This document shows, in pieces, positions 1 to 64,000 of a stretch of DNA of 64,000 bases. The position numbers and the translations under genes are program-made. The number at the start of each line of letters is the position of its first letter. Position 1 is the first letter of the stretch. The stretch spans positions 166,594,001-166,658,000 of the forward strand of contig OZ024740.1 of NCBI GenBank assembly GCA_964016885.1, given 5' to 3'. The notes beneath the pieces are model-generated. The model saw only the letters and a list, made by a program, of their open reading frames with translations, searched no databases and had not been told where the DNA came from. The stretch is from Eledone cirrhosa. Taxonomy: Eukaryota.

Positions 1-89
1 CGGATGTTGCTATAAATCTGTTGTGTCCTTATTTCTACCGTTCCCACTGATCATGGAACAGACAGGAAGAGAATGGTTAGGGCAGGGAG

Positions 90-3000
90 CAGGGCCGGAT
101 TAAAACCTTTAGAGGCCCTAAGCACTAAAAATGTTGGTGCCCCCATACATTTGTAGATCAAAACATAAACAATAATATATGGTAAATTAAAGTTTTATTT
201 ATTGAAATTTCAAAATACAGCAAAAGATAGAGAAAGAGAGAAAATCATTTCATTTATTGAATAATCTTTTCCTGCTTTTTTTTCTTGCAAAGACTTTGAT
301 CAGATCTTCGTAACCAATCTTGCGTAACACATCTGCTTCTATACACAATAGGGATAATGCATCCAGCCTGTATTGTTGCATGGCTGTTCTGAAGGGATAT
401 TTAATATATTTCAACCGCTGAGCAGTTAGTAACCATTAATATTAAAAACATACGAAAGGCTATGTCTACATTTGGAAAGGCACACTCAATATTGTCTTTT
501 ACAATAATTTTATAAAGTTCACCATGATTAAATCTTGTTTTTACATTTTCTGTTCTACTCATCTTATTTCGCACATATAAATGAAACTGCTGAAGCTCAG
601 CTGAGAAATTACTATTGAAGTCCTCTGAATAAGCATCGATCAACTTTTGACAGTACTGAGAATACCTTTCAATATTAGTATCTGATGGAGTGCCTATATT
701 TGGCACATCACTAAGAAAAGAACATTTCTCTGCCATTTCTTTGTGTATCTCTCCTCTTCTTTCCATCTCAGCTGCAAGTTTGTCAACAGTTGTGTAAAAT
801 GTGGTGATACGAAACTTATCCCTGGCATCTAAATAAACTTCTGCTGTATCTCCGTCATTGGCTACTTTTTTTCTAATACGTTTGCGAGTTGCAGTTGTCC
901 TGTAATCAACATCTGGAAGAATTTCCTTGGCCGCTTTTTCATATCTTTCAAATTCATCTCGTGAGGTGTTCAGTTGGTCAGCTAATGATACATAGAGATC
1001 TGCACATGTCTTTAAGTTCGCAACCTCATTTTTAGAACTTTGCTTACTCTGTGAAAATTCTGCAAAATCTCATTCCAAAAAATCAACATAAAAACGAATT
1101 TTAGCTCTTGCATCTTATCAACAATATTATTTGCCTCCCTTCTAACGTCTCCCTTTTGTGATTGATCTTCAGCTATATATTCTAATGCCTCGGAAATCTC
1201 AGAGAACGATTTCAAGATTGCTGCGGTGCCATAGCAGGTGCTTCCCATCTTGTATCAGAGAGGGATTTCAAGACACATTCATTCTTAATACAATCTTTGA
1301 GAATTTTCCAATGGTTAGTGGAAGCGGAAAAAATTATAAAGTAACAGTACTGTAGAGAAAAAAATTTACCAGCCTCTTGACAGCAGACCGACCAACACGA
1401 TTTAATTAATGAGCTGCACAGGGCACATATATAGCAAACTTGTTTGTTTCTAAAAGTTGTTGCTGCATCCCCTTATATCGCCCAGACATGTTAGCAGCAT
1501 TGTCATAAGTATGACCCCTACATTTTGAAACATTTAACCCAGAAGCTTCACGTAAATGCAGCAGTACCTGGTTCGCCATATTCTCGCCAGTGTGGTTTTC
1601 TATTATGATGAAGGTTAAAATCGTTCAATAGGCTGTCCATCTTGTAAATACCTAAGTACAACACTCAATTGATCGCTATGTGATAAATCCGGTGTTGAAT
1701 CAACGTACAAACTAAAATAACCAGAAGATTTAACTTCGTTAATAATGAACTCCCGGACCTTTTGTGCCATTAGTTGAATAATTTCCTCGATAGTGGTTTT
1801 TGACATGTAAGAAGGATTTCCTTTTCCAGAATTTCGATATTTAGAAATGTGGCCTGCTAAAAATGGATCAAACTGGCTTATGAGTTCAAGCAGCCCTAAA
1901 AAATTCCAATTTTGCAACGATCTAAACTTCTCTTCACTTCCTCGAAAAGCAAGCCACATTAAGCTAACGTACAAATAGCAGCTACGAAACGCCTCAAAAC
2001 GTGTTCCCATTAATTGCACTCTTCATGAATTTGTTTCTCCAAATCTGACTTTAACCCCGCACCTTGCCTGCGAGTAAAATATGCCAGCAAAGAGTCTCGG
2101 TCAATAATGCTTTTCTCATGCTTTTCAATTACAATAGTATTGCGCCAATCACTGAACCGTTCTCTTGAAACAAAAATTGCATTTTTTCCACGAGCAAACA
2201 CTTTACAAACAAAACAATAAACTGATCCTCTTGATGGTGAATAGAGTAACCACTCTCTCTTGTATTTTTCACCATTGGCTTTTGTCCCAATAAAAAGTTT
2301 CTGTGACCAATACCTTATTGGTTTGCCACTACTAAAATGACGACAATACTTTTCAAATGGCCCGTTCTGGTTTTGACAAGTAATCCAATAAGCTATATCA
2401 TTAGCAGAGAAATCAAGCCACATTCCTGGATCGTTCGCTAATTTGTAATTTTCTTCATCTTTTACAGGCAAATTAATTTCACCGCCATTGTCACAGTGCT
2501 CTAAACTTCTATTTTCAGCAATTATTTGAGCCTTATCATCATTTGCAGTAGAGGTATCCGAATAAAGGGAATTCACAGGCAAAGTATGATCAGTTGTGAG
2601 ACATGTGCTGGATGAACATGCTTGCGACATATCGGTACTTCTAATGTCATCATATTTTGATTCTGAAGTAATCAAAGTTGTATTTGCCGTATTTATGTCT
2701 ACTTCTGATAACGTATATCGGTTTTGACCTTGAATCTGTAAATCATGTTGGGGAACTTGTGAGAAAAAAGTAGTCAGCTTTGCTGTCTTGCGATGTAATT
2801 CCGAAGCTTTTTCTTGTTTGAAAATTTTCGCTTTTGTTCCTCATTTAACTCAATGCGTTTCAACTTGGTTTTGGGGATCTGTTAATTAGATTTGAATGGT
2901 TAGATTTTTTGGGGATCTGTTAATTAGATCTGATGGTTAGATTTGAAAAAGGATGGTGTGAACCTAAATAAACAATCAACAAATACAGTTATAAAATTAA

Positions 3001-3565
3001 AGCTTGAGTTTGTTCAGATAAAAAAAAAATGATGTAGAAATAAAACAGTTATACTATATAGCAGATGATCTAGAACACAAATGACAATTATTTTTGATAT
3101 AGAGTCTACAATGTTAAAAGGTTCAAGTTAAAAATAAAATTTGTAAACAAACTAAAAAACCCTAATGAACAGAATTGTTAATAAAAATAGGCAGAAAATA
3201 AACTTTGGTTAGTTGGGATTGGGAGTATCAAAAAACCTTCAGCTGGTGGTTATATTCATAAACCTTAAAAAACATTTCAACAATATGTAGCCATTTTAAA
3301 ATTGAACCAGAATACATTGGAGTTTCAGAAAGATTTCTAAAGATAAACGTCTGAAAAACTGAGATTTAGCAAATAAAATGAAATGAACAACTATGTTTAT
3401 ACCGAATTTATTCATTTCTTATTTCATTTTGAAAATTGCTATGAAATTAATTAATTAAATAATTTAAGCTGTAAATTCATCATATACAAAATCTTTGAGG
3501 TGCCCCTTCTTCCTTTGACGCCTTCAGCACGTGCTTACTTTGCTTATATTGTTAATCCACCACTG
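90..3565 (-). mobile_element. hAT-superfamily DNA transposon, full-length but decayed
   Basis: Perfect 8-bp TSD GCAGGGAG at 82-89 and 3566-3573. Imperfect TIRs: CAGGGCCGGATTAA vs reverse complement CAGTGGTGGATTAA. Internal hAT transposase fragments. Confidence 0.95.
260..2860 (-). pseudogene. hAT transposase (ZMYM1/TTF-zinc-finger type) with frameshifts and stops
   Basis: ORF pieces: REWLLYSPSRGSVYCFVCKVF (TTF-type Zn finger), LAFRG..NFLGLLELISQFDPFL, FSLYVDSTPDLSHSDQLSVVLRY (first catalytic D), and AFPNVDIAFRMFLILMVTNCSA (hATC dimerisation domain). Confidence 0.92.
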
Positions 3566-3642
3566 GCAGGGAGACAGCGACCGCTCTCATACGGTATTTA
3601 TAGATATTTATTGACAGCTGAAAGAAATTCATCAGGCATTAT

Positions 3643-3833
3643 GGATTGGCAGTATCGGTAGAGGGTCGGACGCCATGCTTTGACGCATAGAGTTACGGCC
3701 CTTGCAATTCTCAGTTAACTCTCAAATCCCGCCGAGGTTAACTTAGCCTTTCATCCTTACGGGGTCGATAAAAGAAAGTACCAGTAATGCACTGGATTAT
3801 TGCTGGCCTTGTACCAAAAGTAGAAACAATTAT
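3643..3833 (+). mobile_element. tRNA-derived SINE, family A (possibly Meta-domain type)
   Basis: Head GGATTGGCAGTATCGGTAG (A-box-like), a B-box region disrupted by a small insertion, body GCCTTTCATCCTTACGGGGTCGATAAAA..AGTACCAG, tail AGAAACAATTAT. About 10 copies in the window. Confidence 0.85.
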
Positions 3834-3943
3834 ATTCCTTGGCCTAACGACTCTGTCAGACAATACATACACACATACATACACAGAAACACACATACAC
3901 AAACATACATACACGCGCACACACACAGACACACACATATATA

Positions 3944-3982
<39 letters not shown>

Positions 3983-3984
<2 letters not shown>

Positions 3985-4045
3985 AAAAGTATGACCCAGA
4001 CGGCAGAGCTCAAGCCATTTCGGCGGCTATTTCTAGACGCATGTG

Positions 4046-4093
<48 letters not shown>

Positions 4094-4213
4094 AAAAGAA
4101 TCAGGGCCATGACGAATGACCTCCGGCCCTTTCGACAGCTAGATGCGAACTAAGCCACTGTATTGAGTACTCGGGTGCATTATGGTCCACCTGGTATCTC
4201 AGCACACCCTCTT

Positions 4214-4218
<5 letters not shown>
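3983..4218. mobile_element. Two ultra-short Penelope-like (PLE) terminal fragments in (TA)n
   Basis: 3983-4042 and 4093-4161 are minus-strand HHR stem II/III remnants. 4161-4218 is the family 3' end (TATTGAGTACTC..ATGGTCCA..), shared with 14938, 28345 and 48007. Confidence 0.6.
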
Positions 4219-4261
<43 letters not shown>

Positions 4262-4329
4262 TACGCCCTCGTTATCGAGTATGGCCATTGCAGGAGAAAA
4301 AACAAAAAAAAAAACATAATAATAACAAT

Positions 4330-7300
4330 AATAATAATAATGATTTCATTTATTAGCCACAAGGGCCGATATATAGGAGACAATACAAAGACAGGGACAG
4401 TGGCGGTTTTACAATAAGGTCGAGTAAAAGTGCACAATGGCAAGATTAATTTAACAATGAATATATAATACTATAAAATAAACTATGCATAAATATAACA
4501 AAATAAATTCCCCGATAGGGGGTGGACGACCCTGGGTGGACGACCCTGGGGTGACTCGGGTATCCCACCAATCCCGAACCACCCTGCGCTTCTAGGACAC
4601 CCAGGGAGAGCACCCCTCTCCTTAAGTTAGCTAGCCCATAGGCGCATAGTCAGAGTAGGCCCATTAACACGAGCCATTCTCTCCACATTCACCCACCTTT
4701 TAGCGAATGTACTGGGGGTCAGCACTTCTCTCTCCACCCTCACCTTCCTTTCGAGGTGAAACTTGAAGAAATTGATGAGGGATTGGCCGAAGAGAAAAGT
4801 GTCTGTCTTCAGTCCTTTTAACCTGGTCCACCATATAACCTCTTTCGCAACTGCCACCAGACAGGGAAATTTCCTGATCTTCCTGACCTAAGGAAGGCGG
4901 TGGGTCAATCTTCACTATGGACTCCGCCGATAGCCAGATTCGTTCCACACGGGACAGTAGCTGTTCGACATAACTGCACAAGTCAGTAATGCACGGACAT
5001 TGGACAAGTGCGTGCAGAACGGTTTCGTCGTTCTGTGCTCATTTTGGGCAGGTCCGTCTGACAGCACTTCAGTGCCTGTAGAGTTTATCCCGAACCGGCA
5101 GTGCCCCTCGGTAGCACTGCCTCGCGAGGGATTTCTAGAAATTGACCATCGTCCTCGGCTCAAAAGTCCTCCGGTACAGACTGGTCAGTTCGACTTCGTC
5201 GAAGCCCAAAGCTTCTCCGAGTGCGTCATCGCACTTGTCCACCACTAATCCTCTATAGAACTCGAGAGTGGAAGTTCCACTGATCGCATTGCCCGCTTGG
5301 TAGAGGGCAGTGAGTGCCTGGCAACATTCCAGGTGCCACTCACCCAGTATCGGTCTATTTTTGACCCAGGACTGCAGCTCAGTCAAAGAAATGAGCTGTG
5401 GAAAGGCCCGTCTGATAAACGGCGACTAAACCTGTTCACCGTTGAGTCAGAATATCTGGAGATGTCGTAGCCTCAACGCATGTCTGCGCATCCTTAACCA
5501 CGGCAGGCCCAGCCCTTCGCGTAGAGGGTGCTGGCAGCAGATGGACCGCCTCACCAACGGAACTTGTCCCCTCCACAAGATTTGAAGAGGATCCGTTCCA
5601 ACTTGACGGGGCGCGGACGGGGGCAAGGCACGAAGGTCAGACCGTAGTAGATGACGGACGCGAAGTACGGATTCGCCACCTCCGCGCGACCTTTAAGTGA
5701 TAGCTTCCTCCCAGCCCATTTTTGGGTGAGACTGGCTACTCTGCTCATTACCTCGTCCCAATTCTTTTCCACCTGGAGGTCTGGTGCGCACCAAACCCCG
5801 AGCAACTTTACCGCTCCGTCCGTCCAGCGCCCCACGACGCTGTTGGACGGCATGGGCTTGCCTCTCCAGGTGCCGAGCTGCATCCCACCGACTTTTCCGG
5901 GATAAGTTTGGCTCCTGTTAACCTTTCATATTCCTTCAATAAATTGCCGACCTCCTCGATTTCTGAGGCGTCCGACACCATCACGGTGATGTCGTCTGCA
6001 TAAGCCGACACAGCCTTTCCGCGTCCCGGTTCGAGCGGGATGCTCTGCAACCGCTCCAGCTTCCGCAGTAAAGGCTCGAGAGTCAATACGTACAGAAGGG
6101 AAGAGAGAAGGCACACTTGACGGACCGATCGGGAGAGCCGAAATGGTTCCGAAGGTGGCCATTAACCTTGACCACCGAGCGTGTGCCACTGTGCATTGCA
6201 ACGATCCAGCTTCTGAAGACAGGGCCGAAGCCAGCTGCTTTGAGGACAAACTCCAGATACCGATGGTCGACCCTATAGAATGCTTTCGATTGATCTAAAT
6301 TGATCAGTGCCCCACCGAAGCCAGGTTTACACCCTACCCTCTCTATGATGTATCGGTGGAGATTGTCGTGTATGGACCTGGCTGGGATTGCGGAAGTTGG
6401 CACCTCCCCAACCAAATCCTCGACGACAAGCGCCAATCTCTTTGCTAACACCTTGGCCAAAATCTTAAGCTCTGTGTTGAGCAGAGTTATGGGCCTGAAG
6501 TTGTCTAATGTATCCCTCTTGTTCTCGTCTTTCCTTATCAGCGTCATCACTCCCCTGCTCACAGAACCGGAAATACTCCCATTCTGCTGCCAGTATCAAT
6601 AGCGTGCTTCGAGGAGATCGGAGAACAAGTCTGGCATATTTACGTAAAGCTCGTAGGGCAGGACATCCCAACCGGGTGACTTGCACCTCATGCAGCCGAC
6701 AAGAGCATTCTGAATTTCGGCTGAAGTAATCGGCCTTTCGCAGCGCTCAGCGTCGACCGTCGAGATACGCGGCAAGCCGTCAAGGTAGGGACTGTAATCC
6801 GCTATTCTTTCTGACTCGCCACTCTTCCCGAACAACCGAGCAAAGTGCTGTCGAAAGGCCTCACACATCCGTTGGAATCGCTTATCTCGTGTCCGTCTCG
6901 GTTCGCCAAAGACCGAATTGTGGTTTTATTACCACGTTGCGCCACCCCCACGCGGGCCCATCGAACAGCTTTGGTTCCCTCGTTTCTCAGTGCACGCGCC
7001 TTAACTCTGACAATGCAACCTTCGTGTTGCGCATTGAAGAAATGGTCTAATGCCATTCTCGCCGCTAGCACGTCAGTTGCAAGCCACTACAAATAGCTTC
7101 GCCTAACTTATCTACCAGCTCACCCTCCTTTCTCTTTTTCTCTAACGCTAGTTCTTTGCTGAACTCTATCGAAGTTACTCTAATCTCTAATTTGAGAGTC
7201 CCCCACCATCTGTTGTTGATGATCCCCCCTGTCAACTTTTGCTTAACTAAATTGTTGACTCGGTCCCTGTAAGCCTTACGTGCCGAAAATGACATGTTCA

Positions 7301-10030
7301 GCGTCCAGTAACCCGGTCCTAACCTACGCGTTTTATCTAGGTCGACCGTACAGATCACAAATTTGTGATCTGAATAGGCGACCGTTTTAAAAAGTGGGCA
7401 GTCCACATTATTTTTATCTATTTTCCTAATGAAGATCCTGTCTATATACGATCTAGATGACCCCCATTCGGTTGGGCCATGTCCATACTGGCACATGGGG
7501 GAAAGCTAGTCGATACCTGTCAGACAGTTGGAACTGGCTGAGTAGGTGCTTGAGGCTTTTGCACCCCCCGCTCCTATCGCCTACTCCCACTCAATCCCAG
7601 CGTGCGTCTAAGATGCCATTCCAGTCCCCCGCTAACAGTAAAGGGCGAGGCGTACCCAGAAAGGTCTCCAGACGCCTAAAGAAGTCCGATCGTCCGGCCC
7701 CTGTGGGGGCGTAGACGGCCAGCAGTCTAAAGGCACCACCTTCGCTACTGCTCGCATCCAAGACCACCAACTTACCGTCCGGGTTCCGGAAGATCGACCT
7801 TAGCTCAAGATCCAGTCCTTTCCTGAACAGCACCTGCCCCCCCCCCCCCCCATTCCCGGTCTGCTCCCAGATGCGAATATCTGATAGTCGTCGAAAATGG
7901 GGGCTAGTGCGCGCGTGTCGGAAATGTTGGTCTCGCTGACGGCAATCACATCCATTTCCAGCGACCTGGGATCGTTGAGCAGGGGACCCTGCTTCCAGGG
8001 TGACCCCAGGCCGCGAACATTTAAACCTCTTACTTTTAATATTGCCATGTTGGCTAAGAGAGAGAGGGAAGGTTTACTTAACTCCCTGGGTCTTGTGAAG
8101 GTCGGCTGGTTCGACCGCCATGGTTGGTGGGGTTTCTTTTGGGAACCCCTTTAAAAGTCTCGATGTGGGTTTCACATTCGGCGTTCCAACGTCTTGAGGA
8201 AAGCTCTCTCGAATTTCTTTGAAGGAATTGAGTGACATTCGGACCAGAAGCAAATCTTCTGGCACTCAAAATGTGCTCATTTCAAAAATCTCCCCTTCTG
8301 TTTGAATGTCCTCGCTTCGTGCTAAGAGGGCCATCAGTTTATCGTTGACCCTTCTGACAAGCACGAAGGTTTTAAAATTTTGTTGGTGTGGTTTTATTTG
8401 TTTTCGTTTTGGTGACCGTGGTGATGATGGTTTTGGTGGTGTTGTTTCGGGTATGTCTGAGTTTGTTGTAGCTGTGGTGTCTGCAATTTCAGGTATTTGT
8501 GTGTTTATTTGTACTTGTGTTTGTTTAGGTTGTTTGCGTTTCGGCGATTGTGGGGGAGGGGTGTCGATGTTGCTGTTGGTGCTGATGTTATTGGAGATGT
8601 GCTTGCGTTAGTGGTGTCTGTATTCTTTTTTGTTGTGTATGTTTTTTGTGTTTTGTTGGGGCTTATTTTTGGTGAGTTCTCTTGTTTGTTTTTTTTTTGC
8701 ACTTTTGGGTTTTCCTTCATCTTCGCTACTGGAAGACAAAGGGTCTGTGGCTGTGAGTGTCTCTGTGTCTGTGTGTGCGTTTATTGTTTTGTCTATGTGT
8801 ATAATTGGGAGGGGGAGAGCTTTCCTCGTTTTCCACTTGGATTGGTTTTGATGTTGGTGGTGATCCGGCTGTTTTTTATGTTGGTGTCCGTGTCTTTGTT
8901 GGTGTTGTTTTTGGTGGTGGTGGTGGTACATGTTTCCGTGCTGACACTGGCGTTGGCAACGAAGGAGGTTTGCGACCACCTGCATGTTTGTGCTGAGGGC
9001 AGAAGGCTTGCATATGCGTTGCTTCCCCGCAGATGAAGCAGCGTGGCCTTCTTCCGTCAATGATTAGTTGGATTGTTGTCCCGTCCTGCAGGTGAGAAAA
9101 ATCCGGGATGTTGTTCATGTCCTCCAGCTTCATTTGGAGAAGAATCTCCAAATCCATTCCGGACCAGTCCTCTCTCTCTCTGTCCTTTTGATATCCAGGA
9201 GAGTAGTGTCTGTCCCCTCCTCGATTACGCATTCCAGCAGCCACCATATATTCATTCCTGGTGGGATGCTGTGAATGCGGACCTTTACTGTCCAGTTACC
9301 CATGTAGGACGGATGCATGATAATGCGTTCCGTTCTGCAGGGGGTCACCGAGTGCTTAATAGCGAGGGCCTCGGTTTTGAACAGTACCGAGATGGTACCG
9401 AACTGTTTGCCTCTTGCTTTATACTCTATGTTACTTCCGAAGCAGCCTCGACCTCTGCTTGGCTGGCAAGTTCCACTTTTCGTGTCTGCACCGAAATGCA
9501 TCGAAAGTAGACCGTCCTCCTTTGCATGGCCGCTATTGCCTCGTCCGGGATGGTCAGGTTTGCTCAGGACTTCTCCCGTTTAATTAGCCTCCACGCTTGG
9601 GCCAACTTTATCGCTAATATCAATATCAATATTCAATAAGCGCTTTGTTGTTGCTGCTGCTGCAGCAAATGTGGTGCTTCTGATGCTCTTGATGTTGGTG
9701 TTGTCATTCTTGCTGTTGTTATTGGTGTTGTTGTTTTGTTTGTCGATGCTGTTGCGACCGCCATCCGTGTTTACATTGAAGCTGTCTGTGTTATTGTCGT
9801 TATTGCTCTGAGTTGTTGTTGTTGTGGTGATGGCAGTGGAGGTGGTGGCGGTGGCGGCGGCGGTGGTGGTGATGTCGTTTTCAGATGATACTGCTGCTAT
9901 CACAGGAGGTTGTGATGGTAGCTTTTGAGTTTTGCCTTCACATTCAGTAGAGTGGACGACAGGCATCACTGTAGCTGTCGTAGTCGTGGTGAAATCTAGA
10001 GTGGCTGCCTTTAAACTTTTGACCTGAACA
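4330..10030 (-). mobile_element. L1/Tx1-clade non-LTR retrotransposon, near full-length, decayed
   Basis: ORF1 with a CCHC knuckle; ORF2 with APE, RT and a C-terminal Cys motif; 3' end AATAAATGAAATC(ATT)n near 4330-4355. Confidence 0.93.
4627..8048 (-). pseudogene. Tx1/L1 ORF2 (AP endonuclease + reverse transcriptase), frameshifted
   Basis: LNVRGL, IAVSETN, LLAVYAP, LAGDWNGILD, YIDRIF, SDHK (APE); KSPGWDVLPYE, NFRPITLLNTELKILAKVLAKRL, NLDQSKAF, SAYADDITV, KLLGVW (RT). Confidence 0.93.
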
Positions 10031-10110
10031 ATAATAATAATAATAACAACATTAATAATAACGACAGGAACAATAATAATATACATATATATACACACAC
10101 ACACGCACAC
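8074..10110 (-). pseudogene. Tx1/L1 ORF1 (gag-like, zinc knuckle), disrupted
   Basis: GRRPRCFICGEATHMQAFC (CX2CX4HX4C) lies upstream of ORF2, with Thr/Asn-rich low-complexity N- and C-terminal parts. Homologous pieces at 22.5 kb, 30.2 kb and 56 kb. Confidence 0.8.
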
Positions 10111-10123
10111 ACCAAAACATATC

Positions 10124-10154
<31 letters not shown>

Positions 10155-10159
10155 GATAG

Positions 10160-11367
10160 CAATTAACATCGCGATCGAATGTAACTTTTTAGCCCAGCCA
10201 ATGATCTAAAATGTCTTGCACAGAGTCGGCAACCAAAACATTCACTGGGAATAGCCGGCTGTGGTTGGAGTTCGTGTAATTTTGCATGTCGGTTGAGGCA
10301 TATTGCTGATTTACATTCTCTACCACATGCTTGGCAAGCATGATGAGTAGCATCTCCAACAGCAGCCTGGTAGTCAACCAATGGTCTTACTTTATGACTG
10401 AGAAGATGACTTTTGAGTCCAGCTTTGCTTAGGCAGAGTCTTGCACAGACGCTACATGTCAGCACCATAGGAGGACCTTCGCCGTCTGGAAGTGCAACAG
10501 CAATGCCCTTCCTCACATCCCGCTTTACTTTCTCGTATGCGATTCGAGATGCCTCAAAGGCAACTTTCCGTCATATACAGTCTTTCTCCATTTAATACGA
10601 TCAGCATCAATATTTTCCCATGTATCAGCAGAGATGTTAGCGTCTTTCAAAGAGGCTTTCAAGGAATCCTTATACCTCTTTTTTGGTTTATGTGGCGGTC
10701 GTTTTCCTAACTCTCCATGAAAGAGTTGTTTTGGTATTCTAGAATCCTTCATCCTGGCAAGGTGACCACTCCAACGGAGTCGTTGCTTAAGCACAAGAGC
10801 TTCTATACTGTGACACATAGAGCTTTCCAAAATCTCGACATCACTGATGTGGACCCTCCAGTGAACACCATGGATCCGTCTGAGACACATCTGATGGAAA
10901 TGCTCTAATTGCTTAAGGTGGTGTCGATATGAGACCCAGATCTCGCAGGCATAAAGAAGAGAAGAGAGCACACATGCCTTGTACACCTTTACCTTTGTCT
11001 TCTTGGATATGTCTCGCCGACCCCTGAGTCGCCTTTCTAGCTTTCCGAAAGCATCACTTGCTTTCCTAATCCTGACTGGGATTTCACTATCAAGGTTGCT
11101 GTATCGATTGATAGTGCTTCCAAAGTAGACAAACTGATCAAACACTCCATGTCGTTTACCATAAAAATAGATATTTGGTTCACTGTACTGCTTACCAGGG
11201 GCAGGTTGGTACATGACGACGGTTTTCTTGAGACTGACAGTCAATCCTAGGGTAGTGCAACCATCAGATAATGCATTCAAAATGTGCTGCATATCACTCT
11301 CTGTGTGCGCTACAAGATCGCAATCACCTGCATACCAGAGGTCTCTTATGATTGAAGTAAATACTTT

Positions 11368-11372
<5 letters not shown>
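10160..11372 (-). mobile_element. RTE-clade LINE, 5'-truncated 3' end
   Basis: IRDLWYAGDCDL (decayed YADD), GLTVSLKKTVVM, FVYFGSTI, TKVKVYKACVLSSLLYACEIW, RLRWSGHLARMKDSRIPKQLFHGEL, KRYKDSLKASL; C2H2 fingers at the C-terminus. Confidence 0.92.
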
Positions 11373-11423
<51 letters not shown>

Positions 11424-12469
11424 ATATACAGAGAAAGGCAGGGTGCCTGTGAGAGAGAGGGGAGAGAAATAGAGGAGTATACAGGGAGACAGTCAGACAG
11501 ATGGATAGAGAATTCATTGGTTTAGAACTGGTTATGTACACCTAAACCAGCTATTTTAAAAGGTAGGTTGTGTAGATATATCTCATTGTTTTCAACAGTT
11601 TTCCAGTTAATATATGCTGCACAAACATAGATGAAAAGCGGAGTCATGAATACAAATTATAAACCAATATAAAAAAAGGGCAAAACCTAATCATCATAAT
11701 AATAGATATAAAAGTACAATAATACAATTCTGTTAATGTCTTATATTACTCTCTCGATCTTTGATTAATATCAAATATCGGTTCTGAAAACCCTCGCATG
11801 TTTCAGTGAAATCTAGTTCACCTGTTATAAAAAGCCGATCGATGAGAATTTAGTGTATTGCCATTTCCTGCGGTGAAGCTTGTTGAGTTCAAAGAGCATT
11901 CAGTACTATGTCAAAGAAAGAGAAATAATAAAGTATTGAACGGTAAAAGGTTGTGTGAGGAGGACAGAGATAGTAAGAAGCTGAGTAAGAGATTCAGAGT
12001 GAATGAGAGAAATAGAAAAAAGGAGGAAGAGTTGGCAAATACGTGTATGAGTGTTATCAATTTAGATTACAAAAATGAATGGTAAGGAATGATGAAAGAA
12101 ATATTAAGAGTGCTAGGAAGTGAAAGGGGTGCTTCACTTCCAAGATTTAAACTAAAAAACACATAGCAAACCATAGAGAGATCAATGGATCTACTCACAC
12201 TGATATAAATTCGCACATGCATACATACTTACATACATGCATAAATGCATACGTACATACATATATACATGCATGCATAGATACATACATGCATGCATAC
12301 ATACATACATACATGCATACATACATACATACATGATGGTTGCCTCCTCGTTATCGAGAATGGCCATTGCACGATATACCATTATTAATAATAATTAATT
12401 AATTCTATCGTACAATGCCTGTGCGTGAAGATATTTTTTTTAAATGAGGAAAAAATGTGCACTGAGCCA

Positions 12470-12615
12470 ATCCCACTCTCTGAGCGACAGAAGAAATGAT
12501 CAACATCATCGGTAACTTCTGAGCCGCAGGTTTTATATCGGAGTTATCCCAGTTTCCTGATTTGCCTTCCCCTAGAAGTATGGCCTGACAAAGGCTAGGG
12601 GTCCTTCACTCCCAA
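12470..12615 (-). other. Orphan 5'-UTR-type motif of RTE/R4-like LINEs
   Basis: Minus strand GGACCCCTAGCCTTTGTCAGGCCATACTTCTAGGGGAAGGCAAATC. A similar decayed motif heads the R4-like LINE at about 52350-52400. Confidence 0.4.
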
Positions 12616-12907
12616 TGGTTTAACCACGTGGTACATGTGTATATACATATTTACATACTTTTGGATGGTCTTTGACTCTTATGAGTTCTTCCGCCCTTTG
12701 CGGATAGAGTTAAACAGAAATGAGGAAATGATATTTATGCAAAAGTATGTACTGCAGAAATTGTGGCAAAAAGCTTAGAACGAGAGTTAGAAACACATAG
12801 TTTGTGAAGTGCAATGACGACCTCGTCAACAATGAAACACACTCACGCATACACACACACGTACAAACACACACTCACACACATATACATATGTAATTAT
12901 ATATATA

Positions 12908-12944
<37 letters not shown>

Positions 12945-13339
12945 TACGTGTGTGTGCGTATCTGTGTTTGTATGTGTGTGAGAGAGAGTGAGAGAGAGAG
13001 AGAGAGTGAGAGAGAGAGAGTGAGAAAGAGAGAAAGAGAGAAAGAGAGAAAGAGAGAAAGAGAGAAAGAGAGTTTTTTTTAGACAAATCTTTATCATGGG
13101 GCTCTAACTTCATGCATTCGTTTTTGGACATTTTCAATAACGAAAAGAGAAGAAAAAAAAAATAATTTACTTAATCTGATGTTTATTCACGTGGGAATTG
13201 AAGTAAGGCAGATAATAGATAAATAAGAATAAGAACATAGAAATTCAGTAAAATTAGATACTTGATAGTAAAGAAACATACTGTGCACCCAGGTTCTGCA
13301 GAAATACGAAGCAATGTAGACATACTGTAAATAAAATGC

Positions 13340-13424
13340 AAATCATACAAACACACATACACACACACACATATATATTTATATGTAAGTATCTGTGTAT
13401 ATGTATATATATATATGTATGTTT

Positions 13425-13475
<51 letters not shown>

Positions 13476-13561
13476 TGTATGTGTATGTATATATATATAT
13501 ATGTATGTATATATATGTATCTGTATATATGTATGTATATATATATATACATACATATATA

Positions 13562-13633
<72 letters not shown>

Positions 13634-13644
13634 TATATATATGG

Positions 13645-13727
<83 letters not shown>

Positions 13728-13780
13728 TGTATATATATATGTACATATATATATATATATACACACACATACACACATAA
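13340..13780. repeat. Compound (TA)n/(TG)n microsatellite tract
   Basis: Read directly; source of the spurious poly-YI ORFs. Similar tracts at 18690-19460, 23790-24240, 28830-28980, 60370-60500, 62070-62400 and (GA)n 63175-63268. Confidence 0.98.
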
Positions 13781-13814
13781 GAAGAACATACCCGTACAAA
13801 GCAGGAAGAAATAC

Positions 13815-13980
13815 CTACGAACCAAAGTATCGTCTTCCTGTCTTTCTTCGGCTGCAACGTTATTTCAAAATATTTACTTCTGCGTTCACAGATTGATTTT
13901 TAGTTTCAGCAGATCCCACTAAGTGTGAATGAAAGCAGCAATTCTTTGCTTAAATTTTAATCTGTTATTTTAATAAATAA
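13815..13980 (+). mobile_element. Terminal (pLTR) fragment of the Naiad-type PLE
   Basis: Matches 17883-18040 (GAACCAAAGTATCGTCTTCC...TTAATCTGTTATTTTAATAAATA) and contains a decayed HHR copy. Confidence 0.8.
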
Positions 13981-14089
13981 ATAAATATATAAATATATAT
14001 ATCGAGTAATAATAATAAATTTGAAGAATAAAATCAGTTAAGGGTGAAAGCAGCCATTTTTTGCTTAAACATTTTCATATATATATTTA

Positions 14090-14700
14090 TTGTTATACTT
14101 GGGGAGGGTCATATTTGTGTAATATTGCCAAAATTAATAACAGAACACATTCACTGATTGGTTCGTTTTCGCTTTTCGCTTCTGTGTATTTTATATCGGT
14201 AATCTAATTTATTCGGTCCTCAATGTTGCCATTGACTGACCGACGGTCAAAAATAATACAGATACAATATAGACACAAACACATATATATAGTTTATCAA
14301 AGTTCTTTCGTTGCACATCTGCAACATCGTCAGTGGTGCTATTATTTCCACCCGTTACATTGTATGTCTACGCCATTTTTATTTAGTCTGTCTATATATT
14401 TATTTATTTATTTGTTTGTTTGTTCATTTTATTTTGTCTTCTTTCGCATAGTTTTGCGTGTGTGTATAGTGTATTATTTTTGACCGTCGGTCAGTCAATG
14501 GCAACATTGAGGACCGAATAAATTAGATTACCGATATAAAAGACACAGAAGCGAAAAGCGAAAACCAACCAAACAGTGAGTTTGTTCTGTTATTAATTCT
14601 GGCAATATTACACAAATGTGACCCTCCCCAAGTATAACAATATTTGTTTCGACACACGATTTCATATAAAAAACCTCGCAAAACTAATTCATCACCGTTA
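14090..14700 (+). mobile_element. 5'-truncated, inverted copy of the Neptune-type PLE terminus
   Basis: 14090-14470 is the reverse complement of about 44115-44503; 14471-14690 matches 44339-44548 directly. The two parts form a long inverted repeat flanked by (TA)n. Confidence 0.88.
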
Positions 14701-14877
14701 TATATATATATAACAGTATAAAGAATACATTATTTCGAAGGCAACATAATATTAGCTTCCGAAAAGTTTAAGCTTGACCGTTGGACGATGTACGCTATAA
14801 TATTATCAACAGTCTATTTTCCTTAAGTATACATACTAAATTTAACAGTTTTACAAGTATTAAATAATAATATGGAA

Positions 14878-14937
<60 letters not shown>

Positions 14938-14942
<5 letters not shown>

Positions 14943-15108
14943 AAGTATGACCCCGACGGCAGAGCTCAAGCCGTTTCGACGGCCGTCGAAACGGCTTGAG
15001 CTCTGCCGTCGGGGTCATACTTTCTCCTATTACCTACTCTACTACCGTAAGTATTGAGTACTCTGGTGCGTTATGGTCCATCTGCTTCCTTACCACAACT
15101 CCTCCGTT
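14938..15108 (+). mobile_element. Fold-back micro-PLE insertion
   Basis: Perfect ~90-bp palindrome centred on GACGGCCGTC, then an ~80-bp unique tail. The right arm carries HHR stem III, GAAACGGC..GCCGTC. Flanked by (TA)n. Confidence 0.75.
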
Positions 15109-15129
15109 ATATATATGTATATATGTATA

Positions 15130-15247
<118 letters not shown>

Positions 15248-15284
15248 CCACACATTTATATATATATAGAGATTATGATATATA

Positions 15285-15563
15285 TATATATATATGAATG
15301 TATATATAGTGTATTTTGCAATACACTGTATGCTTAATTAAGAGCATTTCGAAGACCTTATGCTATTGTATTAGAGTAGTGACAGTCTCACTTACTTTAA
15401 TTTTCAGCAAACTGTTTGCTGAAGATTAAAGTAAGTGAGACTATCACTACTCTAAAACAATAGCATAACGTCTTCGAAATGTTTTAATTAAGCATACAGT
15501 GTATTACAAAATACACTATATATACATTCATATATATATATAGCTATTTCAGAGCATCGATTC

Positions 15564-15570
<7 letters not shown>
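15285..15570. repeat. Long palindrome (about 125-bp arms), a fold-back fragment of an HHR-bearing repeat family
   Basis: Arms meet at CAGCAAACTGTTTGCTG (about 15411). The arm is homologous to 39935-40055. Confidence 0.8.
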
Positions 15571-15594
<24 letters not shown>

Positions 15595-15605
15595 TTATTA
15601 AAATA

Positions 15606-15681
15606 ACAGATTAAAGTTTAAGCAAAGAATCGCTGCTTTCACCCTTAATGGGATCTTCTGAAACTAACAAAATCAATCTGT
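15606..15681 (-). ncRNA. Type I hammerhead ribozyme candidate (CAGAAGA core variant)
   Basis: Reverse-complement copy of the motif at 17951-18026, with all three stems retained. Confidence 0.65.
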
Positions 15682-16594
15682 AATCGCAGAACTGGGTATT
15701 TCAAAAAACGTTGCAACCGGAGGAAGACAGGAAGACGATACTTTGGTTCATGGTGACGTTCGCTGGCAAAGAACGGGAAAAAACGAATATAATACGTCAT
15801 TAATAGGAGCGGTGAAAAACAATTACGCGCAAAGACAGAACCACGTTTATGGTATAAAAGAGGTCGTAGACTAATGTTCTCTAAGTGGTGCATAGAGACG
15901 TTCTCTGGCAATGAACGAAAAAACGAAGATAATAAGTCATATGTGGAGCGTGGAGAACAATAGCACGCAAAGACAAAACCACGTAAATGGTATAGCAGAA
16001 GTTGTAGACTAAAATTCTAACTAGCAGACCGAATGAATCTCCGCTACAGAGTAAAGAACAAAGTAAATAAATACAATACAGAAGTAATAGAAACAAATAA
16101 ATACATACACGCCAACAGATACGTACATACACAAGCATACGCAAAACCTTACCATAGGTATACAAAACCACGCACATATAAATATGTGTATGTGTGTATG
16201 CTTGTGTACAAATAAATAAATAATTATATAAACGTATATAAGTAAATAAATACGTATATAACAAGCGCACACACATACCTACAAGTAAATACACGAAGGT
16301 TCGGAGACGTAAGTCAACTAAAACAAGAAGTACACATATACACACACCCACCATACGTACGAACCTGCATACTCACGCAGACGCAAAACTCCAATATACA
16401 CATAACCAAACCCTAAATACCAGAATATGTAAAAATTATACGCCATAACAGTCAAATATACGTACGAGAAGGTATACATATCTTCACAAAACATACGGGT
16501 AATATATACTTACCTATGCAAATAAGTAAAGGAATAAACAAAATATATACTTAGCTCCCACATCAAGACGTAAAATATCCACGTATAGATCGTG

Positions 16595-17800
16595 CTATCC
16601 GTTAGGGTATAACGTGTGGCTGTAATACAGGAAAGCTTTGTGCAATTTATGTTTACAAGCCGAAATTGCCTCCGATTTTTTGTTTAAGATGTGGTCCGTG
16701 GCGTAGAGTATTTCCAGGGCCTCAGCGGCGCAGAGGTCACATGGTCTTTTATTTTCGTTATACGATCTAGCCCAAGCTAGGATCTCCCAGTGTAACTTAT
16801 ATTGGGTGTGGTTGTCTTTTAGACTCCAGATATAAGCTGAAAGTGACGTCATATTCCTTCTTAGAGGGTAACGAAAAGAATGGGTATGCATGTAAAGACG
16901 CTGCTTGAAACTATTGGCGGTTAACCCTATGTAGGCCCTACGGGACGTGAGTGTTACAACCTTACATTTGTAGACAATGTTACTAGAGAGGCATTTCCCG
17001 GATAGGGGACAATCAGCCCGATTCCTACAATTACAGTTAGTACTAACTACAGGGTTGCACGTGTTCCTACGGCTAGGTAGTTTAGCTAAATTTGAAGCTG
17101 TGATGTTATGTGCAAGATTAGGAGTCGTAGAGTAAGAAATTTTAATAGTGTTTCTATTAAAAATTTTACTATATTTATGTGTAGGGGGAAATGCTTCGTA
17201 ATAAGGGAAAGAAAGATCTTAGCTAATGGTGTGGCCACCTCCATATTATATGGTGTGTTAAACCAACAAATGCGACGGGATCTTTTTTTTCTAGGTCTAT
17301 TCCCGTACTCTGTATATGCTACCTTATCGACAAATCCACTTCGAGCAAGAGCTTCATTGTAATAAGTGGATAGGTCGTTGAAAATGCGCTCGTTGGTGGA
17401 AAGACGGGAAAGCCTCAACGAAACGTTTTTTACCAGGTTCTTGGTTATGCTGGCAGGTTGGTTGGAATGCTTACTTATGTAATTAAGCGTATCATTCGGC
17501 TTTCTATACGGGTAATACAACCCATTCAATAAATTGAGGGTAACGTCGAGGTAATTAACGACCGTGAGATTGGCCTCAACCTGTATAGAGAGGTTGAAGC
17601 CTTTAAAGAAGGCTGTGAGTTATTTTCTGAATCTGTCGCAAGCACGAGGTCCGCACTTAGTCATGGTCAAAAGACCATCGTCACGGTACAAACCACCGCC
17701 CGCGTTGGGGAATTCGTCCTTGATAGAGAAAAGAAGGAAAAGGCCAATAAGATCAGTAACCTCCGCAGAGTCACTGGCGCCCATACTCACGTCGAATGGG
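16595..17800 (-). pseudogene. Naiad-type RT C-terminus + GIY-YIG endonuclease
   Basis: FDVSMGASDSAEVTDLIG, GLYRDDGL, YYPYRKPN..SNQP, WFNTPY, linker CNCRNRADCPLSGKC, IVYKC..YIGLTANSFKQR, CDLCAAE..LNKKSEAISACKH. One TAA stop and a frameshift. Confidence 0.9.
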
Positions 17801-17950
17801 GTTGCGCGTAATTGTTTTTCACCGCTCCTATTAATGACGTATTATTCGTTTTTTCCCGTTCTTTGCCAGCGAACGTCACCATGAACCAAAGTATCGTCTT
17901 CCTATCTTCCTCCGGTTGCAACGTTTTTTGAAATATCCAGTTCTGCGTTT

Positions 17951-18026
17951 ACAGATTGACTTTGTTAGTTTCAGAAGATCCCGTTAAGGGTGAAAGCAGC
18001 GATTCTTTGCTTAAACTTTAATCTGT
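17951..18026 (+). ncRNA. Type I hammerhead ribozyme candidate (CAGAAGA core variant)
   Basis: Stem I AGTTT/AAACT extended by ACAGATTGA/TTAATCTGT; core CAGAAGA; stem II CCC/GGG; GAAA; stem III AGCA/TGCT; predicted CUU cleavage after 18012. Confidence 0.7.
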
Positions 18027-18126
18027 TATTTTAATAAATATTTGCTCTTCGGTTCTTATATATCTGATATATATTTTCCTTATCGAGGCCTCTTTGGATT
18101 TTAGTCTTCAATGTTATTGTTATTAC

Positions 18127-18189
<63 letters not shown>

Positions 18190-18711
18190 TAAAAAGAAAA
18201 GAAAATGCTGACAAATTTTTCCCATTGAAAAATGGTTTAATTAGGAATAAGTATAAATTAGTAATAACTAATAGTTAGTATTCAGTTTTAGTTTTAAGAT
18301 AAAAATATATATACAAAAATATATATAAAAAAATATATATAAAAATATATATACATATACTAAGAATTTGATATACCTCTTAACAAATAATATTGCGAAA
18401 TGGTTCCATCAAAAACCATCCGGGTGATCGTTAGTTACCAATATACTGGTTTGTATTTATTTTTCTTGATTTATTCTTAAATTGAGTCTAGCAAACCCTA
18501 TTGTCTCTAGTTAGTATTTTTTTTTCACCTTAGCGTTTCTGGTCTACTACGATTTGAACGCATACATGTATATGTCTGTGTTCGTTTTTCTTATTTGTTC
18601 AGTTATACTATACGGCTCGGAAAAACCCTTTTCCTAGAGCTAATTTTACTGTAATGAGACTATTTTGAGTTTCTACCTCAATACATGTTTTTTATATATA
18701 CATGTATATAC

Positions 18712-18807
<96 letters not shown>

Positions 18808-18840
18808 TCTCTATGTATGCATGTGTATGTATGTATGTAA

Positions 18841-18890
<50 letters not shown>

Positions 18891-19320
18891 TTACATACAT
18901 ACATACGCATGCATTCATAGAGAGCATGAGATAGAGACAGACTGACAGCAATAAAGAAATATATAGATAGGAGAGATGGATAGAATGAAAGTGAGTGAGT
19001 GGTGAGCAAAAAGTAGTGGAAGTAAACAGGGTATATATGTCACATATAAAGAGACATGTCACATGTCATCTCAGTAAAAATAACATGTCAAGACAGTAGA
19101 AATGGTACGGAGTTAAATAAAAATTGGCTTCCCATAAAATGCGTCCTAAGCCCATATGAATATATTCACACACGCACGAACATATAATTACATACACATA
19201 TGCACACACACATCTGTGTATATGTATGTGTATATATATATATATATATATAAATATATATATATATAGATAGATATACATATATATATATACATATCTC
19301 TCTCTATATATATATATATA

Positions 19321-19378
<58 letters not shown>

Positions 19379-20052
19379 TATATGTGTGTGTGTGTATATA
19401 TATATATATATACATGCTTTTATTTATGTATATATTAAAGTGTGTGCGTATATGTATATACATGAAAGAGGGAGACGGAAAGAGATATTTGTGTATGTCA
19501 TTAAATCTAAAATAAATCTTTGCATGTATGAAATTCTATTTGATTCCTATGTGGATGTGTAGGTGTATGTCCTATGTGTGTATCTGTGAAATTATATGTG
19601 AAAACTCCGCGAACAAGAAACGTAAGGTTACGCATGTCTGTAATCATTCAAATTTGTCGCTGCTATAATTTGATCTATACTGGCAGCATGGGAAGATAGG
19701 AAGATAATTTCTGCAATGAGATTCCTAAGTCAACACCGTTTACCCCTGACAAAAAATTGCTCCAATTTTGTCTCATATGGCATTATGTTTTCATTTTCTG
19801 AAGATTCCCTCAATTATTTATTTATACTTATTTCATGAATTATATTAATTTTCCTTTTGTTTTGTTATCTGTATTGTGGATTTTGTTGTCATTTTTCTCC
19901 TTCTATATATCATTAGCTATGTATTCTGTTTCATTTTACTTCTTCCTCTCCCTAACTTTTATTATGCCCAAACCCTTTGTTAATATTATTTTCCTCGTAT
20001 AGTGTTACTGGTTATAAGACATCCCTAGATCAATCGGAAGTAGTAGAACACG

Positions 20053-20103
<51 letters not shown>

Positions 20104-20122
20104 TCTACTACTTATCTATCTT

Positions 20123-20163
<41 letters not shown>

Positions 20164-20799
20164 GTGTGTCTCTGTGCGCGTGTGTGTGGGGGGTGGGTGT
20201 ATCCTCAGGTTCATCGGAGGTTACAGCAAGATACTCAATACATAGCAGAGTATAGATTTTCAATATAGAAATGGCTTCTACAGGACTAGACCTGTTTCAT
20301 TCGAAGGAAATCAGCAGGAAAGGTTTCCAGATCATTTCCTTCGAATATATATATATATATATAAATATATATATATATAAAATAAAGAAGAAATTAGACG
20401 AAAGATAAGACTGGACAATTGGGGGAGAATGGAAATGAATCATATGAGATGGAGGAAGAGATGAGGATGAGGATAAGTTAAGAGAGTGGAAATGAAATTT
20501 GATTGACAACTGAAATTAAATAATCTCGCCAATAAACAAGTAATACTAATTTTACCGCAAGAAATAAATCTTGAGTAAAGATTAGGGGACATAGTTACAA
20601 GGCTGCTGCTGCTGCTGCTGCTGATACTACTACAACAACTACTACTACTACTACTACTACTGCTACTACTTCTACTACTACAACTGCAAGTTGTAGTAGT
20701 TGTCATAATAGTAGTCGTAGTCGTCGTAGTATTAGTAGTTGCAGTAATATTATATAAACAATAACGGCATCAAAAACTACTACCAATACTACATGTGAT

Positions 20800-22980
20800 A
20801 ATTCTTTATATATTGGCCACAAAGGCCAGAACATTTACAACAATGCAAAACGGGGCCAGTAGGGATCTACAATAAATAAAATAGTTTAAACAAATAACAA
20901 TAAAACTTCCCTAATAAGGGGAGAACCAAGCAGGTACAACTTAAGATTCTCAAAGATCCTAAATCACCTTAATTTCTAAAAGCACGACAGGGTGATGAAC
21001 CTCTCCTCTAAAAGCACTCCTGCTTACAGGCCCATGGTCATATTAGTCCCACCCATTCGGGCCATTCTTGCTTCATCTATTCACCCACATTTTAAGAAAC
21101 AAACTATCCAACTTCACCTTCCTTTCCAAATGAAACTTGAAAAAGTTAATGAGAGCATCGGCGAAAATAAAGTGTGTCTTCAATCCTTTGAACCTCGTCC
21201 CCCACACAATCTCTTTCGCTACAACCACCAATCAGAGGTAAACTGCCTGAAAATCCCGGCCAAAAGATGGCGGTTGGGTGATCTTCACGTTGGACACGGT
21301 TTTTCGCTGGATCCACCGTCATGCAATAACAGCTGTTAGACATAACTACACACATCAGTAATGCACGGACACTGGTTAAGTGCATTGAGAACGGCTTCGT
21401 CGCGCTGTGCACATCTTGGACAAGTGCGGCTGACCGCACTTCCGTGCCTGTACAGTTTATCTCGAACCGGCAGTGCCGCCCGTTAGCACAGTCATGCGAT
21501 GGATTTCTGGAATTTATCCATAGTTCCCGACACGAATGTTCTCCGGAACAGACTAGTCAGTTCGATTCATCGACGCCTAGATCCTTTCCGAGAACATCGA
21601 CACATTTGCCCACCACTAATCCTCTTTGGAACACTAGAGTGGAATTTCCACTGACCGCAATAGGTGACCACACATGTTCAACGTTAAAGAATATCTGAAG
21701 ATGCCATAGCATTAGTGCTCATCAGCTACTACATGTGCCGCCCTCCATGTACAGGTTGATAGCAGAAGATGGACCACCTCACCAATGGAATCTGTCATAT
21801 CCACTAGAAGTTGAAGTGCAGGTTTCCCAATTTCATGCTGTGTGAACGGAGGCAAGGCACGACGGTGCAGCTGTAATGAATGACGGACACAATCTACGTG
21901 TTCAGCACCTCCTCCCGGATTTTCAATGATAGGTTTATCTGGGCCATTTTTGGACGAGATTTGCCACCCTGCTCTTCACATCGGCTCAGTTCCGAACCAG
22001 AAACCGAGCAACTTCACCTGTCCATCCATCGATTGATCTAAATTGATCATAGTTCCACCGAAACCAGATTTACACCCTACCCTCTCTATGATGTATCGCA
22101 TGATGTCGAGTTTGTTGGGTATGGACTTTTCGGAATTGCCCAGTTTTGCGCCTCCTTACGAAACACTTGACGACTAACGCCGACCTCTTCGCTAATGCAT
22201 TGGCAAAAGTCTTAACCTCTGTGTCTAGCAGGGTTATGGCCTTGACATTGTATAATGTATCCCGGTCGGCTAAAAGATGTGAAGATCTGATAGTCTTCGA
22301 AAATGGGGTTTACTGCGCGTGTGTCTGAAATCATAGTTTCGCTTACTGCAGTCACGTCCATGTCTAGTTACCAGAGGTCGTTAAACAAGCGACTCTGCTT
22401 CAAGGACGGTTTCTGGCCAAGAACATTTAGACAAGCTACTCTATTAATCGCCCTGGTGGCTGCTTCATCAAAAGTGAAACATGGGGTGGTTCTTTACTCC
22501 TCGGGCTCTGTTGGGCATCGGGTGGTTTAATATTTTGGTGGGACCTTAACAGTCTTCGTCTCCACGGAGGACGCGTACATGGCTATTTGGTCCTTGCTTG
22601 ATAGCAAGGGCCTCAGTTCTGAAAAGCACCGAGATGCCCCTGCATTGTTTGTCCCTTGCAATGTGCTCAATGTGTTTTAAGATGCACTTCAGTGCAACTT
22701 CTACACATCCTTGGGAAGCTATCTCGGCATTCCCATATTGCACCGAAGTAATTCTCTTCTCCGTCGCTGCCATCACTGCTACCATGACGTTTATGTTGGC
22801 CCTGCTTTTTCTCTGGTAATGAGTTTTAATTCCTGGGCCAAACGTACTTTCTTTTCAGTCAAATAATACCTGTATAAAGTTTGCGTATTTACAGATGTGG
22901 CTTCAAAAGTTGTGTTTCAGGTTGTTGTTGTCCACTTTTATGAGGCGTCCTTTCTTCAGGACAAAGGCTAAAGTCGTACA
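20800..22980 (-). mobile_element. Older, internally deleted L1/Tx1 copy
   Basis: Collinear pieces homologous to the 3' UTR, ORF2 C-terminus, RT N-terminus, APE start and ORF1 of the 4.3-10 kb element, joined by deletions. Confidence 0.85.
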
Positions 22981-23801
22981 CCTGCTTTGCAACATAATTT
23001 TAAACAAAAAAAGCAAACAACATAAACAGATGTACATAAAGAAAACTTACGGAGCGTAAACAATAATAATAATAATAATATTTATAGAAGGAGTAAACAG
23101 CGACGCATTTCCCCCAAGTGGTAATATGAAATTTAATATTTCATACAAAGGGTTAGACGGTGATGAATATGAAGAAAAATTGCCTCAAAGAAGCCTGCTT
23201 TAACCAAGTGTTCCAATAAACATTTGAAAATTTCACTCTAGATCGCAGATTTATAACAAGTAAATAATAGATTTAAGTTTGTAAATTGTCATTAAACGGA
23301 AAGTTAAAGGGTGAGATTTATCTTGTTTTTAGTAATATATGTTGCCGTATTATGTAAGCACATTTGCGCCGTAGACGGTCGTCATGGGGTAGCCACATCT
23401 TCAAGATAGTGACAGTGGGTGATTTCCTGTCTGTATCGTATGTTGTGGTATTTATTGCCTCTACAGCTGACGTTTAGTAGCTTGTGAAAATATCAAGTCC
23501 GATTGTATGGCAATGTAGAGGGACACAATTAAGAACATAGACGCCTTCAATGGCTTGGAATGTTTGCAGGAGAAATATAATTGCAGTAGCGAGTTCAAAT
23601 CCCCCAGCAGCGCTTGAAGTAATTAGCTTTATTAAATCGACATGCCCTATATCGTGTGCATACATAAAATATCATCATACATATATAATCCCAACATCCC
23701 GGTTGGTTAAGTGAATTACCAGCAACATGAGTGAATATACATACTTATATAATCATAAGTAAATACACAGAGAGAGAGTGACACACGAACACACATATGC
23801 A

Positions 23802-23861
<60 letters not shown>

Positions 23862-23940
23862 CACTATATATATGTATTATATATATGTGTGTGTATATAC
23901 ATATATATATATGTATATATATATATGTGTGTGTATATAC

Positions 23941-23971
<31 letters not shown>

Positions 23972-24089
23972 TATATGTATTTATATATATATATATATGT
24001 ATATATATATGTATATATATATATATATATGTATATGTATATATATATATGTATATATATATGTATATATATATATATGTGTGTGTGTG

Positions 24090-24142
<53 letters not shown>

Positions 24143-24172
24143 TTTCCCATTACTCTAATAATGGCATGAAAA

Positions 24173-24241
<69 letters not shown>

Positions 24242-24833
24242 TTTCTTGCCATTATTGGAGCAAAGTGAAAGAAAATCTTTATACAGTTGATTGAGAGACA
24301 GAACGGCATACTAATGAAACATTAGAAAAAAAAAAACAAAAAAAAAAACAAGTGAAATGTAAAGAAACTCTTAACATCTCCCTAAAGAAAATGACGGAAA
24401 GCCTATAAAAATATATGAGACAACCACCTGAAAAGAAAATATTTCATTGGAAAAGAAAACAAAAAATGGAAAAAGGTCGGGAATTGTATTCAATACAAAG
24501 CAGGATAGGATATGTTTCTAGACAGACATAGCTTACATATATTAAAACGAAGTGAGAATTTCCACAAAGTACCTATTCCAAATAAGTGGTATAAAGTTAT
24601 ATTTTTTAGAATATTTGTAAGGAAGTATAATAAAATCGTTTTGCATAAGGAATCCATAAAGACATAAACTTAGCTGCAAATACGTTTGACATAGTCGTTA
24701 AAGATTAAACAGCATGACGTGTACTTTGGTTGATATGTCATGGCCAACAGAGAGAAACATTGAAAACCAAGGAGGCTTACAAAATATAATAATAAAAGTC
24801 TCTTGTCCCCTAGTCCTCTCATTATATGTGTGC

Positions 24834-24866
<33 letters not shown>

Positions 24867-25052
24867 TGTGCGTGAGTGTGTGTGTGTGGGGGGGGTGGGG
24901 GGTTGTCAGTGTGTGTATGTGTGAGTGTTTATAAATATATAAGTAAAGACATAGATGTACATGCATGTATGTATGTATGTATATATGTACCTATGTAAGT
25001 AAATATGTATGTGTGTGTGTGTGTGTATGAGGGAGTTTTTGTGTGTATTTAT

Positions 25053-25121
<69 letters not shown>

Positions 25122-25423
25122 GAAAGACAGACAAACAGATATATAGATGTATGTGAGAGCGCGCGCATAACGCACATAAAAAAAATATAATATGGGGCAT
25201 GAAACCAACAGCCGTGAAGACAATAATTGTGGCCTTGGGTGTGTTGAAAGAAGAAAGTACAAAAATAATAACATCTTTCCCAGGCAATCTAACACTGCAA
25301 TAACTTCAGCGATGTGAGCATTTTACTCAAGAAAAATGTACACTATTCACAGAACAAAAATAGAAAAGGCTCCTTTGTCGCTTATAATAGCACATTTTTA
25401 TATATTTATATATACACACATAC

Positions 25424-25483
<60 letters not shown>

Positions 25484-25542
25484 TTTCTGTTTGTTTTACA
25501 CACACACGCGCAGAAACACACACACACACAAACCAACATATA

Positions 25543-25600
25543 TGGTTCGGATCTAGCTGTCGAAACGGCCGGAGCTCAGCTGTCGGGGTCCTGGATCTTT

Positions 25601-25602
<2 letters not shown>
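25543..25602 (+). mobile_element. Micro-PLE fragment with the 3' half of an HHR
   Basis: CTGTCGAAACGGCCGGAGCTCAGCTGTCGGGG is homologous to 4093-4150 (-) and to 14985-15015. Confidence 0.55.
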
Positions 25603-25660
<58 letters not shown>

Positions 25661-25664
<4 letters not shown>

Positions 25665-25797
25665 CAAATGTGGATATTCATACATATGTAAATCCATATA
25701 TACCCAGAAAACATTCATAGACATTTACATACAATGTTTTCTGGGGCTATGGATCTACATATATGAATATCCATGAGTGAGATCCACATTTGTAATT
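25661..25797. repeat. Imperfect palindromic (MITE-like or fold-back) element
   Basis: ATTACAAATGTGGAT...ATCCACATTTGTAAT, with inner arms TGGATATTCATACATATGTAAATCCATA / TATGGATCTACATATATGAATATCCA and CCCAGAAAACATT / AATGTTTTCTGGG. Confidence 0.7.
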
Positions 25798-25821
25798 TGG
25801 CAGTTGCGAAGGTGAAGTCAT

Positions 25822-25886
<65 letters not shown>

Positions 25887-27481
25887 GCTACTGCTGCTGC
25901 TGCTGCAGCTATTGCTGTTGTCGTTGTTGCGTTTCTGCTCATCCCATTATTACAGATATATGAGGATACAACTTATGAAGAATAGTTGTATTTAGTTAAA
26001 ATAATTCCAGCAGCCAAATTGATTCAACATTCTCCAGTTATATATAAAGGTGAATCGAAACGTAAAACAGAATATATAAATAGTGCGACACATCTATTTC
26101 GGTGTTCTCTAGTAAACATAAAAAAAAATGGTTGTTACTAATATTGGAACGAGGGCAACATTTTTGTAAGGCTATATAGACGATTACATTTATTCTGCTA
26201 TTTATTCGACCAACATTGAAGGAAGTGCAGTAAAATTGTTTCTTATGTGATTTGAATAGCGTATGTAAAAGAAGGTAAATAAGTATTGCAAAGTGATTTT
26301 GCCACAAATATGCTTATCTTGTATTTCACTGGCATATAAAAATGGCTCAAATATTTTGTTGAGTTTATAATCGATAATATCGAATCCTATACTTTCATTT
26401 TATTGACACAAGACGAATGAGGAGTGGCTTTTAATGTTATCCGAACGCATCGCATAAATACAAATTACTAAATGATAAAGATGTTTAATGGACACTAACA
26501 ATTTAGCCACCCTTGATCATAGAAATGATAGCATTGAGGAGTTATAAGACATTTTTAATAATGATTTTTTTTCATTTAGACGTTAGGTCACGCGTTCGTT
26601 TGTTTTTGATTATATTTATCAACTCTATCAATTTACTGGTTTTTATTTTAGTGAATATGAATGGTTGAATCTCAAAGACAAACTGGTCCCGGGTATTAGA
26701 ACCCACATATTTTTATAATGTTTTCTCGTACTTATGTCTAACATTAGCGAAGGGACATACATTAAAAAGCACACCGAGTTACAACAGCAAAAGAACACTG
26801 GTGGAATATTCAATATCAGCAGCAGATATGTAACATATTTGCTGGTGATGTTGAATTCTCCGCCATGTGTTCAATCATCTTTACTACCCATTCATTAAAT
26901 TAAGTTGTAAAATCCTGAATATGATGCAACTACATGAACTTAGTTCTCAAAACAAAGAGGTGTGACATAGTACATAGTAAATTAAAACCTTTGAATTATA
27001 AGTACAGCTTATCCGACGTGTCCTGGCGTAATGTTCATCCAGTTAATTTTACATACAAGTCGAGAAGTACTGCACTCAAACTGAAAGTCATTTGCACAAG
27101 ATGTGCAGTGAGAATAAATCAGAAATCTCATGCTTTATATCTGCTATATATGATACGAGCTCTATACATTTGAAAATGAATCCCAAATCTCTTTTAACTC
27201 AGATTTTCGTCTACGTATAAGATAGATTTGTTTGAGATAATCTATGTATTGATAAGTCGGATGATAACGCATAAAATGCTTTTGATCATAGGTCAGCTCC
27301 GTTAAGAATTACCTGCGTCTAAACAACAACTAAATATGATATTGATATGGTATGGATCTCATATATGCATTCAGCTATCCAAACAGTGCGTAAACGGAGA
27401 AGAAAAGTTGCGACTGAATAATGTTTTCTCTTGAAAAGAAAGACCAATACACATAATATACAACAGATAGAACCATAAACA

Positions 27482-27700
27482 TAATCGTTACTACTTTAGG
27501 CACAATGCCAGCAGTTATCCAGTGCATTACTGGTACTTTATTTTATCGACCACGGCGGGATTTGAACTCAGAATGGAAAGGGCCGTAATTCTATGCGTCA
27601 AAGCCTGACGTCCGACCATCCATGCTTTGACGCATAGAGTTACGGCCCTTTCCATTGTGAGTTCAAATCCCGCCGAGGTTAACTTTGCCTTTCATCCTTA
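27482..27700. mobile_element. Head-to-head pair of family-A SINE fragments
   Basis: 27482-27617 is a minus copy and 27620-27700 a plus copy of the SINE body. Confidence 0.8.
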
Positions 27701-28344
27701 AAACCGTAAAACTAATATGATACCGTCAGGCACGTACCACAAATACACACGCAAAACACACACAAACACACTCGCACGCAGACACAAACATATAAACTAC
27801 ACAAAAGTGTACATAATTTTAAACCACATCCATGTAGAATGGCATATCTTACTCAGTAGTATTTGGCCCAATCACATTACTATATACCCTTCTATATTTT
27901 ATACTTGTGATGTTGATGTAGTAATGAATAATTAAGGTTTCGTCCGATGATCCCCTGTGTACACAGGTAAAACTCTAGAGTAACAAGTCTCATCAAATAG
28001 CCATAATAAAGAGTAAAATATATATTCAAACACCAAAAAGTTGCATACTTGCGCAAGTAGGATTGTTAATATTGGATTCATAGAAACATATCGGAGAAAC
28101 GAAGATCTGTCTCTGATAAGGTCCAGGTTTGCTTTTTATTAACCTGTTGGCTTTCTCGTTTCTTCGGTGTCGTAGCTGGGTCTGCCTGCCACAGGTTTCA
28201 ATTTGTCATACCATCTAACGAATGTTATTAATCTGAGACTCCGCATCGAGTGCTTGGCAGCACATTCCTCGCTGTATCTCGTTGGCTTGGCTACAGTTGA
28301 AGCTTAGATTTTACCAAACTTTCATTTATATATATATATATATA

Positions 28345-28406
28345 CACTAAGTACTGAGTACTTTGGTGCGTCATGGTCCATCTGGTTCCTTACCACAACT
28401 CCTCCG

Positions 28407-28408
<2 letters not shown>
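28345..28408 (+). mobile_element. Micro-PLE 3' end only
   Basis: Near-identical to 15049-15108; (TA)n on both sides. Confidence 0.65.
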
Positions 28409-28454
<46 letters not shown>

Positions 28455-28456
<2 letters not shown>

Positions 28457-28805
28457 GTAAATGAAGGGGAAGTATAAAGATCGCCTTCGATCACGAATGA
28501 CTATGGGATGTTCCCCTAGAATGTTCCCCCTCCGAGGGACAAGTCGAGGCAACGTTGTTTATGGAAGACCAATCGTCAGCAATGCATATTGGTCTCCCTT
28601 CTCACGCTACCAATTTTCTCCAAGGGAATGGGAATGGCCGATACACCTCAGCACCGGTGACGTCGCAATTCATTTCTACAGCTGAATAAACTAAAGCAAC
28701 ATGAAAAGTGTCTTGCTCAAGGATGCAATGTATCACCCGGTCCGAGAATCAAACACACCCACATGATTGCAAACACAACGCTCTAGCCACAAAGCCAAGC
28801 GCCTT
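28455..28805 (-). mobile_element. tRNA-derived SINE, family B
   Basis: Minus-strand head AGGCGCTTGGCTTTGTGGCTAGAGC..GATTCTCGGACC, then CCTTGAGCAAGACACTTT, shared with 48197. Confidence 0.75.
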
Positions 28806-28855
28806 CTTTCTCTAACTATCACACACTCAGACACACAAACACATACACACACACA

Positions 28856-28977
<122 letters not shown>

Positions 28978-29886
28978 TAAGTTTGTGGTGCCGAGACAGG
29001 GGAGACCACAACAAATGGGAAGGAGCAGGGTGGGTATGTATAAGCGGGAAAGGAATGAAGATAGCGTGGGAACTACATAAATAATCAGTGGATACATCAA
29101 CAGTAGAATGATAAATACAGGCGTATAAACGCGTACGTTGATATTTGCATACATATCTGCATACATACCTAAATACATGCTCGCATACATCAAACAATAA
29201 AAAGAAAGTCGAATCAAATAAAATGTCTTCAAGATCAAAAGAATTCAAGGATTATTATTCACAAAAAGACACAAACCTACTTTTGAAATCTTTACAATTA
29301 AACAACACTTTAAGGAAGGCTTAAAAAAACACTAACAGAAAATTCTGAAAGGAATGTTTTGTTTTTTTTAATATTGTTTCTATTATGCAGACATCATTGC
29401 TATTTCACGCTACACTGAGGCTTCTTTGTGATTTTATTATCTGAATCATAGTCTCAGACATATTTTTTTCTTCTTCTCACGGATGTATAAAATCTCAGGT
29501 TTGCAGGCTAGTAAAACGTTTAGAAACCAGCCAAGAAGGAGGGCCCTAATCGGTCATTTGACTTGCTAGAAATAGCTAACAAATACCTTCAAATAACAAA
29601 GGTAGACATTTAACAATGTTGGCAAAAATATACAGAAAAGATTTTTTTTTTAAATGATAATCAGCGATAAGAAACTTTTTATCATACGTTTACATAAGCA
29701 GAGCTAAATAACTGAACACAATAATGAGAACAACAAAAGCAATGATATATGTACAGAAGTATCTGTTCAACCTAATGAAATTATATTACAGGCATTCTCG
29801 TGCCAGTAGCCATCTAGCGCAGAGTGGCTCCCTCATTCTGTCAGGAAAATACTGATGCGATTTAAAATTCAGTTACATTATTGGAT

Positions 29887-30070
29887 GGATTGGCGGTATC
29901 GATAGAGGGTTGGACGCCATGCATTGTAGCATAGAGTTATCCCCCTTTACTGTCTGAGTTCAAATCCCGCCGAGGCTAACTTTGCCTTTCATCCTCACGG
30001 GGTCAATAAAAAAGTACCAGTAATGCACTGAGATAATTGCTGCCCTTGTGCCAAAATTAGAAACAATTAT
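29887..30070 (+). mobile_element. SINE family A
   Basis: Full-length match to 3643-3833 with an intact GAGTTCAAATCCC B-box. Confidence 0.88.
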
Positions 30071-30099
30071 CGCAAACTCATGATAAAACTTTAGGCTCA

Positions 30100-31370
30100 A
30101 AAACAAAAATGTCTTGGCTACTTGATGGATCCTCTGTCGGTTTCAACGATGCGTATTCAGTTGTTACTGTTTCACAATGCGTATTCATCCGTCCAACGTC
30201 TGACGACGCTGTAAAACGGCATGCATTTGCCTCTGCAGATGCCGAGCTGCAAACCCACCGATTCTTCTGGGTTGATTTTTGTTCTCACCATCTTTTCATA
30301 TTCCTCGAAGTGGTTAGCGACCATCTAGATTTCCAATATCCAGCTCTGGCAAGATTCTTGCTATTCTGAACTTTATTGTGCTGGTTCCCGGTTACGCCGC
30401 ATAGATTTAAAATTTGTCTGTCCAGTAGGGGCCACATATTTGTTGAAGTGTAAAAGAATTGCTGTCTCTAGTGATGTGCTGCATGTCCGGCAATATGTTT
30501 TTCAGTGTTCTTTCAATTTCATAGGGAAATACTGCTTATGGCCGTTTGGTTTGTACCAAAATTGATTTATATATGAGTCTTTTTGGCAGTTGCTGCCACT
30601 ACCACGGATGAGACGGATATTTCGGCCCTAGTTTTGTCCAACTTGGCAAGTATAGTCAATTGTGCCACACATGTCTTTGTTCAAAGAGTCCAAATTGACC
30701 ATTTGAGTTGCATTAGGAGTCGTTCCTGCGAAAGTGTTGTTCATGTCGTTGTTATTGTTGATGTTATTGTTATTATGGTTGTTATTATTATTGTTGTTAT
30801 TGTTGCTCAAGTTATTGTAGTTGTTGCAATATGTGTTGTTGTTTTCTGTGTTACTTGTTACTATTATTTTTGTTGTTTTCTGTGTTACTTGTTACTATTA
30901 TTTTTGTTGTTTGGATTGGCAGTATCGGTAGAGGGTCGGACGTCATGCTTTTCAGCAATGAGTTACGGCCCTTTATTGTCTGAGTTCAAATCCCGCCAAG
31001 GTTAACTTTGCCTTTCATCCTTACGGGGTCGATAAAATGAAGTACCAGTAATACACTGGGATAGTTGCTGGCCTTGTGCCAAACGTAGAAACAATCATTT
31101 TTGTTGTTTGTTTCTGATATATTTGTTGTTCATGTGATGGTGATGGCGGTGTTAACATTTTTAGCAGTGGGAAATTCGTTTCATAAGTTTCCCGTGTTAT
31201 CATTTGTTAATGTAGCTGCTGCTGCTGTTACTATAGCTTCTGCTGTCACTGACTTTCAAAACTTTGCCGTTCTATTCTGCGGATGGCCGGCTCTTTTCGA
31301 CCAACTTGCTTTTTCTAAACAGAATTTGTGGGGTACGCTTGATAACGAAATCTCGATTTTTCCCTAAGGC
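30100..31370 (-). mobile_element. Decayed L1/Tx1 5' region (ORF1-like), interrupted by a SINE
   Basis: 30120-30250 resembles the knuckle region at 9005-9070 (GCATTTGCCTCTGCAGATGCCGAGC..); Asn/Thr-rich 5' part. Confidence 0.5.
30914..31096 (+). mobile_element. SINE family A with 14-bp TSD
   Basis: TSD ATTTTTGTTGTTTG at 30900-30913 and 31097-31110. Confidence 0.9.
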
Positions 31371-31504
31371 TTGCTGGTAGAAATAATCTAACCAGCTCAC
31401 GAAGATTAGTTATTTTAACTACAAAACAGAACAAACGTTCAATTCAATAAGTTAAATAACTGAAAATAGAGACAAAATTACACGTCTCCAGAAACTCAAA
31501 AACA

Positions 31505-31870
31505 ATAATGGTTTCTGATTTAGACACAAGGATAACCAATTTTGGAAGTAGTACGTCAATTAAATCGAGACCCCGGTACGTTACTGGTGCTTTATTCTAT
31601 TGAACCGCATAAAAATGAAAGGCAAAGCGAACCTTGGTGGGTTTTGGAATCAGAATGAAAATAGCTGAACAAATACAGCGTAGCATTTGTCCGACGTTGA
31701 AACAACTCAGCAAATCCACCACCTAGATAATAATAATAATTGTGTCTGATTTAGGCACAAGGCTATCAATTTTACTGGGGTAAGGGGCTTCATTAAAGCA
31801 GCCCCGGTACTTCGCTGGATATTATTTTATTGAACCAGGATGGGTAAAATATAAGGTTTTCTCTAGCATG
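31505..31870 (-). mobile_element. Two old, diverged family-A-related SINE copies
   Basis: Diverged matches to CTGGTACTTTATTTTATCGACCCC..AGGATGAAAGGCAAAG on the minus strand. Confidence 0.55.
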
Positions 31871-32150
31871 GTACAAAACATAATGTAATGAATTGAAATT
31901 AGATACTAAACAATATTGTGATCAGTATAACTAATATATTTAGCTTGCTTTCACTAATTTAATATTTGTAAAATATGAATTTCTATACTAACATATGTCT
32001 TAACATGATTCATGTCTGATTTTGAGAAATGTCGCAAGGCACTTTATTGAATGTTCAATCAAATTTGCTAATATTTAATTGAGTATAGCCTAATATTTAA
32101 AAAGAAAAATAAATTATTTCATACTTTTAGCTACAAATTCAATTCAATAA

Positions 32151-33353
32151 TCACTCTCTAAATAACATTTTTGTCACTCTGTCTGTCTGTCTTTCTATTG
32201 TTTTCCTTATGCATTCTCAAACGGCTCAACCAAATCAAATCAAATGTTACAAAGTAATAGTATTAAACCACGGAATTAACAACATATAATTTTTATTTTC
32301 ATTTGGATTAAAACACTATAATATTTTATCTAAAATAATTTACTGTAATAAACGGACATTTTATAATACGACGACGACGATGTCACATTTTGTATATGAG
32401 TGTGTATTTGCCTGTGGGTGTGTGTGTTTGCGCATTCGTTACATACGTTAGGCCTTAGTAAGGTACATACATACACATCTTCACGTAAATATTCATTCAG
32501 ATACACAGACATACACACACATCTACACATGTGATGACTGACAAGTATATGTGTGTGAGTGTATGTGCGTGAGTATATATACATTTCTGTGACGACTGAC
32601 ATAAGAAACGCTGGGGGTGAAATTGTGTGTTTATATATATGTATGTCTAAGTGTGTTTTTTATAAGTATGTGTGAGTGTATGTTCGAGGGTGAATCTATG
32701 TGTGTGTTTGTATGAATGTATGCCTGTGTATGTGTTATAAGTGTATGTTTGTGTGAGTGTAAATGTGCCTGTTTGTTTATATGTATATTCTCATACCATT
32801 AAATTAGCAGTTAATACATTTGCTCATGTTTGATTAATTTGCATATATTTGGTTAATTTACACTGCATACGAAAATAGAGATGTTGATACTTATTTGTTT
32901 ACAATATTGAAAGAAAATGTCTTTATTCTAAAAGTTCCTCTGATACCTACAGCCATTTGAATTGAAGAGGCTTCAGTTTCCCGTCAAAACAAGTTTTGTT
33001 ATTTCAAATAACTAATCTCAGGGCCACTCCATCAAGGTAGTTGGACTTGATCTCTCTACTACATGTTTCTCCCACGGAGAATGTTGGTTGCTCACGAGTT
33101 GGAAGCAGCAACAATTAATTCATTTGGACACCAACAAAATAATTACACAATGAATATTGTTTACCCTGAGGTGCTTCAAGATTGACAGATTGTCATATCT
33201 AGATTTTATTTTTATTACAATTTTGATATGCTAAAAATAGAATATAGATATTTTGAAATAATGATGAGAAAAAAAATGATATCTTCATATTTATTGTTTA
33301 CTAATCTGAATAAGAACAGCAGTAACCCGAGCAACGCCGGGTCATTCAGCTAG
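32151..33353 (+). mobile_element. Non-autonomous Helitron
   Basis: 3' hairpin ACCCGAGCAACGCCGGGT followed by CATTCAGCTAG|T. Probable 5' A|TC start with (TCTG)n and AAACGGCTCAACC; the 5' end is less certain. Internal helicase remnant. Confidence 0.85.
32900..33186 (+). pseudogene. Helitron PIF1-like helicase C-terminal remnant
   Basis: Manual translation: PFELKRLQFPVKTSFVISNN*SQGHSIKVVGLDLSTTCFSHGE / VGCSRVGS / TMNIVYPEVLQD*. Confidence 0.85.
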
Positions 33354-33560
33354 TGTATTATAAAACTGAATGAATTTTAATTATTACATTTAACGCACAA
33401 GAAGCACTATTAAGAGATTTTATATTTGTTAGGTGCATTTTAGGGAAAATTGATACAAAATTACAAATATTAATTTTGCAAGTATGTTAATATTTAACTA
33501 TCCTCAATATTAACATGCCATCACCATAAATAATATGGTATTCATTATATATTCATAAAT

Positions 33561-33680
33561 AATAATAGTTTCTACTGTTGGCACTAGGCCAGCAATAATT
33601 CCAGTGTATTACTGGTGCTTTATTTTATCGACCCCGTCAGGATGAAAGGCAAAGTTAACCTCGGCCGGATTTGAACTCAG
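33561..33680 (-). mobile_element. SINE family A, 3' half
   Basis: Reverse complement of the SINE from B-box to tail. Confidence 0.85.
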
Positions 33681-33823
33681 AAAATAAATAAAGAAAAAAA
33701 TATATAAAACAAACAAACAAACACAAAAAATAATCCCATATAGTAACTTAACAGTGGTTACTACCAAACCACTGCATATTGATTGAACGGGAACACATGT
33801 GTGATATTATCATATCCCAGAAG

Positions 33824-34004
33824 GGGGGATTGGCAGTATCGGTAGAGAGTCGGACGCCATGCTTTGACGCATAGTTACGGCCCTTGCCATTCTGAGTTCA
33901 AATCCCGCCGAGGTTAACTTTGCCTTTCATCCTTACGGGGTCGATAAAATAAAGTACCAGTAATGCACCGAGTCGTTGCTGGCCTTGTGCCAAAAGTAGA
34001 AACA
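33824..34004 (+). mobile_element. SINE family A with 18-bp TSD
   Basis: TSD ATTATCATATCCCAGAAG at 33806-33823 and 34005-34022; intact A/B boxes. Confidence 0.92.
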
Positions 34005-34092
34005 ATTATCATATCCCAGAAGAAAAGGATAATGAAATGCATAGTTGTCTTTATTGTGATCAGAAACTAGAACAAACCTAAATACGGGAAAT

Positions 34093-34273
34093 AACTGTTT
34101 CTAATTTAGGCACAAGGCAAGCAATTACCCAGTGCATTACTGGTACTTTATTTTATCGAGCCCGTAAGGATGAAAGGCAAAGTCAACCTCGGCGGGATTT
34201 GAACTCAGATCATAAATGGACGTAACTATGCTGGAAAGCATGGCGTCCGACCCTCTACCGATACTGCCAATCC
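34093..34273 (-). mobile_element. SINE family A
   Basis: Full-length reverse-complement copy. Confidence 0.88.
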
Positions 34274-34285
34274 ACCGGGAAATAT

Positions 34286-36025
34286 CACTGTGTAATATAT
34301 TTAATCGTTCCCTAATTCTAATTATGATTTCCTGGTTTTATGTGACCCATTATTATCAGAAAATACTATTATTTAATCAAAAGTTTGGATTTGTAGTCAA
34401 AAGTTTGATATTTTAAAATGTTCATATTTTTCAAGAAAAAACACATTTAAAAAAAAATTATCAGTTCATATAATTAAATCAACAGAGTATATATTTATTT
34501 TATTACACAAACTTATCAAAAGAAAACAAGTAAAAACAAATAACACTTATAAAGCAAATTATACACGTCAGAAATGACTGGATTTCCTGGATTTTCGGTT
34601 GTAGTCCAGGTCGCATTCCCGCACAAGCCTCCAGATATAGTCCCCCATCATTTTTTCATTGTAGTGGCCCTGGTACCTCCGCTCTATCTCTTTCACATAT
34701 TGGTGGAATCGTTTGCCTTGTTCTTCTGAGTAGGCGCCCATATTGTCCTTGAATTTTTCCAGGTGAGCGTCCAGCATATGGAATTTAAGCGACATCCTGC
34801 ATCCCATGGCGCCAAAAGCCTTTATCAGATCCTGCACCAGTTGCTGGTAGTTTTCAGCTCTGTAGTTGCCCAAGAAGCCCTTAACAATTGCCTTGAAACA
34901 GTTCCATGCTTTTCTCTGAATCTTATTGAGCTTATTGGAGAACTCGGTAGACTCAAACACCTTCTTTATCTGAGGTCCAACAAAAATTCCACCTTTGATT
35001 TTGGCCTCAGATAACTTGGGGAAGAACTCAAGAAGGTACTTAAAAGCGGCTGATTCTTGGTTGAGAGCCTTCACAAACTGCTTCATCAACCCCAACTTAA
35101 TGTGCAGTGGCGGCATGAGCACAATTCTTGGATCAACCAGTGGCTCTCACATGACGTTCCAGGTCCCAACTACAAATTCTGTTCGCTGTTCCTAGTTCTT
35201 TCTTTTGTAGTGGTCAAAGGTGGCTCTGCTGTCCCAAAGGCAGAGGAAGCATTGGAATTTGATAAAGCCGCCTTGGAGTTGAAGCAGGAAAGCCACCATC
35301 TTGAAGTCTCCAATGATTTCCCAATTGTACTGGTTGTATTGCAGAGCTTCCAAGAGGACTTTCACACTGTAGTAATCTTCCTTCAGGCAGACTGAATGAG
35401 CTAGGAGCAGTGTCGGGAACTTGTTTCCATTGTGGAGGAGGACAGCCTTCAAACTTGTGGTGGAGCTGTCTATAAATAGCCGCCACTTCTTGGGCACAAA
35501 CGTCACCCCAATAACGTCAAACAGTCCAGGCACGTCATGGCAGAAACAGAGGCCATCTCTAAGAGTGTAAAATCCTGAGAAAGGTTCGTATCGACTTCTC
35601 TGACTTGTCACCTGCACTTCCTCCTTGACCAAGTTCCACTGCTTCATCCTGGAGACGAATGCTTAAAACACAACTTACCCTTTATTCAGGGTGCGAAAAT
35701 CCAGTATCAATAAATCTCTTTAATCCACTTTTTAACAATTTTATACTTTATTGCACTTTTCTAATTTTATTTATAATACTCTTTATTTTATAATTTTAAT
35801 TTAACCTGAAACATATATAAAAAATCATTTAACGTAAGCAAATTAAACTTACATACAACGTAAAATCCAGCATACAAATAATTCTAGTGTATAGCTTAGA
35901 ATGTTTACAAACCCAAACTTTTAACTGTTTAATAGCAGTTTTTTTAAATTTATTTGGGACCTAAGCAACACAAAAAAGGGATTACAAGCCAGGAATAGAG
36001 AAAAACATGTTTTTGTTACACGGTG
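34286..36025 (-). mobile_element. Chapaev3-like (CMC) DNA transposon with internal deletion
   Basis: Termini CACTGTGTAA / TTACACGGTG; 3-bp TSD TAT at 34283-34285 and 36026-36028; transposase core inside. Confidence 0.8.
34568..35660 (-). pseudogene. Chapaev3-like transposase, N-terminally deleted
   Basis: WRLFIDSSTTSLKAVLLHNGN, IIGDFKMV, CFLCLWDSR, PPLHIKLGLMKQFVKAL, GIFVGPQI, MSLKFHMLDAH, SEEQGKRFHQ. One in-frame TAG at about 35192. Confidence 0.82.
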
Positions 36026-36654
36026 TATCTAATCTGTTGTTGTAGAGTTACTTCCATAATGAGTTCGTCCACAGCAGTAGGCCAGTTCTTGGAAGTCATG
36101 CAGTTGTAGTTAGATGCATCGATCGCGCTCTTCTACTGATATTTAATTAATTATATATCATAAAACTCTTTAGAGTCTCAATCATTTACACCGACGTATG
36201 TGTATCTGTAATGGATGTTTTATATTCTCTGTTCAATAACAATTTCTTCTCTTTTCTTCGTTTAATCTATATTTTAATACCCTTTTCGTGACACACCTGA
36301 AAACCTAACAACCTCTCATACCTAGCAATCCGAATTCGTAATAAGATATTTCTCTTTTAAATTATGTTTCTCTGATTACAATAATGGCTCTTTTATTCAA
36401 TCAAATAATAAATAGAAGCAAGGAAATCTATATCGGAAATGGTGCTTGTGGTAGGAGGAGCGGATGAACTGAAATAAATAAACAAATAAAATGATACGAA
36501 ATAATGGAAGCGAATAAACTGTCGTTTATTTATTCAAATAGACGTTTATTTAATCGTCTTCAGTAATAACTAACAACAGAACACCTGTTCTCTAACGAAT
36601 AGTTGTAATATATCTATTAATATCATTAAATGTAGCAGGATTGTATCACATACG

Positions 36655-36689
<35 letters not shown>

Positions 36690-36707
<18 letters not shown>

Positions 36708-37818
36708 ATGTATTTCCTTCTGTTTTATAATTTCACAAAGTTTTACCAATAGAGAGAGAGTCGATTTCTAACATAGACACAATACTCTCTCATTGGAATT
36801 TACACAATATGAACTAGGTAGATATGTATGTATGCATGCATGTTTAGATGTGGATGTTATTGCATGTGTGGTTATGTATGTTTTGAGTTGTATGTGTGCA
36901 TGTGTATATGCGATGCATCTGTACATGTGTATATACAGTTAGTAGATGGAACATTTTTGGAATGTTTTACATATTTTTACTGTTCCATTAATGGATTGTA
37001 CTTGTAATTTCCTAACTAGTTGTGTTCTTTCTGTTCCTGTGAAGCCTAGCTTCTCAAGATTTGTATTGAAGCAGTTACTAACATACCCAGTGCCCCAATA
37101 ATCACAGGCATAAATCTGAAGGTGTAATCAGGGTGGAGTATCTGCAGATTTCTCATCAATTCTGCATAAATATTCTCCTTTCCACTAATCTTTGATATAT
37201 TGGCATCTGCTGGGCAGCTAATTTCCACTACTGTGCATGCTTTCTTCTCCTTGTCCCATATCATAATATCTGGTCTGTTATGTCTGCATTTTATTGGGGT
37301 TTTTACTGGAACATTCCACCAGTACTATTTCATATTATGTACATGGATGTCTTCCACATTGCAGTAGCTTTTAATGTGTTTATTATCGGGGCTATCCTTT
37401 TTACGAACTGCATTGTACAGTGTTTTGGCCACTACATCATGCCTCATAGGTAGATAGTACCGCGATGACATCTTTGGACAGCTGCTGATGACATGGGTGA
37501 TATCCTCGATGTTAGTTCTGCAGAGTCTGCACTTGTTATCACATCTAGGGGTTTTGCCTGCCTCCCTCTCTCTTTTGTGAATCAGGTATTTTGTGTTAAT
37601 TCCTGTTCTTGGATTGCAAAAGCGTATCCTTCAAAGTGGGAGCCAATATAGCGGTTGTTGTTCCAAGATAGACTACTTCCTCTATCTATATTACTCTCAC
37701 TCTGGAGCTTCCTGGCAACATATCCATGCATGATCTTTTGCTGATAAGTATGCAGTTTTTCATCCATGGATTCACTGCGATACTGCTGAGCAACTTCCCT
37801 GGGTGTGAGTTGTTGATT
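36690..37818 (-). mobile_element. R4/Dong-type LINE 3' fragment (CCHC + restriction-like endonuclease)
   Basis: EGYAFAIQEQE, CRLC..EDITHVISSC, RHDVVAK, HNRPDIMIWD, VVEISCP, PVIIGALG; 3' UTR ends in (TACA)n. Confidence 0.88.
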
Positions 37819-38122
37819 ATATATGTATGTATGTATTCAACTATTTATACTTTTACCAGTATATATATATATAATTGAATATAAAAGAAAGACGAACACA
37901 GATATATACATACATGTGTTCAAATCGTAAGGCATCAGATTCGCTAAGGTGAAAATAATACTAACTATAGACAATAGGGTTTGCCTGACTCAATTTACCG
38001 GAATTGTGGTATACATCTGCGCTTCGATTATAACTAATATATATATATATATACTCTGCTCTACGAGAGCATCGAGTGCTCATACGGCCTACCGCATACG
38101 GACGCTTTAAGCATCCAACACC

Positions 38123-38161
<39 letters not shown>

Positions 38162-38166
<5 letters not shown>

Positions 38167-38496
38167 AAGAACACAAGAGCGTTTACAACATCAAAAGATT
38201 TTTATTGGCTTACAATATTTCTTCCTTACGTAACCAGAGCTATAAAAGGGGTTTGATTGGTGTTATGGACTCTACCAACCAAACATTCAAGAACAAAGAG
38301 TAAAGAGAGTAAAGAGCAAAAGTAGGGGACGATAAGTCTAATTTTGGTGCGGGAGGGTGGGGTGTGGTTCCTTGTTTACTAGCTGCGGTCATATTCATTC
38401 CCGGGAGTCGGGTGGTTAGCTGAACCATAGATGGGGTGGCGTCGATAGTATGGTGCAGAGGGTGCGCAGAGGCTACACAAACACAAAGGGCGTACA
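38162..38496 (-). mobile_element. Possible solo LTR in (TA)n
   Basis: 335-bp GC-richer island bounded by TG...CA, with a minus-strand AATAAA about 40 bp from the end. No second copy, PBS or PPT to confirm it. Confidence 0.4.
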
Positions 38497-39454
38497 ATAT
38501 ATATATATATATATATAGCGGAGGAGAAAGTACATGAGGTAATTAGAAATGGAAAAAGAGTAATAATAATAATCTATAATTCATAGTGTATAATAAGGCA
38601 TGGGAAATATTACAGTATAATAAGGTATAAAAGTACGAATAAGGTAAAATATAAAGGAGGATAAGAGTGGAAATAATAAAGATAAAAAAATAAAGATAAA
38701 AAAAAATATATAGAGAATATATAAAGAAATATAAGCGAATATTTGGAGGTGAAAACACAATGTAAAAAAACCGATTTTTTCAAATAATAATAAAAATATA
38801 ATAATTATGGGGGGAGAAAACGGGATAGAGAAATATGATCAAGTGTGATTAGTTGAGAGAATATAAGATGATAATAGTTATTTCAAGTTTATACATCTTA
38901 ATAATAAATAATCTGTGTATCAGAGTTGCAGAACCTTCAATTCACTTACGGGTTCAAGCCATGTGGCATGGTCTATTGTTTATTTGTGCGGTCATGTGCG
39001 TTTGTTTTTGACACCACAGCAGATGCACAAGTTCGTAAATTCCAATGCAGATAGAAATCTATTTTTGCTCACCCGGACATTGACGGAGGATCCAATATTC
39101 CTAGTTCAATATGATTTTGGTGTTATTTTGGTCGCACAAATCAATCACTTGGTTCAATATATGGAGTATGGTTTTCTGGTCTTCGTAACAGTGTCAGTGG
39201 TTGTATATCTGGAAATCACAAGGATCACAGTACTCCGGTTTGGTGTGATTATCGGTCATTCAGCTATGTTGTTGGTGGTTGGATTCAAATCTATTCGCCC
39301 GAGCGTTGAACTTTGGTGTCGATAGGACATTAACGAGGCAGGGTGAGATCGCATCTGTGGTACAAAACGGTACGCAAGGAAATTCTTCGTCTTCGTTTCA
39401 TCCCGGTCCAGCAGTCACGTGCAAGAACCGCTACGTAATAATTGTGGGGTTAAT

Positions 39455-39768
39455 CGGTCAAGTCAGCAACTGACCGAAAATTCAGGCAGGCACGACAGGC
39501 ACATTTAGGTCGGCAGCTTCTTTATGTGTACGTGTGTCCGACACACACAGACACATATTTATATGTATTTCAACTAAAAAAACTCAAATGATTCACCCAC
39601 TGGTACTACAATTGGTCAAGACAGCAACTGGTCGATAATTCCCTTAGGAATTCAGACAGGCATGACAGGTATATTTAGGTCAACAGCTTCTTTATGTGTA
39701 CGTGTGTCCGATACACACAGACACATATCCATATGTATTTCAACTCAAAAAATTCAGTTGATTCCCCT
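39455..39768. repeat. Diverged direct duplication (about 160-bp unit)
   Basis: GGTCAAG.CAGCAACTG...CAGCTTCTTTATGTGTACGTGTGTCCGA..ATGTATTTCAACT at about 39455 and 39614. Confidence 0.85.
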
Positions 39769-39934
39769 ATTGATATTATATCTGTGTTGCTCGGATATGC
39801 ATGCTGTGGTGTTCTGGTCGTGCATAGCATTCACTGTGTTTTGCCATTACCTTGGAATGTGATGTTATGGTCATCAATAGTCCGGCAAGCGCATTTCGCT
39901 CTTATATTGCGGAGAAATATATATATATATATAT

Positions 39935-40230
39935 ATATGAGAGTATGTATAGTATATTTGGCAATATACCGTATGTTTAATTAAACACATTTAGAAGAGC
40001 ATTCGCCATTAGTTTTAAAGTAGTGACTATGTCATTTACTGATATTTTCGGCAAAGGCTTGCAGAATGGCTGACAACTGTTTCCCGCTGCTTGGCGTTTA
40101 TCAAAGCCCCGCTATCACCTGCCTTTGCCGAAAATTATAGATGGTGGATTCCAGTAATAAATCAGGAGCTGATTACAAAGAGCGATTGCCGGTCCAGCAA
40201 AAATTAGGTACTAGTATTGGTGCTCTGATA
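39935..40230 (-). mobile_element. Short PLE-type terminal repeat with a decayed HHR
   Basis: Minus strand GGCT-TTGATAA-ACGC..GCGG-GAAAC-AGTT-GTC-AGCC (40068-40108) inside outer stem 40045-40058/40121-40134. Flanked by (TA)n and homologous to the 15.3-kb palindrome. Confidence 0.6.
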
Positions 40231-40519
40231 TATATATATATATATTGTTATACTTGGGGAGGGTCATATTTGTGTAATATTGCCAGAATTAATAACAGAA
40301 CACACTCACTGTTTGGTTGGTTTTCGCTTCTCGCTGTCTTTTATATCTGCGATCTAACTTACTCGGTCCTCAATGTTGCCATTGACTGACCGACGGTCAA
40401 AAATAATACAGATACAATATAGACACAAACACATATATATAGTTTACATAATTTACATAAATCTTTCGTTGCACATCTGCAACATCGTCAGTGGTGTTAT
40501 ATTTTTTTGTTTTCTGTTA

Positions 40520-43500
40520 TATAAAAACTACAATAACAACAGAACAAATCCGCTCCTTAAAACACAGTGTTTCCTCCAAAACATACACAACAAACATATC
40601 AAAACAAGAAAATAATTTATTATTGAACAAAACACAAGCCGAACGACTAAAACACACAATAACAGTTAATATGAAAAGAACAACATACACAAAAGTCAAC
40701 GCACTCTACAGATAGAAACGCATTAACGGTAAGGAAATCCGAAATCTTATCACAGCAAACGAGAGAGATAACTTCATGAGCGTCATCCGACGCGAAACGA
40801 AATACGCTCGAAACTAATGCAATAGGCACTTCAAGAAGAAATTAGAATGGATGAATAAGAAAAAACTACAAGAAAGGAAAATCGAATATTCTCAAAAATA
40901 CCCAGATAACATTGACAATATCCGTATGACTGATGTAAAACTACCGGAAGAATTCACCAAAGACCAATCAGTGAACAAGAACAACAAATCCTACGGTTAC
41001 CACCAAAATTTGCCATCTACAAAAAGATTAACCCTATGGAGTGCAAAACGGAGCTGGAAAAGTGTTTCACAAAAATACGTTGGAATGCAAAGGTAAACAA
41101 CAACAACAACAATAATAACGGTAGTAGTAATATAAACAAAAACTCTTGGTATAGAAATAACAGCCATAACCATAACAATGGCAGGAAAGTGAGAAATAGT
41201 GATAATGGTAATAATACTAGCGATAGACAGAACAACAACAACCACAATAATAATAATAATAGAAACATTAACCACAGACACAGCAACAGCGACCACAGTA
41301 GTAATAACGGTAACAATACGAACAACAATAACAATAACCACAGTGGTAATAATGGAAATAGTTCATGTAGCAACATCAACAAAAACAAGAAACATAATAA
41401 TAGTAACAACCACAATGGTAGAAATAACAGTAACAACAACAACAATAACGGTGAAGTAAACAACAATACATCTAGCAATCATAACAATAATAATAATGCT
41501 AATGATAGAAACAACAACAACCACCCTGATAACAACAATAGCAACACACACAACTATGACGATAGATATAATGACAACCCCTTAGAGAAACTAGTTTTCA
41601 ACCCAGCTGACAAAACATATAAGATGAGTAATATCTATCCTACGAGGTTACCCTTTAATAAAAGAGTTTGCATACCACAGCAAATAGATGACGAGACGGA
41701 GGCACAGTTCACCATAGCTAGAAATAAGATTAGATAAGTAGTAGACAGGTATACTAAGAGACAGAGCAGACCAGAGGCCCAACAACTTGAGAGGAAACCT
41801 GTAGAAGGCTTGGTTAGCCTCAAGCAGCGCACAAGGGATGGTGAGGTAGTGTGTCTACCCACAGATAAGTCTGGTAGGATGTCAATAGATAGCATGCCGA
41901 ACTACATCGAGGCTATGCAACCCCACATCACCAACACGAACAAAGTTGCACAACAAACACACGATGGGAGAGAAAAAATCCTCAACGCTCACATGATGAT
42001 GTGGACTGACATCCTAAAGCCAAGCAGACGCACTGCCAACAACTTCCAGGCGTCTAACAATGGCATACCACCCTTGTATGGGCTCCGCAAAGACCACAAG
42101 ACAGTCGACGACCCGACAACAGGACCACCAACAAGACCCGTATGCGGAGCTAATATAGCTAGCAACTACAGGATCTCCTACTTCCTCTCAATGGTTATAC
42201 GCCCCATAATCAAGATGTCCCCAGATATATGTGAAAGTACAGAGGACCTCCTCAGCAGAATCAGTGAGTGCAACAAAAACAGGAGCCTATCCAACTGCAT
42301 AATAGGCAGTATGGATGTGGTGTCACTGTACCAATCCATTAACATTGATTTTGCTGTGAAAAGATGTGTGGAGATGATCATTGAGAGTGAGGTGGAGTTC
42401 TGCGACGTCGACACAGACGAACTGGGCCTCCTACTTAGACTTACCTACGACACTGACTACCTAGACAGCTATGACCTTAGATGTTTCTGCCCTAGTAGAC
42501 CTACAAGAGGTAGACACCCCACCATAACCTCAATGGCAAACAAGACTCCCATGGGAAGGTGGATTGGGTGGGCCAAAGCTATACGGACCCCCCAAAACAA
42601 TGATCAGGTAAGAAAAATGGTCGCACATGCAATAGGGGCTAGTATCAAAACTACCCTAAAGGGCCACATATTTAAGTTCAATGAGAAAATCTACACCCAA
42701 AATTAGGGAGCAGCCATCGGCGTCAGCATAGCTGGTGATGTTGCCAACCTTTTCATGGTATGGTGGGAAAGGAGACTTAAAGATCTCCTTAATGAAAGCT
42801 CCATAGACCTCATCATGTACTCTCGTTATGTAGACGATATCAATATAGTTATAAGAACACCCTCATTAGAGAGCACTAACAAGTTTGATTTAGAACGTAG
42901 CACGATGGAAAGCATCCAGCAGATAGCTAATTCCATACACCAGAGTATAACTGTAACTATCGACTTCCCTTCCAAACACCCTAACAATAGACTACCTGTA
43001 TTAGACACAGAACTCTGGATTAACACTATAGACGAGAGAGCCCAAATTCTCCACTCACACTATGCTAAACCCATGGCCTCCAAATACCTGATACTCAAAA
43101 ACTCAGCAATGTCCAGTAGTGCTAAGTTTAATATTCTAATCGCAGATTTGGTACGAGTGATGAAGAATGTGTCCAGCATGTGCGACCCAACAGAATTGGA
43201 AAGACACATCCAACACTTCATCAACCGCATGCAGTTTTCTGGCTACAACCAAAGAGACAGAGTCAGAGTATACGAAGGAGCCATGGAAAAGTATAAGACC
43301 CTCATAGAACTGGACATGAAAGGAATTTGCCCATTATACAGGAGCAGATCATGGAATAGCTTAGATAGGGCTAGACATAAGATAGGGAAGGCCACATCAT
43401 GGTACGACAACCAGAGATATCAGAGTGTCATGTTTGTGGACGCCACCCCTGGAGGGAAATTAGCTAACCAGTGTAGAAAGGCCCTGAGAAAGACCCACTT

Positions 43501-43983
43501 AAAAATAAAGGTGGCAGAAAAGCCAGGAACCACCATAAAATCCCTGATCAGCAAAACCTACCCTTTTAAGAAAACCCACTGTACCAATAGGAAATGTATC
43601 ATATGTAAGGTGAACCCCCGGATAAACTGTAAAACTAGAAACGTAGTCTATAGCATAAGATGTACAGAGGGCACTTGCAGAAACATGACAACAACATACA
43701 TAGGTGACACAGCTCGTAGCATAGGTGAAAGGATAGACCAACACTGGGGGAACTAAAAGGACGAAAAAACGGGTCAGTACTATACGAACATGCTAGACAA
43801 TAACATGACGGTAACATAGACAACATAGAAATTAGAATAATATCTAAACATAGGAATGACCCAGCAGATAGGCAAATCAGAGAGGCCAGTGAAATAGAAA
43901 TTAGAAGACCAAAGCTAAACAGAAAGAATGAGTGGAACAACAACAACACCCAAACAAACAACACTGACCTAAGAGAAGTATAA
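40520..43983 (+). pseudogene. PLE polyprotein (RT + Cys linker + GIY-YIG) with several stops and a frameshift
   Basis: LPPKFA, LPTDKSG, PPLYGLRKDHK, PTRPVC, GSMDVVSLY, QN*GAAIG, YSRYVDDI, LPVLD, CTNRKCIIC..C, VVYSIRC..YIGDTARSIGER, LNRKNEW. Confidence 0.92.
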
Positions 43984-44249
43984 ATAAGTAAATAAAATAA
44001 AATAAAATAAGATAAATAAATACATACACAAGCACAATAACAACAAGCACATAAACACACACTAGTCACCCAGCAAACACAACACTATACACACTAGTCA
44101 CACAGCAAACATAACACTATACACACACGCAAACGCATGCGCAAAGAAGACAAAATAAAATAAACAAACAAGCAAATAAATAAATAAATATATAGACAGA
44201 CTGAATAAAAAATGGCCTAGACATACAACACAACAGGAGGAAAAAATAT

Positions 44250-44320
44250 AACACCACTGACGATGTTGCAGATGTGCAACGAAAGATTTATGTAAATTAT
44301 GTAAACTATATATATGTGTT
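44250..44320 (+). ncRNA. Hammerhead-like motif in the PLE pLTR
   Basis: CTGACGA-T-GTTGCA-GATG-TGCAAC-GAAAG: core and stem II are clear; stems I/III are weak. Copies on the minus strand at about 40463-40491 and 14305-14333. Confidence 0.5.
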
Positions 44321-44543
44321 TGTGTCTATATTGTATCTGTATTATTTTTGACCGTCGGTCAGTCAATGGCAACATTGAAGACCGAGTAAGTTAGATCGCA
44401 GATATAAAAGACAGCGAGAAGCGAAAACCAACCAAACAGTGTGTGTGTTCTGTTATTAATTCTGGCAATATTACACAAATATGACCCTCCCCGAGTATAA
44501 CAATATTTGTTTCGACACACGGCTTCATATAAAAACCTCGCTA

Positions 44544-44583
<40 letters not shown>

Positions 44584-46002
44584 ACATGTGTGTGTGTGTG
44601 GGGGGGGGGGGGGGTTAGATGTTACTTTGCAGATATAAATTTACATATCTGTCGAGATGTAGAAAAAGACTCTGCCGCCGTCATCTTGACTGTCCCCTGA
44701 GCTGATCGATATCGAAACTATTCTAATATATAAATAAAATGTGTACATTTGCTGCAACACTGACTTTGATTTTATTTAATCTATTTACACTTTGCACACT
44801 ACAGCCGTCTCAACTCTGTAATACAACCCACAACAGATGGAACTCGTAACAGCACTGAGTGCTTCAAACGAGGCATCGCCTGTAACTGTAGTTACCTACC
44901 TAACTTTGGACAGTCATCAAATTGGAAATCTTTCGTCACATTTGATATATGAAGTCTGCTCTATAATCTGATAATGTCGATGAAGTCTCGATGAATTGCT
45001 CGATGAATTGCTTTCCTGTAGGAGGTTTAGTTCTTCAGGCTCTCAGGTAAAGTTTGGTTGACAAAATCTGTGAGAAAAAAAAAACAGCGCAGTTGTTTTT
45101 TTTAGAGGTTTAATAATTTGATGTGCCATCACCTGTTAAAAATTACGTTGTTATATGAGGGATATTTTACTGTTAGTTATAGCATACTGATTACCAAGTA
45201 AGTTGCCCACTTATAGCTGAAAAGGTTTGATTCAGTACACTAGGTGCACAACGGTCATTCGAGATGCGGTGTTGTATCTTATTGCGTCACAAATCTATAA
45301 TGCCTGAATTCGATTATAAGTCTCGGTAGTAACCTGTATTTTTCGATTTGAAAGAATATTTCAAATGTGAATATTTCATATCTCAGGGGTGATGTTTATT
45401 CAATAATTTAAAGGCAACTGCATGCTACACAGAACAATTGAAAATATATCATATAAAATGTTTGTAACATTGCTTATAACATATCTCATATATGATGGCA
45501 TTTACACCACAGTAACATCTATGCATAATAAATGAATCAAAGTCTGGTACTAACCCTCCCATAGAGGGTTGATAATAGTTGTTTATTTTTGTTGTGAACA
45601 AACCTATTTATTAGTGATAGGAAAACAATCAGTAAAATGCATCCCAAAATAATAGTGATATTTATTTTATCAACCCTATGCAGTGAACTTTGACACTGAT
45701 AGCATTTAAATTCACTTCGCATTATTATAATAATATTATTATGCTTTGTATATATTGATTGTCAAATGTTGAGGCTGACACCGTTGTGAGATCATGACTA
45801 CTGTTACTTCTCCAGTAACTTATATAAAGTGACAACAAACAGGCAATACCTCCGAGTCATTGTATCACCCCAAGTTAACTTAATCCTTTTCTTTTCTTAC
45901 ACACGGCTTAACATAGAATAGAAACACAATATCATCGCATCCGTTATACATTTTTTTATTATATTTCTGATTTTGGCTGCATACAATCTTCCATTGGCAT
46001 TT

Positions 46003-46070
<68 letters not shown>

Positions 46071-46076
46071 CTATTC

Positions 46077-46933
46077 TCCTCTATGTTGAGAAAAAAATTT
46101 GGTCGTTCCGACTGCTGCTAGTGACAGTGGTGGCCGTTTGACCTACCTCCCTCTGCCTCTATCTTTACTTCGGCCCTTGAAAAAATTGATTCCACTTCAT
46201 TTACTCTCATCTCGGGAACAGTTTTGGATAGCGTTAGTTCGTAATTTAAATTCAAGAATTTTATATTCTTCGAATGAAAAGAACATTCTGACGAGAATCT
46301 TTCTTTGCAACGAAGGCCGTATGGTCTCCGTTTATTTTTGAGATTCGAAACCGATTCGGTAAAGGTAACTATAGTAAGTCAAGTCAATTTTTTAAAATTT
46401 ATTTTGAAACTTTTTCATTATTTGCTAAACCTGATTATATATGTTCTGGCTCGTTAATTTATTAACCTGCCATTGAACCACATTGGCATATGGTTGGACA
46501 ATACATGTGTCCCTTAGCGCTTTGTGCGTGTAGGAACACATATCCTATTATTAATATACTCCTCTATTTTGAGAAAAAAATTTGGTCGTTCCGACTGCTG
46601 CTAGTGATAGTGGTGACCGTTTGACCTACCTCCCTCTGCCTCTATCTTTACTTCGGCCCTTGAAAAAAATTGATTCCACTTCATTTACTCTCATCTCGGG
46701 AACAGTTTTGGATAGCGCTAGTTCGTAAGTTCGTAATTTAAGTTCAAGAATTTTATATTCTTCGAATGAAAAGAATCTTCTGACGAGAATCTTTCTTTGC
46801 AACGAAGGCCGTATGGTCTCCGTTTATTTTTGAGATTCGAAACCGATTCGGTAAAGGTAACTATAGTAAGTAAAGTCAATTTTTTAAAATTTATTTTGAA
46901 ACTTTTTCATTATTTGCTAAACCTGATTATATA
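46077..46933 (+). repeat. Tandem ~490-bp non-coding unit (about 1.75 copies), one HHR per unit
   Basis: 46077-46443 is repeated at 46559-46933 at high identity; flanked by (CA)n/(TA)n. Confidence 0.9.
46775..46858 (+). ncRNA. Type I hammerhead ribozyme with a large stem-II loop
   Basis: ATCTT-CTGACGA-GAATCT-[40 nt]-AGATTC-GAAA-CCG-ATT-CGG-TA|AAGGT. Second copy at 46283-46366 has a weaker stem I. Confidence 0.75.
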
Positions 46934-46942
46934 TATATATAT

Positions 46943-47929
46943 AAACGGAAAAAATGAAACGAAATGTCATTTCTCACTCGTAGTACGGGTGTTACTTAAA
47001 TATAAGTATGTATACGTACATACACATATGTATACAGTCGTACAGTAGTATGTATGTATATATACATACATGCACACATATATATATATGTACGTATGGA
47101 TTCACCGATCATTTATTATAATGCTCGGTGTGTTTGTAAACAGACATCCCGAATTAAGCCGTACAGTGTCTAGCAACCATCGTTGCTCATTTGTTCAACA
47201 CTGACAAAGGAACGCTGTACTGGTTTCAAGCTTATTAGCTATCGTCAACCATCTGGCAAGAAGGTATACGTTGCTGACCATAGCTAATAAGCTTGAAACT
47301 AGTACAGCGTTCCTTTGTCAGTGTTGAACAAATGAGCAACGATGGTTGCTAGACACAGTACGGCTTAATTCGGGATGTTTGTTTACAAACACACCGAGCA
47401 TTATAATAAATGTTCGGTGAATCCATACGTACATATATATATGCGTGCATATATATATATACATACTATTGTATGTCTGTATACATATATGTATGTGCGT
47501 ATACATACTTATATTTAAGTAACAGCCGTACTAAGAGTGAGAAATAAAATTTCGTTTCATTTTTTCCGTTTATCGTTTTCGATACCCTGGCCGATTAACT
47601 CACTCGATATGCAAATTAGGCTGCTCAGCCGTTAATATGCATAAGGAAAGTATATACTTTCAGACGTTCAACCATCTGGCAGGAAGGTATACGTTGCTGA
47701 CGATAGCTAATAAGCTTGAAACTAGTACAGCGTTCCTTTATCAATGTTGATCAAATGAGCAATGATGGTTGCTAGACACTGTACGGCTTAATTCGGGATG
47801 TTTGTTTACAAACACACCGAGTATTATAATAAATGTTCGGTGAATCCATACATACATATATATATATGTGTGCATGAATGTATATATATATACATACTAC
47901 TGTACGTCTGTATACATATATGTATGTAC

Positions 47930-47930
<1 letters not shown>
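46943..47930 (+). mobile_element. Non-coding PLE/retrozyme-like element: inverted partial unit plus tandem 423-bp units
   Basis: 46943-47247 is the reverse complement of about 47275-47572. Direct units start at 47246 and 47669 (CAACCATCTGGCA). HHR in each unit. Confidence 0.85.
47691..47733 (+). ncRNA. Minimal type I hammerhead ribozyme
   Basis: ACGTTG-CTGACGA-T-AGCT-AATA-AGCT-T-GAAAC-TA-GTA|CAGCGT, with palindromic ACTAGT stem III. The copy at 47268-47310 has CTGACCA (G8C). Confidence 0.85.
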
Positions 47931-48006
<76 letters not shown>

Positions 48007-48007
<1 letters not shown>

Positions 48008-48160
48008 CGAAGGAAATGTGGTAAGGAACCAGGTGGACCATAACGCACTAAAGTACTCAATACTTAGGGTAGTAGAGTGGGTAATAGGAACAAGTAAGAC
48101 CCCGTCGGCTGAGCTCAAGCCGTTTCGACTTGAGCTCAGCCGTCGGGGTCTTACTTGTTC
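48007..48160 (-). mobile_element. Fold-back micro-PLE insertion
   Basis: Minus-strand relative of 14938-15108, with inverted arm GAACAAGTAAGACCCCG..GAGCTCAAG / CTTGAGCTC..CGGGGTCTTACTTGTTC. Confidence 0.72.
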
Positions 48161-48191
<31 letters not shown>

Positions 48192-48196
48192 CACAA

Positions 48197-48487
48197 GGAG
48201 GCACATGGCTTAGTGGTTAGAGCATTGGCCTTGCAATCGAAAGTTTGTGAGTTCAATTCTCAGACCGGGCAATGTGTTGTTTCCTTGAGCAAGACACTTT
48301 ATTTCACATTGCTCCAGTTTACTCATCTGTAGAGTGGTCGTGCAGGTGCCACGGCAAAAAGAACCCAACACTCACTGTAAATGAGGTTGGTGTTAGGAAG
48401 GGCATCCCGCTGTAGAAATCAAGCCAGAATCAGTTCCCGTCTTACCCTTGCAAGCAGGGAAAAGCGTACGTAAAATAATGATGATGT

Positions 48488-48490
<3 letters not shown>
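48197..48490 (+). mobile_element. tRNA-derived SINE, family B
   Basis: A-box TGGCTTAGTGG, B-box GAGTTCAATTCT, CCTTGAGCAAGACACTTT, tail ..GTTAGGAAGGGCATCC..(ATG)n. Confidence 0.85.
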
Positions 48491-48538
<48 letters not shown>

Positions 48539-49149
48539 GGTGTGTGTGCATACCACCATGTGATAACGTGTGATGAGAAAAAAATCATATTAAAGAGGTT
48601 CTAGTGGTAATAATAGTTCAGACAGTCTCGACTCTTAAAAGGAAATATGTGTTCTTCCTTTCGTTTATAAACAATGCCGAATATATAACAAGAATTGAAT
48701 ATCTACGTGTTATGGAGTAATATAGGGTGAGAGGTGAGGTGCATTGTCGGAAATCTATGTCAATACTATTACCATACAAAATGAAGACAAATCTAATATG
48801 AATCAGACTTGTTCTTGATAAATGACCATGATAATGAGCAAAATTGAAAGAAAATGAAATAATCTAAGGGGACAGAAATAAATAAATAAATAAAAGAGAA
48901 CATTATCGCGATGACATTATAACAGATTGATTCCAGTTGCAAAACACAATAATGTCATGTTCGCGCGAGCGTGTAAGTATATATATGTGCGTATGTGTTA
49001 TGTGCATGTGTATGTTTGTGTGGTCAAACTGAGTGTTGTTAAAGAAGAATGAAATTTATTTTAGGCGAGTTAGCGACATGATTAAAGGAAAGTGACAATT
49101 GCTGTTATTATGGTAGCTTTGTTTCATATTGCTATCGTTATTATTTATT

Positions 49150-49185
<36 letters not shown>

Positions 49186-49859
49186 ACGCCAAAGGTGACG
49201 TTGTGACGTTGAAAGTATTTAAATGTTCCCTTTTTTCAGGATGTGAATGTTGGGGAAAATACATGAATATTTGCAAAGGTAGATGGGAGAGTAGGTAAAA
49301 GTCACTGAGTGCTTATTTCGGAGGAATAGTTGTGACAGGTGGTGATTTTTGATGTTAACAGTGTTACATGTCGAAATGGCAATGCTGGTGGTTGCGGTGT
49401 TGACATTAATAGGTGTTGAATGACAAAAATGGTGATGACTAACCTTGCTATTTTTATTGTTGGTGATGTTGTTAAGCGCCAATTCTTAGTTGATGATGTA
49501 GACACATGATCAAAGGCATTTCTCCGCAAAAATCGAGTAGAATACCTTTCCCAATTTAGTCTATGATGTACGAAGTAAACTTGTCTCCATATCTACCAGG
49601 GAGTACATTACCCAACATCATATCTTTTGTATCCACGGGTCTCTAATAATTGCACCCCACTCCACACACTTATTACTTTCTCAGATCCCCAACCCACGCC
49701 TATTAAATTTTGTTAATCTATCTCCGGCGAAATTTTATTTTGAGTGGTTTCATTCCTGCAACAATTAATATTCTTTATACATTAAACACATTATACATGA
49801 CAAAAGAACCTAGATTACTAGAAATCCCATACGTTATTATATAAATCGGATGGGCTGAT

Positions 49860-52435
49860 ATCTCAATATGTAAACTAGACGACTATTTCTGTTTTTTTTT
49901 TTTTTATATCAACGGAGACTACTTAGAACAATTACCGATTCTCCCAACCACGCTTATTCCAACACATCCCTATTATTTGGGACTCGTGGATTGGCAGTTT
50001 CGGTACAGTGTCGGACACCATGCTTCGACTCATAGAGTTACGGCCCTTGTCATTCTGAGTTCAAATCCCGCCGAGGTTACCTTTTCCTTTCATCCTATGG
50101 CCTTGTGCGAAAAATAGAAACAATTATTTGGGACTCAAGTGGAATGTGACTGTCATTTGAACCAGATAAATCGACTTCATAGAGTAATGGTTCAAACATA
50201 TTTATCGACTTGTGCTTCAGAGTATATAGGCAAATATAACATTGTGGCCGAGATAATTTGCCTCCTCCGTGAATGTAATGAGGTATCGATTCCAGAGTTG
50301 GGCACGATCACTCACGATTGTACCATGAGATGATCGATTGCAAAACGCACCTCAATTGTGAATCCTGATTCAATTATCTCTTTGATGCTGTCATTGTGAA
50401 TACAATGACCTTCAATGATCCCTAGATATCTGTAGGCTTGTTCCTGTTCTAGTTCCCCAATTATTGCATTCACATCTATTTCCATTGAGTTTGTGCTTGG
50501 CATTTTGACTTTCTTGAATGTTGCTTTGGCGTATTTTGCCGTAGTCCGAAATCTACCCCTACATCATCGCTGAGCACCTGAATTGTTATTAGCAGTCATT
50601 CCAGTTGGTTTTTATTTTTTGCATAACGCTTTAAATAATCCATATACAACAAGTGATTTAAGGTTTTGATGTCTATATTGTAGACATATTTTGTTTTATT
50701 GGGTGCTAAATACATCGGTGTGAGTACAATGCAAAATACCACAGGTAGAAAAATAGAATCACCTTGAAAAATACCACAGTTAAAACTTTTGATTCTGGAA
50801 TTTATACTACCATCACTGTGTGACAATGATAGATTTGTATTCCATAGAGATATGTTGTATTTCAGGAGGTATGATATTACTAAAGACATTTTCAGAACAT
50901 ACAAATTTTCAAAATCCATGAGTGGCGAACACTATCAACTGCTTTCTTACAGTCATTCCAAGCAATACACAGATGCTTATACCTTTTTACAAAAGTTTTC
51001 CAGAATATACGGTTAATGAGAAGTTGGACCCACGACGCAAACCTTCTGCTCAATAGGGACAATATCATTTTCACCCATAAATTTGTAGGTTGTTTCAGGG
51101 AAGATTGAGGTGAGAATGTTGTCTGATGTGGGAAAGCAAGTGATAGCACGTTCATTTTTTGGAATGTTTGAATCTGTCGAATTTGGCAAGAGGTATGCAA
51201 TATCTTGTGCTATACAAGTAGAAGTGTTCTTATAATTTAGTTATAACATGTTATCAATATACCATGGGTAGCTGTTAGAGAAGATGACCAGAGGGTTTGG
51301 CACATTATCAATGCCAGGAGATTTCCATTTCTTGGTTTGCTTTAGTGCCAACTCCAGTTTGTCCATAGTTATGCCTTTGCAGGTCTGCCTTTCTAAATTT
51401 GATGTGTGTTACATGTTCTTTATCCATTCTGTATTCGCATAATAATTTCCTTCTGTACTCCATACTGTTTTCCAGAAGTCTATAATTTCAGGATTTGAAG
51501 GATGTACCCTTATTTAAATAATCTTTGTCCCAATTTCCTTATAAAACCTTTTTTACACCTGACATAAATAGCTTATTTTACCTGTAAAACTTATTTAAAT
51601 TTTTAATTCTCGAGCTTTCAGCTGTTCTTCCTGTTTCAGGGTATCTTTGATTGATGGAATATCAGGTTTGATGATGCATTTATTTCTTAATCACTTTCAT
51701 TCCTTTTCTAGATTTGACAGATTTCCCAGCACATATTTCATCCAGTATCAATATCCCCCCCCCCTCCCCTCATCATTTCAAATTATTTCCCAAATGTTAT
51801 CTTCTTGGGTGAATTTTTATGAGTGTTGTGTCCTTTTCGCTTTTTCCTTAACACACATTTATTTTCTATTACCCTTGTTGCTGCATAAATAACATAATTC
51901 ATTTGATATATCAAGCCCCATCTCTTAGCAGCTTATGTGTCTTTTGTTCTGGGTGTTGCTTGTTTTGCAAGGACACTTTTTCGCCCATACTAATGCTTTT
52001 TTTCCCCAAGTTCATTGTGAATTTCTTGTTTTTGTTTTGTTCTATCTGATCTTTATACCCTTCTCGAGTCCATTTGATTTTTGAGACTTTTCTTTCTTGT
52101 GGTGATAAACTGGAAGAGTTTGGGTTGAGATCATTCTTGTTTAAGTGACCATTGATGTCGGTATTTGGAGAAACGTTCGTTTCAGCTACAGACTTTTCTA
52201 CCATAGGCTGATTTCTCCCTGAGTGACATGGCCCTTGTTGACACGCGCGGTAACCGATCCGGTTAGTGTTTTTGTCTGTAGACATTTTGGGCATTCTGTT
52301 GTTTCTTTATACGTTTTAACCATCATCGCCAAGGCGTAACTTTGTTCAAGACAACACCTCTAAGACGATTACCAACCAATATTAGAGAGCTCATCCTGCT
52401 CGTGAGACACATCTACATCCCGCCCAGTTCCAGGG
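49860..52435 (-). mobile_element. Decayed R4/Dong-type LINE, 5' half including RT
   Basis: KWTRE near the N-terminus; KWKSPGID, CKKAVDSV, CGIFQGDSI, LNHLLYMDYLK, YRYLGI. Confidence 0.8.
49988..50122 (+). mobile_element. SINE family A (internally deleted) with 14-bp TSD
   Basis: TSD ATTATTTGGGACTC at 49972-49985 and 50123-50136; nested in the R4-like LINE. Confidence 0.88.
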
Positions 52436-53039
52436 TTTTTATTATTATTAGTGCCATCCTTATTCATTTTTTCATGTAAACATTTTGTGGTCAGTAAAGA
52501 ATTCATAATCACCAGCATCCCCATCACCACCATCACCTCTACTATTGTTTTATTTGCTTACCATCGGTGGATTTCATTTTAATATTTCAGCAACATCCCA
52601 GGTATAATAAGATGTTTCCGCCCCCTCTCTGAGTCTTGGTTACCATATTGTTTGATTGGTCTTCCAGAGAAGGGTGGTGGCGGTATTGGGGTATGCGGGA
52701 GTGTTCCGTCTTTGGGCAAGAGAATTGCTGATTAAAGAAGTGTTGTAGGGAAAGTAAAAACAAAAGCAACAGACACATATAGTAAACAATGAAAGGGAGA
52801 GAGCCTAATAACCTGGAAATAGAAGATAGTAGGAGTGTGAGCGGCAAGACCACCATCGTATGGTGGTAGAAAACATGAAATAAAATGAAATCAAATGATG
52901 TAAAATAGAATTAAATATGTAATTGAATTACATTTTGCAGCTTGACATTTCGGAAGTTAACATAGCTTTATACTTATACTTCAGCAATTGGTCAAGAGAA
53001 GCGTTATAATAATTATTATTATCATTATTATTATTTTTA

Positions 53040-54101
53040 TTGCGCATCATTACGGCTTTACTGATCACAGATTCGTGTGCCTTGGCTATGACCAGTGTAG
53101 ATTTGCTGATGTTCTTTCTATTGTATTGATAGTACTTTTCGTAATATGTGTGCGTTGCGTAGTAATGCTATATTTTGTATGCTGTATATATTTGTAAGTT
53201 CTGTGGTTTTAGCTATGTATTTGTCCGTGTGTTTTTTTTTTATCATTCCTAGAGTACCTATTATTATAGGTATTGTTTCTGTTTTCATTTTCCACATTCG
53301 AGTTATTTCTATCTCTAGATCTATATATTTAGAGAGTATCTCTATTTCCTTGGAAGATATATTGTCATCTGCGGAGATAGATACATCTATTAGAAGGCAT
53401 TTTTTGTCTTTGTAGTCTTTGACTATATAATCTCCCCGTCTGTATGTATTGTCATATCACAGAGAATGGTTGCTTTGTCATTCTCTGACCCTTTTTCTGG
53501 TGTGTGTTTGTACCATGTTTTTCTGTTGGTATTATGTATTGAACTTGTTTTTTTCTGGATTCTATAGCTTTAAGAGGGTATCCACTTTCTCTTGTAACAT
53601 TAGTGGCTGCTGCATATAATATATTATTTTAATCTGTGATAGTGGATTTATTCTTATATATTAATACTCTGAAGGCTAGGTTAGCGATTTTTATAAGGTT
53701 TGCTACTATATTATTAATTTTTATCTTTGGGAGATTTACTCTTTGGTCCATAGGGGAATCGTCAACTGTTTGGAGTACTTGAAGTATTTCCTTCTTTATC
53801 CTATTGTAGTCTTGAATTTCGTCATTAGGGGTTATTTTTTCTCTATCCTTTTCTTCATATTTCTTTTTATTTGTATTTTTGTTTGTATTGTCTGGAATTA
53901 GTTTTTGTTGGTTAGCATTCTGTGTATCTTTTATGATTAGGGTTTGCTGTTTTGTTGTTTACTTTATCTATTTGGGGTATGTCGGTTTTCATATCACGTT
54001 TTAAATTCTCTCTGTGTTTATGTTCGAAAATGATTATGTTATCATTATTTGTCTTTTCGTTGTTTGTGATTTGTTTCATTTAGTTGTTCGATTTCCGTGT
54101 C

Positions 54102-54105
<4 letters not shown>
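53040..54105 (-). mobile_element. Internally deleted R4/Dong-type LINE
   Basis: Minus-strand translation near 53240-53400: KEIEILSKYIDLEIEITRMWKMKTETIPIIIGTLGMI (RLE C-terminus), joined to an N-terminal-like region with no RT. Confidence 0.7.
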
Positions 54106-54141
<36 letters not shown>

Positions 54142-54146
<5 letters not shown>

Positions 54147-54499
54147 ATTTCGCTTCAAACAAATATGTATAGAAATTTCGTATTTCTAAAGAAACACGGT
54201 TTTAGGAAGCTGTAGCTATGCAATCACCGGGGCAAATGTCCTCTGGTGATGTCCAGCAGAAGCAAAGAGGACAACCGTCTATGCCTTTCAGGCTTGACTG
54301 GCCTTTTTCAGGCCGGTCGCTCCCACCGCTTGCAGCTGCTGGACTTGAAAACAGTCGAGAATATATAGTTTTCTCGTATGTGTAAATGAGGTGATTAATC
54401 TCATTTGCATATCAAGCAGCATAATTTGCCTCAACTTATAATAGAATAGAAATAGGATTTCGTTTCAAACATATCTATATATAAATATGTATAGAAATG

Positions 54500-54500
<1 letters not shown>
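54142..54500 (-). mobile_element. 310-bp unit with terminal redundancy and a decayed HHR
   Basis: ATAGGATTTCG.TTCAAACA at 54142 and 54452. Minus strand CGACCGGC-CTGAAAA-AGGC..GCCT-GAAA-GGCA-TA-GACGGTTG (54272-54319). Flanked by (TA)n. Confidence 0.6.
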
Positions 54501-54562
<62 letters not shown>

Positions 54563-54741
54563 CACTTTAATGTGGGTCAGGTATTGACTCAAAATTTGTG
54601 TTGTATTTTTGCCAGATTTTATCATACAATTTCTCCCTTCAGTTCAAAGAGCGAAGGTCAGTACATCTGTATGATTGTTTTGTGTACATTTTTCGTTGCT
54701 TATAGTACATGCATTTGTAATACAATCAGGAAATATTGTTA

Positions 54742-54893
54742 CTTACATGTATCGTTATTCTTTTTGTTTTCTTTTCAAACTCCGTGTAGTGTTGCGGCTG
54801 ATCTTCATCTTATTGAAGGTAAAATTCAATAAGATCAGCCGCAACACTACACGGAGTTTGAAATCAAAACAAAAAGAATAACGATACGTGGTA
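54742..54893. repeat. Palindrome with about 70-bp arms
   Basis: GTATCGTTATTCTTTTTGTTTT..TTTCAAACTCCGTGTAGTGTTGCGGCTGATCTT is followed by its reverse complement across a short loop. Confidence 0.85.
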
Positions 54894-55459
54894 GCAATTT
54901 CAATAAAGACAATTATGTTATAGGGCGATCCGTGTATAAAATCTATTTTTTTGTAGGCCTTCTTGGTTCTCGTTCATTGTGTTTCCTCTTAGTTTTCTTT
55001 GTATATTTATCATTGTTTTGTCGATGGGGACGAATTTATTTTACATATTGTGGGGATGTTATTATTATTATTAATACTATTGGATGTCAGACAATGAAGA
55101 CGTGTTTTTGGAGCTCCGCAAAACTTGCAAATATTCTGTTTATTTTCATCTATAATAATTGTTGCATTCTTTGAAAAAGGTTGTACGACTTCCGGCTTTG
55201 ACCTAAATATTTGTACTTTTTGTATTTAAAAAAGATTCTCGAAAAAAAAAAGCACGCCCCCCAACGACCTAAACGTTGAGAGGAGGGAAGCGGCAAACAC
55301 ATTGATCTACACAACAAACACATTTAACAGCACCACCGCAAACAGCATGAACAGTTGCATCAGCAACACCAACAGTGAGAATAATAACTAAAAAATATAA
55401 ACAACGACAACCCCAACCACAGCAGAAACAGCAACAACCAAAAGACAGACGACATAAAC

Positions 55460-55642
55460 AATTGTTTCTCCTTTTGGCACAAGGCCGGCAATTATCCCAG
55501 TATATGAATGGTGCTTTATTTTATCGACACCCGTAAGAATCAAAGGACAAGTTAATCTCAGCGGGCTTTGAACTGAAACCGTAAAGAGCCGTACTCTATG
55601 CTGCAAAACATGGCATCCGACCCTCTACCGATTCTGCCAATC
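55460..55642 (-). mobile_element. SINE family A
   Basis: Full-length reverse-complement copy. Confidence 0.85.
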
Positions 55643-57530
55643 ACAACAAAAAGAACAAGAACATAAACAATAACAGCAACAATACCAACTGCACCGAGAA
55701 CAAGAACGGCGCCACCAAAGATATTTACAACTGCAACAGTGATTACAGCGACAAAACCAACAAGGACAACAACAACAAATACGACAACACTAACAACACC
55801 GCCAACAACAACAAAAACGCTTTCGTTGCGGCAGCAGGCAAAAAGAGGCCATGCTTCAGCATTGACCTCGCGAATAAAGATGAAAATTAGCCCCAGGCCT
55901 GGAAGCTCATCAAGCAAGAGCAAACCTGTCTCGGTAGAAGCTATTGAAGTAGTGGAGCGCAGAACAGTACATTCCAGATGCATCTCAGCAGAAGCAAAGA
56001 GGTAGGCTTTAATTGCTCAGGCAGATGTCGAAGCCGGGCTGATGTGCATCAGAGATGACACCGAATATATAGCGAGGGGCAGACAATATGGCACCATTTC
56101 AGTGCTGTTTAAATCAGAAGCCTTCGCTATGAAACATGCAATGACCCCTTGCAAACCAGCAAGATCATAATGTACCCCTCCCACATGGGAAAACGAACAG
56201 CTCGTCTCCGCTTTCCTAGGATCCCACCAGGACTTGACATGTGCGATTGTGGAGGGGACGGATACCGTCCCGATAGAGGTTACAAGGACTGCCAGAGAGG
56301 ACTTTTCAGGGGTTAACCTGGAGATACTTCTCCAGATCAGGCTGCAAAATTTAAAAACAATCCCGGACCACATCCGTCTTCAGAATGGGACGGTAATACA
56401 TATCATTACTGAGGGAAAAGGCTGCATTGTTTCGTTTGCGGAGAAAAAACCCATTTCCGAACCTTCTGCCCTCAATTGCTGAAAGATGCAAGGGGTCGAA
56501 GGGCTCCACTGCTGCCAACACCGGTGCGAGGACCACCACCCAGACCAGCACCGGCAAAACCACCTGCAACAACACCAATAGAACCACCAGCATTGACCGC
56601 TCAGGAGAGAAACGATGAAAGTTGTCAAATCCCCCCATGACACATGAAGGAAAACATAAACACACACAGACACAGACACACGTACAGACACAGACCCCTC
56701 ATCTTCAAGTAGTGAAGATGAGCGAAAACCAATTAGTGTTAGTGGGGGACTGGCACGGCATCTTACATGAACGCTGGGACTGTGTGGGAGTATCCGCTGG
56801 GAGAGGGGGGTAAAAAGACTCAAGTATCTGATCAGCCAGTTCCAACTCTCTGACAGGTACCGACTATATTTCCCCAATGCGCCAGTGTGGACCTGGATCA
56901 ACCACATAGGGTCATCTAGCTCGTATATAGACAGGATATTCATTAGGAAAATAGATAAAAATGGTGTAAGCTGTCCACGTTTTAAAACGGTCGCCTATTT
57001 AGATAAAAATTGTGTTAACTGCATGGTCGACCTACATAAGACGCGTAGGTTAGGACCTGGTTACTGGAAGCTGAACATGTCATTTCTAGCATGTAAGGCT
57101 TACAGGGATCGGATCGATAATTTAGTTAAGAAAAATTTGACAGGGGAAGTCGCCAACAACAGATGTTGGGGGTTCTCAAAAGAGAGATTAGAGTAATTTC
57201 AGTAGGGCTTAGCAAAGATGTAGCGTGAGAGAAAAATAGAAAGGAGAGGGAGCTTGTAGATAAGTTAGACGAGGCCATTTGTAGCGTCATTGCAACTGAC
57301 GTGCTAGCGGAGAGAACGGCATTAGATCATTTCTTCAATGCGAAACACGAAGGTTGAATTGTCAGAGCTAAGGCACGTGCTCTGAGAAACGAGGGAACCA
57401 AAGCTGTTCGATGGCAGAGGCGCAGCGTCGTAATAAAACCACAATTTGGTCTTTGACGGACCGAGACGGACACGAGCTGTGCGATTCCAAGCAGATGTGT
57501 GAGGCTTTTCGCCAGCATTTTGTTAGGTTG
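55643..57530 (+). mobile_element. L1/Tx1 5' part (ORF1 + partial APE region)
   Basis: Homologous to 6840-7650 and 8720-9600 (VGDWHGIL, YIDRIFIRKIDK, GPGYWKLN); APE N-terminus deleted. Confidence 0.88.
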
Positions 57531-58251
57531 TTAAAGGAAATGTATACCATGAAATTGTTATTAAGAAGTAATAGCTATCGATACGGAGAATAGTATTTCT
57601 AGCAAAAGAAAAGCAAATTTAGTAATAAAAAATCAATGATTAACAAATATATTATATTATTCAACCATCAAAGTAAATGCGTATATGTTTCTTATAATAT
57701 GAATAAAAATATGGATACGCCATCATTCTCTCTTCATCTAAATTTAAATAATATATTACGTCACTCATCTGCTCAATAAGCAATTTTCTTTATATTTCAT
57801 CTCTAAAACAGCATCAGTATACATTATCCTAACACAAGTTATTCTTCCCTGCTGACTAAATCATTTAGACAAATTGAAAAATCATATCTTTATAGCTAAA
57901 AACATCTACGCTGGCAAATATCATTAATTCTTAGTTTCAATATCACTGAGATATTATATCTTACTGTTCGTTGTAATTCTTTCTTAATCCTGACAAATAT
58001 AAATCTATTAAGCTGCTTTGTTTGTAATGTTTTTTTTTTATTAGTAAAGAATCGGTTTCAATAACTTTATGTTATAAGAGACATGGCGTCATCTTTGAAA
58101 ATATTACAAAGAAATGTACATTCATGTGTGTGCGTATGTGTATGTATGCGTGTGTATGATGAGTAGATCTTCTTAAAACGTGTACTATGCTTTATATATT
58201 ACCGACACACACATACGAACACGCACACACATACACACACGCACACACATA

Positions 58252-58322
<71 letters not shown>

Positions 58323-58859
58323 GGGATTGTTAATAATTGTATATTCATATCTGAATTCTTTTACAAAGATATTTTACTAAAATTGTCTAAGGAAATCTAC
58401 ACATTGAAAAGCCAAAAAATACTGTTCCTTCATAAAAGATACTCCGGTACACATGTACACCCTAGCATACATCGGCTAAAATGTATGAGCACATACATTT
58501 AAAAAAATAATCGTATATACTTTAAGATAAAAACTTGCTGACATAAACAAAAGTAAACCACAGAAACAGCTGTAATGATTATGTATCGTACTTTTTTTTT
58601 ATAACCCTTATATCATATTTTCTTAGCATGACGTATCCACTTTGGGGGAGGGCTTGCAGCTGGTCGAAAAAGAATGTCATTTTTTTATCGACCTAATATT
58701 CACCGCTCCATATTTTTCCCACTCCAATTAACACTAGATAATTGCAACAAATAAATGCTACGCTGCCTTTAAAAGCGCAATTAATATAGCTTTATGAATG
58801 ATTATAAACCTAGATAAAAGACGTTAATCGTTGTATCGGCCATCAGATAATTAATGGTG

Positions 58860-59546
58860 AGAAGATGCGCCCAGAGCGATGAAACCGTTCTGCACGCATT
58901 CGTCCAATGTCCGTGCATTGCTGACTTGTGGAGTTATGTCGAACAGCTGTTGTCACGTGTAGAACGGATCCCACTATCGCCCGAGTCCATAGTGAAGATC
59001 GACCCGCCGCCTTTTTGGGGCCAGGAATGGCATGAAATTTTCGTCTCCTTTGTGGCAGTTGCGAAAGAGGTGGTATGGTCGACCAGGTTGAAAGGATTGA
59101 AGACAGACACTTCTCTTTTCGGCCAATCCCTCATCAAATGTTTCAAATTTCACGTGGAAAGGAAAGTGGGGGTTGAGGGAGAAGTACTGCCATCCTGTTC
59201 ATTTGCTGAAATGTGGGTGAATGTGGCGAGAATGGTCCGTGGGAGTGAGCCTTCTCTGGCCATGCACCTATAGGCTGGTTAATTTGAGGAGGAGAGCTGT
59301 GCCCTCCCCGGGTGCCCCAGAAGCATCGGGTGGTTCAAGATTGGTGGGGTACCCGACTCACTCCTGGGTGATTCAGCCCCTATTGGGGATTTATTTTGTT
59401 ACTTTTATGCATAGTTTATTTTTTATTTTGTTCATTGTTAAATAGGTTTTGTTATTGTGCATGATCTTATTGTAAACCCCGACTGTCCTTCTCTTTGTAT
59501 TGTCCCCTACGTGTGGGCCCTTTGGCCAATAAATGAAATCATTATA
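58860..59546 (+). mobile_element. L1/Tx1 3' end
   Basis: RCAQSDETVLHAFVQCP..WSYVEQLLSR; 3' UTR and AATAAATGAAATCATTAT match 4340-5050. Confidence 0.9.
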
Positions 59547-59547
59547 A

Positions 59548-59742
59548 GTATCGGTAGAGGGTCAGACGCCATGCTTTGCAACAAAGAGTTACGGCTCTTT
59601 ATGATCTGATTTCAAATCCCGCCGAGGTTAACTTTCATCCTTATGGGGTCGATAAAATAAAGTACCAGTCACGCACTGAGGTCGATGTAATCGCCCCCCC
59701 CCCCCATTTACTGGCCTTGTGCCTATATAAGAAACCATTAAT
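59548..59742 (+). mobile_element. SINE family A lacking its first ~8 bp
   Basis: Starts AGTATCGGTAGAGGG directly after the LINE tail. Confidence 0.82.
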
Positions 59743-60378
59743 ATTTACTGTTTCCCAAATTCCATATCTTATTCTTATTTCATGTATGAACCTCAATTTT
59801 CCAAGTAATAAACAAATGCTATCAATGAGTTTCACGCCTGGCTGCTTGATACAACATAAACCAGTCGGTCAGACGTCCCACTAAAGCTGAACATTTGTTG
59901 ATTGCCTGCCGTAGCCACATCAAAGTGGGGCTGGGACCATTGAATCAATAGTGATGCCATCTATCAACTTCTAAACCAGAGACAAATTGACATGGTGCTA
60001 GTGAGAATTTAACACCCTCCGCTTCTTAACGTTGCCAACAAGTACAGACTGGAAGATTAACATAAATCTAAGTCACATACGAAGAGAGGCCGTTGAAATA
60101 ACATGAAATGTAGGTTTCTCTGTACCACCACACTACAATGCATTGCATTCGGAGAATCTTTCGATTGGCTAATGTGCCATCTAATGAATGCTCGTTATGG
60201 ATTGCGTTATGGTATGATGTAAACATTTCACATTAAACCCTATACGTCGAATGGTCTTTCCATATTACACCAAACTATTCTTAATCCCCGCACCTGTTAC
60301 CGATAGGGAAATACCCTATAACACACACGTACACGCACACCCAGATACACAAATACACACACAACGCACACACACACA

Positions 60379-60504
<126 letters not shown>

Positions 60505-61841
60505 TTTGTACCGAAATTCTATCAAATTAATTAATGCATGCATATACATGCATATGTTGATATAAATATTGTCACGCTACCTACACACGTGGACAAAGTT
60601 GCGTTCACACGGGACCAACGCTCAGCACAAGAAAAAACACACGGGTCTACTCGTTTGTTGCAGTGGTTGTATTTGTCTGTAGATGTGTATATAAGGTCGT
60701 ACACGTCTCGAAAATAATAACTATAGTAGTATCATCATTACTGATTGTTATAATAAATAGATTGAGAGTTATGATAATGCATATAGCCATTAGTGCGCAA
60801 TCAGAGGAACAAATCAAATGAAAATCTATCAATTATGTATATTTCGATTCTCACAAACATACTACTACTACATCTAATAGATGAGCTCGGTTAAATAACT
60901 ATCAAGCAGCGAGCGATGCATCATTAACAAATTGCGAAATAATATTATTCGCATGATCATCAATAAAACAAACAATAATGAGAAGAACTGATATACCACC
61001 ATTGTCTTGTCTACACAAATAAAACATTAGTTACGATTACAATTATAACTAACAATACAACCACCACCATAACCAACGATGATACTACTAGTATCCAATT
61101 GAAAGCTGCTCAACTTGCTGTCATTGTATATACATATAAAGGACAGTATATAGTTTGTATATCCGAGTCGTACAAGGAAAATATGGAAGTAAAAATAATA
61201 TATATAGATTTCATTGCAACAATACCAGGCAGCTCTAATCCAAGTAACTTGTATTTCTTCACTGGACCTGGTAGAGGTATCAGCCAAATACATCGCAAAT
61301 CGCATATTAACATATTCAAAATGGATGTACATATTGAATAATGAAAGCCTAGATATATTATGTCTGGAAAAAAGGTGATATTATCAAAGTTGGAAAGATT
61401 TTGTAGGACTGCATGGCTAGAAGCAACCCCTCTTTTAACGATACTATTCTTCATGATGTTTGGTTTGCAGAATACATCGATACAAAATTAGTTTAGAATC
61501 AATTTCTTAATTATCGATATAACTATATCGATACAAATGTCTGTCTACAAGGACATGAATAACGGCAGCTACAAGAACAAAAACACCATCAGTAAATCTA
61601 CTAAGGACAATGTTTGTTACCAACTAATAGTTAGCGGCTCTAAGGGTTTATTAAATTTGCTAGATATTCAAACATACAAACACATAAACAGACAGGCACA
61701 TAATGAAATAGAAAAAACGAAATACAAATAGACAGATTGAGTGAGATATATATAAATATATAGTTAGATACATATAGAAATTGACACATGAGACGTAAAA
61801 TATACATGATTATATATAATTACATGCATGCATGTGTGTGT

Positions 61842-61891
<50 letters not shown>

Positions 61892-62066
61892 GCGTGTGTG
61901 TGTGAGTGCCCGCATGCGCAAGCGTGTGTATTTGGAGACTTTTCCATCTGGTCACACAAGTGTTTCTCATTTCTAACTAAGACCAATATAATGGTGTTAG
62001 AATCAATACTTTAATCCCTACTTAGAAAACCGGCTTCTTCTGGAATGAAATTAATATCCTTCAAGA

Positions 62067-62148
<82 letters not shown>

Positions 62149-62311
62149 TTATACGTCGCAACTCCTTAGGAATAGCATTAGAGGACGGTGTTGTATATGT
62201 GCGTGTGTGTTTGTAATTATATCTATATTTCGTATAAATTTATGTATACACACAAACACAGACGTAAACACACACATATACCCACATACACACATACACA
62301 AACCCACACAT

Positions 62312-62406
<95 letters not shown>

Positions 62407-63180
62407 ATATTTTATATGGAAGGACTAGATATATGTTTACATATGGACGTATTTTGCATTCTTTTAAAACTGTATGGAATCTTTGAAGTAAGTGAAATTT
62501 GATAAGTTTTTATATGTCGGTAGAAGAGGATTATCTTAACATATTTCTCACTGAATACCGTTTACATCTACATCGGCAATGTACTAAACATCAAACTATA
62601 TGAATTAACGTTGTAAATATATAAGATTAGTTTGTTTAGCTATATAGACATCAACGAGCCAATCTACTCCGAAAGTAAGTTCTCTTCCGATTCTCTATAT
62701 TTCGTGAATAAACACTCAAAGTCGCTAACTGCGAAATCACTATGAAATTTCAACCGGATCTCATAATAAAACATTAAAAGGAAGAAAATACTGGATAACG
62801 TATTTGAATTTCTGAAAATAGATAACAATAACAAGGCTAAAGTTGGGGTTATACATTGATCAGGGTTTCCTTAATTTTCTATGCTGAGTTCGACTCTTGT
62901 GCGTACGTATAACATCTTACTGAAATGTGAGCAGTAACTGAACATTCAATTTGATATGTGCTTGGTTACTCTGCCGTGTATTTCTCAGCCGTTCTAATAT
63001 CCCCTTTGTCACAGTAACATTTGATTAAAATATATATGATGAAAATATAAAAAAAGATTAATTGTGAATTTATTCGCGTCACGATCCAGATATTTAGATT
63101 TATAACTTTCCTCTTGATTCATCTTTGATTACTGTTTGTAAAAGTAGAAATAGGGAGGGAAGTTATAATAGGGTAGAGAG

Positions 63181-63271
<91 letters not shown>

Positions 63272-63644
63272 CTATTTCATTTTGTAATGCAAGATAAATT
63301 AAATACCGCAATCGTGAAATATACAAAAATCATATATATCGGGACCTCTCACTTTAAGATTATAGCTTGTTCCGTTTCTAAACATTTATTTAACCTATAC
63401 TGATAATTATGTAATTCGCATAACACCTGTTTTTGACAAAGAAACATGAGTAAACGTGAATAATATCTAAGTGACCACCTAGTGCAATTCGAACCGGCAT
63501 CACCTTGGGTGATATTATGGTCTGTAGTATGCTTTAGTCTTCAGTAAGGGAATACTAATTCGATAGTATACATGGAGTTTAAACTGTCTGAAAAAATCCA
63601 GCATGGGTTTAATCATATTTCTTCTCGTTTATGACCGGCATGCG

Positions 63645-64000
63645 ACAAAACAGTACCAAATCGTGGGTACGATCCACGAGTCGGCCAATTTATATGAAAA
63701 TGTATTCCATATATGTATTTTATTCATGGGGAAATAAAGAAATACCTTCAGTTCCCTATCTTAAATACACTTTCGGTTATACCTATGAAAATATTTAGCC
63801 CGGGGCGTACAAAGCAGTACCAAATCGTGGGTACGATCCACGAGTCGGCCAATTTATATGAAAATGTATTCCATATATGTATTTTATTCATGGGGAAATA
63901 AAGAAATACCTTCAGTTCCCTATCTTAAATACACTTTCGGTTATACCTATGAAAATATTTAGCCCGGGGCGTACAAAGCAGTACCAAATCGTGGGTACGA
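63645..64000. repeat. 164-bp tandem repeat running off the window
   Basis: CAGTACCAAATCGTGGGTACGA at 63651, 63815 and 63979; units nearly identical. Confidence 0.95.

What the first reader, a model, noticed from the sequence alone, without database searches (positions are those of the whole stretch)
46077..46933. A second, unrelated tandem unit with a hammerhead carrying a 40-nt stem-II loop
Seen: an unrelated ~490-bp tandem lies directly next to the 423-nt element. Both copies keep a perfect core (CUGACGA, GAAA, GUA), a 6-bp stem II and a 4-bp stem III; the cleavage sites (46361, 46853) are 492 nt apart. The 40-nt stem-II loop is unusually large and identical in both copies, so compact HHR descriptors could miss it. 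Inference: the loop may form a tertiary contact or pseudoknot, or be an extra domain.
Basis: partly seen in the sequence, partly recalled or inferred. Interest (0 to 1): 0.75.

Follow-up and report, generated by a model that had tools for sequence, protein, structure and literature searches.

The report
Long-armed hammerhead ribozyme in jumping repeat
This tandem repeat is one insertion of a small non-coding jumping element, present in thousands of copies, whose hammerhead ribozyme motif has a conserved folded rod of about 50 bases where a short hairpin normally sits; it is predicted to cut its own RNA, and the standard RNA-family library misses it.

Summary
Window 46069-46934 is 1.8 tandem copies of a 483-nt non-coding unit. 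Each copy has a complete type I hammerhead core, and the predicted cut sites (46361, 46853) are 492 nt apart. The "40-nt loop" is not a loop. It folds into a rod: basal helix, pyrimidine-rich internal loop, then a 9-11-bp distal hairpin. At least five related repeat families of the same 3-Gb genome (47-72% identical overall) keep this design, with compensatory changes in stems I and II and the distal hairpin. The unit is a dispersed retroelement: each family gave over 2,000 first-look candidates. Insertions have fixed 3' ends inside (TA)n microsatellites, random 5' ends, and tandem-plus-inverted layouts, which is the signature of Penelope-like elements. Such elements are very abundant in this genome. 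This fits a non-LTR "retrozyme". Rfam finds no hammerhead here even at E = 10. Cleavage, expression and the autonomous partner are not shown, and no RNA run was available. Array 5' ends cluster weakly at the predicted cut site. A flank-loop pseudoknot is not supported. Verdict: a real, probably functional hammerhead, a new structural variant in a known kind of element. Interest is moderate.

The parts
46006..46068 (.). Upstream flank: (AC)n then (AT)n microsatellite into which the element is inserted
46069..46551 (+). Copy 1, one full 483-nt unit. Its 5' end lies in the unit's TA-rich boundary.
46552..46934 (+). Copy 2, 383 nt. It carries an 8-nt duplication and ends at the family's main 3' terminus, 81 nt after the cut site.
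46283..46366 (+). Hammerhead of copy 1: stem I 46283-46287/46362-46366 (one A.G mismatch), core CUGACGA 46288-46294, helix II 46295-46346, GAA 46347-46349, stem III 46350-46360, A17 46361
   Evidence: 136.8 bits with model R1
46295..46346 (+). Extended helix II of copy 1: basal helix 46295-46301/46340-46346, internal loop 46302-46308/46333-46339, distal hairpin 46309-46332
46775..46858 (+). Hammerhead of copy 2, same layout shifted by 492. Stem I has one U.G pair. Predicted cut between 46853 and 46854.
   Evidence: (139.1 bits)
46437..46442 (+). Internal ATATAT of copy 1, the site that forms the 3' end of most insertions (likely priming site)
46929..46943 (+). 3' terminus ATATAT of the insertion, running into the (TA)n flank

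Best explanation
Window 46069-46934 is one insertion of a 483-nt non-coding retroelement family that carries a type I hammerhead motif with a long, covarying helix II; the motif is predicted to self-cleave multimeric transcripts, and the element is likely copied into (TA)n microsatellites by the enzymes of a Penelope-like element (a non-LTR 'retrozyme'). Shown: the tandem; the complete core; the rod-like helix II and its covariation across families; the dispersed high-copy family; the fixed 3' ends in (TA)n, scattered 5' ends and tandem or inverted layouts; and the abundance of RT plus GIY-YIG elements in the genome. Inferred from published retrozyme and PLE work: tandem transcripts are cut by the hammerhead into unit-length RNAs. 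Families C-E have palindromic or very short stem III and would act as dimers, while family A has a 4-bp stem III and would act as a monomer. The unit RNAs would be circularised by a host ligase. A PLE endonuclease would nick (TA)n, the nicked end would anneal to one of two UA-rich sites 81 or about 195 nt after the cut site, and the reverse transcriptase would copy a circular or multimeric template for more than one unit. The helix II rod most likely stabilises the ribozyme fold, or is a second functional handle of the RNA.
For: Core and helices. Structure: the helix II inserts of five families all fold as basal helix, internal loop and distal hairpin (-13.2 to -20.3 kcal/mol). Covariation: in a model-fitted alignment of 128 copies, 92.0% of cells pair against 73.6% in shuffles (0 of 500 reach it) and 31-49% when partners are slid. 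The covariation score is 0.500 against 0.183 in shuffles and at most 0.099 slid, and 19 of 25 pairs change on both sides. In a structure-blind MAFFT alignment of 124 of these copies, 90.2% pair against 74.1%, with score 0.462 against 0.178 (0 of 500) and at most 0.134 slid. Examples from the 96 of 128 copies that the script parsed: at pair 10.2/11.2, family D has C-G in 20 copies, U-A in 9 and U.G in 1; family C has U-A in most, A-U in 5 and single changes in 4. The core is intact in 115 of 124 copies. Whole units of families A and D/E are only 47-48% identical, yet they keep this design. Dispersed family: 2,257, 2,657, 2,615, 2,378 and 2,352 first-look candidates for families A-E, of which 39-40 were scored each and all matched, on many contigs. 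Insertion anatomy: of 65 A/B arrays, 38 end at unit 372-374 and 20 at 489-491, 51 are followed at once by (TA)3 or more, and the 5' starts fall on 56 different coordinates. The same two 3' ends occur in C, D and E, and inverted 5'-truncated copies are frequent. PLEs: 10,596 GIY-YIG candidates, with 150 of 150 scored over the cut-off; the endonuclease is C-terminal in 30 of 30 loci; RT motifs lie upstream of it. Cut site: 15 of 170 array 5' ends lie within 8 nt of the predicted cut against 6.0 expected (P=0.0014), the fullest of 28 bins. Literature: non-LTR retrozymes and their circular RNAs (PMC7229834, passages and section 14); the PLE origin of retrozymes (bioRxiv 10.64898/2026.07.22.740005, abstract and first part of Results); PLE tandem/inverted insertions and (TA)n targets (PMC8557442, passages and section 11).
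Against: There is no RNA evidence: no listed run is on record as RNA. The four contig runs that were laid show only repeat DNA. Cleavage is untested. Rfam's hammerhead models do not match. The 121-nt hammerhead region is no more stable than shuffles (z -0.59), and its minimum-energy fold does not form stem I. The full monomer is also not significantly structured (z -1.52, with 8 of 100 shuffles folding as well), unlike the 'highly self-paired' published retrozyme RNAs. In one search, two pair-counting measures do not exceed shuffles: pairs with a double change (81 of 500 shuffles reach the value) and further pair types (341 of 500). Copies are related by descent, so cell counts overstate the number of independent events. 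The window's copy 1 has a stem I mismatch. No autonomous element sharing sequence with the unit was found in 36 PLE loci. The clustering of 5' ends is modest (about 0.04 after correcting for 28 bins) and could reflect reverse transcriptase stalling at the folded ribozyme. Families C and D have a U.U at the base of stem II. That change is tolerated according to PMC3088659 (passages) but weakens the helix.
Confidence: 0.7

Rival explanations
1. The arrays are ordinary truncated tails (pseudo-LTRs) of a full-length protein-coding Penelope-like element, not a separate non-autonomous element.
For: PLE insertions are typically 5'-truncated, tandem and inverted, and carry a hammerhead near the 3' end (PMC8557442 and PMC4209133, passages). 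PLE 3' ends lie within 1.5 kb of the arrays in several held loci. An abundant Neptune-like PLE family has a hammerhead-like module with the same stem I, stem III and cut context as families A and C.
Against: In the A/B loci where DNA upstream of unit position 1 is covered, it is the end of another unit. Arrays reach three or more consecutive units with no open reading frame. The unit has no BLAST similarity to 36 PLE loci. Model R1 finds the long-arm hammerhead in those PLE loci only as a separate family D array behind a (TA)n tract.
Confidence: 0.1
2. The hammerhead-like fold is conserved for another reason, for example as the structure that the reverse transcriptase recognises near the 3' end, and it no longer cleaves.
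For: The motif always lies 81-86 nt from the main 3' end, where retroelement RTs usually bind their template. PLE hammerheads cleave poorly in vitro (PMC4209133, passages). Naiad PLEs proliferate without canonical hammerheads (PMC8557442, passages). Stem III and the core never vary, which says nothing about catalysis.
Against: All catalytic core letters are kept in 115 of 124 copies across families that are 47% identical elsewhere. A mere protein-binding hairpin would not need CUGANGA, GAAA and UH in their exact places. Array 5' ends are enriched at the predicted cut site.
Confidence: 0.15
3. The locus is a local satellite-like tandem duplication made by unequal crossing-over, and the hammerhead core is there by chance.
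For: Only 1.8 copies are present at this locus. The two copies are 95-98% identical, no closer than unrelated family members.
Against: There are thousands of dispersed short arrays with the same fixed 3' ends in (TA)n. The descriptor hit 0 of 300 simulated windows. The helices covary across families.
Confidence: 0.02

Closest known systems
Non-LTR (metazoan) retrozymes (Cervera and de la Pena 2020, PMC7229834; Li, Clavereau and Pollet 2026, bioRxiv 10.64898/2026.07.22.740005)
   Same: Short, AT-rich, non-coding tandem units (here 459-492 nt and 36% GC; published ranges are 150-450 and 51-972 bp). One type I hammerhead per unit. Dispersed in thousands of copies. Found together with Penelope-like elements.
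   Different: Published examples have a short helix II (about 4 bp plus loop) with loop 1-loop 2 contacts, whereas here helix II is a 50-53-nt rod. Circular RNAs and cleavage were shown for coral, mussel and axolotl but not here. The strict (TA)n target and the two fixed 3' ends are not described in the passages I read.
Hammerheads of Hydra-clade Penelope-like elements, e.g. Hydra-1_oBim (Craig et al. 2021, PMC8557442, section 11 and rows of supplementary Files S1 and S2)
   Same: Type I order, CUGAAGA core, 7-bp stem II, near-palindromic stem III of the ACCN-N-NGGU kind, position near the element's 3' end, and insertion preference for (TA)n.
   Different: The listed Hydra-1_oBim motif has an 8-nt loop 2 (22 nt between the core strands) against 50-53 nt here (39 in family F). 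Hydra elements encode RT and endonuclease, and this unit encodes nothing. I did not compare the sequences with tools.
Minimal hammerheads of PLE pseudo-LTRs (Cervera and de la Pena 2014, PMC4209133, passages)
   Same: Helix II larger than usual (6-8 bp), short helix I (4-5 bp) without a clear loop 1, a palindromic or very short helix III that suggests dimeric action (families C-E here), and a bulged base in helix II (family E).
   Different: No internal loop plus distal hairpin on helix II is described there. Family A here has a stable 4-bp stem III.
Rfam Hammerhead_1 (RF00163)
   Same: Same core and strand order. The same genome holds canonical copies that pass its threshold (18 of 74 scored).
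   Different: The long-arm motifs do not reach E<=10 (window) or E<=0.05 (sister families).
Discontinuous hammerhead of mammalian Clec2 genes, and the 'HHR_half_core' cases in Naiad PLEs
   Same: Both are precedents for core strands separated by long inserts: several hundred nt in Clec2 (PMC6765202, passage) and 35-50 nt in eight Naiad cases (PMC8557442, Methods passage).
   Different: The Clec2 motif is not in a repeat, and the passage I read does not say which helix carries the insert. The Naiad cases were listed only as half cores, without a fold.

Membership tests
Hammerhead ribozyme, type I | Core letters C3 U4 G5 A6 N7 G8 A9, G12 A13 A14, A15.1-U16.1, H17 not G, in the order that leaves helix I open | tested here: met
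   Both window copies; 115 of 124 family copies
Hammerhead ribozyme, type I | Three helices around the core, supported by compensatory changes | tested here: met
   Pairs with changes on both sides: stem I 4 of 5 and stem II 6 of 7; 3 of 5 and 5 of 7 in the MAFFT alignment. Stem III is conserved and hardly varies.
Hammerhead ribozyme, type I | Tertiary contact between helix I and helix II (loop-loop or pseudoknot) | tested here: inconclusive
   There is no consistent flank-insert complementarity beyond composition. Non-Watson-Crick contacts cannot be tested with these tools.
Hammerhead ribozyme, type I | Match to the curated Rfam models at gathering score | tested here: not met
   This is a detection criterion, and the 40-nt insert explains the miss. 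I could not rescan with the insert removed, because changed sequences may not be entered.
Hammerhead ribozyme, type I | Site-specific self-cleavage | not testable with these tools
   Only indirect evidence: array 5' ends cluster at the predicted site (15 of 170 against 6.0 expected).
Non-LTR retrozyme | Short non-coding tandem units, each with a type I hammerhead, low GC, no LTR | tested here: met
   GC 36%; no tRNA gene; arrays of up to three or more units without an ORF
Non-LTR retrozyme | Expressed as unit-length linear and circular RNAs | not testable with these tools
   No run on record as RNA
Non-LTR retrozyme | Highly self-paired monomer RNA | tested here: inconclusive
   Monomer minimum free energy -107.6 kcal/mol, z -1.52, with 8 of 100 shuffles folding as well
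Non-LTR retrozyme | Co-occurrence with autonomous Penelope-like elements | tested here: met
PLE-mobilised element | Insertion signature: fixed 3' end, variable 5' truncation, partial tandems, an inverted 5'-truncated copy, microsatellite target | tested here: met
PLE-mobilised element | An autonomous partner that shares terminal sequence | tested here: not met
   No BLAST similarity to 36 PLE loci. Only the motif-level likeness of a Neptune-like family's hammerhead-like module was seen. The sample is tiny compared with 10,596 candidates.

The most novel reading that the evidence does not exclude
The helix II rod (pyrimidine-rich internal loop plus distal hairpin) is a functional module in its own right. 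It would define a distinct 'long-arm' class of animal hammerheads in which the classical loop 1-loop 2 brace is replaced. The rod would either clamp the active fold or serve as the handle by which a (TA)n-targeting Penelope-like reverse transcriptase selects cleaved or circular template RNA. The same design may underlie the 'half-core' hits reported in PLEs said to lack hammerheads.
Probability: 0.3. Interest if true: 0.65.

Novelty: new variant of a known kind. Interest (0 to 1): 0.5.

Why it matters
Hammerheads are found mainly with compact descriptors and Rfam models. Here a whole superfamily, which probably exceeds ten thousand copies in one animal genome, is invisible to those tools because helix II carries a conserved 40-nt elaboration. 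If the motif cleaves, three things follow. Censuses of ribozymes in retroelements are incomplete. The rod becomes a natural case for asking how a hammerhead is braced without the usual loop-loop contact. And the two fixed UA-rich 3' ends in (TA)n give a concrete, testable picture of how retrozyme RNAs are primed for reverse transcription.

Tried and rejected
RNA evidence: no RNA holder was listed. Four contig runs of unknown kind were laid. They gave fragmented repeat contigs and no information on ends.
I replaced it with DNA 'walks' from diverged copies and by running model R1 over held loci.
Pseudoknot between the stem I flanks and the insert: not supported.
Autonomous partner:
- BLAST of the unit against 30 + 6 PLE loci gave nothing.
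- An ORF next to a family D array (L200) proved to be a separate 5'-truncated Neptune-like PLE behind a (TA)n tract.
- Scanning 12 window ORFs against Pfam gave only a weak RT hit elsewhere in the window.
- The protein-atlas look-up of a PLE ORF gave PLE-type clusters but no useful taxon.
Thermodynamic z-scores are not significant.
The bacterial promoter/terminator scan is irrelevant here.
The depth peak at 46418-46528 suggested a more abundant shared segment. A search with that segment returned only family copies (1,257 candidates), so I read the peak as collapse of conserved words.
Literature search for long or extended helix/stem II hammerheads returned only 6-8-bp cases. Lunse et al. 2016 (PMC5785218) is not held, so it may describe longer stem II variants that I could not see.
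My first regex parse failed on family A/B rows through a non-greedy artefact (32 of 128 unparsed). The alignment-based counts do not depend on it.

Full report
OBSERVATION. Window 46069-46934 holds 1.8 head-to-tail copies of a non-coding unit. The direct repeats are 46069-46185/46552-46668 (96%), 46180-46247/46664-46731 (97%) and 46232-46442/46724-46934 (98%), with spacings of 483, 484 and 492. The unit is 483 nt. Copy 2 carries an 8-nt duplication upstream of its ribozyme, which is why the two predicted cut sites are 492 nt apart. Each copy reads stem I / CUGACGA / GAAUCU / 40 nt / AGAUUC / GAAA / CCG-AUU-CGG / UA | AAGGU, with the cores starting at 46288 and 46780. A descriptor that allows long stem II inserts hit the window twice, at copy 2 and at the neighbouring element's hammerhead. 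It hit none of 300 simulated windows. Copy 1 fails that descriptor only because its stem I has an A.G mismatch.

RFAM. No hammerhead family matches the window at gathering score. None matches at E<=10 over 42000-48500 or over 46230-46400. Four loci carrying the sister families give none at E<=0.05. The same genome does hold canonical type I hammerheads that pass RF00163: 18 of 74 scored candidates. The miss is therefore a property of this motif.

WHAT THE '40-NT LOOP' IS. Folded alone, the sequence between the two core strands forms three parts: a basal helix of 6-7 bp, a symmetric internal loop made mostly of U and C (7x7 in this family), and a distal hairpin of 9 bp. Starting from diverged copies found beside family members, I walked to further families in the same genome:
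- B, about 90% identical to A.
- C, about 70% identical.
- D and E, 47-48% identical to A over the whole unit.
- F, seen as one inverted pair.
- A single shorter variant in L189.
All of these keep the same three-part helix II.

COVARIATION. An alignment of 128 copies fitted to my model gives 92.0% paired cells against 73.6% in shuffles (0 of 500 reach it) and 31-49% when partners are slid. The covariation score is 0.500 against 0.183 in shuffles and at most 0.099 slid. Nineteen of 25 pairs change on both sides: 4 of 5 in stem I, 6 of 7 in stem II, and 8 of 9 in the distal hairpin. I then made a structure-blind MAFFT alignment of 124 of these copies. The four dropped rows had internal deletions or were truncated. 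It gives 90.2% against 74.1%, and 0.462 against 0.178 (0 of 500) with at most 0.134 slid. In that alignment two pair-counting measures are not above shuffles (81 of 500 and 341 of 500). Clear single events, from the 96 of 128 copies that the script parsed: at pair 10.2/11.2, family D has C-G in 20 copies, U-A in 9 and U.G in 1. Family C has U-A in most copies, A-U in 5 and single changes in 4. Stem III and the core letters are nearly invariant, and 115 of 124 copies have an intact core. Families C and D have U.U at the base of stem II, a variant reported to be tolerated (PMC3088659, passages). Family E has a bulged A in helix II, as in some published long-helix-II hammerheads (PMC4209133 and PMC13725137, passages).

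A pseudoknot or pairing between the purine-rich stem I flanks and the pyrimidine-rich loop is not supported.

WHAT THE UNIT IS. It is a dispersed retroelement, not a local satellite. Searches of the 3.0-Gb genome gave 2,257, 2,657, 2,615, 2,378 and 2,352 first-look candidates for families A-E. Only 39-40 were scored each time, and all matched, on many contigs. These figures are rough lower bounds.

The insertions share a common anatomy. Of 65 de-duplicated A/B arrays, 38 end at unit 372-374 and 20 at 489-491. Both sites are UA-rich, and they lie 81 and 197 nt after the cut site. Fifty-one arrays are followed at once by (TA)3 or more. The 5' starts fall on 56 different coordinates. Families C, D and E have the same two 3' ends, at +82/+193, +86/+191 and +85/+189. 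Many loci have an inverted 5'-truncated copy abutting the direct one, and arrays reach three or more units. The unit is 36% GC and contains no tRNA gene.

This is the insertion signature described for Penelope-like elements: partial tandems, an inverted 5'-truncated copy and microsatellite targets, with (TA)n for the Neptune, Naiad and Hydra clades (PMC8557442, passages and section 11). The unit itself fits the non-LTR retrozymes (PMC7229834, passages and section 14; bioRxiv 10.64898/2026.07.22.740005, abstract and first part of Results).

PENELOPE-LIKE ELEMENTS IN THIS GENOME. GIY-YIG gave 10,596 candidates, and all 150 scored passed the cut-off. The endonuclease is C-terminal in 30 of 30 loci. 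Six long copies have RT motifs upstream of it. One family has the GxKF, DKG and CX4CxxC-linker features of Neptune-like elements, and its 5'-truncated copies sit in (TA)n.

I did not find the autonomous partner. The unit has no BLAST similarity to 36 PLE loci, which is a tiny sample. The Neptune-like family does carry, near its 3' end, a hammerhead-like module with the same stem I (CCUU/AAGG), the same stem III type and the same GGUA|AAGG context as families A and C. Its first core strand reads UUGAAAA. This is a lead, not a demonstration.

DOES IT CUT? This is not shown. No run on record as RNA was available, and the contigs laid were uninformative. One indirect sign exists: 15 of 170 array 5' ends lie within 8 nt of the predicted cut site against 6.0 expected (Poisson P=0.0014). 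That is the fullest of 28 bins, or roughly 0.04 after correcting for the bins. This is what cDNA made on cleaved RNA would leave, but a reverse transcriptase stalling at the folded ribozyme would give the same pattern. Thermodynamic z-scores are unremarkable.

Families C-E have palindromic or very short stem III (ACCGCGGU, ACCGUCGGU). By analogy with newt, axolotl and PLE hammerheads they would act as dimers in tandem transcripts (PMC4209133 and PMC7229834, passages). Family A gained AUU in the stem III loop, giving a 4-bp helix that could act alone.

COMPARISON AND NOVELTY. Published animal hammerheads have a helix II of about 4 bp, and the 'large' PLE variants have 6-8 bp capped by a small loop (PMC4209133 and PMC13725137, passages). 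The Hydra-1_oBim motif listed in File S2 of PMC8557442 has a 7-bp stem II and an 8-nt loop. My full-text searches for long or extended helix/stem II hammerheads found nothing longer. Lunse et al. 2016 was not held, and most supplements were not read. Craig et al. list eight 'HHR_half_core' cases with core halves 35-50 nt apart, without proposing a fold (PMC8557442, Methods passage), and these may be the same design.

Earlier agents of this scan, working on other windows of the same genome, also noted long-stem-II hammerheads, and one noted a Hydra-type PLE carrying one. I treat these as leads. My own calls confirm the long-arm design and its covariation. I did not test the Hydra-partner claim.

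VERDICT. This is a new structural variant of a known ribozyme inside a known kind of mobile element.

Noticed in passing
window 46944-48006: The neighbouring ~423-nt element lies in the same (TA)n tract in an inverted-plus-tandem layout (arms 46997-47247/47698-47948 are 93% complementary; direct spacing 423). It carries a minimal type I hammerhead at 47697 with a 6-bp stem I and a palindromic ACUAGU stem III. The sister copy near 47254 reads CTGACCA (G8 changed to C).
   Followed up: partly
L075:6090-6140, and 30 other places in held loci: Two abundant RT plus C-terminal GIY-YIG PLE families carry hammerhead-like modules ending GAAACCGGTA near their 3' ends. In the Neptune-like family the first core strand is UUGAAAA, with U at position 3 and A at position 8 where C3 and G8 normally stand. 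That would swap the C3-G8 pair for U-A (the pairing of C3 with G8 is recalled, not from a call). Whether this is an active core variant is open.
   Followed up: partly
window 40242-44506: 266-nt inverted repeats, 99% complementary, flank 3.7 kb that holds three consecutive open frames (40934-43756, + strand) with no Pfam match. This looks like a young terminal-inverted-repeat element.
   Followed up: no
window 48090-48263: A 70-nt perfect palindrome (48090-48160; falsely matched by a plastid 3'UTR model) is followed, after another (TA)n, by a tRNA-like head at 48206-48263 (Rfam tRNA 26.5 bits, below threshold). This is probably a tRNA-derived SINE.
   Followed up: no
L200:1145-1190 and L075:6280-6500: (TA)n tracts act as nests. 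Long-arm retrozyme arrays and 5'-truncated Neptune-like PLE copies sit back to back in the same microsatellite at two independent loci.
   Followed up: partly
window 10525-11541 (- strand): An open frame with a weak reverse-transcriptase match (RVT_1, E=0.006, below the cut-off), with further open frames nearby on the same strand. This is probably a decayed retroelement.
   Followed up: no

Follow-up and report, generated by a model that had tools for sequence, protein, structure and literature searches.

What is the hammerhead-bearing repeat at 46931-48006 in this window of Eledone cirrhosa DNA (64,000 nt of contig OZ024740.1, the whole stretch that was analysed), and what machinery put it there? 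The first-pass annotation had proposed a retrozyme, a non-autonomous RNA parasite with tandem 423-nt units that is mobilised by the reverse transcriptase (RT) of a Penelope-like element (PLE). The locus itself, its relatives throughout the genome and the PLEs around them all bear on the answer.

Positions in the 423-nt unit are numbered so that position 1 follows the hammerhead cleavage site (Table 1). The two ribozyme sites that had been placed 423 nt apart were located, with cores at 47274 and 47697 and cuts after GUA at 47304 and 47727, and the inverted partial copy 5' of the direct repeats and the (TA)n flanks on either side are also present. The inversion junction lies at 47245-47247. From there the direct arm extends to ~47930 and consists of unit 364-423, one full monomer and unit 1 to ~213. 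The description of the locus as tandem 423-nt units is right as far as the direct repeat goes (47245-47465 vs 47668-47888, 92% identity), but only one monomer is complete and the remainder is partial. The inverted arm retains a piece of the ribozyme without C3 and without the 5' strand of stem I. As had been claimed, there is no ORF of any substance – the longest ATG ORF in a concatemer of the unit is 62 aa.

Table 1. Features of the repeat insertion and of PLE copies in the window
Feature	Position	Strand
Left (TA)n target tract	46931..46942	none
Inverted arm (unit 394-423 + 1-269) with the long, tailed end	46941..47247	-
~56-nt "tail", inverted arm only	46943..46998	-
5'-truncated start of direct arm, unit 364-423	47245..47304	+
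Hammerhead 1, with G8C (47279); cleavage predicted after 47304	47268..47310	+
Complete 423-nt cleavage-to-cleavage monomer, predicted circle	47305..47727	+
Both family end sites, internal copy (short ~47517, long ~47573)	47517..47573	+
Hammerhead 2, canonical type I with intact core; cleavage predicted after 47727	47691..47733	+
3' partial unit, 1 to ~213, stopping near the short (tail-less) end	47728..47930	+
Right (TA)n target tract	47931..48006	none
Neptune-like PLE: broken ORF, Asn-rich insert, inverted 5' pLTR, hammerhead at 44257, tail	40231-44560	
Poseidon-like PLE, truncated, with inverted 5' piece	15590-18100	-
Neptune-like family: solo pair of inverted pLTRs, one arm with a tail	14090-14640	

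The two cores read CTGACCA (unit 1, with G8C) and CTGACGA (unit 2, intact), and each is followed by a U.U pair with a 4-bp stem II, GAAA and ACTAGT. The helices are thus 6 or more bp (stem I), 4 bp (stem II) and 2 bp (stem III). The motif had been described with a 6-bp stem I, a 4-bp stem II with a U.U pair and an ACTAGT stem III; it is present in that form except that stem I continues past 6 bp by way of an internal loop. It had also been called a minimal hammerhead, and this label is wrong by the definition in PMC4209133, in which 6, 4 and 2 bp in helices I, II and III make a "canonical" type I hammerhead, while the minimal hammerheads of PLEs have a helix II of 7-8 bp, a helix I of 4-5 bp and little or no helix III. 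By that definition the window ribozyme is of the canonical type I.

Searches with Rfam gave no hammerhead match at the gathering score, nor at E values up to 5 (78 weak hits inspected). The 423-nt monomer folds with a z-score of -7.7 relative to shuffles, and in the predicted minimum-energy folds the CUG of the core pairs with stem III, an inactive alternative fold. The ribozyme appears to be under constraint. Among copies picked by whole-unit similarity (L002-L030, array loci dropped), mismatches were found at 1.4% of positions in the ribozyme region (31/2162) vs 3.2% in the rest of the unit (484/14907; p=7e-7). At the third pair of stem I, 176 of 181 copies are paired, with U-G in 140, A-U in 22, G-U in 11 and U-A in 3, and 5 are unpaired, in a sample partly selected by the hammerhead motifs themselves. 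Eight of nine dimers of Xenopus retrozymes failed to cleave, according to bioRxiv 10.64898/2026.07.22.740005.

The suggestion that this locus is only half active is plausible, since G8C abolishes hammerhead activity according to PMC11167929. In addition, the window copy differs from the young unit described below at 23 positions, and pairing of the inverted arm across site 1 could mask hammerhead 1. From what is generally known of hammerheads, core 2, which is intact, would cleave site 1 in a dimer fold and site 2 in a monomer fold, so that one slow release is conceivable. The window copy is probably an aged, spent insertion.

The family to which it belongs is very large. A 36-nt ribozyme pattern had 5150 exact matches in the genome and its reversed control had none, so the motif is not a product of chance. 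With two further exact patterns (3984 and 1029 matches, controls 0), which differ in stem I or loop II and do not overlap, there are at least 10,163 motifs genome-wide. The unit is ~420-430 nt long. Loci were sampled as the first 60 distinct ones among the 5150 matches and 30 among the 3984; an RT ORF was attached to none of the sampled copies, and the expectation of many tandem, ORF-free copies was borne out. Family pieces were also seen in contigs from four of six sequencing runs of unknown kind, two of which are from other organisms and at low depth; these contigs were left out of the evidence.

The ends of these copies carry evidence on how they moved. A set of 83 loci, with 7 duplicate places removed, has 141 3' ends, of which 109 lie at one of two sites (unit 203-217 or 262-270) ~56 nt apart. 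TA-rich DNA lies directly beyond 79 of these 109 ends, vs a background of 5.7%; TSDs are unreadable inside (TA)n. A 5'-5' inversion is found in 41 of the 83 loci. When 105 loci were considered, there were 61 inversion junctions, 40 of them with both ends at fixed sites and 21 with an end elsewhere. In 38 of the 40 one end is short and the other long (p=1.5e-9), with one short-short and one long-long pair as the exceptions, and all 27 classifiable inverted pairs at young loci have one end of each kind. The fixed ends, the one-of-each pairing and the structure of the arms are direct observations. The family thus has 5' truncation with an inverted 5' copy, tail asymmetry and a microsatellite or AT-rich target, all features of PLE insertion.

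According to PMC8557442 and PMC3846280, PLE insertions carry a tail of 30-40 bp at one of their ends, and the pairs with one long and one short end match this footprint. For a Poseidon PLE, the authors of PMC11167929 place the tail between two internal RT starts, report that both strands are cut and extended by a protein predicted to be a dimer, and report that the start site showed no strand difference and that the hammerhead was dispensable. The two end sites of the Eledone family would, by analogy, be RT start sites. The copy number, the lack of an attached ORF and the inversion and tail footprint together support the earlier proposal of a non-autonomous retrozyme moved by PLE machinery, and there is little doubt that the family is both PLE-mobilised and non-autonomous.

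Which PLE supplies the machinery is less clear. Neptune-like and Poseidon-like families with intact frames are abundant in the genome; the name Neptune-like rests on a Cys-rich linker before a C-terminal GIY-YIG-type motif, and the PLE at 15590-18100 and its relatives are what we take to be Poseidon-like. The Neptune-like PLE that lies 1.7-2.4 kb upstream of the window copy has the same layout as the copy and another sequence. Its family is young, with open frames of more than 1100 aa elsewhere, and its pLTR ends 216 and 274 nt past its own cut site; the young unit has its ends at 216 and 275, and the spacing in a further Neptune-like family is 171 nt. If the unit were a non-autonomous derivative of the neighbouring Neptune-like family, the two would be expected to share pLTR sequence, but only the end spacing matches, and alignment of the unit with the Neptune-like pLTR gave no similarity (local z ~2, global 0 or below). 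The match in spacing is a hint only of a link to a Neptune-like helper. The Poseidon-like relatives have frames of 713 aa and a tail of ~88 nt, and no hammerhead core was found in the 3' region of the Poseidon-like PLE. A Pfam search of six window ORFs found no PLE domain; there was one weak RVT_1 match, on an unrelated LINE. A Neptune-like family is the likeliest helper, with about an even chance of being the right one.

The window copy itself is a mirror-image insertion, truncated at the 5' side, from a family of hammerhead repeats that has many copies and no ORF. In the proposed mechanism, a tandem copy would be transcribed and its hammerheads, probably acting as dimers through the palindromic stem III, are predicted to excise a monomer, which would be ligated into a circle as in other retrozymes. 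A PLE protein with RT and GIY-YIG domains, presumably acting in trans, would nick (TA)n DNA and begin reverse transcription from the two fixed internal sites, ~216 and ~275 nt past the cleavage site, one per strand. The RT would travel round the putative circular template and drop off at random, leaving two head-to-head arms of 0.3-16 units.

The template can be examined in a young subfamily, a 422-nt variant with near-identical units on many contigs (top 40 candidates scored), whose 1029 exact 80-nt matches indicate a very young burst. The 40 young loci comprise the 27 inverted pairs counted above, 10 single-armed copies and 3 of neither class. In the young arrays the units are near-identical in both arms, which reach 16.3 + 5.7 units. 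The 75 young 5' ends are distributed uniformly round the unit (KS p=0.57), and only one is within 3 nt of the cut site, so the template had no end there and was either a circle or an uncut multimer. An apparent pile-up of arms stopping at the cleavage site, at position 1, was an edge effect of BLAST. In one young locus, L200, two variants occur in 9/9 covering units across both arms, and an exact search for one of them gave nine matches, eight in L200 and one in a unit elsewhere that lacks the other variant. Repeated copying of a single monomer would best explain this haplotype, in an argument that draws mainly on this one locus and one assembly. At another young locus, 15 of the 16 full units in the two arms are of a 426-nt length variant; in L199 a variant is found in 6 of 7 units of one arm, and in L263 in part of the units.

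Older loci are more mixed. In 303 comparisons of polymorphic sites between neighbouring units, 50 showed a difference (0.165), vs 0.466 between loci; some arms mix subfamilies (L030, L010), and those of L084 and L049 alternate two unit types (A/B). Such arms imply that templates were sometimes multimers, or were switched. Two old arrays, one with 48 full units (G000:C1:51.77-51.79 Mb) and one with 24 (C3:72.26-72.27 Mb), have higher-order periods (4, 8, 2), are mosaic and contain many damaged ribozymes; they appear to be a retrozyme turned satellite by growth at the DNA level. Multi-unit circles with one live ribozyme were considered as the source of the higher-order periods but found no support – the periods include several cores that are intact, and the long arrays have a mosaic make-up. 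Multimeric templates, template switching and later DNA-level growth thus seem to occur as well.

Three other explanations were weighed against a circular template and a PLE in trans. If the unit were simply the pLTR of an autonomous PLE, one with full-length copies that escaped the sampling, this would explain why the window copy and the neighbouring Neptune-like PLE share an architecture, and Xenopus retrozymes are homologous to pLTRs according to 10.64898/2026.07.22.740005. PLE ORF fragments also lie close to many loci (tblastn with four PLE fragments from the window gave matches near many of 60 loci), as is expected where elements that seek (TA)n nest in one another. Against it, four co-oriented upstream PLE ORF neighbours were read base by base and none of these four continues into the unit. 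The 62 free 5' flanks have no common continuation, two pairs alone sharing sequence, one of which is the family's own tail, and of the 4909 non-TA continuations beyond the long end, 4104 match the next bases of the unit itself exactly. Among 60 loci found instead with PLE proteins, two have a family copy, once inside a Neptune-like 3' UTR, and in none does it serve as a pLTR. No sampled locus has an RT and GIY-YIG ORF between pLTRs, and no parent pLTR was found in the 60 PLE loci or by alignment (the Poseidon-like 3' region gave a local z of 3.6 and a global z of 1.4). Junctions with a Poseidon-like 3' UTR in L030 and L085, at TA-rich sites and at differing unit positions, were taken for insertions rather than fusions. 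That the unit is the pLTR of an autonomous PLE is very unlikely, in keeping with the earlier view of a non-autonomous parasite.

Short copies may instead have inserted and grown later into arrays by unequal crossover or slippage, a satellite model that is stated in 10.64898/2026.07.22.740005 and that fits the old 48- and 24-unit arrays, with their higher-order periods and decayed ribozymes, and the partial variant runs in L263. It accounts poorly for multi-unit arms on both sides of an inversion, with near-zero divergence and precise PLE ends at dozens of dispersed loci, and the mutations in L199 are mostly confined to single units; as a general account it is improbable. A better case can be made for the same non-autonomous parasite copied from an uncleaved, linear, multimeric transcript, with a hammerhead that is weak or dispensable. 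Unprocessed RNA was the main substrate of the Poseidon PLE in vitro (PMC11167929), uniform 5' ends are predicted here too, and mixed units in some arms, including the alternating A/B arms, would follow. This explanation needs a source array that shares the L200 haplotype in at least five units, and there is none in the assembly; it also needs uncut 7 kb transcripts with 16 intact ribozymes, and the ribozyme is constrained. It is unlikely, though the least so of the three. As far as genomic copies can tell, the ready-made young arrays are better explained by one RNA circle copied in rolling-circle fashion than by satellite growth at a later stage, and the template was probably circular, a step that for retrozymes is still a hypothesis in the literature. 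Taken whole, a PLE-mobilised insertion of a hammerhead repeat, likely copied from circular RNA, is the best explanation and a likely one. A stronger version has rather less than an even chance: that the genome holds proof of a dimeric Penelope-type RT, each active site fixed to one of two starts, copying a ribozyme-made circle by the rolling-circle route in a still-transposing family, and that the parasite mimics the 216/275 spacing of its helper without its sequence.

Other repeats were seen alongside the family. At 46069-46934 of the window there is a second ORF-less tandem family with a ~483-nt unit (2257 first-look candidates), inverted arms, two ends ~110 nt apart and (TA)n flanks; its conserved CUGACGA...GAAG core is not a canonical hammerhead. 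L052, L065 and L090 belong to yet another tandem family, whose period is 310 nt and which has a canonical hammerhead (U.U in stem II, ACGCGT stem III) and inverted arms, probably another retrozyme. A short element that carries a near-perfect palindrome lies in (TA)n at 48007-48160 and 14920-15110, and likewise in L047, L028 and L006. A tRNA-like SINE head is found at 48196-48490 (tRNA model 26.5 bits, below gathering), and a 164-bp tandem repeat, 99% identical, at 63645-64000, continuing past the window end. In L203 an entire inverted insertion has been duplicated in tandem, 2.6 kb apart.

The family belongs among the known metazoan non-LTR retrozymes, and the supplementary retrozyme lists of the cited papers could already include it. 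Like the retrozymes of coral, mussel and axolotl (Cervera and de la Pena 2020, PMC7229834), it has ORF-less tandem units of 150-450 nt in many copies, low GC, a self-paired fold and a canonical type I hammerhead per unit, recognised by motif and covariation, window site 1 carrying G8C. Its basal U.U in stem II and its 2-bp stem III are also those of the axolotl HHR_Amex2 in that text. Circles and cleavage are reported there, whereas the Eledone family is known from genomic sequence; conversely, the words "inverted" and "microsatellite" are absent from the portion of PMC7229834 that was available, whereas the Eledone family has arms in inverted orientation, is tailed and targets (TA)n. The Xenopus retrozymes (10.64898/2026.07.22.740005) are likewise linked to PLEs and co-occur with them. 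Their link is pLTR homology and their arrays grow locally, whereas the Eledone family has an insertion footprint, young arrays that arrive ready-made and no homologous pLTR that could be found; "tail" occurs 0 times in the available Xenopus text.

EN+ PLEs (Neptune, Poseidon; PMC8557442, PMC3846280 and PMC11167929) share with the family 5' truncation, partial tandems, an inverted 5' arm, a tail at one end, microsatellite targets and hammerheads upstream of the ends. The Eledone family differs from them in having no ORF, a tail of ~56 nt rather than 30-40, and a canonical rather than a minimal hammerhead. The non-autonomous Chlamys PLEs such as MRC1 (PMC8557442) are also ORF-less with multicopy head-to-tail insertions; at their 3' end they are similar to their autonomous partner, and canonical hammerheads are missing from most Chlamys elements.

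In literature outside subscription journals, no paper was found that reports tail or inversion footprints for a retrozyme, and a 2020 review (PMC7761336) states that no motif in metazoan retrozymes reveals the mobilising element. What appears to be new here is the two fixed ends with their one-of-each pairing, which offer unusually clear evidence, at the level of the genome, on how a retrozyme moves. In this family the footprint of PLE machinery can be counted, and a very young burst lies beside intact candidate helpers, so that three questions become testable: what mobilises a retrozyme, whether or not the template is circular, and why the PLE tail sits on one arm only.
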